Assembly (NCBI GenBank): GCA_950097015.1 | Contig: CATNEN010000002.1 | Span: 1,736,001 to 1,800,000, forward strand | DNA: 64,000 nucleotides | Direction: 5' to 3' | Origin: Macrostomum hystrix | Lineage: Eukaryota > Animalia > Platyhelminthes | Shown: positions 1 to 64,000 of the stretch, piece after piece | Layout: every line of letters starts with the position of its first letter | How positions within the stretch are numbered: position 1 is the stretch's first letter | Position numbers and translations under genes: made by a program | Notes under the pieces: model-generated | Seen by the model: only the letters and a program-made list of their open reading frames with translations | Databases searched by the model: none | Told to the model about the DNA's origin: nothing

Positions 1-1842
1 ACAGATTTGCAAATCACTTTTTTCTGTGAAATATAATCAGCACGAATTCGAGTTTGAAAGAAGTGCTAAAGTACATCTTAAATTATTTCTACAAAAGTGT
101 GCAATATTTTCGAGACACCTTTCTTCTTTTCTACACTGCGTAATTAGAATCAGAAAGCAGATAGAATGTAAGTTTATAGTTCTACTTGATTTCTGGGGAC
201 AATACGTAGCTACGAATGAAATCGAACGGAACATAGATTTTATTATAAAGAATTTAGATAAAAATAAAATTTTAGAGAACGCACTTGTAACACACATGTT
301 TCATTCTTGCCTTTTAAGGATATTTACTTTTATTAATTACATTTTTTACATATTACATATTATATAACAAGTTATCAATACAAGCTGGAGAGTTTATCAT
401 TTTCTATCCGATCTGTAGGAAGCTTGTATATTTGTGGTTTTATGGTGAAAAAGCTATAAATAACATATAAATTAACCAATATGTATACACAGAAAAAGAT
501 GACCCAATAAGTCAACACCACCTCCCAGTCCTGCCGAAACCTGTGACGCAGCATATACAAAAGACGACTAGATCTTCTAGCGGTCCGATCTAGCGGGCCT
601 TGGCTTATTCATGTACCACGTAAATTACAAATAATATTTAGGCGCAGTTAAAAAGGTTGATTGTACTCGCGACAGAATAAAAGCCACTGACACGGTGTAT
701 TGACAAAGTATTATATTTTTTGTATTTTTTATCGTCTAGGTAGATATTTTGCAACTGATAGATGTATCCGCAAGGTTTAACGAAGCAACGCTTGTTATAA
801 TTTATGCTTGTTTTTTAATTTTCGTGAAACAAATCTTAGTGACATTATTTTTTTTCATTCGTAGCATTTTTTGTACTACAGTTAGGAATGTTCTTCTTTC
901 TTAGGAATGTTAGGAATGAAAAATATTATTTCTGCGTTTATTTTTGTTTTATTGAGTTTAAGGTTGCTGTTTCCAAGAGTAACTTTTGAACTCCCGACCA
1001 CACGTTGTAAAAACGCGATCAATGTTTTCTTTACATCTACGTCCAATTGTGCTATTTACATATAGCACAGCGTATTAAATGTTTTTCTAACAGATATGTG
1101 CTCATCTTGAACATTTTTCCTACTATCTACAATGAGTTATATTTATATGGCTTTAAGGTTATTTTTTATAGAAGAAGGCGAGTAGATTTACTGTATTTTA
1201 TGTATGAGTATGCATGGCTAGATAAATGGCGTTTATATAGCAAGCTTTTTCTTACTAATTATCCATTTCGCTGCTATGTTAGTGTTAAGGAGTCACCCAA
1301 ATATGCCTGCAACATCTCCGACTTCATTGGTCACCGACCTATTTAGCTATTATATATATTATTTGGATTTAGATTTTTGAATATAGTGTCCTTTAATCAT
1401 CAGTTGCATCTTTCAAACTCCTTTAGGCCTACTTTTTATGAATTTTGAAAAAATCTACAGTTCTCAAGATTAGAAATTTTACATATAACTTTCAACAAGT
1501 AACACCAATATATATTGCTATAAAGCCAGATTAACTTTTTGATTGAAATAAAAGATTGGCTTATTGACTCAAATGCGCGTGCCTTCAACTGTCTCAAAAT
1601 AACCAGATATTTGGTAACTCCTATTATCGCATGTTTCTCAAAGCATCATGTATGCATATAATCATGCGTTTAGGCACTTTCTGTTTTTAAAGCTACTTTC
1701 GACTGCTGGGCTGTCCGACTGAAGCTGTACATCTAAGCTTGGCTAAGTGTAGTTACAATATTTTAATTTAAAGCAATGACAATTCCAGGACCAGGACATA
1801 AAGAAGGTCACAGCTGACGGAAGGGAGTCTTCCGGCGCTTCC

Positions 1843-4800
1843 ATGGGTCGGCGGCCGTCGCTTTTGAAGCGCCTCAGTTTGCGAGTGGCGCCTGCGTCGA
1901 AAGCAACCAAAGTCAAAAGTACAAACTGGACGAAATTGATGGCAAGGTGAAAATAGCTTGACGAATTTTTACTGTTCGGATGAAAACTTATTTTTACTTT
2001 CGTTTTTACTCAACTGAAAAAAATAGTGTTCGCGTGATGCAAAACGACTCAAACGTCGCCAATCTACGAGCTGCTCAGGCTCAGCATGAGACACGGCGTC
2101 GAAGACCAGCCCTGGTGAAGCGATTCACCCAGGCGATTCCAGCGCTACTGATCGAGTCTGAAATTCAAAGCATCTTTAAACGGCTAATGTCTGGCGGTTT
2201 GCTGTCCACTGTAGACGACCTGCCCCTAAGAAACTCAAGAACTGTGCGGGTCTTTCTCTGCTCCACGTTTTCAGGTTTGCGCACGCAACACTGCACTTTG
2301 CAATGACTTTTTTATCCATCAAAATTTTTTTGTTAAAACGCTGACAGTTTTTATACATCTTTGAGAAAAGAGTAAAACAAAAATAACTTTTTAGACAGGG
2401 AGGGTGTGGCAGAGCGGGTGACGCGTTTGCCTCGCACCAATGTCACTGAGCTCGATTCCGCAGCGAGGCCACGTTAATTTGGGGCGCCGCCGCGGAGAGA
2501 AGGCTTGTAGGCTTTTCGTGCAATTTACGCTCCTAAGGGCCAACCTCCAAGGCACAGTGAGAGTGTAAACTGCCTGACGATGAGAAAATCTGGACAGATG
2601 CTCTATGACTGCGCGTCTGCGAACAGTATCTGTGTGCGTGTGTGCTCAGGAGTCAGCGAACTAGGCAGAATTGCCTCCTGACTGACTGCGGGTCTAGTGT
2701 CACCAACTGATGTGCCAGTTTTCACAGCCCTCCTGCAAACATAAATAAATATTATAAATTTTAGACATGCACGCCGAAAGAAACATTATTATGCATCAAG
2801 TCTACCCGCGACTAAGACAGTACTGTCGACAGCAACATGGAATTGCGTTGCAGGTTAAAAAATTAGCTGATTTCTTGCAAATATTTGCCTCTTTGATGCA
2901 CTAGAGAAATAATCAATAGCCCTAAATACCCCTTGTAGATAGTGGACATGCGATGGGGCATCCAGGACGGAGCCACCGTTGATCAGACGGCCTCAGAGAT
3001 CTGCTTTGCTGAGCTGTTCAACTGTCAGAGACTTTCGATCGGACCTCACTTCCTTGTGAGTTGCTATATCGAAGTTTATTTAATTTAACTCGCAAGGAAT
3101 TCCCCTTGACAATTTTTTGTTGCACTTGAACGGAGCAACGCAAGCACACGAAACTCAAGAACACGGGTTACATTTTTGTCGCGCATCTTCTGAAACAAGA
3201 TTCAGGTCTCCAGCCGTTCAGACCGTCGAGATGTTCAACGGTTTTGTCCCAAGGTCGCATTTTTCTCATCAGAGCTACTGAATTTCATACACCCTATAGG
3301 CCTACACGAAGTTGTATTGCGTCTCAATTACACCTTGCCAGGAATAAAAAATTAATCAGCATGTCATCCGAATGTGCCTGCATCATCTCTTGTTGTCACC
3401 GACCTTTATCTAGGCGGAGCTGCTGGACCTTCAACAAGTAATAGTAGAGTTTAGGCAAATACACGACCCCATAGCCACCTGGAGACACCCTGCTGACGGT
3501 GCTGACGGTGTCGGGGTGGTGACTGATTGTTTAACAGACTAGGCAAGGGTCCTGTGGTTGAGCTTCGTCCCATAAATTTAGGCTTGATCAGCGAAATAGG
3601 AGAATTTTGCATCAGGATCTCCATATTCAGCAGGTGCCACTTGCTGTCTAGATAAAGGCCAGTGACCACTGAAGTCGGAGATGATGCAGGCACATTAGGT
3701 GGCGTGCTAATAAAGTTTGAAGGCCAGGCAAGGCCGCTGTGATGCGCAGTGCTTGTTCGTGTATAGGGGTATGAAATACACTAGCTCTTATAGAAAAATT
3801 ATGACCCTCGGCCAGAACCGTTAAATATCTGGACGGTCTGAAGGGCTGGCGACTTTATTTTTGGTTCAGAAGACGCGCCAGAAAAATTTGGCCTGTCCTC
3901 TTGAGTTTCGTGCAGTGCTTGCGTTGCTCCGTATGGGTGCAGAAAAACATTGTGTTGTTATGAAAAAGAGCGGCAAAATGGCTTGCTAGTCCTTGTCCTA
4001 AGGACATTCCAGAACAATTAAAAACCTTGGCGGCATTTCTGTTTCGCAGGGAATTCTGAGCCACCGCTACGGCACCCGACAGCTGCCTCACAAGCTTCAG
4101 CGGTCAGAGATGGAGGCTCTGGAGAAGCGCATGGCCCAATTTGGAAACGAGACGGCACTGGGCCTGCTGCGCAAGTGGTACCGTCTGGACGAGAACCAGA
4201 AGGAGGCGGTGTTTGTCTTTCAGTCTCCGGCATCGCTTGCTGACGGTGATGAAACCAGAGCAGCCGAGGCTAGAGCAGCATGGAGAAAGGAAGAGGGTCC
4301 ACTGGTCGATGCAGTTGTGACGTCTGCCGAGCGAGCTGCAGAGCTGGGTGAGATGAGCTCAGACCGAGCGCTGCACTTCTCAGCGTCAGTCACTCACCTG
4401 GAGTTTGTTCACGGAGTGCTGCAGTGTCGCGATGAGCGACGACAAGACGCGCTTCTGTTTTGTCGAGAGATTGAGGACGTGAGAGAGCAGGTGCAAGCTG
4501 GAGACAAGGCGGTATCAAGGTTTGTCGAAACTCAACCGAACGGTTCACTTGATGAAGCGACGTTCGAGAGAATCCAGAGACTGAAGGAGCAGCAGCTGCC
4601 AGCAGTTTTGCCTCTCGAGAACATTATCACACACCGACTGAGGTGGAGCTCCGTGATCGACGGAGACGCAGACTACGAGGGCCAGCTTGCGAGCGACATT
4701 GAGCGACAGCTACGTCGCCTGATTGATCGAGGCGTCGGTCAACTGTCGGCACTGGAGTCGGACAGTGTGTACACAGAGGTGCTGCAGCACTCGCATCAGT

Positions 4801-7800
4801 GCGTGAGCTACGTGAAGCAGTTTCAGGGCCGAGAAGACTGCATGGAAGCAGTACGCAGTCAGCTGACGGGTCCGTCATCTCATCCGCTTGTGATCCACGG
4901 ATGCTCGGGCAGCGGAAAGACGTCGGTGCTTGCGAGAGCCGGCGTGTTGGTCCGAGACTGGCTGCCGGATTCTGAGCGATCTGACGCAGTGGTTCTCGTG
5001 AGATTCCTCGGAACCAGTCCTGCATCATCCAGCATTCGACAGACTCTGAAATCGCTGTGTCAGCAGATGTGCGTTTTTCTGGGACATTCAGAGACCGAGC
5101 TGCTTTCGACGGTTGAGGACTTTAGAGACCTCGTGGACAGCTTCTATCGAATGGCAGAGTCGCTGTGCCAACAGGGACAAAGGTAAGTGCTTGACAAATG
5201 AATCTGGATGCATAGCATTTCCACTAGCAAGGTCGCTCTACTAAACTGTTGAATCTTATTCTCTGCTTGAATTTCAGGGTGTTTGTGTTTCTTGACTCGC
5301 TGGACCAACTGGATGGGTCGGATGGGGCGCACACTTTGAGCTGGCTTCGAGCCAAGCTGCCAAGCAACATGAAGCTAGTCGTGAGCTGCCTGCCAGAGCT
5401 GCACGGTATTCTGGATGCGTGCCGGATGCTGCTGGATGGTGTCGCCGACTCATTCGTCGAGGTGGTCGCTCTGGAGCCGTCGCTCTGCAGCAAGATCGTG
5501 GAGGAGCTGCTGTCTGCACGCAGTCGAAACCTGACAGAGTCGCAGTGGTCGATGGTGCGGGAAGCATTCAGGGCGTGCAGCCTGCCCATATTCATGAACT
5601 TGGTGTTCAACGAGGTTGTGCAGTGGCGATCGTACACTCCGGTGGAGAGCTTGCAGCACACAGTCCGCGGTGCCATCGAGCATCTGTTCGGTCGGCTTGA
5701 GAGGCAGTTCGGAACGTTGCTAGTGCGTCACTCGCTGTCGTACATCACAGCGTCTCGGAACGGACTCGGCGATCTCGAGATGGAGGACTTGCTGTCGCTT
5801 GACGAGGATGTTCTCGGCGAGATCTTTGCCCACCACCTGCCGCCATTCATTAGAGTGCCGCCGCTGTGCTGGACTCGAGTCAGACATGAGCTCGGCGACT
5901 ACCTGGTCGAGAGGGAGGCCGATGACAACAGAGTGGTTTTCTGGTACCACCGGCAGTTCTGGGAGGTCGCACAGGAGTACCTGTTTTCAGACAAGTCGCA
6001 CGCCAGACAGACTCACTCTCGTCTGGCGGACTACTTCCTTGGAGTGTGGGCTGGACGAGCAAAGCCGTTTCACTGTCCCAAAAACTTGGCGGCGAAGCTG
6101 TCCAGACAGGTGAGGCGCTCGTTGCTTAATGCTTCAGTTGAGCAATATCCTGACGCATTTGTAAATCCCGAAAACATTTCAGGGAACGCCGCCACCGACA
6201 GAGGCAGACAGACAAGTGGCCGCTCAGCCAAACTGTCTGCAGGTGCAGGCAGACGGCAGCAGACGGCTCAACCTGAGGAAGCTGAGCGAGCTGCCCTACC
6301 AGCTGGTGCGCAGTGGTCGGATCGAGGACTTTCACCGAGAGGTGACCTTCAACGCCGACTTTCTGGAGTGTCGACTCAGCGGCTCGTCCCGTTACCAACT
6401 GCTGAGGGATCTGCGCCTGTTTCTTGATTTCGACGAGTCCGAGATTGGCGATCGATCTGGCTTTGCCGACGCCGAGCGAGTGTTCAACGCGATCCGTATC
6501 GCATCGCTCAGCCTAGGCCACAGCTCGCTGGCCATCTCCGTCGACTTGTGCGGTCGTCTGCGCCACTTTGCAGACGCTTCGCCAAACATTCGGCGACTTC
6601 TAGACGGATGCCGAAGCAGCGCTCAGTCGGCTCGCCTGATTCCGATGAACAGCTGCTTCGACAGCGGCAGCAGCTTCAACCACTGCACAGTGCAGGTGCA
6701 GCTGGCTCTCGGTAAGCTGAGTGAGTCGGGCCTGATGTACACCGTTTCTCTGGAAGACAACAGCGTCAGATGGTTCGACCTGGAGGGCAACGAACTTAAA
6801 GAGATTCAGTGCGCAAGCCCAGTGTTGGTGCATTCGCACGTGCGCCATATGAAGACCGTGTCAGAAAGCGGTTGCTTTCTTGTTCTTGCTAGAGAGTGTC
6901 CTGATGACGATCAGTCGTACAGAATATTCAAAACGAATCTGCATACTGGTGATAGTAGCTTAGTTCTGCACTCATTGCCTAGCGAAGTCGCTTTGGCTGC
7001 TGCACAAGAGGGCGAGAACGTCGTATTTGCATCGTCTGAGAATTACATTCTTCTAAAAATTTTGTCGCTTCGATTAATAACTTCGTTTATACTTTTGCAC
7101 CCCAAGTCGAGTCAGCTTGTTCGACTGAGAGCTATGCAGTCACGTTGGAGCGGCCCGTTTTTAAACGGTGATCGATTTCTTTTCTTTCTTGGCCACTCTG
7201 AATTTTCGCGCAGTGAGCCACCAACAAACAGTGCCTTGGATAGACCTAGAATTATCATTCTTACCGAGTCTGACCTCGCCACGGAAATCGAGCTGGATTG
7301 TCCAGAACTGAAGCCTTTCGTTCTGACTTCAGAAACACCTAAGACTCAACCACTGGAGGCATTCTGTGTTAAAGAAACGCTTTTAATTATAACCCGCACT
7401 GCGCATGCGGATGTCCCACAAGATGTTGTCTTCACTGTTCACTGCTTCACTATTGTGGGTAGCCAATCCCACAGGATGCACAAATGGACACGTCCAAATT
7501 CGAATCCCCACTCAGAGTTTAGTGTCGTTTTGTCAGCAGACGTCGGCTCAGCGGCTCTGGTGTTTCGTACGCCAGTCAGGAGTGGCATGGGATTCGTCTG
7601 CAGACTGGCCGATGGCGAATTCTGCCAGCTGGCTTATCACCCGGTGCTGGAGGAGTCGCACAATCTGGACAACGATGACAGCGCGGCGATTTCGCCGTTT
7701 CTGGACTCCGTCTTCCTCAGTGCCAATGGTGATTTGCTGCTCGCCAAAGCTTGCTCAGGGTACATGTTTAACATCTGGTCAGGCACTGATGGCAGCTTTC

Positions 7801-10800
7801 TGAGGACTGTAGCCGGAAACTCCGATTTCTACGCAGTGGGTCAGCCAAGTGGTACAGACTTCTTAGCTATTAATGTGCTTCCGGAGGACCTGGACCCGAA
7901 CGTGCAGCTAAAACTGCTGAACATAGCCGCTTTGCGAGACTCCGAGTCAGATTGCGACTTCGATAGCGCCAGGATCACAGAGAGAATGCTCAAGCAGGGA
8001 CAGTTCGCTTATCGAACCGGGCGGTCGGGTAGATTTTTAGTCTCTTTTTTTGATCGACAGACAAATCGAGGCGAGGCTTCTGAGGTTGACTTTGCTTCAG
8101 GCAAGCGACTAATCGAGCTGGAGTTCAGCGGTGAAAATGACAACAATGCACTGCCAGATTTGGTCGAAAAGGATGAAGAAAATGTTTACAGTCAAGATAA
8201 GAAGCCTAGTGAATATGTTTCAGAGCCGGAAAAATATCTGCCTGATCAAGAAACAAGCACAGTTGAGGATTCTTTCGAGGAGCAGCTAGCTCCGAAGCTA
8301 AAAGACTATTGTTGGTATTGGGATCTGAAAGATTATAATCTGGCTCTTGTACGGGATCCAAGAACCTTGGGTATGCGGTTAATAGACACCAAGCCAGGCA
8401 TACTCGTAATGAATGCTGAAGCACTGTTTCAAGTCGAGTCAGCTGTTTTAGCTGAAGATCTCGAAATGGAGAATGGACTTTTTAAGAACGCTTCGACCAC
8501 AGCGTTGCCGACTGTGATAATCACAAACCATCCCCAGTTTAGCAGCATGCCTGCCGGATATTTGTCAACGAATGAGCGGCCGCTGATGTTTGACAAAACT
8601 GCCGATCTTTTTGCTGTTTTGTCGTATGACTTCAAGACACTGTTTCTACTGCCTAGAAAGGTCCGGTTCGCATCTCAGCTGTTGAAAGTCGACCTGCAAA
8701 CTCGTCGAATTCAACAGGCTAGCAGTCGGCAACTTCCAGTCAGACTGGTGGTTGGCGAGGAATTCGTTCGAAATGCTGGACGTCGTGCTGCCATCGAGGC
8801 GATGCGGGTGACAGCAAGCGACCTGGTCCAGGCGCAGAGCCGACTGACCTCCGTACCCTTGGAGAAGGAAAAGCGGAGTGAATTCGAGATGTGCAAGTTT
8901 GCCATCAGCCAGTCGAGAGAGCTACTGCGGAGGATGATAGCCGAGTATCAGGTGATTTATCAAGGCAAACAGCTGCAAAGGTGCAAGTGATTTAGAAAAG
9001 ATGAGAAACTTTTTCAAAGTAGTGAATAATTCCTAATCTGCCCTGTTGTCTTGCTTAACTTCCACTTTTGGATGTCATCTCTTTGGCATCAAAGCGGGTC
9101 TGGCATTTTTCATTACATAGTTCGTTACTGTGTTCTAGTACAGCCCTTTCAGGCGGTCAGTGGCAGAGCGGTTAACACGTTTGCCTCTCGCGCCAAGGTC
9201 CCTGAGCTCGATTCCGCGGCGAGGCCACATTCATTTGTGGCTCAGCTGCCGAGAGATGGCTTGGCGGCTTGTCGTGCAATTTACGCCCCTGAGGGCCAAC
9301 CTTCAAGGCACAGTGAGAGTGTACAGTGTACAGTGAGACTGCCTGAAGATAAGAAAGTCAACACCAGTGAGTGTGAGCCAGCGTACAGTATCTGGGTGCG
9401 TGTATGAGTCAGCTGAATGGGCAAAATTGCCTCCTCGATGGCTGCAGGTCAAGTGTCCACCAAATGATGCGCCAATGCCCGCAGCCCTACTGCAATTATT
9501 ACTTTTATTATTATGGCCTTCTCTTACTTACTATAAGTAGTGATAAAAGTGATCGCACTCCAAACGCAGGACGCAGAAGCTGAGAAAGAAGCGGACAGCT
9601 TCCAGCTGGCCGGCCAACTCGCGGCGCAACTGTCGGAGCTGCTCAGCCACGGAGCTGGGGGCGATGCCACGCGAGTGGACTCAGCCATGCGCTATCTGAC
9701 TGACAGCGGGCTCGAATCAGCGCTGCGATTTCGGTTTAAAATCAAAGCGCAGGACACATGCGAACCGGTGATGCTGTTTGCAGGCTCCGGGCAGCATTCC
9801 GATCAGCTGATCATTCAGTACCGCATCGTCAGTATCGACAGCTACGCCAAGTCGCTTGAACGCGAGACCATGTGCTGGCCCGGCCAGCTATTAGTACTCG
9901 ACTGTTATTCAGCTCTCGGCGGCATCCGCTCTGTTAGCAAGACATTCGACGCTGGCATCCTGTGCCTTCTGCCCGACGGTGCACACTGCGTCACCTACAG
10001 ACTGAAGATTGTCAACATTGTGACGGGAGAGACAGCTCGCGACCTGGACCCAAGCAACTCCGTTGTGTTGAAGGACCTCCTCATGACGTCAGATGGCCGG
10101 CTAGTCATCGGACGACGTTTGGCGCCTGGGCAGCGCATTCGACGCGACCTCGACGAGGAAACTGAGGAGCTGCTGTCGGACGGGCAGAGGGTTTTGCAGG
10201 CGAGTGTGAAAGCTTTGTGCTTCCCTTTGGATTGAAAACATCTTCCGAAGATCAACGCTGCATCGAAGCACTCTCCTCTGTTGTTGTCGGTCGTAGATGT
10301 CTTGAGTTTTGTGTTCTCGAGATTTGTACATGAGGACTAATTTTCAAGGTGCACTGAGTGTTTGAACTGAAAGCCTCGTGTCTGTGTGTGCTGAGATTCG
10401 CTAGAGAACTCCAAATTAAATTAAGAAGCTTTAAATCTGCAACTCAGCTGTAGCCTGATCAATCAACACAGATTTTCAGTCCAAAATTTTCCCACTTTTG
10501 AGCAGGCGTTTTCCCTGGCTGATGGTACTCAGCTGTTTAACTACCTATTTGAAGAGGAGCCCACACTGCTGCTATCGCCCAGTCCGAATCGACTAGTCAT
10601 TGTGCTTCGTGATCATCCTGTACAGCTGTACGAGATTATGGCTACGACCAAGCAGAGTGGTCCAGAATCTCTTAAGAAAACTTGCAAGCCAGTTAGCAAT
10701 TATCTGCAAGGGGACTACCTGAGTTTCGTTGGTAAGTAAAATAGAGCATAGCTCTCATCTATCACATGTGCAAATGTGCTATTAAGAAGAAAGCTCTCTG

Positions 10801-10909
10801 AATTGCAGGCTCGGTTTTATCCCGAGGTTTAGCCAGGGTGGCCGACGTTCGTCCCACCGATCCAATCGACTACCTGGGCCGCTGGCTGCTTAACTTGGAC
10901 TCAAATTAA
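1843..10909 (+). CDS. NACHT (STAND) ATPase with N-terminal DUF4062 and degenerate WD/beta-propeller region, NWD1/NWD2-like, about 2,100 aa
   Basis: Hand-spliced exons: 1843-1946 (frame also open from an acceptor at 1789), 2027-2274, 2765-2853, 2939-3055, 4050-5182, 5278-6109, 6183-8951, 9570-~10199, unresolved 10200-10480, ~10480-10731, 10809-10909. All resolved junctions are GT-AG with compatible phases. Motifs: [17 protein letters not shown] and IVDMRWGI (DUF4062), Walker A GCSGSGKT, Walker [12 protein letters not shown], and [12 protein letters not shown] typical of NWD/TEP1-like proteins. Confidence 0.85.
2398..2758 (+). mobile_element. tRNA-derived SINE, family A, with 9-bp TSD
   Basis: A box TGGCAGAGCGG, B-box-like GCTCGATTCC and an A/T tail. 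TSD TTTTAGACA at 2389-2397 and 2759-2767. Homologous to copies near 9152 and 20645. Confidence 0.85.
3108..3954. mobile_element. Fold-back / MITE-like element with ~320-bp imperfect inverted arms filling an intron
   Basis: 3108-3440 aligns to the reverse complement of ~3630-3954, e.g. ccagccgttcagaccgtcgagatgttcaacgg vs ccagcccttcagaccgtccagatatttaacgg, and aatgtgcctgcatcatctc in both arms. Confidence 0.8.
9152..9510 (+). mobile_element. tRNA-derived SINE, family A
   Basis: Same A/B boxes and body as 2398-2758 (gtgcaatttacgc.cct.agggccaacct.caaggcacagtgagagtgt). Lies in intron 8952-9569. Confidence 0.85.
10480..10909 (+). CDS. Terminal two exons encoding a WD-like blade and a Dpy-30/DYDC dimerisation motif
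   Basis: Spliced 10731/10809 (G|GTAAGT ... ttgcag|GC) gives [43 protein letters not shown], closely resembling the DYDC1-type motif (GLAEVARVRPVDPIEYLA). Confidence 0.75.
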
Positions 10910-11769
10910 AATATTACTCTGCTCATCAACAGTGGAACAGCGGACACTTTTTCTGCATCTCCTATAGTCTAAAATTTTCCGTTCTATCCGATGTCAAAAC
11001 TTCCAGGATCACAAAACATCGTCATCGTCAAGATATTCAATGACTCTCGTCGGGGTGTCTGGTTTGGGAGCTCCCAATTTGGTTTGGGAGCTATCGTTAA
11101 TTAGGCAGTGGGTATTTACAATACCCCGTGCTCTTTCTAATGCTACTGGACCGTATCTTGTTGTTATTTTCGTAAAGAAATCAAGCGCTTTCTATTTTCT
11201 TCTAACTAAATGTGATATTTTACGTTTTTTGTGTCTCTTTGTGCTAACCTATAAGTAGTATAAATAACATTTTGAATTATTTTTTTAGTATTGCGTGATA
11301 ACTTGAACTAACAACAGTATTGCTTTACCGTGCTTTAATTTCATATATTTAAATATGATTTAAATATAATTTAGCTATTTTTTCTTATTTTTACTTAACT
11401 AATTATTATCTGAAAGTCACATTCAATGTGCTTACACAAAACAGCTAGTTAAATATTCCAATAAAACTTGTTTTAATTACGACACAAAAATGTGCCATAT
11501 TTATAAAATCTGTTTTAAGTGATTAAAATGATCATCTTTGGCACCATATAACGGCATTTTTAACGTCGTAACTTTTATTTATCACTGAGATAAGCAAACA
11601 AAGATAAACAAAATAAACAGGAAGACTGCTCAGATAAGCAAGGTACCAATCATATAGCTGTTTGTTGCAATGGCATATAAAATAGCAATTAGTGACCCAA
11701 TTAGTTGCTTAACTTTATTTACTCACAACTGCACTGCTTGAACTCAGTCTGAGACTAGAAATACTAAAT

Positions 11770-12300
11770 CTCAAATAAACTGTGCTCAATCTGAGAGAAA
11801 CTGTGCTCAATCTGAGAGAAACTGTGCTCAATCTGAGAGAAACTGTGCTCAATCTGACTGAACCACTACTAAATCTGACAGAAACTGTGCTCAATCTGAG
11901 AGAACACTACTCAATCTGACAGAAACTGTGCTCAATCTGACAGAAACTGTGCTCAATCTGACAGAAACTGTGCTCAATCTGACAGAAACTGTGCTCAATC
12001 TGACAGAAACTGTGCTCAATCTGACAGAAACTGTGCTCAATCTGACAGAACCACTAATCAATCTGACAGAACCACTACTCAATCTGACAGAAACTGTGCT
12101 CAATCTGACAGACACTGTGCTCAATCTGACAGAAACTGTGCTCAATCTGACAGACACTGTGCTCAATCTGACAGAAACTGTGCTCAATCTGACAGACACT
12201 GTGCTCAATCTGACAGAAACTGTGCTCAATCTGACAGACACTGTGCTAAATCTGACTGACACTGTGCTCAATCTGACAGAACCACTACTCAATCTGACAA
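11770..12300. repeat. 21-bp minisatellite (aatctgacagaaactgtgctc)
   Basis: About 25 direct tandem units between the convergent 3' ends of the NACHT gene and SAYSD1. Confidence 0.95.
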
Positions 12301-12474
12301 GAAATCAACTAGATATTTAACTGAGTACTCAAATAATCAAACTGACAGAAAATTTTAGCTGACCTTACTTAAAACTCGCATAACACAGCAACAAATATCT
12401 AGACTTAAAAGAGTAAAACAAGCAACCAAAATGAAAATCAATTATTTACCATGTATTCTTAGAATCAGTTTGAT

Positions 12475-13869
12475 TTAAGCGAAACCAGACCTGAGAGATC
12501 TATCAAATTCTTCAGCCGTGAATGTGCCTTCGATTCGTTCACAATTGGGATTGAACACCGAGTAGGCACTGGGACCCGTACGCTGTCTAGCACCTGAGCG
12601 CATGCTGCTAATTAGCAGGTACAACAGGCCGAATGTGAAGAAGACGGCGCCCCATTCTAGGTAGACAAAGTACAGCCAGAGTAGAACGAACACGGCCAAG
12701 CGCACTGGCCAGCCCATGGCAACCAGGCGGTGGGCGCGCACTCGCTCGGGTAGCAACAGGTAGAGGCGGGTGCTCAAACGCGACCAACGGCTGGGAACTA
12801 GAGCGGACTGGAGGATGAGAATGAGGATTATTGAAGATTGCTGAAGGAAGAGTGAAGAAGCGGATAGGGATGAGGAGAGAGCGGGTAGAGATGAGGAGGG
12901 AGCGGGTAGAGATGAGGAGAGAGCGGGTAGAGATGAGGAGAGAGCGTATAGAAATGAGGAGAGAGCGGGTAGAGATGAGGAGAGAGCGGGTAGAGATGAG
13001 GAGGGAGCGGGTAGAGATGAGGAGAGAGCGGGTAGAGATGATGAGAGATCGGGTAGAGATGATGAGAGAGCGGGTAGAGATGAGGAGAGAGCGGGTAGAG
13101 ATGAGGAGAGAGCGGGTAGAGATGAGGAGAGATCGGGTAGAGATGAGGAGGGAGCGGGTAGAGATGAGGAGAGAGCGGGTAGAGATGAGGAGAGAGCGGG
13201 TAGAGATGAGGAGAGATCGGGTAGAGATGAGGAGGGAGCGGGTAGAGATGATGAGAGAGCGGGTAGAGATGAGGAGAGATCGGGTAGAGATGAGGAGGGA
13301 GCGGGTAGAAATGAGGAGAGAGCGGGTAGAGATGAGGAGAGATCGGGTAGAGATGAGGAGAGATCGGGTAGAGATGAGGAGGGAGCGGGTAGAGATGAGG
13401 AGAGAGCGGGTAGAGATGAGGAGAGAGCGGGTAGAGATGAGGAGAGAGCGGGTAGAGATGATGAGAGAGCGGATAGGGATGAGGAGAGAGCGGGTAGAGA
13501 TGAGGAGGGAGCGGGTAGAGATGAGGAGAGAGCGGGTAGAGATGAGGAGAGAGCGGGTAGAGATGATGAGAGAGCGGATACGGATGAGGAGAGAGCGGAT
13601 AGGGATGGGGAGAGAGCGGATAGGGGTTATATATTGACAAGGTTATGAGAATAAGACTCATAATTTGATAAAGGAAAATGAGTTTAAATTATTAAGGACA
13701 GAGGCCTGACCTCGTCTAAAGTGCGGGCCATGCTGCTGCTGCTGCCGTTGCTGGTGGCGGTGGAGCTGCCAAACGGGTTGGCAACAAAGCCGGCCAGAAG
13801 CTGCCGTTTTCTCTCGGCCTCCTTTTTGGCGCGGTAATCCCTCAGCTGCTCTTGAACGCTGGTCTGCAT
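12475..13869 (-). CDS. SAYSD1: SAYSvFN domain-containing protein 1
   Basis: Exons 13869-13711 (MQTSVQEQLRDYRAKK, like the MEQRLAEFRA N-terminus) and 12807-12475 (TM hairpin plus SAYSVFNPNCERIEGT). Phase-0 GT-AG intron; about 163 aa. Confidence 0.9.
12857..13625. repeat. 21-bp purine-rich minisatellite (gagatgaggagagagcgggta) filling the SAYSD1 intron
   Basis: Tandem units seen directly; they explain the spurious MRRERVE and PHLYPLS ORFs. Confidence 0.95.
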
Positions 13870-14129
13870 TTCGGGTCCAGTCGAATGAAATCCCTGCGGC
13901 TGATGATAGAAGTGCGGCCTGCGCTTTCTCTGCTGCTTTTTCTTGCCCTTCGAGCTGCTGCTTTTTTCGGAAGATTTTTTTACAAAATGTTCGCCTGTCT
14001 CGTCTTGATAAGCTACAGTGTCCAGGACACTGCGGGATGGCTTCTTCTTGCGACTAATAACTGATGATGGATGCTGCGATCTGGCAAAAATTAATAAAAG
14101 TGGAATCTTCTTTTTTGAAAAATGCTAAA

Positions 14130-14565
14130 CTACCTGAGAAACTGCCGCGCTACCTGGGAAACTGCCGAACTACCTGGGAAACTGCTAAACTAACTGGGAA
14201 TCTACCGAATTACCTGGAAAACTACTAAACTAACTGGGAAACTACTAAACTACCTGGAAAGCTGCCGAACTATCTGGGAAACTGCGGAACTACCTGGGAA
14301 ACTGCTTAACTACCTGGGAAACTGCTTAACTACCTGGGAAACTGCCAAGCTACCAGGGAATTGCCAAACTACCAGGGAAACTGCCGAACTACCTGGGACC
14401 TGCTAAACTAACTGGGAATCTACCGAATTACCTGGAAAACTACTAAACTACCTGGGAAACTACTAAACTACCAGGAAAGCTGCCGAATTTTCTGGGAAAC
14501 TGCCGAACTACCAGTAAAACTGCTAAACTACCTGGGAAACTGCTAAACTACCTGGGAAGCTGCCC
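14130..14565. repeat. 20-bp minisatellite (aactacctgggaaactgcta)
   Basis: Period of 20 visible at 14281-14340. Confidence 0.9.
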
Positions 14566-15389
14566 AAATTGAAAATATACCGAATTTTCTGGGTAATCTA
14601 CCGAATCGCCTGGAAATCTTTCTTATCACCTAGAATTTTCTCTTAGAGAGATTTTTGATAATTCTGACATATAGTAAATTGATAAAAATATAAGAAAATA
14701 ATACTAGCATATTAGACTAGACGAGACAGACAAACAGTTACACAAAAAACTGACATCACCAGTCTGGAACAATATCTTTTACGGGTCTATTTTTGCTTTT
14801 TTGCTTTTTTTCAGCACTTTTTACACACACGCACAAGCTAACACTTGATACATAAATGCAAATAGAACTGTTTATTCAATAGGAGATTAGAGAATAGGCT
14901 GCAATGATTGGGACACGAGAAATCTTATTAAATAAACAAACAAAAATACTAATTCAAGCAATAGAATACGTGATGGTTCCTTAAAAAAAGTTGCAGCTTT
15001 GAAAAAAAGTTCTTAATTGCAAAAAAATGTCTGAGAATTGTTTGCTAAGCCTTAGTTTTCCATTTTTTATTTTGTCTAAAGAAATATTTAGACATAAAAT
15101 ACATAAAATAGATTTCGCAGTACAAACTTGTTAGTTAGGAGAAAAAAATGAAAGTTTCTTGAACAGCAAAAAAATCATGCCTTGAAAGCGAACACGTGAT
15201 AGTAGCAAGAAATGGGTTTACAAACATATTTAATGAATGCTGTGGTTTACATTGACGCCATAAAAGTACATTTTTTAAACATAACATTTAAATATATAAA
15301 GTAACTAGTTTGGTTGGGAAAATGTGATGTAACATAATAACACAACGCAAACTGTTATGTACGCCAAAGAAGATTCACTGCAGCTTTGA

Positions 15390-16285
15390 CTGTACATTTA
15401 GGGTAAGGGTTTGACTGGCTGGGGAGCCAGGATGAGTGTACGTTTGGGCGGAAGGTATGACTGGCTGGGCGGTCAGAATGAGAGTAAACTTGGGGGTAGG
15501 GATTGGACTGGCTGGGGAGCCAGGATGAGTGTACATTTGGGGGTAGGGATTGGACTGGCTGGGGAGCCAGGATGAGTGTACATTTGGGGGTAGGGATTGG
15601 ACTGGCTGGGGAGCCAGAATGGGTGTACATTTGAGGGTAAGGGTTTGAATGGCTGGGCGGTCAGAATGAGTGTACATTTGTGGGTAGGGATTGGACTGGC
15701 TGAGGAGCCAGAATGAGAGTACATTTGGGGGTAGGGATTGGACTGGCTGGGCGGTCAGAATGAGAGTAAATTTGGGGGTAGGGATTGGACTGGCTGGGGA
15801 GCCAGGATGAGTGTACATTTGGGGGTAGGGATTGGACTGGCTGAGGAGCCAGAATGCGAGTACATTTGGGGGTAGGGATTGGACCGGCTGGGGAGCCAGG
15901 ATGAGTGTACATTTGGGGGTAGGGATTGGACTGGCTGGGGAGCCAGAATGGGTGTACATTTGAGGGTAAGGGTTTGAATGGCTGGGCGGTCAGAATGAGT
16001 GTACATTTGTGGGTAGGGATTGGACTGGCTGAGGAGCCAGAATGAGAGTACATTTGGGGGTAGGGATTGGACTGGCTGGGCGGTCAGAATGAGAGTAAAT
16101 TTGGGGGTAGGGATTGGACTGGCTGGGGAGCCAGGATGAGTGTACATTTGGGGGTAGGGATTGGACTGGCTGAGGAGCCAGAATGAGAGTACATTTGGGG
16201 GTAGGGATTGGACCGGCTGGGGAGCCAGGATGAGTGTACATTTGGGGGTAGGGATTGGACTGGCTGGGGAGCCAGGACGAGTGAA
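15390..16285. repeat. 47-bp G-rich minisatellite with variant units
   Basis: Unit gggggtagggattggactggctggggagccaggatgagtgtacattt repeated about 19 times. Confidence 0.95.
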
Positions 16286-17168
16286 TATTTAAAGGTAGTG
16301 GGGCCTGTGTAAATTGACAGATTGAATGACTTTGTAAAGATAAGTAAACAAAAAACACTTCTGTCGCCACAAGAACAAAAAATAAAAGCAGAAAACAATT
16401 AAAATATTTTCCATAATTGGCTGAACCAAACAAAAAGAAACAAATACACAAACTGAAATTGAGCACAAAATTGTACATAAGTGTTCGAAAAAAGTCATAC
16501 TAAACATTTTAACCCAATTCGAAAATTTTAACAGATATTGCTGCAAAAAACACTTTTATACGGATATAGTTTGATATGTGGATGACAAAAGGTGTATAAA
16601 TAAATTTGCATGCACAGAAAAACTTTACATAATAACAGTTCATGACATGATAACTACACATTGGCGTAGACGAGAAAAAGTGACAAATTCGTTGTTATAG
16701 CTCGTACTTTGTTATAAAATCTACATACTCGTAAAAGCAGTTTAAACAGTCAGTCAAAATTCACAATTCGGTCATGGCTAAGTGAGCTAAAGAATGAGCA
16801 ATGGCAATTAGGAAATATAAGAAGCATATAAAAGAGTGCACACAACATAGCATGGGTAAACTAGCTGCAAATCGCTTTTCCATCTAGCTGTTTGCTCCAT
16901 TTTAGCTTGACAAAAAACCGCTGGACTAGTAACAGGACAGTATGGGACAAGCACAACACGAAGAGATAGGAAATGTATCGGAAAGGGATAATTGTTAAAT
17001 GGATCGATGGTTCGTAAATCAATCAATACTGACAACAAACCGATTGACTATAAATGAAAATCTACATGCGACCAGTATAATAAAATACAATAATTATAAA
17101 GGTGGCCTATAGATAAGCAAAACAAATGATAACCAATCGATAATTTATCATTAATATAAGCGATAATT

Positions 17169-17588
17169 CCCTGTAAAAAAATTCGGCTGCTTCTTCGGCT
17201 GGTTTTTTGTGCAAAATAGGAGTGGAATCTACCAAAATCCCCCCTATCTCGCAAGAGTTAAAGAAACCACCCAGAAAGCAGCCGATGTAACCGTAAATTG
17301 TGCGGAAACCGCCGAAGAATCACCCGAACCAGTGGCCCATGGGACAACCATAGAATTATTTACGGGCGATTCCTCGGCGGTTTCTGAGCATGGAATCTTC
17401 CGAACTGAAGGATTCTTTGGGTGATTCCATTTCGCCACCAAGAAGCACCGAGAAAACGCCCAGTTAGGTAGATTCTAAGCATGGAATCATCCGATTGGTA
17501 TGTTTCCAGCGTTCGGCTGTTTCTTTTTCTGGAAACACCGCAGATTCCAACTGGAATCACCCAAAGAAACATCCCTATTTTTAGCGGG
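17169..17588. mobile_element. MITE-like element with short TIRs and internal inverted repeats
   Basis: Ends CCCTGTAAAAA and TTTTTAGCGGG. Internal hairpin gaaaccgccgaagaatcacccg / cgggcgattcctcggcggtttc, plus agaaagcagccga / tcggctgtttct. Confidence 0.5.
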
Positions 17589-17604
17589 TTTGGACCGAAC
17601 TAAA

Positions 17605-17975
17605 AAATCGATAAACAATTGATTCTATTAATATTGAATTTATCGATTGATAGATTATCGATTAAGTCGATCGTGTTTTTTACAATCGAATTTGTCAATC
17701 GGTAAAAAATCGATAAATCGATCGATTAAAAAAATCGATAAATCGATCGATTAAAAAAAATCGATAAATCGATCGATTTAATAAACATCAATTTTTTTGA
17801 TTTGATCGATATAAATATAATCGACTACGAATAAAAACTGATCTATCATTAACAGTAGAAGGACCAAGGTGGTTATTAGAAATACTCAAAATATTGAACC
17901 AATCGCCACGAAAATCGTGGTCTCGCTACCGTTCATAAAATCGATAAATCATACAAAAATCGATATCGATATTAG
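17605..17975. repeat. ATCGAT-rich palindromic cluster
   Basis: Dense ATCGAT motifs, including a triple aaaaaatcgataaatcgatcgatt unit. Confidence 0.7.
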
Positions 17976-18198
17976 AACTGAAAGGACAAAGAATAAGTTT
18001 CATTGCATAGAGGTCGAAGCAGACGGTGACGGATGGCCTGAGAGGCTCGCCCCATTGTCCGTATCCGGGTGAACACCGCCACCGGTCAGGTAGGTCTCGG
18101 TCACCGCGTCTGACGAGCCTGCCTGGCTCCGGTAAGCAAAGGGTGACACCTGAGGAATGGATGGCGTGAATTGGCTTAAAATCTATTTAGAAATTAAA

Positions 18199-18804
18199 TT
18201 ACTCCAATGAGTTCAAATGACTGACTAAGGAAGCCATGTGACGCAGGCTATCATCCATTGAGGCTGAGGTGGGTGCGGCAGCGGCGGCTGCTGCTGCTGC
18301 CTTTGAAGTAGTTGCTGCAGATACAGCCGTGACTCGCTGCTGCTGCTGCTGGCTATGCTGTTGATGGGAGATCTCATCGGGCCGTTGCAGCCGTTTAACG
18401 GTGTTCTTCAGTGCCTGACGCTTGTTGCAGAACCATACACGAATCACTTCACGCTCGTAGCGGAGGGATCTGGTGGAAATTTCGGGATAAATTGCTAATT
18501 TAAATAGAAAAATGCAACTATGTTAAGGATTAGCAAAACATTAAAACAAATGCAATAATGGGATAAATCACTGATTCAAATGGGATAAGTTCTTAACTAT
18601 TATATCTAGTAATTTCAGCGTAAAAAGTTAAAATCACAGTCACAGACTCACTTGGCTAACTCGGTCATCTGCGCCCCAGTGGGGTGAGTATTGTGCTCAA
18701 AGTATTCGTTGAGTATCTCAAGAGCGGTCGGTGTGAATGAAGTCCTGCGTTTTCGCATCTTTTTGGCGGCCTCGGCCGCGCTGAGACCGTCAAAGGAGCC
18801 AAAG

Positions 18805-18839
<35 letters not shown>

Positions 18840-20567
18840 ATGCTGCTGCTGCTGATCCTCGGCCGTTAATCCGCTTAATCCGCCCAGTAATCCGCCAAGA
18901 CCGCCGCTGCCAGCTAGCCTGAATTTTTCCTCGGCTTCTGCAATCCAAGCTTCCAGGACTGGTTTAATTTTGGCTGCGGATTTCGGAGTAATGTCCAGCT
19001 TCTCAAAGCGACAGATGGCGCTCTGACTGTAGGCCGGGCCCTTGGCCACAGACAGCGATGTCCCAACCTGCGGAGACCAAATGCAATGGCGCAGCGGTCA
19101 TTAACTTGGGGCAGCCCCAAGAAAATAACTGTCAAGGCAGCAAGTAGCAAACTTACACAAACCGACTACAGTGTACCGCGTCATAATTTCTCAGCATAAT
19201 TTAACAGTTCAGCACTTCACACGCCAGCTAGTAACATTGTGTGCCAAAAATAAGCTACTTAAAGACATGTATATTATGTTAATGGGTTACACTAAAATTC
19301 AAAGTAACTTCTCGTCTTCACTATTACTCTACTCTACTCTACTATCCTCTCTACTCTCCTCAGCTCTACCCTTCTCTCCTCTCTGCTCTCCTCTCCACGA
19401 CTCTTCTCTCCTCACTACTCTACTCAGCTCTACTCTCCTCTTCTCTCTTCTCTTCTGGTTTCACTTTATAAGAACTCCATATTGTTCCCCTTTTTGTTTT
19501 CTATTTCCTAAAACTAATTGTCCTTCAAAAACAATTCAAATATGATAATTTTAGGACTTTAGAATTTTAAGAGATTCGAACTCCGGACCTTTGAGTCAAA
19601 CCACGGGGCTACAAGACCTAGCTGCCAGGCAACTAACCTGAGTCTGCGTGAGGCCGAGACTAAGTCGGCGCAATTTGAACTGCTTGGCAAACTCGCGAAT
19701 GTCCTCAAGGTCGACACCGTCGACCACGTTGGAGTCCGTGATCTGGTTGACCGTGTGCTTGTTCAGCTCGTCATCTCCTTCGCCAAAGAAGGTGCCGGCT
19801 TTGGCGGCGGCGCCTGGCGCATCCTCGTCCATCGGATGCCGGTCTATCGACATCTCGTTGTCCATATCTTCGTCGGCTTCTGCGGCACCACAGTCGTCGC
19901 TGTTAGTCGACGGATTGTCGGCGACGAAATTGCACACAGCAGTAGCCGCAGTGGTCGCCGTAGTCGACTGCTCAGCTGGAGATGAAGACGATGCATCATC
20001 GCCGTGGCAGCAGCCGCCACTGTTGGCTGCGCAAGCTGCGGCGGCCGCTGCAGCGGCGGCGGCTGCCACAGCGGCGGCGGCGGAGGTACGCGGCACGCTG
20101 ATGATGTTGGCTAGGATTAGCTGGCCAGTTGAGGTGGCAATCACGGGAATCTGGTCGCTGCCAGGCAGCGTTGCCAGCGAAGCCGGAATGGTCATGAGCT
20201 GAACTCCTGGCGGCGGCGGGGTCAGCAGGAACTGCTGGCTGCCGAGCATGAACGGCGTCGGCGCCGGCTGATGAGCCACGGCAGCTGCGGCAGCAGCAGC
20301 AGCCAGATAAGACGATGAGACGCGCTGATGCGGGGAAGATGTGCCCACGCTCTGGCCTTGATCAGGATCCCAGTCGTCGGCATGCTGCTGCTGCCGCTGC
20401 CTTTCCTGATCGCTAAGTTTCTCAGCTTTTTGCTGCTGCTGCTGCTGATGCTGGCTGACGCCAAAGATAAATGATGCGGACTGACCGTTCAGCATGATGT
20501 TGGCGTCCGCAGGCGTCGACAATTTCGGCGACTCTGCTGACGTCGGCGCTACTGCGTCATGCGGCTG
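18199..20567 (-). CDS. POU6F2: POU class VI homeobox transcription factor (POU6F2/RPF-1-like); 5' exon not located
   Basis: Exons 20567-19638, 19067-18652 and 18469-18199. POU-specific DLEDIREFAKQFKLRRLSLGLTQTQVGTSL..GPAYSQSAICRFEKLDITPKSA and homeodomain RKRRTSFTPTALEILNEYFEHNTHPTG..REVIRVWFCNKRQALKN match class VI. Confidence 0.9.
19310..19460. repeat. CT-rich low-complexity tract in POU6 intron
   Basis: ctctact-like repeats. Confidence 0.8.
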
Positions 20568-20641
20568 CTGCGAATGCGAGATTTGGAGAACAAATAAACT
20601 TTCTATACATATCGGAAGCAAAACTGTTGACGCCACATTTA

Positions 20642-20644
<3 letters not shown>

Positions 20645-20684
<40 letters not shown>

Positions 20685-20965
20685 GTAGGAGGGCTGCAGG
20701 CCATGGCCTATAAGTTGGTGACACTAGACCGGCAGCCAGTAAGGAGGCAATTCCGCCCATTTCGCTGAGTCCTGAGCACACACGCACATAGATACTGTAC
20801 GCAGGCAGACACACACTCACTCAGGTGTGTACATCTGCCCTGACTTTCTCATCGTCAGGCAGTGCAAACTCTCAATGTGCCTAATTAACGTGGCCTCGCC
20901 GCGGAATCGAGCTCAGGAACCTTGGCGCGAGAGGCCAAAGCGTTAACCGCTCTGCCACCGACCCC
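20645..20965 (-). mobile_element. tRNA-derived SINE, family A, internally deleted, with (ATT)n tail
   Basis: Reverse complement carries the same A/B boxes and 3' body. An (AAT)n run lies at 20645-20682. It lacks the segment between gttaattagg and cacattgag relative to the other copies. Confidence 0.85.
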
Positions 20966-21629
20966 TCGGCACATACTGTATAGGTAAAAATGGAATTGCA
21001 CTTTGAAAAAGCGACACATAATGTAAAAATAGTCTATTTTTGTTATTCGCAACCCGATGGCACGGCATGAAGCAGACACACCAACACACAATCGATTTCT
21101 TCAGAAGCTTCTAGCCAAGCCCGAATCAAGCGAGGAAATTTTTAGCTACGCAATTCACTTCGAAAACACGAATTGCTCGATTATCCTAACAGCCTTTGGC
21201 CCAGAATTTCCCTACTAGAAGACAATCAGAACAGACGATTAGGAAAACTCCGGTAAAAACTATGAAAGGGAAAGACTCGTTACCAAACGAACCAGAAGAA
21301 ATCATTTTTAGGTTTTTTTCACCACCTGGTGTCGCACGCTTTCAGACAGGTGAAAATTGTGGAGTAATTGTGTAAACAAAATCACCCGCCTGAGGTAGTC
21401 AAAGAGAGAATCTTTTCAGAACCAGCAAACCAATTAAACTAATTGTTCTCTCCTTATTTGTTAAATGCTCGAGCAAAGCTAAAGCGAAAGAAACGACGGC
21501 AAAAAATAGATGATTTCTTAGAATTTTTTCATTCCAATGAAGTCCTGCATATTGAGGTCCGATTGCGAAAATATAATAGACCAATTTCACAAATTGGTCG
21601 TGAAGGGACGTGATGTTAAATTTTGGGAT

Positions 21630-21830
21630 GTGAAGTGTGAGATGTGAAGTTTGGGAATGTGAAGTTTGGGGATGTGAAGTTTGGGGATGTGAAGTTTGGG
21701 GATGTGAAGTTTGGGGATGTGAAGTTTGGGGATGTGAAGTTTGGGAATGTGAAGTTTGGGGATGTGAAGTTTGGGGATGTGAAGTTTGGGGATGTTAAGT
21801 TTGGGGATTTTAAGTTTGGGTATGTTAAAT
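21630..21830. repeat. 15-bp minisatellite (gatgtgaagtttggg), degenerating to ~22150
   Basis: Tandem units seen directly. Confidence 0.95.
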
Positions 21831-23894
21831 TTAGGGCACCCATTTAGGGATGGGAAATTTAGGGATAGGAAATTTTGAATTTAAATGTGAAATTTGGGAA
21901 AAATTGGCGGATGAAAAGTTTGGGGATGTTAAATTAACTCGGGGATGTGATTTATCGGGATTTTAGATTTGGGTATGTGAGTTTTAGAGATGTGAAAAAA
22001 TTCTGGGATTTGAGGTTTGGAGATGTTAAATTTTGAGATGTTTTACATTTTTAGACATGCGAAATTTGTGAAATATGGATTTTAGGGATGAAAAGTTTGG
22101 GGATGTGAAATTCGGGTGCCGTGAAGTTTGGGTCTTGTGAAGTTTCGGGATTGTGAAAGCACTCCTTTCACATTATCAGCAGAGAGGGTGCAAGAGGCTA
22201 AGAGACTGAGAGAGGTGATGAAAATTCAACCAATCTATCCCAGTATTCTAAGAGAATTATCATAGAACAATCTGAAAGAAAGATATATATTAAGAGTAGC
22301 TGCCAGAAATCAATAGTGAGTCCGTGCTAAATTATGAGTCAGGAAATGCTTTGGGGCTGGCTGGGCTAGGGTTGAGTAACGAGTACACTCACTAACTGCA
22401 TGATGCTAAGACAAAACCTAATTAGCTTCCTGGGCGACCATAATGAGAAGCTGCTCAATGGCTGTTATCTAGGAAAGAAGATGAGCAAAGAACATTTATT
22501 TCTGGCGACAAAGGAAAGATTCCTAATTATGCTTCGCTTTTCTTCAAAAAAATTCGCTTTTCTGTTTCTGTGTGATCTGCGATCCGGGACCCGTATCTAT
22601 AATGCTACTAGCTGTGCAACTAAACTCATTTTAATTGCTAATATGCCGGTTTCGAGGATTGAGGAAGGGGGTAGGATTAAGGACTAATTACGGACACGAG
22701 AGCTTGCAGAAAAACATCGATCGATAATCAGCGACAAGATAATACACAAGGGATTAAGGCTGTTCAAGGTGAGTTTCAGTTTCCGTTTTTTCATATATTT
22801 CCTGCAACTGAGATCCCATTACTAGAATGATGCAACTTTTTTCTGATACCCAGTTTAGACAACATAGAAAAAAGGACTCAATTAGTAAACGAAAACGTTC
22901 ACCAACCTGTTTACAATTTGTAAGTAGTGATCAGTCCTTTTATAGCTTTTTTCTGCCAAATAAGCGAGTGGAATAGCGAGTTGTACTTTAATGTTGGAGT
23001 TTATAGAAAGCCAGTTGCTCCTAGTCAGACAGTCGTGGTTCGCTTGTTAGCGCCTGTATTATTCGAACATTTTTTTCGCCCACTATAAGAAGCAGCCAGC
23101 TGGGACGAAGGAACAAGTGTGGGCGGGGGCGGGTGAGTGGAAGAAGCTTGATTGGTTCTGACGGCATTAGAATTATATAATCATGGTGCGGCAGGTTAGG
23201 AAAGCATTGCTAAGATGTGGGTGGATGATTGTTGGGCTGTTCTGAGCCTAAAATAAGAACACAGATGTAGTTTGCCGCACACTGGTGCAGAAATCTTACC
23301 AGAAAACGGCTCTGATTGGCTTGCACAGCTCGGGATCAGATAACTTGGCACTATTTCACATCTCTCCGCTTGTCTCTCATCCCTCCCCTGTCACCTGTCT
23401 CACTCTCTTCTATCTCATCCATTTTCTGTCTCATTTCTTCGCGGTCTCATCTCTCTTCTGTATTATCTCTTCACCGTCACATCGCTTTTGCATATCTCCC
23501 CGGTCTCATCTTTACTCTCATCCCTCACATGTCTCATATCTCTTCTGTCACGTCTCTTCACCGTCACAGCTCTTTTGTTTATTTACCACAGTCTAATCTC
23601 TTCCCTGGCCCTGTCTCATCTATTTTCAGCCTGCGGGGTATAAAATTGTGCCGACCCCTTGCTGAGCGAACTACAACAAACAATTAATATTTGTCTTCTT
23701 AAATAAAAACATAAATCGGATTCATTTTTGAGAATAACACAATATATATGAGGCAGTGAATAAATTAGGACACCTTTTTTCATTTTAAATTCCCGCCACT
23801 TTTTCTCACGCGCTAGCTAAATATCGTAATCTCACGCAGTGCTCTTTGTTCGTTACATTCGCACTCAAGCAGAACATGCACCCACCCCAATTTT

Positions 23895-23896
<2 letters not shown>

Positions 23897-23926
<30 letters not shown>
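23897..23926. repeat. (TA)n microsatellite
   Basis: Pure TA run. Confidence 0.95.
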
Positions 23927-23930
<4 letters not shown>

Positions 23931-23959
23931 GAAAAATATAAATGCGATCTTCAACCTCC

Positions 23960-24195
23960 CCTCGTTCCCCAATCATACCAACAACACTGGTTAAACCTAC
24001 ATAATACGTTCTCGACGAAATATAAGCGATTACACTTCCTAACCATTTCCCTGTTTCGCTATTAACTAGACCGAGTTCCTTAGTTATTTTCCTAATAAAA
24101 GGAAAACAGTTAAGATACCTTTGCCTTTCCAATCCTCTCCCGTCGGCCTTCTTTACCCAAATCCACCCTACTATATGATCCCTTTGAAATTCCAA
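23960..24195 (-). mobile_element. Possible decayed LINE reverse-transcriptase fragment
   Basis: IRKITKELGL...KWLGSVIAYISSRTYYVG loosely resembles the LL.KL...GI....WI.SYLSNRTQYV segment of CR1/Jockey-type RTs. Weak. Confidence 0.3.
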
Positions 24196-25306
24196 AATAT
24201 CGTCCTAAAATCCCGTCTAAAAATCCACCTGAAGTCTATCTGAAGTCCACCTAAAGTTATCTAAATACCCCACTGAAGTCCCAAAACTCCGCCTTTATCC
24301 CTCATGAGACTGTACTAATCCCGGACCCCATAGAGGAAAGTAAGTGAGAGTGCGAAGGACGTTCACCAGGCAACTTCAATCCATCCTGATACGCCCCACG
24401 GACTGTGTGCCCCAGATCAGTGACCTAAGCCCTCGTGACAGCAGCAGTAAATTCCGCTCCCATTGTTAGTAGCTAGTGTCTTGCCGCTCGGGCATTAGCG
24501 CTACCTTAGGTATAACACGAACAGCGTGGAAAATACCTATTCTCACCCTCATAACTTACGCTACCATCCCCCCAAATACTCAGCTCACCAATCCCAAATC
24601 CAACAAATAGAGAGAGAGCTGAGAGGTCTGCTACATATAGAAAGCGCACATTGTTGGTTAGCTGGTACTGTCCAGCTCAACTTGTACTATCATAATCTCT
24701 ATCAAGCGCGTACATATATAAATCTTGTACAACTAAGTAGGCGCTGGCAGATTAGTTAACTCACTAATCTAGTCCCCCCAAAAAGAAGCTCCGCCTCCTT
24801 CCATATTAAAAGGCCTACTAATTCCTTCCACTCAGGCAAAGTGGGCGGGGAACGAAAAAGCAGCACCGGCTGGATGTTTGATAAGGCGGGACAGGCGGGC
24901 CCGCTTAATTAGGGAGAGGGAGAGAGGGAGAGAGACAGAGAGGAAAGGGGAGGCGATGCACAACCAAGGAAAAGAAGAGCCCATACAATAATCAATTAAT
25001 TCTATTCCACTCTGCAAGTGTGATTCCCTCTATGAAGCATTCATTTTAACTTAAACAGATCTATAAGGCGTCTTAGATTCTGCATTGATGAATCTTCGAT
25101 TTGGATTGAGTTTGAAAGATCTTAGAAAAAAATAGTTTTTTCTTTTCAAATTTCAGCATTAACACAACTTTTGATGCACAAAAAGATATACTTGTGAGTA
25201 TATAGACTTTCACTCGAAAATAGATGAAGTAAGAATATAGGTCCAGAGTTCGAATCTTAGCCCTATCTACATCATTCAGCAAGACTGTTACATTGCTTTG
25301 TTTACA

Positions 25307-25607
25307 GAGGTTGTAGCCTAGTGGTTAGGGCGTCGGACTCACGACTTGAAGGTCGGGGGTTCGATTCCCGACTCACTGGAACAATTTATGTCCTTAAGCA
25401 AGACACTTAACTCTGCATTGCTTCAGTTCACCCAGCTGTTAAATGGGTACCAGCATCAGCTGGGATATTTGAAGGTGGGTGTGGCGTCCCCCCAGTCCAT
25501 GGACTGAACAGCTGTACGCAGCCTTCAGATGCACCACGCATTAGCTGCGGCTGTGCTGTCAGCTGCACATCTGACCCAATTGGGGCAGGTGTAATAAGAC
25601 TAAGAGA
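25307..25607 (+). mobile_element. tRNA-derived CORE-type SINE, family B, with 11-bp TSD
   Basis: tRNA head with A box TAGCCTAGTGG and B box GGTTCGATTCC. Central atgtccttaagcaagacacttaactctgcattgcttcagttcacccagctgttaaatggg resembles the MIR CORE domain. TSD CTTTGTTTACA at 25296-25306 and 25608-25618. Confidence 0.85.
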
Positions 25608-28267
25608 CTTTGTTTACAAAACTCATTGTTTTATTACTTGGCTATAGTTTGAATTTTTATAAGGCTAGGGTTGAAAATTGAAAATTGCTGAGGAAACCCT
25701 CAGCGTACATTACAAAAGTCTAACAGACATATGAAAGGCATTATGGCACATTACATCAATAGTACTAGCAAATGCATGTGCCACAGCATCTGTGGGTCTT
25801 CATATGGTACTAATACATAGTATAGTAAGCTAGGCTAAAATCAATCTAGATTAACGATCTGCTCAATCCAGGCCAATAAGTTTAATAGGCCAGATAAAAT
25901 AGTTTTTTTCAAGTCAAATAGGTAACCAAAAAGTGACAATATACAAGAGGATTTGGTAATATTTTACTTTCTTCTGATAAATTATTTAGTCTTTTTAAGC
26001 TACACTCAACAATGGCTAGCCAAATGTGGAGGTACCCAATTTCATAGTTGTTCTGCACTTATTGAGACTTGCCATAGCGCTGTGCAACCTCAATGCCAAT
26101 GATCAAGAGCTGGTAGGCCCCATTTGTGAGACAGGAATCAAGAGGCTAACAGCCTAAGGCCTGCTTAACAATTCACTTGAATGCCCAAAACTATAAATGA
26201 TTTTGCAAATTTATATGCTAGATCTAGAACTAGCTAGCTTTTATTTAGCCTACAAATTCTCTTATTCATTTTTTATTTATACTTTTTAACAAGAATAATT
26301 TAAGTCAGTGAAGCCAATTAAAGCTATAAAATGAATTTAAGAAACTGAAAATAATTGTCTAGGACTAAAATATATCAACTAATAAAGCTAATATTCATAC
26401 TTTTTAATAGGACCAAAAGTTATATATATATATATAATATAAATATTACTTTTTGGTAGAAGTTTAGTAAGCCTAGATAAATTCATATGTAAAAAGCAAA
26501 AATCTATATACCTAATTAGCTTAGGCTATTGCCCATATACAGATCATAAAAAATATATAAAAACTTTACTTACAACTAGTACAATAACTAATGTGAAGGT
26601 TAGCTAATATCCTTTAACAATAGTAGGCCTAGTTAAGACAGGACAGGCAGCAGCAGGTAGGCCCCTACCCAAAACAAAAAACAAGAAAGCTTATGTCAAA
26701 CTATGCTTAAGGACTTAAGATTCAAACTTAACAAAGTTAACAAAGGGGCCTATACAAAAGGAACTTAAGAACTCCTGACTTTATTGAAAAGCAAAAATTC
26801 TGTAAAAGGGTAAAATTAGGGCCTAGCTTTGACTTTGAGTCTTTGACATAGCTAGTCTAGGCCCAAAACTAAGAAGGCTATACATTTTTAATAGCCAACT
26901 AGGCTAGGCTCAGACAAATACAAAATTGAGTCAATAACATATAACAGGGCCTACTTTAATAAAGTACACCTTAAAATAAAATGTGGCTTTTCTATATATT
27001 CTCTAAATTTCTAAAAAAATTCTAAAATACTCTATAGGCCTAATGAATAAATTCTGTACTAGAAAAACAAGGACTGCAAATGATCAAGCTGCTTCACTTT
27101 CACTATTAAGATGAAACTTAGCCATGCTTCTAACCATTGAGGCTTTGGTGTTTTCCTAGACTTAGAATAAGTCGCTGTCAGTGTCAATGTCAATAAAAAC
27201 TAATTGAGTGAAGACAGGCCTGTAAAATACTCATATCCGAATGTGCAACGATTGTGAAATGCTAAAATCGCCTAAAGAATAAATATTTAATATTTAATAA
27301 GCAGGCAGCTTGATATAATATGGCATGCCGGAGTCTTGCAAATAGTGCCCAACCGCCCGGGATGATGAGCTGCTGCGCAGGAAAATAACTGGGTTCTTGG
27401 AAAATCAGAAACCGTAAAAATGACTTTAGCGGTTGCTTTAAGAAGCAAAGTCGGAAAAAAATTTACGCTATCGCTAAGCTATATTTTTTTGTACTTAGGA
27501 ATTTTAGGCTCAATTTTAGGCATTAAAAAAGCACGAATAAATTTTGTGACTGTGCGCGTCCGAAGAACAACAACATGTGATAACAACAAACGAAAGCAGC
27601 AGGATGAGCAGCAGCGAGCAGCAAGCAACAAGAACAAGATAAAAAACCGGCGCGCTTACGTGACGCGTGACGCGCGCTTCGGTCCTCGAAATCGCGCACA
27701 ACTCCACTCCCACTCGACATCCGCCTCTGGTGCCAGAACTGTGCGGAAGCTGCCTCCTCTTTTGGCTCCTCTATCAGCTCCCATCTTTCCGACTTTTAAT
27801 CATCCTACTGTCTTGTGACGTTTAAGTAATCTGGGACCGGCTGAATCAATGCGGTGTTGGGATAACTGAGTGATATTTAAACAGTAGAATTGCCTTAGCT
27901 TTGCTACTAGGTTTGTATTGTACTAATGATAATTCAGCACTGTTGTTGTAATTCATTAACCTAAGCGAATTGAGATAGCAATTGCAAGCTGCCAAGGGAT
28001 TTTAAGATTGGCGAACCTACTTGCATTCGAATCAACGCCTAGCCACTAATTTGTAGTATGGTTCTAAATATAGATTTAGAACTTGTTTAACTAACGTACT
28101 GCAGTTATATTCGTAAAACGTGATGTGATTATTTTAGCTGCCACATCATATTACCATAGACAAATGTAGGAGGACTAAAATTATAGTATCAGAATCAGTT
28201 TTTTAGAATTTCATTCTACATAACAGAATTGAAAAAAGTCTTAGTAATCGATTCCGAAGACCAATCA

Positions 28268-30479
28268 ATGAGGGAAATGACTGAAAGCGATCTAGGTACA
28301 ATGCAGGAGCCGGCCCAAGATTCGCAGTGTCATAATCGGACGCAAAATCATAGAGCAGCCTCAGTATCCAGCAAGCAAAGCCAGAAAAAGCAGCAATCAA
28401 GCGATCGCCCACTGCCGGACAGCGTAGACACGCAGCGCAGAGACCTGCAACGGATGAAGCTGCGCCGGTTGTGGAATTTCGTACTGCGAAATCTAGTCAC
28501 TACTGGTGCTCTACTCCTGCTGTTGTGCCTGTTAACCTTTATAGTCGCCGTGGTATTCTACTACGTTAACAGGCATGGCCACACCAACAGCGACCATTAT
28601 CGCCTGCTGAAGATCAGGCAGGCTGAGTACACGCAGTCGCTGGCCGAGGTTGTTGAGATGGCAAGGAAGCCAAAAGCAATGAATATAAGTCTAGTGCTCA
28701 AGAAGTTGCATCGGCTGCGTCAACTGGGCAGGTCGGTGTCTCACAAAACTCTGTGTTAAAGAATGCATCTTCCAAAATTCAAATCTTTCCAACCCTTTAT
28801 CGCCTACCCTTACAGTACTTGAAGCCCATAGTTCAAACTAGTGGAGATCTCAATAGTCAAATCATCCAACCCCGGCCCATCCTCCAATCCTTCAATCCAC
28901 AATCCTCCAATCCCCCAACTCTCCAAACCCTAACTCTCCAACCCTTAACCCTCCAATCCTTCTATCCTCAACCCCCAACCCTCCAATCCTTCTATCCCCA
29001 ACCCACAACCCTCCAATCCTTCTATCCCCAACCCACAACCCTCCAATCCTTCTATCCCCAACCCACAACCCTCCAATCCTTCTATCCCCAACCCACAACC
29101 CTCCAATCCTACTATCCCCAACCCACAACCCTCCAATCCTTCTATCCCCAACCCACAACCCTCCAATCCTTCTATCCCCAACCCACAACCCTCCAATCCT
29201 TCTATCCCCAACCCACAACCCTCCAATCCTTCTATCCCCAACCCACAACCCTCCAATCCTACTATCCCCAACACACAACCCTCCAATCCTTCTATCCCCA
29301 ACCCCCAACCCTCCAATCCTTCTATCCCCAACCCACAACCCTCCAATCCTTCTATCCCCAACACACAACCCTCCAATCCTTCTATCCCCAACCCCCAACC
29401 CTCCAATCCTTCTATCCCCAACACACAACCCTCCAATCTTTCAGTCCACAACCCTCCAGTCCTTCAATCCACAATCTTCCAATCCACAATCCTCAAATAC
29501 TCCGATCGTCCAATCCTCCATTCCCATAATCCCACAATCCTCCAATCCCCTAATCCCACAAGTAGACCACCATTTCGATCCTTCAATCTATCCCACAATC
29601 CTCAATCCTCCAATCCCCAAATCACACAATTAGACAATCCGACAATCTCACAATCCTCCAATCCTCTGATCATCCAATCCTCCAATCCCAAAATCCTCCA
29701 ATCCTCCAGTCCCACAATCCTCCAATCTTTCAATCCTCGAATCTTCCGATCCCCAGTGCCCCAGTACTCTAATTCTCCAAAAATCCAAGCCTTCAGTTGT
29801 TTAATTGTGATCACAAGTCTTACTATCGTGCCCTGCCCCAAAACGAGCATTCAGAAACTACGCCTACAAAGGCATCAGTAACGCCATCAAACAGCACGAG
29901 CTAAAGCCAACATTCACGGAGTCCCTGTACTATGCCGTCACTCTGGTCTCCCTGATTGGCTACGGCGACATCGCGGGCGCCTCCGAGCTGCAGTACTTCT
30001 GCGCCAGCCTTTCCATGCTGATAGCGGTGCCAGTTTGGTACATGTACCATCACCAGCTGTACCAGCTGCTCTACTCGGTGCAGCTCTACTGCTATAGGCG
30101 GTGGATAAAGAAGTCGCTGCCAGAGAGTCGTTCCAATCGCAACTTGATATCCATCTGGGCTGCTCGAATCCACAATGCCAATGTGTATCACAGGTCGAGA
30201 TTCTACCTCAGCAATCTGGTACTCATGCTCGTGATGTTCCCGCTGTGCCTGGGCCTGCTGCGCATCATCGAGTCCAGGCTGTCACTGCAAGACCAGCTCT
30301 GGCTCATTGTGCAGTCCATCTTTCACATCGGTCTGGGAGATGTTAATTTTCAAGCGGCTCACTGGCCAGTAGTATTCATCATGATTAGCACCTGCTTTCT
30401 GATTTATTTCCAGTGCTTTGCCTTCATTGTGCCACAGTATACGTCAATGCGATTGTCTAGTTTTATGAAACATTATTGA
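28268..30479 (+). CDS. Two-pore-domain (K2P/TWK-like) potassium channel, divergent, about 362 aa
   Basis: Exons 28268-28731 and 29855-30479 (phase 2). M1 plus cap, P1 ESLYYAVTLVSLIGYGD, M2, M3, P2 QLWLIVQSIFHIGLGD, M4. Confidence 0.8.
28870..29790. repeat. 30-bp C-rich minisatellite (ctccaatccttctatccccaacccacaacc) with degenerate flanks in the K2P intron
   Basis: Tandem units seen directly. Confidence 0.95.
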
Positions 30480-30849
30480 TCCGTGCCCACTATATTTGAC
30501 CAGAAACATAATTATCAAGTAATTGTTCGAGAGGTGATCAGCATAAGCTCTGCAGCCTAATTACTGAAATCTGTAATTATATGGAATTCCCAAGCATGTG
30601 CTTGACTGAACCGAAGTGCAACTGCCATTTTTATGAAAAAAAATAGACTCTCAAAATAAAAAAGGAAACGCAAAAGTTTCATGTTGTTTGAGCATGAACG
30701 AGCTAAGTTAACATGAGCAATTGGCACTACTTATTTAGTAACATCCAATTTTAGCAAGCCATGCGTTGAGCCTGCAAGAAGTCAGGAAGATCGCTTTACT
30801 CATTCACTGCCTCGGGCAGTGTAGGAGTGCGGATCTACCGAAGACTCTC

Positions 30850-32170
30850 AGCTGCCCAGGAGAGACTCTCAGCTGGTCCAGCAATACTGGAAGCTGCTTC
30901 TAAAGCATCGGTGACAGTTAATCTCAAGAAGTGCAGCTTCAAGGTTCCAAAGATCCAGTTTGTTGGACATCGAGCCATTTCTGTCTCATACTAAAGCCTG
31001 CCGCTCAACTTAAAGCACCAGAAAACACTTCATTGGTTTCGCCAAGTTTTTTTCAGTTTTACATTAAGAAGACTTATCGCATGTCGCCGAGCCTCTGACG
31101 GCACTAATACGCGAAGATGCACCTTAGAATTGGGACAAGAACTGCGAAGGGACATACAGCGAGGTGAAGCGACTCATCTTATCAGCACCCTGCCTGATAT
31201 TCTTCGATCAGAAACATGAGACCGTAATTTCCTGCGACAGCAATGACGTTGCCTTGGGTGTAACGCTGAGTCAAGTCGATGAGCGCTGCCCGTTGCCTTT
31301 GCATCTGGGGCCCTGTCCGACGCCGCTACTCAGCGTCAAAAAATGAGGCTTTGGCGTGCGTCTGGAGCTGCAAGCACTGGCACCGATCAAGCGCTGACGA
31401 CCCTGCTATCTGCACGAGGGGTTGGCCAACGTCATCTTAGTCTTCAACGCTGGTGCGAAAGACTTTTTGTTTACGACTTTGACATCGAGTGAGTACATGG
31501 CAAGCTGAATATTCAGCCAGATTTTCTATCACGCAGCGGGTATGTCGGCAGGAAAAGCGTCAGTCAAGAAACCAAGTACCAGGAACTCACGGAAGCCGAT
31601 ATTAAACTCGTGCTGGCCCGGAGCTCCGAACCGATTTCAATTGCTCAGCTTGCGGAGGCCACAGCAAAATAGGAGTCATAGCGAGTCACTAACAATCTGC
31701 TGAACGGATGGTCCACTGAAATTCCTCTCTCCTCAGTTTCGCCAATAAAAGGCCTCAAAGGTTACTACCAAGTACAGAACGAACACTTCTTGTGAAATGA
31801 TGGCCGCTGTCTGGCGAGAGGCAACAGCACAGTCCTGCCGTTCTCCGTGACCTGGCGTTAACAGAGGCGCACCAAGGACACCTTGGCGTCGCCAGAGTCA
31901 AGGCACGGTGCCGTCACACTGTCTGGGGGCCAAGAATCGATAGCGACGGGGTGGTGTTCGTCAGGAACTGCAGCGCCTACGGTACGGCATTCAAACCAGT
32001 CAAAGTGCCTTGGTCAAAAACAGAACTACCAGCGGGTCCAGCTGCTGGCAAAAGCTGCAAGTCGAAATTGTGGGAGAACTGCCGTCAACCGCAGTGCCCC
32101 ATTCTCTAAGATTTTTTGTCATCCATGATCTCAACTCCATCTGGGCCAGAGATCATCGCATCTTCGTCGG
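30850..32170 (+). mobile_element. Degenerate Ty3/Gypsy pol remnant (RT end, RNase H, integrase start)
   Basis: Frameshifted fragments KCSFKVPKIQFVGH, AEPLTALIREDAP, ILSAPCLIFFDQKHETVISCDS..ALGVTLSQ, GHLGVARVK (zinc-binding region) and WQKLQVEIVGE. Confidence 0.8.
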
Positions 32171-32199
32171 TGACCTCTACTTCAAACGGAGGGTTGAGA

Positions 32200-32650
32200 T
32201 ATAGATAGATAGATAGAGAGACGCAGAAGGCTAAGGAGCCCTTGCGCGCAAGCGCACGCGGAAAATACGGGAGGGGCAGGCAGCTGTGGACTGGGGGCTG
32301 AGTCCCAGCGCCTGCAGGTCAGCCACGGCAGCCTCTCCGGGTAGTGCACGCCCAGGGCGTAGCGCAGCAGGGACCTGTACAGCGCATCCAGGGCCCGCTG
32401 TCGCGTGTCGGTTATTGGCACCGCTTCCAAGCTGTACAGGAGGATAGGTTCCACGGCCGCGCGGAAGAGGCACCTTCAGGACGTCCCTCGCAGCAGAATT
32501 GAAGACGTTCTTAAGTAGGTGCACCGCGCGCCAGGCCTGATTCCTCCTGTCGGAGACGATGGTGTCCGAGCTCATTGACAGCGACCCAAGGTAGCGGAAG
32601 TCCTCGCACACAGCGATGTCATCTCCGTTGGGGTTGAGATAGGCAAATGA
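32200..32650 (-). mobile_element. 3' fragment of a non-LTR retrotransposon (RTE-like RT C-terminus) with (CTAT)n tail
   Basis: EDFRYLGS..., LFRAAVEPILLYSLEA and LDALYRSLLRYALGV, with a frameshift. Confidence 0.75.
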
Positions 32651-33124
32651 GTATTTCTTATAGCTACATGTCAAAAAGTATCATTGCTAATTTCGCCCGC
32701 CAAGGGGGCTGTGTATGCTAGTTTCGTCTACAGATCAACAAACGCTACAATCCCATACATTCCGGTCACTGGCTCAATATTAAGATTTATTAAAAAAATA
32801 TCTACACACCTATTTCGATTTCAGCAGTTCGTTTTTCCAATAAAGGTTATTTGCCGCTAAACGTGTAGATGTATCCATTAGTTTTGACTGAATGCATTGA
32901 AAAGGCCTAACTGGATGGGTGCATGGCTTGGGGAAAAGCACAGCGCACGGTACAATTGACTGCAGTGAGAGATAACTTTTTTCTTTATAAAGCCGCGTGC
33001 AAGCAACCGAGGCTCATAAAGTTTATTTAATCCCTTATACCACCAAGGAGCTAGGCACTGTCCAATCCTATTCCTTTTATTGGACACTCGTTAAACCGAA
33101 TTAAACTTCTAAACTCGAGGCTCG

Positions 33125-35275
33125 ATGAATAACAACTTAGAAAACGACAACGACGATGATCAGAACGAGCAGACTAGCGTTGATGACAACGATGACGAGA
33201 TTGAAATGATGCCCGTGATGGCCGACGAAGTCCTGCCGCTGCCATTGGACCGCGGCTACGCTTGGGTCATCACCTTTGCCAGCATGATGGTCAGTTTCAT
33301 CGTTGATGGCATCGCGAACTCTTTCGGCCTGATGCTCGTGGACTTGTGCGACTATTTCCAGGCCGACCAGGCGTCAGTGATGCTGATCGGCTCGCTTCTG
33401 TGCGGAGTTAGGATGCTCACAGGCCCCATTGTTGGCGCGCTGGTCAACAAATTCGGCTGTCGGCCGGTCTGCATGGCGGGCGCTGTTGTTGCAAGCGCCG
33501 GCTTCTTCCTGAGTAGCTTTGCCACCCAGCTGTGGGTGTTGACTTTAACCTTCGGGGTCATTGGCGGCTTCGGCAACGGCCTCATTTACCTGCCGGCAAT
33601 GGTATGCGTCTGCTATTATTTCGAAAAATATCGCGCTCTGGCGATGGGTCTGGTTGTCAGTGGAACTGGCATCGGCACCATCGTGATGGGACCGTTGACC
33701 AACGCCCTGCTTGAGTCGCTCGGCTGGCAGAACACGCTGGTCATCTTGTCTGGGATTGCCCTCAACGGCGCCGTCATGGGGGCCTTCATGAGGCCCAACG
33801 AGCCGCCAATCGTTGCCGCAGTGGCGAGCGGCTCTGTCTCCGCTGCTGGCTCGCGAATCCGACTTCATCAGTTGTCCATCAGTGAGCCGGCGGCAGCAGG
33901 AGCAGCGACAGCAGCTACTGGAACACCTGTGGCGATGACTTCCGACCACGACATTGTGGCCCAGCTTGCCGAGCAGTACGTGCGCAGAACTCGTCAAGAC
34001 AGCGAGGAGCCTGGCGCCGGAATGGGCACTCAGCTGCCAACCATTCCAGAAGCCATGCCAGCAGTGCCAGAGTCTCCTTCGGCTCAATTTCGGGCATCGC
34101 GTCCTTCTGCAAAGAAGCAACTGGACTCAGACCGTCGCATTTTCTCGAGCACAATCAGCGGCTTCGACGTCAGCTCAGTGGGCAACCTGAGCGAACCGGA
34201 CGCACTTTTGAAGTCGCTGCCGACTCTTTTTGCCAGACGACGCGCCGTGCGCAAGTCCAAAGCGGCGAAGGCGACCAGAGCCCGTCGCTTCGACATCGCC
34301 CAGATTCGAGCCGGCGTCATGACTGCCAACCTTTCTTATTGTCGCGACCTTTTCTACAGCGACTCGGTGATGAACCTCACTAGCGCTCGGGTTCGGCACT
34401 CTCAGCAGTCCCTGGCGCCCAGTCAGCTGTTTCTATCGATGACCCGCATTCCTGGCGAGGCTCCGCCCGTGCTGCCAACGGTGAACGAGCTGCCTGCTGA
34501 CAATGTGCTGACGCCGCCAAAATGTCTGCGCTGCCTGCCGAAACCGATTGTTGATGCTTTCCTAATGATGGTGGATCTCAGCCTCATGAAAGACGTAAGC
34601 TTTGTGATCATTTGGTTGGCAAACCTCGTCGTGATGCTGGCCTTCTACGTGCCGCTATTCTTCGTCAGCGCATTCGCCAGGGAAATCGACGTCTCAGAGG
34701 ATCAGGCGCGCTACCTGAACTCGGCGTTCGGTGCGGCCAACACAATCTGCAGGATCCTCGTTGGCTGGATTGCCAGCAATCCGAAAGTCTCTCCGCTGCT
34801 GATTAACAACATCTCATTGCTGTTGAGTGGCGTGTTCTGCATCATGCTGAACTTCTGCACCGGCTTCTGGTCACTGCTGTCCGTTTACACCCTGCTGGGC
34901 ATCTGTCTCGCACCTGTGATCACTCTGACCTCGGAGATTCTGTGCAAGTTGGTCGGGCTGGACAACCTCACGAACGCATTCGGCCTCGTCACGATGGCCC
35001 GCGGCATCAGCACCTGCGTCGGCTCTCCTCTCACCGCTTCGCTGTACAACGACACGACAAAATACAACCTACCGTTCTCGTTCGGCGGCAGTCTGTTTAT
35101 CGTCAGCTCAATCATCTTCAGCATCCTGTTGCTGCCCCATTTCCGTCGCAAGGAGGAGGACAACCAGCAGAAAGTGGAGGAGCTGATCAGGAGCGCGCAC
35201 AACCTCAACAGCCCTCTAATTCCACAGCCCTCCAATCCTCCAATCCATCAATCCCACAACCCTCCAATACTCTAA
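33125..35275 (+). CDS. SLC16/monocarboxylate-transporter-like MFS protein, copy 1 (N- and C-terminally shortened), 716 aa
   Basis: Intronless ORF with PLDRGYAWV (MCT PDGGWGW-like motif), GALVNKFGCR and YYFEKYRALA; 12 predicted TMs around a large central loop. Near-identical to 41128-43240. Confidence 0.8.
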   Translation: MNNNLENDNDDDQNEQTSVDDNDDEIEMMPVMADEVLPLPLDRGYAWVITFASMMVSFIVDGIANSFGLMLVDLCDYFQADQASVMLIGSLLCGVRMLTGPIVGALVNKFGCRPVCMAGAVVASAGFFLSSFATQLWVLTLTFGVIGGFGNGLIYLPAMVCVCYYFEKYRALAMGLVVSGTGIGTIVMGPLTNALLESLGWQNTLVILSGIALNGAVMGAFMRPNEPPIVAAVASGSVSAAGSRIRLHQLSISEPAAAGAATAATGTPVAMTSDHDIVAQLAEQYVRRTRQDSEEPGAGMGTQLPTIPEAMPAVPESPSAQFRASRPSAKKQLDSDRRIFSSTISGFDVSSVGNLSEPDALLKSLPTLFARRRAVRKSKAAKATRARRFDIAQIRAGVMTANLSYCRDLFYSDSVMNLTSARVRHSQQSLAPSQLFLSMTRIPGEAPPVLPTVNELPADNVLTPPKCLRCLPKPIVDAFLMMVDLSLMKDVSFVIIWLANLVVMLAFYVPLFFVSAFAREIDVSEDQARYLNSAFGAANTICRILVGWIASNPKVSPLLINNISLLLSGVFCIMLNFCTGFWSLLSVYTLLGICLAPVITLTSEILCKLVGLDNLTNAFGLVTMARGISTCVGSPLTASLYNDTTKYNLPFSFGGSLFIVSSIIFSILLLPHFRRKEEDNQQKVEELIRSAHNLNSPLIPQPSNPPIHQSHNPPIL

Positions 35276-36787
35276 TCCTCTAATCTACCAACCCCCCTGC
35301 CCTCCAATCCTCCAATCCGCAGTTGACAAGTCCTCTAACCCTCCAAAAGCACAACCTCCCATTGTTTTATTGTGATTACAAACCGTATCTGTCTCGGAGA
35401 TATGTATTTTCAACCGGCCAGTAATATGCATCATAATTAACACCTGTGCTTTCTAATTTTCTTTCAGTGCTGTGTTGTTACTACATGTATGATTTAGCAT
35501 ACTAACAACGCTTCACTGAGAAGTTGATTGTTTAAAGACGTGTTTCGTAAATTTAACCACAGTCTATTGGTTTGCTATAGTATGAGTTATATTTTCTAAT
35601 TAAATTTTGGAGTTTAAAGTAATTAAAGCTACATTTTGCATTTAAAAGAACTATAATAACGTGTTTCACAATACGAGCAATAACGCCAATAAACATTACT
35701 ATAACGCGCTCATATTGTTATGGGACCTCGATAGTTTATTCCCTTTATCGAAATAACTAGACACGGCGACTTTCTCTTAACTCCACGAATGCTTTTCCGT
35801 GTTGGAACACCTGTTCTCGAGAAGTCTTGGGTAGCGAATCGATTTCAATGCGATCAAGGTCGACAACCTACAGTGGTGCGTCATCAGGTAGATCCGGTTA
35901 CGGTATGTCCAGCACAGATCACGGGCAAGATCTTCTAAGAAATTGACGAATTCCAGTAGAACAGCGTCCTCCAAGTGCATGGTCCGTTGAACTCAGCATT
36001 GAAAGGAAATCCATTTCGTTCGCAGATACTCTGTTAAGAGAGTCGGTCGGCAAGTTTTTCCAATGTTTTAGAGACATTTTTGGAATCATTCGATAGTGAA
36101 TCGTATAACATATACACAAATCCTTTGCTCTCTCCTTTTCGCTCTATAGTCTATGGCACAGCTGAGTCGATATCCAACCTCTACATTTCTCTACTGCTTT
36201 TTAATCCATATGTCACAGTTGTAGCCATAGACACACGCACTCAGTGCAGTCCAGCACTTTCTGATTCGACGAGGCATCGTTAAAAAATCGAAGTTAAAAA
36301 ATCAGCGTTAAGTCGAGTATGCCAAACCACAGTAAAAATAGACTCATGTAGTACAATATGTAAACAATAAGCAAAATTACGAGTGGCGTTGCCATTCATA
36401 TTCATATGAATGTACCAAATGAGTAATCTCCCATTGTGCCACTGTATACGTCAATGCGATTGTCTAGTTTTATGAAACATTATTGATCCGTGCCCACTAT
36501 ATTTGACCAGAAACACAATTAACACGTTAAGAGTTCGAGAGGTGATCATGCAGCACAAGCTCTGCAGCCTAATTCCTGTAATCGCTAGATGGAATTTTAC
36601 TAGCAAGTTCGTGTGGCGTAACTGAAGTTCGTGCAACTAACTTTTTATGAAATAAATAAAAAACTCTGAAAATAAAAAGAAACGCAAAGTTTTCACGTTG
36701 CTTGAGCGTGCACGAGATAAGTTAACATGAGCAATTGTCACTACTTATATAGTAACATGGATCGCAATCCATCCAATTTTAGCAAGC
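35210..36787 (+). pseudogene. Remnant of a duplicated K2P gene: intron 3' end at 35210-35385, CDS end plus 3' UTR at 36432-36787
   Basis: 35341-35382 aligns to 29775-29817 (ttgttt.attgtgat.acaa after ctccaatc repeats). 36432-36787 aligns to 30425-30759. The sequence between is unrelated to K2P exon 2. Confidence 0.65.
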
Positions 36788-36823
36788 GAGCAATGTTTTG
36801 ACACACCCACTCCACTGTAGAAA

Positions 36824-37887
36824 CTATGTGAGGACTCGACGGTGAGGACTCGACGCTCGAGGACTCGGAGCAGGAGCAAAATATGCTTCGAGAATCTCCT
36901 TCAGCTCGTCGTATTTCTTGCTGGCCGCACCGAACGCCGAGTTCAGGTAGCGCGCCTGATCCTCTGAGACGTCGATTTCCCTGGCGAATGCGCTGACGAA
37001 GAATAGCGGCACGTAGAAGGCCAGCATCACGACGAGGTTTGCCAACCAAATGATCACAAAGCTGACGTCTTTCATGAGGCCGAGATTCACCATCATTAGG
37101 AAAGCATCAACAATCGGTTTCGGCAGGCAGCGCAGACATTTTGGCGGCATCAGCACATTGTCAGCAGGCAGCTCGTTCACCGTTGGCAGCACGGGTGGAG
37201 CCTCGCCAGGAATGCGGGTCATCGATAGAAACAGCTGACTGGGCGCCAGGGACTGCTGAGAGTGCCGAACCCGAGCGCTAGTGAGGTTCATCACCGAGCC
37301 GCTGTAGAAAAGGTCGCGACAATAAGAAAGGTTGGCAGTCATTAAGCTGGCTCGAATCTGGGCGATGTCGAAGCGACGGGCTCTGGCCGCCTTCGCCGCT
37401 TTGGACTTGCGCACGGCGCGTCGTCTGGCTTGCCACCTTCTCTGGTTGGCACAGGTTCCTAAGCACCTTGTATGCTGCTTCCCCGATGGCGGTGCTGAGT
37501 GTGGCCCCCTTGGCGGCTTCCTCCATGATCTAAGCGCATACGAAGTACTGCTCCAGCCTCTCCATGTAGACGTCGAAGTCGGAGTACCTGGATAGTTCTG
37601 GGATGCAGCTGAGCGCTGAACTCGTCGCCATTGTACGCAGTAGGTTCTATTGGGAACGGACCCCAAGCAATCTAAAGATAGAAGTGAGGAGCCCAACGCT
37701 GAGGCTCAATATTATATTTGTGGGCCCTGGCCCCGAGAACAAACACGCTGCAGCCAGCGAGTGGGGAGAAACAGGAAAGTTCGGTGTGCTTGGAGCTAAA
37801 GAAGCGGACAGAGGTGTACAGTAACAGTCACAGTCATTGCCCAAGGCCAGGCGTGCAGACTCAGGGTCTGCAGCCCAGGCCATCACA
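36824..37887 (-). mobile_element. Truncated Ty3/Gypsy element: candidate 5' LTR, PBS and gag 5' end
   Basis: Candidate LTR TGTGATG...TACA at 37887-37632 and PBS TGGCGACGAG at 37630-37621. The gag ATG overlaps the PBS. Gag reads DFDVYMERLEQYFVCA*...AIGEAAYKVLRNLCQPEKVAS | KKYDELKEILEAYFAPAPS. Confidence 0.8.
36922..37429 (-). pseudogene. 508-bp SLC16 gene fragment inserted into gag
   Basis: Reverse complement matches 42247-42772 minus the 18-bp copy-2 indel. Confidence 0.9.
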
Positions 37888-37959
37888 GAATCCATCCTAT
37901 TTTAGCTAGCGAGCAATTTGTGAGGGCGCGCTCTCCACGGTCGAAACTCCAATGTACAG

Positions 37960-38140
37960 TGCTGGTTTGGGGTTCGCAGAGTCTGTGTACAACGCTAGCT
38001 GGTTTGCCGTTCGCGTGGTCTATGTACAATGCTGGTTTGCGCTTCGCGGGGTCTGTGTACAATGCTGGTTTGCCGTTCGCGTGGTCTATTTACAATGCTG
38101 GTTTGAGGTTCGCGGGGTCTGTGTACAATGGTGGTGTGGT
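37960..38140. repeat. 33-bp minisatellite (tgtacaatgctggtttgccgttcgcgtggtcta)
   Basis: About 5 units. Confidence 0.85.
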
Positions 38141-38277
38141 ATTTGCGAGATACGAGTTGGTCCTGAAGGGTCTCAAGCCACTCCAATTCTGCGGAAGTAT
38201 CAAGCTAGCTTAAGAAACTGTTTATTTCAAACTAATATTTTAATAATACGAGGTATTGTGTATCTACAACCTAAGTA

Positions 38278-38584
38278 GAGGTTGTAGCCTAGTGGTTAGG
38301 GCGTCGGACTCACGACTTGAAGGTCGGGGTTCGATTCCCGACTCCACTGGAACAATTTGTGTCCTTTTGCAAAACATTTAACTCTGCATTACTTCAGTTC
38401 ACCCAGCTGTTAAATGGGTACCAGCATCAGCTGGGATAATTGAAGGTGGGTGTGGCGTCCCCCCAGTCCATGGACTGAACAGCTGTGCGCAGCCTTCAGA
38501 TGCGCCGCGCATTAGCAGCGCTGTGCTGTTGGCTGCACATATGACCCACTTGGGGCAGGTGTAACCAATTATTATTATTATAAT
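38278..38584 (+). mobile_element. CORE-type SINE, family B, second copy with (ATT)n tail
   Basis: Highly similar to 25307-25607 over its full length. Confidence 0.85.
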
Positions 38585-40941
38585 ATGTGTATCTATCTTA
38601 ATAAAGCAAAAAAATAAGCAGCATCTCGTTTGTTTAAGTGTGAATAATGAAGTTAAAGGCTTTAGTAACATTCTGACGAACCTGTAGTTACCTGAAGTAG
38701 GCCATGCAGCCTGTGGATGAGGTCTTAGATTTTATCAAAGGTTAACATCAAAACATTATGCGGAGGGCTAAAAAAGCCGACCCTACCACGACCTACATTG
38801 TTAATCGCTTTTTTGCTGCGAACGGCAAATGCACATACAGCCAAGATTTCCGCTACGAATGGCAAACTGCTTTGGCAGGTGAGTTTTCACAAATTCACTC
38901 GTACAAGTGTGCTTACATGACATATTTGCATTGGGAAACACTACTGAGTCACTTGGCATACAAAAGCACTGCATCTGTGCTTTCAGTGCTAAACTTTTCA
39001 AGTAAAACTGCATTTTGTATCGCACCTATCTATGGAAGTACGAGCAGTTCTTTCTACCTTATGTAAAATGTACATACTTTTTTGTTGAAAGAAGTAAACA
39101 AACAAACAGAGGAAAAGTAAATTTTGTTGCTATGATCTGATAAGCAAAAAAAATTGCTCAGTTTTTTTTGGGAAATTTACTACAACAATGCGAGCCAGAT
39201 TTGGCAATGCATTTTGATATGCCTAAAGTCAAATCGTATGAACTGTCTGTGGCATAGAAAAGTGAGACGCTCGTAGCAGGGGGTGTGAAGAAAACTTGAA
39301 GAAAACTTTGATGTCTATGGTAGAGTGTATTCATACCTCTTCTCATCTAGGTTCAATGCAAACAAACAATTAATTGTACCGCATAAAACTACAAATAATG
39401 ATTGTCAAATAGTGATACAATGGAAGTGATGAAACCCTTCATCAAACCCTTTGGCGCCAGACTGTCACAAACTGACCTCAATATATGCGAAGGCACGTAG
39501 CACAAAGGAGTGCTTTGACTGGTCAGTGGAGACCATGACCAGCCTCTGGGGAGCGTACATGCAGTACACACGCATTATTTATACTCCAGACTGAGTTAGT
39601 TTACATTTTATACTCCTTGGTGTAGAACATTTCTCCTTGGTAGAATTGGCCATGCCAATATCATACCAAGAATATCTCAAAGTGGATCACAGATTCACAG
39701 TTCTGTCTTCAGTTACGACCAGCCAATTCGATTTATTTTTCAGCCATTCGACCTTTCCTTCGCTATTTCTCGAAAATTTCCTCAAAACAGCTCTAGACAG
39801 AGAGAATTAGAGAGGAGAGAAAGAGCTCACCGCCACGGATGCACAGCGACAGCCCGCCCTACAGAGGGTGGTGGTTTGGGAAAAGCCGCGTCCTCCACAC
39901 TATAGAGAAGGGTAGAAAAACGGCGACACTGTACTTAGGAGCTGAAGCGGGAATAAGCGAGCTGCTTCGTGCGGCGGGAGGAAGCGGGACAGGCCAGACA
40001 AACAGGAAATTTCCATCCACAATATGCAATACAAGTATTTTCCAATTATTACATGCCGTAAACATGCTGACAGTTCGACTAGATTGGTAGCACGGGCCAC
40101 ATCGAGCTCTTATAGAAGTCGTCTTTGCTTGATTGGTCAAATTAATTTCGTCTATAGATTAACAAACGCTTCAATTCCTATCCATTCCCGTCGATGGCTC
40201 TCCTCTTAAGATTTCTCAATAAATAAATATTTTTTTTTCTTGCAGCAGTTAGTTTTTCCGCTATAGGTTATTTTCCGATGCAGAAGGTCTAGATGTATCC
40301 ATCAGTTTTGTGTGAGTGCATTCAAAGGCCTAACTGGATGGGTGGCTGCATGGGGTGAAAAGCGCAGCCCACTGTACGCACTGACTGCAGTGGCGTGAGA
40401 GAAAACTAGATCTTGAACCCCTTGAGGGCGTGTGGTGAGAGAATGCACGCAATTCTGCAGCCAATCCACTCTCACCTAGGACACTATCCGCTCAATCAAC
40501 CATTCCCATCTCTTGCCACAGCCCTATATAAAGATAGGCTATCCCTTGACTAGACGTACGTTTAATTATAAATTCTGGTCAGAAATACCTATCCTGAGCC
40601 CTATAGCATACTCACCTGCTAGCCTTAAATCCAGCTAGCTGGCCAGTTGGTCAACGGCAATCCGTCGGCCTTTCCATATATACTTTACCAACCAAGCGCA
40701 GCAGTGAGTGTCCCCCAAGTCGACCCTGCTGCCGCCTTCCGTTTTCCGTAAACATTCTTCTTTATTAAGCCAAAGGCAGCAACTGAAGATCATAAATTTT
40801 AGTTAATCCCTTATCGTCAAGTCCAATTCCTCTTATTGGATTCTCTTTAAACCGAAATATCCAGTGTCCAGAAAAGCTTCGTTATTGCACACGGTAAGAA
40901 AAACTGAAATTTAAAGAAAAAAGCGTCTATTATTGCTCAGA

Positions 40942-43410
40942 ATGACTGGCAACGGCGAGGGCGCAGAGACGGTTGCGGCTTCAGCCGAGGACGACGCCGA
41001 CGAGCGAACAAGGCTGACTAAGCGCGAAGAGCCTTCATCGCGGACGTCTCCGACGTCGCCGACCTCTGCGACGGGTCTAGCCAAGCGGAACTCTGTCCGT
41101 CTGGTTCGTTCGCCGCCGCAGTCGCCGACTCGAGGCTCGATGAATAGCAACTTAGAAAACGACAACGACGATGATCAGAACGAGCAGACTAGCGTTGATG
41201 ACAACGATGACGAGATTGAAATGATGCCCGTGATGGCCGACGAAGTCCTGCCGCTGCCATTGGACCGCGGCTACGCTTGGGTCATCACCTTTGCCAGCAT
41301 GATGGTCAGTTTCATCGTTGATGGCATCGCGAACTCTTTCGGCCTGATGCTCGTGGACTTGTGCGACTATTTCCAGGCCGACCAGGCGTCCGTGATGCTG
41401 ATCGGCTCGCTTCTGTGCGGAGTTGGCATGCTCACAGGCCCCATTGTTGGCGCGCTGGTCAACAAATTCGGCTGTCGGCCGGTCTGCATGGCGGGTGCTG
41501 TTGTTGCAAGCGCCGGCTTCTTCCTGAGTAGCTTTGCCACCCAGCTGTGGGTGTTGACTTTAACCTACGGCGTCATTGGCGGCTTCGGCAACGGCCTCAT
41601 TTACCTGCCGGCAATGGTATGCGTCAGCTTTTATTTCGAAAAATATCGCGCTCTGGCGATGGGTCTGGCTGTCTGTGGAACGGGCATCGGCACCATCGTG
41701 ATGGGACCGTTGACCAACGCCCTGCTTGAGTCGCTCGGCTGGCAGAACACGCTGGTCATCTTGTCTGGGATTGCCCTCAACGGCGCCGTCATGGGGGCCT
41801 TCATGAGGCCCAACGAGCCGCCAATCGTTGCCGCAGTGGCGAGCGGCTCTGTCTCCGCTGCTGGCTCGCGAATCCGACTTCATCAGTTGTCCATCAGCGA
41901 GCCAGCGGCAGCAGGAGCGGCGACAGCAGCGACCGGAGCAGCTGCGGCAGTGTCTTCCGACCACGACATGGTGGACCAGCTTGCCGAGCAGTACGTGCGC
42001 AGAACTCGTCAAGACAGCGAGGAGCCTGGCGCCGGAATCGGCACTCAGCTGCCAACCATTCCAGAAGCCATGCCAGCAGTGCCAGAGTCTCCTTCGGCTC
42101 AATTTCGGGCATCGCGTCCTTCTGCAAAGAAGCGACTGGACTCAGACCGTCGCATTTTCTTGAGCACAATCAGCGGCTTCGACGTCAGCTCAGTGGGCAA
42201 CCTGAGCGAACCAGACGCACTTTTGAAGTCGCTGCCGACTCTTTTTGCCAGACGACGCGCCGTGCGCAAGTCCAAAGCGGCGAAGGCGACCAGGGCCCGT
42301 CGCTTCGACATCGCCCAGATTCGAGCCGGCGTCACTACTGCCAACCTGTCTGACCTGCGCAGACCGTTTTACCGTCGCGACCTTTTCTACAGCGGCTCGG
42401 TGATGAACCTCACTAGCGCTCGGGTTCGGCACTCTCAGCAGTCCCTGGCGCCCAGTCAGCTGTTTCTATCAATGACCCGCATTCCTGGCGAGGCTCCGCC
42501 CGTGCTGCCAACGGTGAACGAGCTGCCTGCTGACAATATGCTGACGCCGCCAAAATGTCTGCGCTGCCTGCCGAAACCGATTGTTGATGCTTTCCTAATG
42601 ATGGTGAATCTCGGCCTCATGAAAGACGTCAGCTTTGTGATCATTTGGTTGGCAAACCTCGTCGTGATGCTGGCCTTCTACGTGCCGCTATTCTTCGTCA
42701 GCGCATTCGCCAGGGAAATCGACGTCTCAGAGGATCAGGCGCGCTACCTGAACTCGGCGTTCGGTGCGGCCAACACAATCTGCAGGATCCTCGTTGGCTG
42801 GATTGCCAGCAATCCGAAAGTCTCTCCGCTGCTGATTAACAACATCTCATTGCTGTTGAGTGGCGTGTTCTGCATCATGCTGAACTTCTGCACCGGCTTC
42901 TGGTCATTGCTGTCCGTTTACACCCTGCTGGGCATCTGTCTCGCACCTGTGATCACTCTGACCTCGGAGATTCTGTGCAAGTTGGTCGGGCTGGACAACC
43001 TCACGAACGCATTCGGCCTCGTCACGATGGCCCGCGGCATCAGCACCTGCGTCGGCTCTCCTCTCACCGCTTCGCTGTACAACGACACGACAAAATACAA
43101 CCTACCGTTCTCGTTCGGCGGCAGTCTGTTCATCGTCAGCTCGATCATCTTCAGCATCCTGTTGCTGCCCCATTTCCGTCGCAAGGAGGAGGACAACCAG
43201 CAGAAAGTGGAGGAGCTGATCAGGAGCGCGCACAACCTCAACCCGAACTTGGTGCTGGTCGACGGCAATCAGGTTGTGGCGAGCAGCACGCTTGACTTGA
43301 ACCAGCTGGCCTCGCCGCAGCGCAAGCCGACGCTCTCGCATCAGACGTCCGCCATGGACGAAGTCATTCTGGAAGAAGCCGCAAAGGATTATTTCGAGGA
43401 GACGGTTTGA
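40942..43410 (+). CDS. SLC16/monocarboxylate-transporter-like MFS protein, copy 2 (full length), about 822 aa
   Basis: Intronless ORF from ATG 40942, just after the acceptor-like ttattgctcag. Same MCT motifs as copy 1, with native N- and C-terminal tails. Confidence 0.9.
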   Translation: MTGNGEGAETVAASAEDDADERTRLTKREEPSSRTSPTSPTSATGLAKRNSVRLVRSPPQSPTRGSMNSNLENDNDDDQNEQTSVDDNDDEIEMMPVMADEVLPLPLDRGYAWVITFASMMVSFIVDGIANSFGLMLVDLCDYFQADQASVMLIGSLLCGVGMLTGPIVGALVNKFGCRPVCMAGAVVASAGFFLSSFATQLWVLTLTYGVIGGFGNGLIYLPAMVCVSFYFEKYRALAMGLAVCGTGIGTIVMGPLTNALLESLGWQNTLVILSGIALNGAVMGAFMRPNEPPIVAAVASGSVSAAGSRIRLHQLSISEPAAAGAATAATGAAAAVSSDHDMVDQLAEQYVRRTRQDSEEPGAGIGTQLPTIPEAMPAVPESPSAQFRASRPSAKKRLDSDRRIFLSTISGFDVSSVGNLSEPDALLKSLPTLFARRRAVRKSKAAKATRARRFDIAQIRAGVTTANLSDLRRPFYRRDLFYSGSVMNLTSARVRHSQQSLAPSQLFLSMTRIPGEAPPVLPTVNELPADNMLTPPKCLRCLPKPIVDAFLMMVNLGLMKDVSFVIIWLANLVVMLAFYVPLFFVSAFAREIDVSEDQARYLNSAFGAANTICRILVGWIASNPKVSPLLINNISLLLSGVFCIMLNFCTGFWSLLSVYTLLGICLAPVITLTSEILCKLVGLDNLTNAFGLVTMARGISTCVGSPLTASLYNDTTKYNLPFSFGGSLFIVSSIIFSILLLPHFRRKEEDNQQKVEELIRSAHNLNPNLVLVDGNQVVASSTLDLNQLASPQRKPTLSHQTSAMDEVILEEAAKDYFEETV

Positions 43411-45239
43411 ACTGTTGTTTCTTAGAAGCCATTTGTACTCTATGCTTCAGATTTATCAAGGAGTTCTCAAACTATTTCACGTGAGAAAAAGACAATCCAA
43501 ATTAGTGTGCGCTTGGCATACTTAACCATTATCTTTCAGACGATCTGCATGTTTTAACATTTCGTATTTTTTGTCGAAAAAAACATTTTACTTTTCAACT
43601 ATGCTTTTGAATGTCCTTTTTCTACAGCCCTGTGATGTATTTCAATTTGTTCATCAAACTATTCCGATCCTCCTGAAGGTATACTTAGCAAGAGCTTAGC
43701 AATAGTACAATCGACGAGTACAGCTCCGTAGATACAATATGTAAATTCCAATCCGAATGGTGTATTCCGGTCTTTCTTCTATATGTCCCTGACAACAAAG
43801 ACATTTTTTCTTATTTAACATAATGCTGTAGCATTACTTGGGGAATGGAGATGCTGTGTGCCTCATTGTGAGCCAGTCAGTTCATTTTTAATTTTGAAGC
43901 CTCTAATGCATTGAAAATGCAAGAAGTTGTACGCTCAGCTTTCATTGTTGTAGTTTTTGTTTAAAATGTTCCTATTTGTGAACTTTTTTTCATTTTGTCC
44001 ACCCAGTTCTCGATGCTTTTTTGCTTTTGTTACCTCCTCATGTTTATTTGTTACGGCTATAGTTTTTCCTGACTTTCAAATAACGTTTTAAGATCGTTTA
44101 TAGGGTGAGTTTTTGGGCGGAGTTCTGGCAACGGAACAAAAAAGTCAATTTTGTTTTCTTAACTGGATTTTTTTCCCTCAAGGTCCTCTCGGAAGTTTTA
44201 TTTCCCGAGTTAAAAGCAGCATTTTCTGCTTTTTATTGTAATAATAAAGCAATTTATAAGCTGAATATGACAATAGAAACTTTAATTGCTGCTGATTTTA
44301 TAATATGATCTCTTTAAATATCGGTTTTATGCCCACAATTACAAGTACGTACTTTTTGTTATAACTTTTATCCCTTTTATCACTCTTATGCTAATATGCA
44401 AGCCAACCTCCGTTTACATGCTCCCAGAGAAGTCTGACTGTAGGCTGCAAGAAAGTTTTTTTATCCCAAAGTACAGTCTTCCTATTTACTAAGAAACAAA
44501 CTTAAAGTACTGCCTCATTAAAAACAGACTTCTCTGGAAGCTGCAGTTAAGTGCATCGCGGATAAACAAAAAATAAAATGCATCCTATCATTCGCCTCAA
44601 CTTGCCTACTTTTTGTTATAACTCGGATTTGAATTGTTTGATTTGAAACTTTTTTTAGTTTTTTCATCAGTATGTCTCGATTCTGAGGTCTGGGAGTGCT
44701 CTGTGCAAAATCCAAACACGCACATTTTCAGAATAACTCTCTTAAATTAGCACTGTTGCCCTTCGCAAAGCAAGGGCATTGTTATACACTTGTCATCTAA
44801 TTTTGTAAACTCTTTACTGTGATCAGGCTTGTGTGTATTTTAATTTTAGCCAACTCTTTCGTCACGACAGCTTACTCATTCTCAACCAGTTTTCTGACCA
44901 TTGCACTAATTTGCTAGCTGAACCATAAAAGTATGAGGTCATTTTTAAACCGCTTCTTTCAACAGCTCACCTTAAGCGTGTCCAGAGTGGAAATTTCTAG
45001 TTTATGTAAAAAAGGTACGCTAATTTGCTTGCTTTTTTGCTAGCTCTTGGCAGGGACAACTAAAACCCTCGTTTTGGTTGTCCCTGGCTCTTGGTTGATC
45101 GGAAATAAAAATGCACTTATAGTTATATTTAAGTTTTGAAGCACTCTTTCATTGTTGATTTTAGTTTTCACATTTAAGTTCATTATTGTGGATGCAATGC
45201 CACGCATTTGAAAAAAATCAATTTTGAATGGGTTTTCAC

Positions 45240-45890
45240 TTCAAGCCCTTCACTCCACACTCTTCACTCCACATCTGTCACCCCACACCCGTCACCCCAC
45301 ACCCGTCACCCCAAACCCGGCACTCCACACCCTTCGCCCTACACCCGTCACCTCACACCCCGTCACACCACACCGTCACTCCACAGCCGTCACCCCACAC
45401 CCTTCACCCCACACACGTCACTTCACCCCGCACCCCAAACCCGGCACTCCACACCCTTCGCGCTACACCCGTCACCCCACACCCCGTCACACCACACCCC
45501 GTCACACCACACCGTCACTCCGCAGCCGTCACCCCACACCCTTCACCCCACACCCTTCACCCCACACCCGTCAATTCACACCATTCACCTCACACCCGTC
45601 ACCCCACACCCCGTCACCCAACACTCTTCACCCCACACCCGTCACTCCACATCATTCACCTCACACCCCGTCACACCACACCGTCACTCCGCAGCCGTCA
45701 CCCCACACCCTTCACCCCACACCCTTCACCCCACACCCGTCAATTCACACCATTCACCTCACACCCGTCACCCCACACCCCGTCACCCAACACTCTTCAC
45801 CCCACACCCGTCACTCCACATCATTCACCTCACACCCGTCACCCCACACCCGTCACTCCGCACCCGTCAACCGTCACCACAGCTAAACCC
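45240..45890. repeat. Degenerate CA-rich minisatellite (core caccccacacccgt)
   Basis: Tandem core with longer internal duplications. Confidence 0.9.
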
Positions 45891-46540
45891 AACTACGAGT
45901 AATAAATCTACTAAACTTATGTTCAGGTAAATCAAAAAAAAATATGCATAGCTATATTTCCTTCCATACAGGCAGTTATAGTGCTGCTTACAGGAATACA
46001 AATACCATAGTGCATGCATTACATATCCTGTAAACTATAGCTGTAGTACAATCAGAAATGATTACATTTGCATAAGGGCTTACAGGGCTTGACTATCTAG
46101 TATACACTGACCAATGCTCCTCACAAACAATCATATGAATTTGGTAGAGGTTCAGCTTTCAGAGATAAGTTTATAAGTTCTGTTTGAAACTTTTAGACAA
46201 AGTTAAAAATTTAAGTTCTGAACATCTGTCTGAAGTGTGTTTAATTTGCAGAACACATCGAAAGGAACTGTTATTTAGTCATTTAACGACATTCTAAATT
46301 CCTAATTCTCACGGATATTCTTAATATTCGAAATCCGTGATAGCATCAATATCAATCCTGATTGTTTGGTTCGGTTGTCTACTGTCTGAGAAGCTGACAA
46401 ACAGCTACTAATATTTCTCCACTAATACTGGTAGTAGTGCAATGGTATTGAAATTGTTCTTTCGGTAACTCGATTTTAATGCACGACATTATTTATTTGG
46501 CGTTAATTGTTAAAATGAGTGATTTACTAAAGCTTTTTAT

Positions 46541-46815
46541 TTACACCTGCCCCGATTAGGCCACATGCATGCGGCACGGCTGCGCATCTAAAAGCTGCTT
46601 ATGGCTGTTCAGTCCATGGACTGGGCACCCTAATTTTCTTCAGCTGACACTCGTATCCATTTAACATCTGGATGAATTGAAGCAATGTAGATCGAGATAA
46701 GTGTTTTGCTAAAAGTCCATGGACTGAACAGCCGTACACAGCCGTACACAGCAATACCTGTGGCTGTGCTGTCGGTCGCACATCTGGCCCAATTGGGGGC
46801 AGGTGTAATCAATTA
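46541..46815. mobile_element. Inverted pair of family B SINE fragments
   Basis: 46541-46713 is a minus-strand 5'-truncated copy (CORE plus 3' end). 46714-46815 is a plus-strand 3' end starting at the palindrome AGTCCATGGACT. Confidence 0.75.
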
Positions 46816-47321
46816 TAATATTTTAAGACTCAAGTGGATCGCTCAACACGAAACCGCGTTCACCAAAAATTCATAAGATTTTAAAGGCCAGCAGGCCTAC
46901 ATTAAAATGTAACCCAACCCCTGATTCTTTTCCCACTGGTCGAATTCGCATGAATTTATCACGGTAATTCCATGGTAATTCCACGGTAATTCCCCGGTAA
47001 TTCCGCTGCTCGCCCACCGCGACAACGCTTAGCCTGTCAAATAACGCTGAGATGCGATCAACCATCTCTAAAAATATCACTACCCGTGTACAAACAGAAT
47101 GCGTTCTGCTTTTAAACCAAACAAAAAATATGAGTAACCACTGTTGTCCTGCTAAATTTCTTTGCACTCAGCTACAGATCCAGTTAAGACAAGAGTTTAG
47201 TTGAGAATTCAAATTAATTACCTTTTCTTCAGAAACAGAACCTACGGACTTGGCCCAATTTCTCGCAACACATTGGAACTAGCAAGACAATGAGAAAGTT
47301 GACTACTCAATAAAATACGTG

Positions 47322-50300
47322 ATGGAGTCCATCTCAGAATCACTGGTTTCTGCTGCTGAGCTTGGAAATTTCAGCTGCCTCACCGGTCTTCTGGATAGTG
47401 GAGTGCACCCAGACAGTCAGAACTCGGATCAGTTTTCAGCCCTGCACTTCGCTTGTCGGCATGGCAACCCAGTTGCAGCTCAACAGCTTATTGAAGCATC
47501 GGCAGACGTTGACCTTCCGGCGTGGGACGGCTCAACCCCATTGCACTCTGCGGTGCTTGGAGGCAGCGCGCCAGTAACCGAGCTGCTGCTGACGTCTCAG
47601 GCCTGCTTGGAGTCCCAGACGGTGGGTGGAGCGCGACCGATTCACTTCGCAGTGACTCTCGGATCTGAAAAGATCATCCAGCTGCTGTTGATGGCGATGG
47701 ATGCCGCTGGTGCTGACGTCGACTGTCAAAAGCCGTCGGCGTCTTCAAAAACTGCTGCCTCGCTGTCTCCGCTATTCCTGGCTGCCGTATTTGGACGCTC
47801 GCAAGCGGCAGCCCATCTGATCAGAGCTGGAGCTGATGTCGAATTTCGCACCTCTGTGGATGCTGCCGCATCCATCGCCGCGATGTTTCCACACGAGTCG
47901 CTGCATCTGAGCGCAGCCGAAGCTTTCGTTCTTAGTCGACCAGGTGTATCCGTGATGGCAGCGGCTGCAGTGAGGGGCCACGCTGACATTGTGAAGCAGC
48001 TGACGATGCACAGTGAGAGTCTTCGTCAGCTAGCAGATGCGGTATCTGATGTGCGACTTGTGCATTTGGAGGCGCTGCAATCTACCAAAACTACTGATTC
48101 TAACAGCAACTGTTCGACGAAAGCATTGGAAAAAGTACTGCCACACAGCATGGCAGAGTTTGGCAGCGACGTCCTTGAGACAGTTCAGAGGCTGATTGGC
48201 ACGCAGGAAGTGTCTTTTGACATTCAAGATGAGCGCGGTCGGACAGCGTTACACAAAGCAGCCAGGGAAAATCACAAAAGTGCAGTCGCGCTGCTGATCA
48301 AGGCTTGCTCCAATGTGGATGCTTTGGACGAAAATGGCTGGTCGCCACTTCACTCGGCAGCCATGCTAGGACACCACGAAGTTGCTGATCTACTGGCCAA
48401 GGCGGGAGCCTTCCTGGACTTTCAGGACATTCAGAAGCGAACTCCGCTGCACTTCGCGGCAGAAAACGGCCACACGGAAACCGCTGCCAAGCTGCTCAGC
48501 CGCGGCTGCGATCCAAATCGAAGGGACAGCAAAGGTCAAACCCCACTTCATGTAGCCATTTCCAACAAACACCAAGCGACAGTGAGATTGTTGATTGAGG
48601 CCGGTGCCGATTTGACTGCTTCAAACTTGGAAGGTCGATCGGCTCTGCATGTCGGCGCCATGTGTGACAGCCTCGAGTCCATGGAGATGCTGCTCAAAGT
48701 GGCAGCTGATTTGGATTCACAGGACGTCAAAGGCAACACGGCAATGCATTTGGCTGGATTGTCGCATCATAGCCACGCCTTTGAACTGCTGCGTGCCGCA
48801 GGTGCCGATGATTCAATACAAAATGCCAACAACATTTCACCCTCTGAATTAGTGGGCTTTTTCTCAGCATATTTCTCAACTCCACAGCATCAAGAGCCTC
48901 AGCAGCAGCCGCTGTTGCAATCCAAGCAGCAGGAGGCCGAGTTCAGCGTTAGTCTGTCGCAGGCGATGTTGAAAGCGGGCTTCAGATCCGAGAATGCGTC
49001 AGTGCAGAGCGGCGCCGCGTCAGTCATGGAAGAAATTCTCAGAAGCAGATTTGGAATTCAGGACGTCTTTGTTTTTGGCAGCTTCTCGGACGGATGGGGC
49101 AGTAGCTTGTCTGGAATTAATGGAAGCATCGATCCCGACTCGGACATCGACATCACTTTTATCCTGCCACGGCGGCCCCTGTGCCAAATCGGTCAGGCAA
49201 ATCTGTGCAGGCATGATGGCACACATCATGAAGTTGCTTACTATGATGGTCACCTGTTGCATGAAATCGACTGTAAGTTCCACTTGTCACATGGATACCT
49301 CTGATTCCCGTTCTCTAAAAAACTAATCCAATTCATTGCAGATAAAAATCCAAACTTAGAATACCAAGACCCTCTACGCTTGGTGCCATCAGTCGACGTA
49401 ATTAAAGCGCTACCCTGCTGCGGATATCCGAGCGTCGACCTCCTGCACCCAGGGTACAGAGCTCGCAACGGCTGCAGATCTAACATATACAATGACATCA
49501 TTCAAGCTCTGAGCTCTGAGATTCAATCGCCACGCTGTCACGCAGTTGCTGCGTCATTTCCGGGACATGCGGGCAGCTGCTTGCGGGTGAGCACAACTCA
49601 TCTAGAGAGAACTGTGTTGCGCAATCTCACAACAATTCAGGGCCAGTTCTTTATTCTAATGAAATTCCTCATCAAGAGAGTGATCAGCAATCGAGTGACG
49701 GGTCTGAAGACTTACATTGGCAAGAACTTGTTGTTTTTTATGCTGGACCAGACTCCTGCAGGTGACTGGAAGCCGGAGAACCTGATCTCACTGCTACGTG
49801 AGTCTCTGCAGCTCCTGGTAACAATGATGGCGAGTTCAGGCAGGGATGACGCTTGCATGAATCACTTCTTCCTCCGTGATGCCATTGTTTACTTGAAAAA
49901 AGACCACCATCCAAAGCCAGATATCATCACGGTGGTAGCGGAAGTTTCCAGTAACCTGGTGCAGTCATTTGAACAATTTAAAGTGGCACTGAATGGCGAC
50001 TAGTACTCATCGTCCAAGCTAATCCAGTTTCACCCGTTTATCATCATGAATGTCATTGCCTCAAAGCATGAGCAGTCAGTATACGGGGTGTCGAGATTGC
50101 CTGCTGCCTCAAATGGATCAATAGAGTATCACCAGATCTACGACCTCGTGCACTCTGCTATTAAAATGCTGCTTGCGGCACCAAGGACAGCCAGATTCGA
50201 GGACTTGATCCAGCAAGTGAACAGAATTCCGAATTGTGCAAGAACTGCCTGGCACTGCCTGAGAGTAATGTCGCACTTGACATTCGATAAGCCTTTTTCT

Positions 50301-51134
50301 GACACAACTGAGCTGCTTACCAGCGCTGTTAGCTATGGGATACCCTGTCCAGACTCTCAACTGTCAATTGAAGAAGCCAAGAAGCTCGTCTGGAGCCACA
50401 TTTGGAGTGAAGACTCAGCATGGAGATTTGCGTTTGAGAACGATTCTCGACTGAATTTTGAGCATCTGTTCTCGCACTCTCAGTTCGCTCGGTTTTCTCA
50501 GTCCTGGTTCAGCGCTTGTCAGAATAACTCGTGCCTAAACTTTGACGGCCTGAGAAGGGCGTTGCAGAGTAGGCTTGCTGGCAGTCCGGTCGATTTGTCC
50601 CACAGCTTTAGCGACTTTCTGACGCAAATACCCACTGTGACACCAGCGCTTATGTCGGGGAATATTGCCAGAATGGTGTCCAGTTCAGACTGGGAAACGC
50701 TTCGAAGTCAGAGCAGACAGAATCCGAACGTGATGTCCGCATTTGTCCAGTCCGCTTTCCAACATGTTGTTCAAAAATGGGTGAGTATTCTGCTATCTTT
50801 AAATGCGATATTAATTTGCGTGACAGCTAATTTCCTTCAACTCTGATTCATTTGATTTATTGCTTCATCCAGAAAAGAATTGCTCAAACTGAGTACGGAG
50901 AAATGCTCGGCTCGACTGACTCCGGCCTCGTCAAATACACAGAGTCAGGCGAGTTTGAGGCCGAACTTCGACAACAGGCGGTTGGATAAACTTTTCACGT
51001 GAATTAATGATTTAAATTGCATTATCGCGAGTTTAAATTAGCAAATTTAATTATTTCAGACCCGGGCAATGGAAGTACTTTCTAACGACCGGGTTGGTAA
51101 CAGTTTCAGCCAGCTGGCAGTTTCGTCAGATTAA
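47322..51134 (+). CDS. Ankyrin-repeat Mab-21/cGAS-like (cGLR) nucleotidyltransferase with in-frame TAG at 50001-50003
   Basis: Exons 47322-49272, 49342-50780, 50873-50980 and 51060-51134, with GT-AG junctions in phase. About 12 ankyrin repeats in two blocks. NTase motif FGS...SDID, third acidic residue in SVDVIKAL, and Mab-21 C-terminal LERTVL...LMKFL...LKTYIGKNLLF...W...HFF. Confidence 0.85.
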
Positions 51135-51196
51135 TTTTTTGTTTGCAACAGTTGAATAACGCTTCAGATATTGTCCTGGATTTAATTTTAGCGGCT

Positions 51197-52692
51197 ATCA
51201 GAAAGGACGAACGCTCTTATGTCAGTAGCGGCAACGGCACTGGGGTCAAATGACTTAGCTATCAGTGGCGATTCGGAGTACATTCAACGAATTACTTCTC
51301 AGGTAATAGTGAGCAGTGTTCTCTGATGATTTCGCTCCTAATTTGCTCTTTTTCCATTTTACTGCTAGCTGGTAAAAATTATTTTCAGTTAGCGCAAGCA
51401 TCTACAATTGCAAGTCAACCCCAGGCGAGTATACCCATCGATTGATAGGGCCAATCGGGTTTTTACGGTAGCCGCGAAAAAATCTACGGTTTACAAACTA
51501 TTTTCGGGAAATTTTTAATCTTTATTGTCTTTGCTGAGTGTTTTGCTTATTTTAGGTATTTATTTTTGGTTGATTGTGCTATTCCTTTAAGTCATTTTTT
51601 GTTTTACCATTCGTTAATATTTTAATCGGTGTTTATGAAGCGAACTAAGTCGCGAAAAAGAAAAGTAGCTAATTTTTCAGTACAATCTTAAGCATGCTAA
51701 GAATAAATTTATTTTGACAACAACTGCTATTGGCGTGACTCTATGGGAACTCGCTCATTCAATCACATGCTACTCATATAGTGGAATCTTTTAAGACGTA
51801 AACGTCGTCTGTGCGTGATTCAATTTTGTAGCTTCGACTTGAATGGAAGTAATGACAACAGAGCAACACAGGCGGCACTGAACCATAGCAGTAATACGCT
51901 TTTTAGTAGTTCTTGGCCAAAAATTTGATTTACGATTTACCTGTTTTGGTATCATAATGTAGCAAGGACTATACTAAAAATAGACATAGCTATATTATGA
52001 ATAAAATAGAGGTCCTTGTATTGTGGCCGGTGACTCAAAAGACTTGGAAGCGCTCTATAGGTCCCAGCTGAGCTACGTACTGAGCATGATGCCATCCAGA
52101 TACGAGACTCTAGGCCAGGGTACGTGCGACGGACGAGCGGTGCGGCGACTGTGTGCCTTGGAATCTGTAACGACGAGGGCGCCGCCGAAGATGCTGTGCT
52201 CGAAACGCCGAGTCTAGCTAGACCTGTTCCGGAACGCTGAAGCCGATCGGTGATTGGTTGGGAGGGAAGTGGGGTGGGTACTGGGAACGGAAATTATTTA
52301 TTACTTGGAGTGAGGGTGGTTGTGCGATTTACGAGCATTAGATTCTCGTACATAGCAAATGATATGTGATCGAGAAAACAAAGTATTGGGAGGGAGATGA
52401 GTGGGTGTGCGATCTAAAAAGAAAAAAAGTACGACTATGTGCATGCGCCATTAAAAAGTTGTGTGGGAGCGCTTGAGAGGTGGGGAAGTCATAAATCTTA
52501 AAAAAGGAGGGAGGTGGGCGCATTCTGACAGCAAGGAGAAGAAAAAATTGAGGATTTACGTTTGGAAAAGATGATCACGCAGGGTGAGTAATCTGGGAAG
52601 GGAATAGAAGGGACGTTGGAAGGGCATCAGAAAGGACGAACGCTCTTATGTCAGTAGCGGCAACGGCACTGGGGTCAAATGACTTAGCTATC
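51197..52692. repeat. Perfect 67-bp direct repeats at 51197-51263 and 52626-52692
   Basis: atcagaaaggacgaacgctcttatgtcagtagcggcaacggcactggggtcaaatgacttagctatc is identical at both sites. Confidence 0.95.
52020..52220 (+). mobile_element. Decayed LINE 3' fragment related to 32200-32650
   Basis: DLEALYRSQLSYVLSM matches ALDALYRSLLRYALGV at both DNA and protein level. Confidence 0.55.
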
Positions 52693-55600
52693 CACCTCGC
52701 CTTGCGTCTTGCGTTTTCGCAAGAATTCACTACTTCATGCCTTTCGAATCTAAAGTCTGGCTTTGAGGTTAAAAATTAGCTTCAATTATACAATTGTTAC
52801 ATATTTATTGTTTCTAATCATTTTTTACGTACAGAAACATAACTAATTAGATTCCCAGTTAAAAATGTTGTTTTATCTCTTGTGAATACGTGCAAATAAA
52901 GTACTGTACTGTAACACTTTTGCGTTACTGAACTGGTTTTCAAATCTTGTAGACTCGTAATCAAAATGTAAACTTTAACTTAGCTCTCACTTCGACGCCA
53001 GCCGCACGGGACGGTACCCGCCAATCACCATCGAGTGTATTTAACTATAAGCTGAGCCAATCAGCGTACAAACTAAGGGTTCGCGATGACATGCAGTATT
53101 TAAGTACAAACATTAAAACAAATACGAACACGGTAAATTACAGTAGATAAAGGAAGTACAATACGAATACAATATAATACTAGTACTAAATTACATCGCG
53201 AATGTTTGTGTAAATATGGAAATGCGCACATTCAAATGGGGCAAGAAGATCGCACTACAATGCTCCCCTCCGCCAAAAGTCAATGTCCCCATTGAGAATA
53301 CAACATGCATACGATAATACGGTAACGATAAGCAGAGATAACCGAGTTGGGAATTCGATAGAATATTCGTAGCGATTAAAACAAAATGGTGAAATCATTT
53401 GAATATTTTCGACTGGGGAACACATAAAAACATTTGTGTAGCCATGCATTAAAACAATCACAAAAAAAGAAACCAAAACCCAATTCCATGTACACTGGCC
53501 TGCGAAATGCAGCTAAACACGATGCACTACTGATAAGTGGGTAGGGCAGAGGTAGGTGCACAAAGTATCTACAAACTGTGCTGATCCGTGCAATAGCTAG
53601 CCAGTTACATACGAGCTATTGTACAACAGCTCGTACAACAGCTACTCCAAAGCAAAGGCACGACAGCAAACGGGGCCAAAAAACGCAGCCCGGTCACAAC
53701 AGGAGCACGAAGCCTGAAACTGGTCAAGGCTCGTCGTCCTGTACCTCGCGGAGTTGCAAAAAAAACAAACGGGGAATAGTACATGCAGCGAAAACCCCAG
53801 GCATGCGCTGCGACAGAAGGCCAAAGAACACCGGCCTGTCCTGGAATGCCGCAGCCAAAACCAACGCAAAGTCAAGCGCTATAAAAAACGCACTACTTTA
53901 AGTAACGAATGTAGAGAACACAGTAGTCCAAAGGCGCCAAGTGCATTTACCGAAGGCAGAGAACAGCAATGTGTGAATTTAAATGTGTGAATGAAATTAT
54001 TTTTATGGGTCTTCCAGAAAAAAAATGTTACTAAATTTACTGTTTTAATTCATTTCTACATAAAAACTAAGAAAAGATGACAGAAAAATCGTTTTTTAGA
54101 GCTGAATATGTGGAAATTATTTATTTTAATTCTCATGACGATATTGCACACTGTCGCAGAGAAATGATACTCTTCCAGGAGTCACTTTGTAGTGCCAAAG
54201 AGTAAGACATTTCTACGCTCGTATATTCTTTAGAAATACCATTCCTCAGTACGAATACAATATTGTATGAAGCTAAATTGGAAAAAAGCATATAAAAATT
54301 TGCATTTTAGCTCGTTTTGTACTATAAATAACTACAAAATAAGTTACTTCTCCAAGGCTTAAAGTTATTGATAGATCAAAGTCTGCAAACGGTGTGAAAA
54401 ATATGATCCAACATTACAAGTTATTAATTAGTTATGTGCCCGGTAACAGAAGAAAATTATAAGGCAAATGAACTTTTCATTGTTTTAAACCTAGAAAGCA
54501 ACTTAATACGCACTAAACTATTTAGTACCTGTAGGTTTCTTACAGAATCTATTAAGTAACTCAACGGTAACAATTTTAATTTTAATTAATCTTCAATGAA
54601 TTATCGCGCAATCAATAGCTGCTAAGCAACAATAAATTTATATATGGTGTATTTTGTCTTATTTGATTTTCTTGTATTGATATTCAGGCCTTTAATGCTC
54701 TTTTGTTTATTATTTAGAAAATTTAGTGACGTTTTTTTGTTTTGATGCATTAACCGAAATTTTGAGAACTACCCCTGTACGGTTGGTATAATATTATAAC
54801 ATTGTTTTTTTTCTGAGAAACACGAATCTTTGTCTGAATTTCAGCTGGATTTATGCTTAATATTAAAAAACTAACCGATTGGCATATGAATTATCAATAG
54901 TGTTTTAACCTTTTCCATTAAAAGTAGATTTGCTACATGTCTTTTTCTAGGATAAAATATACCAGTAATAATAGCCAATCTACCAATAATAGCAGCAATA
55001 ATGATAAGTAAATACAAGGCAGTATATATTTATATTAATTCGTTTATAGAGCCAAGGATTTATTATAGGCCTACATATCAGTAATAACAGGGAACATTAT
55101 TTTCTCGTTTTTCTTTTCTTTTCAAAATAATATACTTATATTTAATGCCTTTGTCTAAAAAATTCACTTGGTGTGACACTCCCACCAAATGAGTAGTTTT
55201 GGGCACTTTGCAAAAAAGTTTTTTTGCTAAAATTTTCGATAACCTTTCCATATATTTTATTGGCATCTGTAACTAACAAACTTCCTGTAACTTCATGTGA
55301 ACTGCATGTGATATTAAAATCTTTTGATTTGAGTCCCAAACAACAATAAATTAAGAGTTTCCATTGTAGGGCCTAGGCAGTTCAACTGCCTTTCTGGGTT
55401 CTGTGAAATTTTTAGTCCCCTTAATGTGCAATTATCATAGCCACACACAGATCCCCATAAACGGGTATGCAGCCATGAAGTCTTTAGGGCTTGAATTAGT
55501 ATGGAATTCACATTCAAGATGTATTTACTTGTGGTGTAGTGCTCTTTCTAATTTTAGGCCCCTATATATTTGTGCACTCTCCTGATAATTCAAATCCTCC

Positions 55601-56390
55601 TCTTAATAATTTATAATGTAGATGTCTAATGTAACTTCTTTACTTATTACTTCTGGTCACCCACTGTGACATATACATTCATTATTCCACACCTTTGTCC
55701 TTTGGGTGGGCTGATAGGCCTACAAACTAAAACTACTGATATAGTTTGGGTAGGGTGGCTTTAACACAAAAGCTATGGCCTTCTGCCAGTAGGGCCTAGT
55801 ATTCTAGATCTTAGATTTAGGCAGTTTTGGAGATGCTGCTCTCAGATAATTCAGACACTATAAGTCAGATGATCTAGGCTCTTTGGCCAGTCTATACTTG
55901 GGCTTTCCCTGGATCGGATTGTAAGTAAGTAAGTAAGGCTTTAAGAGTGCTCACGAGGAGATTTGAACTGTTTCTATAATAGGCTTTGAAATGGTTTGGT
56001 CTTCCCTAGTGAAATTTGTCTATTTTTATACTAAACTTCTTCCTACTATTCAGGGTGTAACTCAGTATATTTAAATAGAAATAAACGTAAATATAAACAA
56101 AATGTATATGATTAGTGTATGCCATTAACCATTTCTGTATCTATATCTTTAATCTCCATATCTTTTATTTCCTGTATCCAAATTCATAGCTATGGCAGAA
56201 CTTTATTTTAATTTAAAAAACTTAGATTTCAAGGAATAACAAATAAAAAAGTAACATAGGCCTATTAACAATTAACATAGAAATTAACATTAACTATAGA
56301 CTCCTTTATTTTGAGAACTAATCAATTCAAAATGATTGTGTATAATTGCATTAAACAAATTCTAGTGCTCACCTTAGTCCAGCCTGTTTG

Positions 56391-59210
56391 ATGCTCAGTC
56401 ACTGCTATTCAGCCAATGCATTTCTGTATGCCACCTTGGTCTGTCTATTCTTACTGGCTGCCATAGTCCACCCGGCCTCAGCTGCCACCGCCGAAGACAC
56501 TCTTAACAGCCGCTGCCGCGCCTGCGACAGTCTGGCAAAATCGTTTCAACGCGGCCTCGAACGCACAGCCAGAGACAATTTCGGCGGTGGTAACACCAAC
56601 TGGGAAGAGACCAGACTGGGGACCTACGCTCTGAGTGAGACCAGACTGGTGGACATCACCGAGAGACTGTGCAAAGACAAAGATGAACTGGGCAGCGGAG
56701 TGTCCACAGCCGAGTGTCACGCTATGCTGGAACAGGTTGAAGAGGATATTGAACGATTCTGGTTCGGGCCTTTCAAAGTGAGTCGGCTATTAACTCAACT
56801 ACAATAAAGAAAGTACTCAAGGGCGAGAGTGTAAATAAGACATATTAGTTAGGGAAAATGTGTTTGTTTCAGACAAAAAATATTTTATTTATTTATAAAA
56901 ATATTTATTCATGATTACAAAACGGGACTGATGAAAAATTAAGATGGGATTAGGTGAATATGGGATGTTATTGGGGGAAGGTAAGATATGATTAGCGGAG
57001 GAAGGTAATGGATTAAGAGGAGAAAGGTTTGGGATTAGCGGTGGAAGGTAGGGATTAGGGGAGGAAGGTTAGGGATTAGGGGAGGAAGGTTTGGGATTAG
57101 CGGAGGAACGTTTGGGATTAGCGGAGGAAGGTTTGGGATTAGGGGAGGAAGGTTTGGGATTAGCGGAGGAAGGTTTGGGATTAGCTGAGGAAGGTATGGG
57201 ATTTGGGGAGGAAGGTTTGTGATTAGGGGAGGAAGGTTTGGGATTAGGGGAGGAAGGTTTGGGATTAGCGGAGGAAGGTTTGGGATTAGCTGAGGAAGGT
57301 ATGGGATTTGGGGAGGAAGAAATAAGATTAAAGGTGGAGGGGATATGATTCATGGAAAATTATATGGGATTACGGTAAAATAATACGATATAGGATTAGG
57401 TGATTATTTAATTTTAGGGAAAGATGAGATAGTTCATGGGGGCATGTTGTGGAATGGTATTTTAAATCGAATCTAGTCTCATAAAGATCACAAATAAAAA
57501 CTTAGACTAACCCTTCGGCTGCGAGTCTGCGTGATTTCGTCTGCGTCAATGGCACCGGCGTCTGCTGCGGCCACGGCCGCTGGGGTCGTGACTGCGCCCA
57601 ATGCACCGACTGCTCCGGTGGCCGAGGCGACTGCAACGGCAACGGAACTCGAACTGGTGAGGTTGTGGGATCTAGAGTGACAGGTTGTGGGATCTAGAGT
57701 GACAGGTTGTGGGATCTAGAGTGACAGGTTGTGGGATCTAGAGTGACAGGTTGTGGGATCTAGAGTGACAGGTTGTGGGATCTAGAGTGACAGGTTGTGG
57801 GATCTAGAGTGACAGGTTGTGGGATCTAGAGTGACAGGTTGTGGGATCTAGAGTGACAGGTTGTGGGATCTAGAGTGACAGGTTGTGGGATCTAGAGTGA
57901 CAGGTTGTGGGATCTAGTCCTATTCCCACAGATCTAGATCTATTCCCACACCGGTGCCGATGCCGGTGTGGGAATTAGAGTGACAGGTTGTGGGAATTAG
58001 AGTGACAGGTTGTGGGATCTAGAGTGTGGTGTATTTCAATGTGCATTTTAGTCACATGGGTGACAGGGTCCTGTTGCATTAAGCCTGGGATCTATTAGAC
58101 AATTGTCATATTTACCTTGGCGCAGGTACCGGCGCTTGCGACTGCCATCCGGGCTACGCTGGCCAACAGTGCTCAGACTGTGCTCAAAGATACTATCGCC
58201 TTAAAACGCTGGATAATTCTAAAGTCGATGAATCAGCAGCAGCTGCTGGGGCGTGTCTGCCCTGCAGTCCCGGCTGTCGCAGCAGCTGCACCGGCCCGCT
58301 GGCAACTCAATGCGACTCGTGCGCAGACGGCTTTGAGCAGGACGGCACCAGTGGCGCCTGCTCAGACATTGACGAGTGCAAATCAGGCCGTGATCCGTGC
58401 GTCGGCGGTTCAAGATTCTGCGAGAACCTGCCTGGCAGCTATCGGTGCCGGGACTGCGACATCGCCTGCGCCACCTGCTCCGGCTCAGGACCGGCTGGCT
58501 GTCTGACCTGCGCCAAGGGATTCGAACCCGCGACCACAGGCAGCGGGTGTCAAGACGTGAACGAATGCAGCCCGGATAGTCCTCATTGCACTGGACCGCA
58601 CGAGAGATGCGTCAATTTGCCAGGTGAGTTGCTGCGCCTGATGCCCTTGCCATTCCAGTAAAAACTATGATATACCAGTTGACTGTGCGAGTTCATGAAA
58701 TTCAAATAAGCAGCTAGAATGCTCTTTGACTTCTATTTTTTATAATTTTTTGTCTGTAACTCCTGTTTTTACCCGTCCGTATTGTCAGCTTCTACCTGTC
58801 TGTATTGTCTGTTTCTATTGTCTGTTTGTACCATGATTTCTCACTGCCATGCAACCCACCTCAAACTCCATCCAGGCAGTTACCGTTGCGACTGTCAGCC
58901 TGGCTACCAGCGCTCGGGCTCCCAGTGCCTGCCTAAACCAAGCCCGACCAAGAAACCCCCAGTTGGAGCTAAACAGGCTGGTGGCAAAGCTGGCAATAAG
59001 AAGGCCAAGCCGCCCAAGCTAATCTGGACTGTCGCCTACACAATTGAGTTCGCCAAATTCTTTGCCGCCATAGTCGGATTAGCAATCTTCGCTGTGGCTG
59101 TCAAAGGCCGTCCATTGTTAGTGACGGTGGCTGCTGCTCTTGCCGGCTGGTACCTGTGCCGTCAGAGCTCAGTGCTAGATAGAGTCTACCTGCACGGCGG
59201 CTGGCGCTGA
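56391..59210 (+). CDS. CRELD1: Cysteine-rich with EGF-like domains protein, membrane-anchored CRELD1 type, about 456 aa
   Basis: Exons 56391-56777, 57506-57656, 58126-58623 and 58876-59210. Signal peptide, CRAC (CxxC), NFGGGNTNWEETRLGTYALSETRL (WE domain), EGF/furin-like repeats (DIDEC, DVNEC) and two C-terminal hydrophobic helices. Confidence 0.92.
57000..57320. repeat. 21-bp G-rich minisatellite (gggattagcggaggaaggttt) in CRELD intron 1
   Basis: Tandem units seen directly. Confidence 0.9.
57660..58030. repeat. 22-bp minisatellite (ggttgtgggatctagagtgaca) in CRELD intron 2, with an internal inversion
   Basis: Perfect tandem units, then reverse-oriented ctattcccaca segments at ~57920-57955. 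Confidence 0.95.
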
Positions 59211-60849
59211 TCAGTTGTGGATTGTTTTTAGCGATTTTTGTGTCATCTCGCGCATTAGCCAGTCAAATAAAGGCTGGACGAAAATTGATCGTGAATAAGG
59301 TGTCAAAGCCATAGACACAAAGCGTTTTCTACTAGTTTCGAACTTCTGACATCTCCGTCAGTCAGTCAGCTCTAGCCACTCATCCACGAATGCTCTAACA
59401 ACCCTACTTTAATGTTGGATATTTGGCTAGCTTATTGTAAGTATAAAATGAAGGAGACCATTACTAATAAGGTTTATAGTTATTATTAGTAGCTAATCTT
59501 AGCTTGAATTTAGGGGGTCGCTTGGCTAGTCGTCTATACTAAACTGTTGACATCTTAATCTGCTCTGTAATTTTTCAGGAATCTAGCTTCATGATATAAA
59601 ATACTATTATAATTCTTTAATTTCCCATATTCCGAGTTAACAATTTTCTTTCTATTATTTAATACTTTTGATGCGAAAGTACTTGCAACCAAATTATATT
59701 TGTAACTGACAGTATTTCATAACTCACGCATGCAAAATGTACGAGTAGTTTCTTTTCTAATCGCTATTCTTTCTTTGCTTTTAGTTTTTTTGCTAACAAA
59801 TTGCGAGGCTCAGTTATTTATTATGAAGAAATTAACTTTTGTCTCTGGTTAGTAATTTCAAATAAATTACTAACAAATGGGTAGGTCCATACAACACTCG
59901 ACTCCGATTGGCCAGAAGAGCTATTGCTATTTTTAGCGACGGTTTTATCTAGGGAATCCCTCTTTTCCTCGCCACTAACAGAGTCAGGTGACTTGTCTTG
60001 GTCAATGAAAATGAAACGCCTGACTTATCGAGCTGCGATTCCTTTTAAAGTTACTTTTCTAATACGCCAGCAAATTATGTAATGCAATTATCTTATTATC
60101 TGTTATTATACTTTCTTTGCCATAATCTTCATTTTTGGCACAGTACACCCACATGCATGAGTTTCCTAATTCGGAATGCACTCCAACCCAATTCACCAAC
60201 GGCACAACTGCTGACACTAATCTCCTCCTTTGTTTTGTTTCATTGTTCTGAATTTAGCCTACTTGTTTAACGTTAGTTTATATTGCATATTTGCTTGCGT
60301 CTATATAGTTTTATACACTTTAGGGATAAAGTTCAGCTGAGAATATTGCTGCTTAAACTATGCGCATTATTAAATTACATTGATTGCTCTTCACAAGTCT
60401 ATCTAGTCCCGTTCTTCTGTCATGCTAGCCGCAATTATGAAATGCGAAGTTAACAAAAAGATAAACAGTTCAGCTACTCTACTTGTGAGTAGCCAGTCTT
60501 GTATTAAGTTGTTCTTTTTTTGTCCGTGTTGAGATGAGTCACGTGACCGATTGGAATTAGCTAAAGAGAAATCTAGGAAAAAACGAATAACTCAACTTAT
60601 TAGTGTAAACTGTCATTTCGTATTGTTTTTAGCTCGATATTTTTAAAATGAACAAAATATAATAGTTCCAACAAGTATATTTTTCAGCGTACCCATTTAA
60701 AAAACTCTACTTCCCGCTAGAAAAATAATAGCGGGAGGTTTAGGTAGGTTTAGGTAAGAGGCATTTAGGACACAATTTTTGCCACCTGTAATGGCGCTGA
60801 TGCTAATAGACAATTGTTCCACTCCGTATAAACGTTTCACCCACTGATT

Positions 60850-61285
60850 GCTGATTGGCTGAGCAGCTCCAACCGATCGCCGATTGGCTGAGAGACTCTA
60901 ACGAATCGCTGATTGGCTACGCCATTCTAACGAATCGCTGATTGACTAAGCAACTCTTACTAATCGCTAATTAGCTGAGCAGCTCCAACCGATCGCCGAT
61001 TGGCTGAGAGACTCTTACAAATCGCTGATTGGCTACGCCATTCTAACGAATCGCTGATTGACTAAGCAACTCTTACTAATCGCTAATTAGCTGAGCAGCT
61101 CCAACCGATCGCCGATTGGCTGAGAGACTCTTACAAATCGCTGATTGGCTACGCCATTCTAACGAATCGCTGATTGACTAAGCAACTCTTACTAATCGCT
61201 AATTAGCTGAGCAGCTCCAACCGATCGCCGATTGGCTGAGACTCTTAAAAATCGCTGATTGGCTACGCCATTCTAACGAATCGCT
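60850..61285. repeat. 29-bp monomer / 116-bp higher-order repeat bearing inverted CCAAT (Y-box-like) motifs
   Basis: aatcgctgattggctac recurs at 60904, 61020 and 61136 (period 116 = 4 x 29). Confidence 0.9.
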
Positions 61286-62274
61286 CAGAAGCCATGCAAC
61301 CACTAGCTATAATTATTGGTTTAGACAAACTTAACTATTAAGAATCTCATGCCGTACAATTTACTAAAACTTTTACTTTTAAAAGTTAGTGAAACACAAA
61401 TATGCGAGCAGTTTACGGCGAAATAAAAAAAATTAAACCCCACGAAATGCCAAACAGCATCACCAGAAGCGAAAAATGAACATATCTAAATTCAATTGTT
61501 TAGAACAAAACAAAGCTAATTCAATACCAAATAATCTGACACCTAAAAAACAAAAAACTAAAAGAGTGCAAAAACACAATGTGAGATTTTGTGATCGCTC
61601 TGTGATCCATTAACCGGATAATAATTTACGCGAGACAAAAATACATAACAACAATGGCCGAAGCAAAGACAGATCGGCAGCCAACATTGCATGCCGAGAA
61701 AACTAAGATACTTTGCAAAATGTCAGCTGGATAAAGACTAAAAACATACAGGATACATACTACTTAATCGAGTAGCTATACGAGTAGTACATATAGTAGT
61801 TTTAGCTGCGTAAGTAGTGTGATTAGAGTACAGCATCTTATAATACAATAATGATTTCGCAAAGGAATGTTCAAATTTTATTCAAGATGGCACTTTTGGA
61901 GAATTCCACTGTCATTGTAACATTGCTATTAAATATAAGTTACTCTGCTGTCTTAGTGAGAAGGAAAAGCTGAGTATGAACTGTGTTTTATAGAACAACT
62001 CTATGACATAGTGTTTGAGTACAACGGAAAATGCCACGATAAAAATGATTTTATCATAAACAAAAAGGGGAGGGTAGGGTGTGTATAACTAAAACAGAAC
62101 TTATTTACACTGTCAGCATATGACAGCTTTCAGCCAAGGCAGTTGCGGTGCAAATTAAAATGTTACAAAAGTCGACCAATTTACTCTATAAATCCCAAAA
62201 TAAGGATTGTAGAATAACAACGTTAAAATCACAGATTGACTATTTAATTTCACGTCAAATAAATCCAAACCCAA

Positions 62275-63355
62275 GACTACTAAGATCCCATCTAAATCAT
62301 TTCAAAATCAAAATCCCCATCACAAGGATTCAGATCCCGTCTCAAAAAAATCCCAAATCCAGATCCCATCTTAACAAATCTGAAATTCAGATCCCGTCTC
62401 AAAAAATACCAAATCCAGATCCCGTCTTAACAAATCTGAAATTCAGATCCCGTCTTAATAAATCCTAAATCCAGATCCCATCTTAACAAATCTGAAATTC
62501 AGATCCCGTCTCAATAAATCCCAAATCCAGATCCCGTCTTAACAAATCTGAAATTCAGATCCCGTCTCAATAAATCCTAAATCCAGATCCCATCTTAACA
62601 AATCTGAAATTCAGATCCCGTCTCAAAAAATCCCAAATCCAGATCCCGTCTTAACAAATCTGAAATTCAGATCCCGTCTCAAAAAATCCCAAATCCAGAT
62701 CCCGTCTTAACAAATCTGAAATTCAGATCCCGTCTCAATAAATCCCAAATCCAGATCCCATCTTAACAAATCTGAAATTCAGATCCCGTCTCAATAAATC
62801 CCAAATCCAGATCCCATCTTAACAAATCTGAAATTCAGATCCCGTCTCAAAAAATCCCAAATCCAGATCCCGTCTTAACAAATCTGAAATTCAGATCCCG
62901 TCTCAAAAAATCCCAAATCCAGATCCCGTCTTAACAAATCTGAAATTCAGATCCCGTCTCAATAAATCCTAAATCCAGATCCCATCTTAACAAATCTGAA
63001 ATTCAGATCCAGTCTCAATAAATCCTAAATCCAGATCCCGTCTTAACAAATCTGAAATTCAGATCCCGTCTCAATAAATCCCAAATCCAGATCCCGTCTT
63101 AACAAATCTGAAATTCAGATCCCGTCTCAATAAATCCTAAATCCAGATCCCATCTCAACTAATCTTAAATTCAGATCCCATCTCAACAAATTTCAAATTC
63201 AGATCCCATCTCAACAAATCTCAAATTCAGATCCCATCTCAATAAATCCTAAAGCCAGATCCCATCTCAACAAATCTCAATTTCAGATCCCATCTCAATA
63301 AATCCTAAAGCCAGATCCCATCTCAATAAATCCTAAATCCAGATCCCATCTCACC
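62275..63355. repeat. 28-bp monomer / 56-bp dimer satellite
   Basis: Alternating aaatccagatcccatcttaacaaatctg and aaattcagatcccgtctcaataaatcct. Confidence 0.95.
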
Positions 63356-63473
63356 CATCAGTCAGATCTTTCTATACTGTTCAAGAAACTAGCATAGATC
63401 TGGTTAGGAACAATTGTTAAATCTAACTGTCTATGCAGGATAACCGATAACAGGTTCAGCCATAGAGTATTGC

Positions 63474-63752
63474 TCAAGTGATGGAAACTGTTGTAGGCTG
63501 ATAAACTGGATCGGCGCCCAGCCTCAGCTGTTGAGTGGTCCTCTGCAGAGTGTCCTCCTCCGCCAAGATGGCGCTTGCCTCGGCTGCCTCCGCCTCCAGG
63601 CTGGTGTCGTCTTTGAATCGGCTGAACAGCCGCTGTACGGCCAGCGAGTGCCGGGCGGCTCGGAGGGCGCGGCGTCTGCAGTGGCGACGCAAAACGACAA
63701 AAGCTGCGAGCAGGAAGATGACACCCAGCAGGCAGGCCAGTGATATGAAAAC
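63474..63752 (-). CDS. Terminal exon of a single-pass type I membrane protein (TM plus short cytoplasmic tail); gene continues beyond the window
   Basis: Acceptor ttctgcag at 63753-63760, then VFISLACLLGVIFLLAAFVVL (TM), RRHCRRR (stop-transfer) and a tail ending PTTVSIT*. Confidence 0.75.
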   Translation of the reverse strand, partial: VFISLACLLGVIFLLAAFVVLRRHCRRRALRAARHSLAVQRLFSRFKDDTSLEAEAAEASAILAEEDTLQRTTQQLRLGADPVYQPTTVSIT

Positions 63753-63829
63753 CTGCAGAACAGTGAGGGTCGGAGATGCGATTCACTTTTTAGCTAATGT
63801 ATCTAGGGAATAACATCTGATACATCTAG

Positions 63830-64000
63830 AGAAAAATAGTTAATAGATCTGAGGAACTATCTTTATAGATCTATGGAACAATAGTTGATAGATCTAAGGA
63901 ACTATCTTTATAGATCTATGGAACAATAGTTGATAGATCTAAGGAACTATCTTTATAGACTAAGGGAACAATAGTTGATGGATCTAAGGAACTATCTTTA
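63830..64000. repeat. 45-bp intronic minisatellite
   Basis: aatagttgatagatctaaggaactatctttatagatctatggaac with period 45; runs off the window end. Confidence 0.9.

Follow-up and report, generated by a model that had tools for sequence, protein, structure and literature searches.

Does one gene on the forward strand of Macrostomum hystrix join an array of ankyrin repeats to a cGAS-like receptor (cGLR), and does that gene still specify everything that its relatives specify? The 64-kb stretch of genomic DNA that we analysed (64,000 nucleotides, here called the window) had been described in a first-pass annotation, made from the sequence alone, as carrying such a fusion, one that is easy to miss. 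The architecture itself had not been overlooked, however: in Li et al. (2023; bioRxiv 10.1101/2023.02.22.529553), fusions of ankyrin repeats to cGLRs (ANK-cGLRs) form a named class (Fig. 1C and S2A), with Stylophora pistillata as one example, in which, as in the window gene, an ankyrin module is appended to a cGLR core. The paper lists ANK-cGLRs of the related flatworm M. lignano in Table S2, five of which were cloned for a biochemical screen, and assigns neither a ligand nor a product nor a role to any ANK-cGLR. We asked what the window copy encodes, how it relates to this family and where it departs from it.

One transcribed gene encodes the ankyrin array and the enzyme domain

Translation of the exon at 47322–49272 spliced to 49342–50003 yields a product of 870 aa. 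Exon 1 is covered by RNA contigs with zero differing letters, and intron 1, the 69-bp interval across which the ankyrin and nucleotidyltransferase (NTase) parts had been proposed to be joined, is removed in contigs from three RNA-like runs of one study (X2, X3 and X4); an M. lignano homologue (locus L001) has an intron at the equivalent position. Moreover, a single contig from run X4 reaches from the ankyrin region (47981) into the C-lobe of the enzyme (49744), so that the array and the enzyme form one continuous transcribed reading frame. This rules out two separate genes, the outcome that the first-pass annotation had named as fatal to its proposal. The strings VFGSF, SDID and PSVDVIKALPCCGYP, on which that proposal had drawn, all occur in the spliced translation. 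Its gene model, with its coordinates and elements, was also found in place, but 50003, where it ends, is the last letter of a premature TAG (see below). The locus is thus a real, transcribed and spliced ankyrin–cGAS-like gene. Its 5′ UTR contains an upstream ORF of seven codons (47290–47313), and tblastn found no second paralogue within the 64-kb window.

Pfam finds tandem 33-residue ankyrin repeats in the product, with strong matches to Ank_2 (E 1.1e-65) and Ank (E 4.9e-59, with eight significant single repeats). A loose motif scan placed eight canonical repeats, starting at aa 37, 70, 103, 306, 339, 372, 405 and 438, and reading of the translation added some five degenerate ones. The total of about 13, in two blocks, agrees with the earlier estimate of about 12.

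Table 1. Features of the ANK-cGLR locus (window positions)
Feature	Position	Strand	Details and evidence
5′ UTR	47093–47321	+	RNA contigs start at 47093–47168
Coding exon 1	47322–49272	+	ATG, ankyrin array, linker and N-terminal half of the NTase; ends in phase 1
Ankyrin block 1	47340–48017	+	aa 7–232, ~6 repeats, the last ones degenerate; Pfam, motif scan, translation
Ankyrin block 2	48174–48830	+	aa 285–503, ~7 repeats; best Pfam stretches aa 278–370 and 374–403; motif scan
NTase, N-lobe part	48942–49272	+	aa ~541–651; spine helix, GS, GWG loop, DxD; blastp, hhalign
G586-S587	49077–49082	+	h-G-[GS] motif after the first strand
D608-x-D610	49143–49151	+	predicted [DE]-h-[DE] metal-binding pair, second strand
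His/Cys cluster	49182–49253	+	follows the DxD strand and precedes that of the third Asp; family conservation
Intron 1	49273–49341	+	69 bp, GT..AG, frame kept
NTase, remainder	49342–50000	+	third Asp, CC.YP motif, Mab-21 C-lobe
D669	49395–49397	+	predicted third catalytic Asp, aligned with the third D of canonical proteins
In-frame TAG	50001–50003	+	ends the 870-aa product inside a variable linker; relatives read on
CTD exon after TAG	50004–50780	+	continues in same exon and frame; relatives, RNA
FHPF motif	50028–50039	+	most conserved motif of the family; upstream of the first ATG (50046)
Intron 2	50781–50872	+	92 bp, GT..AG; RNA contigs
CTD exon	50873–50980	+	36 codons; RNA contigs
Intron 3	50981–51059	+	79 bp; RNA contigs
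CTD exon	51060–51092	+	11 codons; RNA contigs
Intron 4	51093–51191	+	99 bp; RNA contigs
CTD exon	51192–51302	+	37 codons; RNA contigs
Intron 5	51303–51388	+	86 bp; RNA contigs
Last exon	51389–51590	+	18 codons, stop at 51443–51445, then 3′ UTR to the contig ends

The enzyme domain belongs to a large Macrostomum family with a predicted cGAS fold

The C-terminal 330 aa of the product make up an NTase of the cGAS/Mab-21 type. Pfam applied to the window sequence alone falls short of stating this: the C-lobe scores 22.8 bits against Mab-21_C (PF20266), for which the cut-off is 24.1 (E 1e-4), and the N-lobe matches NTP_transf_2 below the Pfam cut-off (E 0.0016) and does not match Mab-21 (PF03281). 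Single-sequence phmmer searches of the PDB with both enzyme halves returned no match, and ESM features linked the C-lobe part to Mab-21 clusters with a score of 0.95.

The relatives supply what the single sequence does not. An exhaustive homology search gave 120 matches, 36 of them below 1e-30, and a word-indexed search with the N-lobe (ORF1 residues 520–650) gave none, a null that reflects limited sensitivity given the 120 relatives that the exhaustive search recovered; blastp with the window N-lobe matched 70 relatives. M. lignano was the source of all ten entries inspected among P0001–P0018 and of six more up to P0065. The two halves of the enzyme adjoin each other in 68 cluster representatives, of which 48 carry ankyrin repeats, 35 a distinct C-terminal domain (CTD) and 26 both. 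This family is greatly expanded in free-living flatworms of the Macrostomum type, and its layout, as predicted from these sequences, is an N-terminal ankyrin array followed by an NTase of the cGAS/Mab-21 fold and a family-specific CTD of ~300 aa.

The relatives clear the Pfam cut-off for Mab-21_C. When searched against the PDB, the family profile matched Sp-cGLR1 (8gjy, E 2.6e-8), cGAS (~6e-6) and MAB21L1 (0.004), with no other significant match. An hhalign comparison with canonical Mab-21 plus Mab-21_C proteins (Prob 100, E 8e-49) brought the GS, SD.D and third-D positions of both sides into correspondence. At the sequence level, then, homology to Mab-21 is established by profile comparison and not by a Pfam threshold on the window sequence. 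Because all profile and fold matches are to cGAS, cGLRs or MAB21, we rejected OAS, poly(A) polymerase and other NTase families, for which Pfam gave weak, sub-threshold matches (NTP_transf_2, Polbeta, MTPAP-like).

The fold was modelled on P0005 (residues 527–895), the closest ankyrin-bearing relative, which is 51–58% identical to the window protein. The AF2 model (pLDDT 89, pTM 0.90) had cGAS, cGLR and MAB21L1 as its best Foldseek matches. Mouse cGAS (4k9b), Cv-cGLR1 (8gjw), Sp-cGLR1 (8gjy) and human MB21D2 (7lt1) served as comparison structures; cGAS and the characterised cGLRs, whose bilobed fold pairs a Pol-beta-like N-lobe with a helical C-lobe, share this fold with the model (Z ~18, rmsd 3.7–3.9 Å over 267–299 residues). 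In VIA, cGAS gave Z 18.5 (3.7 Å over 267 residues), and MB21D2 and Cv-cGLR1 gave Z 18.3, so the superposition on cGAS that had been proposed as a check came out clearly, with the relative standing in for the window protein. The DxD and third Asp of the model lie on strands 88–94 and 161–170. Judged from this relative's model, the window enzyme is homologous to cGLRs and is predicted to have the cGAS fold. Its family resembles cGAS and the characterised cGLRs in the order of its catalytic motifs and, at the profile level, in a homologous C-lobe, but it is just 10–15% identical to them, has ~8 extra residues after GS and, unlike cGAS, carries additional ankyrin and CTD modules.

The nearest relatives of the enzyme outside Macrostomum are spiralian cGLRs with a TPR tail (P0070, P0074 and P0088 among others), composed of Mab-21, Mab-21_C and C-terminal TPRs. 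They too have a long C-terminal extension, but hhalign detects no relation between it and the CTD of Macrostomum (Prob 0.2%), and they lack an N-terminal ankyrin array and have a shorter GS-to-DxD loop.

Far closer are ANK-cGLRs of M. lignano, such as PAA90451.1 (in the cluster of P0005), PAA57558.1 (P0002) and PAA45980.1 (P0025), which have the same domain order as the window protein and are 51% identical to it in the N-lobe and 58–60% in the C-lobe. They also share the GWG loop, SDID, the third Asp, CC.YP, a CTD with FHPF and the position of the intron in the enzyme domain. The two sets come from different, related genomes, with 60% as the best identity. In UniProt, the M. lignano relatives are named 'ANK_REP_REGION / Mab-21-like HhH/H2TH-like domain-containing protein'.

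Catalytic motifs, the lengthened loop and charge

The residues expected of an NTase active site are kept across the family. Among 48 family sequences, G586 is present in 48, S587 in 47, D608 and D610 in 46 each and D669 in 41, even though the paralogues are otherwise just ~36% identical; retention of GS, DxD and the third Asp at such divergence is what one would expect if the active site works. The proposal of a Mab-21 NTase with G-S, D-x-D and a third Asp is thereby borne out for the family as well as for the window copy, and the three motifs align with those of canonical cGLRs.

These data bear on whether the domain is an enzyme at all. As has been proposed for MAB21L1/2, it might be a non-enzymatic scaffold, with the ankyrin fusion only binding protein and no messenger being made. 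MAB21L1 is indeed among the structural and profile matches, the 21-residue GS-to-DxD loop is atypical, and the text of Li et al. names no Macrostomum enzyme as active. Nonetheless, 41–48 of the 48 paralogues retain GS, the two Asp of DxD and the third Asp, residues that match catalytic motifs when aligned with canonical cGLRs, and Li et al. place M. lignano ANK-cGLRs among the predicted active cGLRs and cloned five of them. We consider a scaffold role unlikely.

The loop between GS and DxD, which had been described as ~20 residues long and lengthened, measures 21 residues from S587 to D608, and profile alignment makes the region ~8 residues longer than in canonical lophotrochozoan cGLRs. It reads GSFSDGWGSSLSGINGSIDPDSDID in the window protein, with the family pattern GS..[DE]GWG...[ND]G, in which W592 is present in 48 and G601 in 47 of the 48 sequences. 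The His/Cys cluster follows the family pattern H..C..C...GH, from which the window copy departs twice, with Cys replacing His at 621 and Ala replacing Cys at 626, leaving C621, A626, C629 and H644. The zinc thumb of cGAS lies after the third-Asp strand, whereas the Macrostomum cluster precedes it. In Li et al. (2023) we found none of these features of Macrostomum described, neither the longer loop nor the His/Cys cluster, nor the CTD.

The same source reports a pI above 8.5 for cGLRs that sense dsDNA or dsRNA, and a basic surface for ligand binding characterises nucleic-acid sensors such as cGAS, Dm-cGLR1, Cv-cGLR1 and Sp-cGLR1. The calculated pI of the window protein, obtained by a method other than that of Li et al., is below this value, at 6.67 for aa 541–870 and 5.77 for all 870 aa; the family median is 7.3, with values above 8 in 14 of 41. 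The window enzyme thus differs from nucleic-acid sensors in its pI (6.7 versus >8.5) and in having no positively charged domain, which fits, though weakly, the earlier suggestion that it may sense proteins and not nucleic acids.

An in-frame TAG separates the enzyme from an intact CTD

In contrast to its M. lignano relatives, the window copy is interrupted by a TAG at the passage from the enzyme to the CTD. This stop is present in the DNA and in RNA contigs, with zero differing letters, so the enzyme does not run on in frame into a CTD beginning F-x-F-H-P-F. The junction between enzyme and CTD is collinear with that of 20 relatives, the frame of M. lignano locus L001 continues past the equivalent point, with at least 437 open codons, and the peptide downstream of TAG matches, from residue 2 after the stop, the stretch that directly follows the enzyme in 39 relatives. 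Since at least 20 relatives have a longer frame at this point, TAG is premature relative to the family. Downstream of it, 347 codons are intact over five exons separated by four in-frame introns, FHPF (invariant or nearly so in the family) lies between TAG and the first ATG, and an unspliced RNA contig covers 49342–50779. The CTD coding sequence is therefore intact and co-transcribed.

As to what the CTD is, Pfam gave no match and profile searches of the PDB gave none. ESM features reached at most 0.80, Foldseek against the PDB returned only E >1 and an Atlas shape search TM ≤0.34, and the best hit of an exhaustive VIA search (Z 6.5), to TPR-like helical rows, was at background level. On these outcomes, together with the hhalign comparison to TPR tails given above, we rejected its assignment as TPR or another known domain.

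The default product would be an 870-aa ANK-cGLR that lacks the CTD. Most likely, TAG arose by a recent change that truncated or pseudogenised a family member ordinary in other respects, recent because the downstream frame, the four introns and all conserved residues are undamaged, and it is possibly a segregating allele. The window copy is probably a truncated gene or a young pseudogene.

The same undamaged sequence could be read as a sign that the full-length ANK-cGLR-CTD is still made, through read-through of TAG or a minor splice, by a functional member that perhaps has short and long isoforms. As this would require, no damage is seen in the CTD frame, in the four introns or at any residue that is invariant or almost so, FHPF included, although a young pseudogene would likewise show an intact downstream frame. 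An in-frame 45-nt interval (49983–50027, GT..AG) contains the stop, and its removal would join ...EQFK to FHPF...; its donor, GTGGCA, is similar to two weak donors whose use was verified, GTTGGA and GTTGGT. However, 45 nt is far below the 69–99 nt of the five verified introns, and the linker would be ~9 residues shorter than in relatives. Moreover, contigs of three runs are all unspliced with TAG and the joint is absent from them (contigs hide rare isoforms). In favour of a full-length product, word depth looks flat across the stop-containing transcript contigs, contig depth being no measure of transcript level. As for read-through, we recognise no known read-through context in TAG TAC TCA. 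We regard continued production of the full-length protein as unlikely.

Alternatively, the gene may have undergone fission, so that it now specifies both the 870-aa ANK-cGLR and an independent CTD protein of 347 aa that begins at ATG 50046 and is translated from a bicistronic RNA or from a transcript of its own (for example, trans-spliced). This ATG, 14 codons past TAG, opens a frame of 347 codons kept across four introns, Macrostomum uses spliced-leader trans-splicing and operons, and an AG is present at 50026–50027. Yet FHPF lies upstream of the ATG and would be lost, and no family sequence was found to be a relative that starts with the CTD. We also rejected a transcript start or trans-splice acceptor belonging to the downstream ORF alone, since in none of the runs do the contigs show a break, a loose end or a cluster of starts close to 50027–50046. 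A stop-free shared frame between TAG and the ATG is expected by chance about once in six, and homology from residue 2 after TAG accounts for that shared frame better than fission does. Fission thus appears very improbable. Overall, we consider it likely that the locus is one transcribed gene of the ANK-cGLR family whose CTD was recently cut off by TAG.

Discussion

How intact members of the family might work can be outlined from their parts. The ankyrin array, perhaps with the CTD, would bind a partner or ligand; the near-neutral to acidic charge makes it improbable that this ligand is nucleic acid. Binding may reposition the unusually long, conserved GS-to-DxD loop, upon which a two-metal active site (D608, D610 and D669) would join NTPs into a nucleotide second messenger to be read by a downstream receptor. 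A bolder reading, to which we give little credence, takes the Macrostomum ANK-cGLR-CTD proteins as a distinct subclass, marked by an activation loop with 8 conserved extra residues, a cluster of His and Cys that may hold zinc and a CTD of unseen fold, that senses non-nucleic-acid ligands via the ankyrin array and signals to soluble double TIR-STING receptors, with the TAG here as a regulated switch (read-through or a 45-nt micro-intron) between CTD-less and full-length isoforms.

Flatworms are usually cited as lacking cGAS–STING, with Schistosoma (Wu et al., 2014, PMC4117786) and the planarian Schmidtea (Development 2026, PMC13563047) given as examples of its loss; the early-branching Macrostomum lineage is an exception, with dozens of cGLR paralogues, most of them fused to ankyrin arrays. 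To these the locus adds an expressed ANK-cGLR from a second Macrostomum-type genome, with RNA confirming that the fusion is a single gene. What ankyrin-coupled cGLRs sense is a question for the family as a whole, of which the window copy, being probably damaged, is not the best representative. Beyond a catalogue of genes, the data indicate that the family carries a conserved CTD matching no known fold, and that individual copies are being truncated, as expected of an immune-like family with fast turnover.

An expressed gene joins the ankyrin array to the enzyme

The three open reading frames (ORFs) at the locus lie in one frame on the + strand, and removal of a 69-bp GT..AG interval keeps that frame and yields an 870-aa protein in which the strings quoted in the first-pass annotation (VFGSF, SDID and PSVDVIKALPCCGYP) are all present. 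Pfam searches with the first ORF returned Ank_2 (E 1.1e-65) and Ank (E 4.9e-59, with eight significant repeats), and reading of the translation together with a motif scan gave about 13 ankyrin repeats in two blocks, in line with the dozen or so originally proposed. Shortly before the start codon, the 5' UTR contains an out-of-frame ORF of seven codons (ATG...TAA); further upstream, a C-rich low-complexity repeat has long ORFs in all three + frames, encoding HTPHPSPHT-like peptides, and GC skew there is strongly negative.

About 80% of the sampled words of the stretch were found in four sequencing runs from a single study of one organism, and contigs from three of these four and from one run of another organism were aligned over 46800–52500 (5,701 letters). 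Contigs of the three runs are spliced, and these runs therefore represent RNA; in all three, the 69-bp intron is skipped exactly. Moreover, a contig of run X4 (record 16) covers 47981–49744, beginning within the ankyrin region and ending within the enzyme C-lobe, which rules out that array and enzyme are separate genes, so that the claimed single-gene fusion stands. Rare isoforms and transcript ends are invisible in such contigs, and the runs all come from a single study. The locus is expressed as a genuine ankyrin-fused cGAS-like receptor (ANK–cGLR).

In runs X2 and X3, one contig matches only 49070–49109 (40 nt, coding for the GS motif) at 90–95%, with unlike sequence on both sides, and probably comes from a paralogue that is expressed and has this conserved GS-loop coding stretch in common. 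Run X1, assigned to another organism and another study, has a 260-nt contig identical to 48322–48581 in ankyrin block 2; the species could be the same but differently labelled, or the match could stem from carry-over.

Features of the locus, with residues numbered on the 870-aa spliced protein
Feature	Window position	Residues	Kept in family alignment
Strongly negative GC skew (−0.41)	44001–46000
C-rich low-complexity repeat	45208–45930
Upstream ORF	47290–47313
First ORF	47319–49304
Start codon	ATG at 47322
Ankyrin block 1		7–232
Ankyrin block 2		285–503
GS motif, Gly		G586	48/48
GS motif, Ser		S587	47/48
DxD, first Asp		D608	46/48
DxD, second Asp		D610	46/48
Third Asp		D669	41/48
His/Cys cluster	49182–49253	621–644
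69-bp intron	49273–49341
Second ORF	49380–50003
GT/AG-bounded 45-nt interval	49983–50027
Stop codon TAG	50001–50003
FHPF	50028–50039
Third ORF	50046–50846
67-nt exact repeat, copy 1	51197–51263
67-nt exact repeat, copy 2	52626–52692

Conservation and fold of the enzyme domain

The window enzyme sequence alone is recognised only weakly: its N-lobe scored 19.2 bits against NTP_transf_2 (Pfam cut-off 21) and its C-lobe 22.8 bits against Mab-21_C (cut-off 24.1), and single-sequence PDB searches with the two halves gave no matches. By ESM-Atlas features the C-lobe groups with Mab-21 clusters (0.95, 210/256 features), and an exhaustive HMMER search with it matched 120 proteins, 36 with E below 1e-30. 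All 10 inspected among cluster representatives P0001–P0018, and six more sampled up to P0065, come from the free-living flatworm Macrostomum lignano, with at most 60% identity to the window, whose source is therefore probably a related species; P0070, the next match looked up, is an annelid protein. In local blastp, 68 cluster representatives matched the pre-intron N-lobe piece immediately ahead of their C-lobe match, and 48 of them also carry ankyrin repeats.

The catalytic candidates are widely kept in a family whose mean column identity is only 36%. A profile of 41 family domains matched only cGAS, cGLR and MAB21 chains in the PDB (Sp-cGLR1 8gjy, 2.6e-8; cGAS, ~6e-6; MAB21L1, 0.004). Structure was modelled with AlphaFold2 on the closest ankyrin-bearing relative (P0005:527-895; pLDDT 89.3, pTM 0.90); with this model, Foldseek retrieved cGAS, Cv-cGLR1, Sp-cGLR1 and MAB21L1, and it superposed on cGAS with Z 18.5 (rmsd 3.7 Å over 267 residues) and on MB21D2 and Cv-cGLR1 with Z 18.3. 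More distant homologues have the canonical Mab-21 + Mab-21_C arrangement and C-terminal TPRs, and profile–profile alignment to them (Prob 100, E 8e-49, 316 columns) paired GS with GS, SDID with SD.D and the third Asp with the canonical Asp; the GS-to-DxD loop is about eight residues longer in the Macrostomum proteins. Motif conservation, the relative's modelled fold and the profile alignment thus support the apparently intact active site proposed in the first-pass annotation. The locus is very probably an ANK-fused cGLR, and we lean towards intact family members being catalytically active.

Between the DxD and third-Asp strands, the family alignment contains a cluster of His and Cys residues (H in 42/48 sequences, C in 40/48, C in 39/48, followed by G-H in 44/48 and 40/48) that looks like a candidate metal site. 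Its first His is Cys in the window and closest relatives, its first Cys is Ala in the window, and it is the least confident part of the model (pLDDT 58–71).

A premature stop codon precedes a conserved C-terminal domain

The transcript runs past 50003, where the gene had been taken to end: a 2,434-nt contig is unspliced over 49342–50779 and then crosses four more GT..AG introns to 51590. The TAG is followed by 14 codons, the third ORF and four further exons (347 codons from the ATG at 50046), each exon length being a multiple of three. In 39 relatives, the stretch directly after the enzyme is homologous to the post-TAG peptide (best E 4e-27), with alignments beginning at residue 2 after the stop. 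When the junction was aligned with the stop written as X, 20 relatives were collinear with it, and the TAG fell in a variable linker. At the M. lignano locus encoding the relative PAA90451.1 (L001:4642–7000; NIVC01000110.1), an intron of ~660 nt occupies the position of the window's 69-bp one. No stop codon breaks the frame there from the third-Asp strand on through the C-terminal domain (CTD), and across the equivalent of the TAG this frame stays open for 437 codons or more. Therefore, the stop is premature relative to the family.

RNA contigs and window showed no letter differences, so the TAG is also present in RNA. Downstream, the sequence is undamaged: no frameshift occurs, four introns are spliced in frame, and all eight CTD residues that are invariant or almost so in the family are retained. 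Most simply, the stop would be a truncating mutation of recent origin, and it may be a segregating allele. Alternatively, read-through of the TAG would yield a longer product, or a minor in-frame splice of 45 nt would remove it, joining ...EQFK to FHPF...; this joint is, however, absent from every RNA contig, and 45 nt is shorter than any of the five verified introns (69–99 nt). A separate CTD protein made from the downstream frame is unlikely, since FHPF, which lies between the TAG and the first ATG and is the most conserved CTD element (P and F invariant, F and H above 90% among 31 CTDs), would then be missing. We favour truncation, this copy probably being a truncated or decaying allele and not a full-length functional gene. 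An exact 67-nt repeat has one copy in the second-to-last coding exon and the other 1,429 bp further 3', past the point where the transcript contigs end.

The CTD, modelled from window 50004–50780 with 30 relatives (pLDDT 74, pTM 0.72), is mostly helical. No convincing match to it was obtained in the PDB by Foldseek (E >1) or profile search, by Atlas shape search (TM ≤0.34), by ESM features, in Pfam, or among the TPR tails of other spiralian cGLRs (hhalign); the best Z in an exhaustive VIA search, 6.5, is at background level.

Relation to catalogued cGLRs

Loss of cGAS and STING is reported for Schistosoma (PMC4117786) and the planarian Schmidtea (PMC13563047), and most platyhelminths have no cGLR besides Mab21-like proteins according to Li et al. 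(2023; 10.1101/2023.02.22.529553, PMC9980059), whose architecture classes include ANK- and TPR-fused cGLRs. Their Table S2 includes M. lignano proteins as cGLRs with Ank_2, and their Table S3 five M. lignano proteins of this family cloned for a screen, one of which (PAA57558.1) belongs to the same 90% cluster as P0002, the protein closest to the window in the C-lobe; the article text names no Macrostomum enzyme. Some relatives (P0001, P0016, P0070, P0082) have two tandem enzyme domains, both of which have a CTD of their own behind them in P0001, and resemble the multi-cGLR fusions mentioned there.

The calculated pI of the window enzyme domain is 6.7, compared to >8.5 given by Li et al. for nucleic-acid-sensing cGLRs, and is weakly consistent with a non-nucleic-acid ligand. 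The first-pass observation is confirmed, and its interpretation supported in part. By its predicted product, the locus adds a further member with conserved catalytic motifs to the already catalogued ANK–cGLR class; what is new is that a stop codon cuts this copy before the family's conserved CTD.
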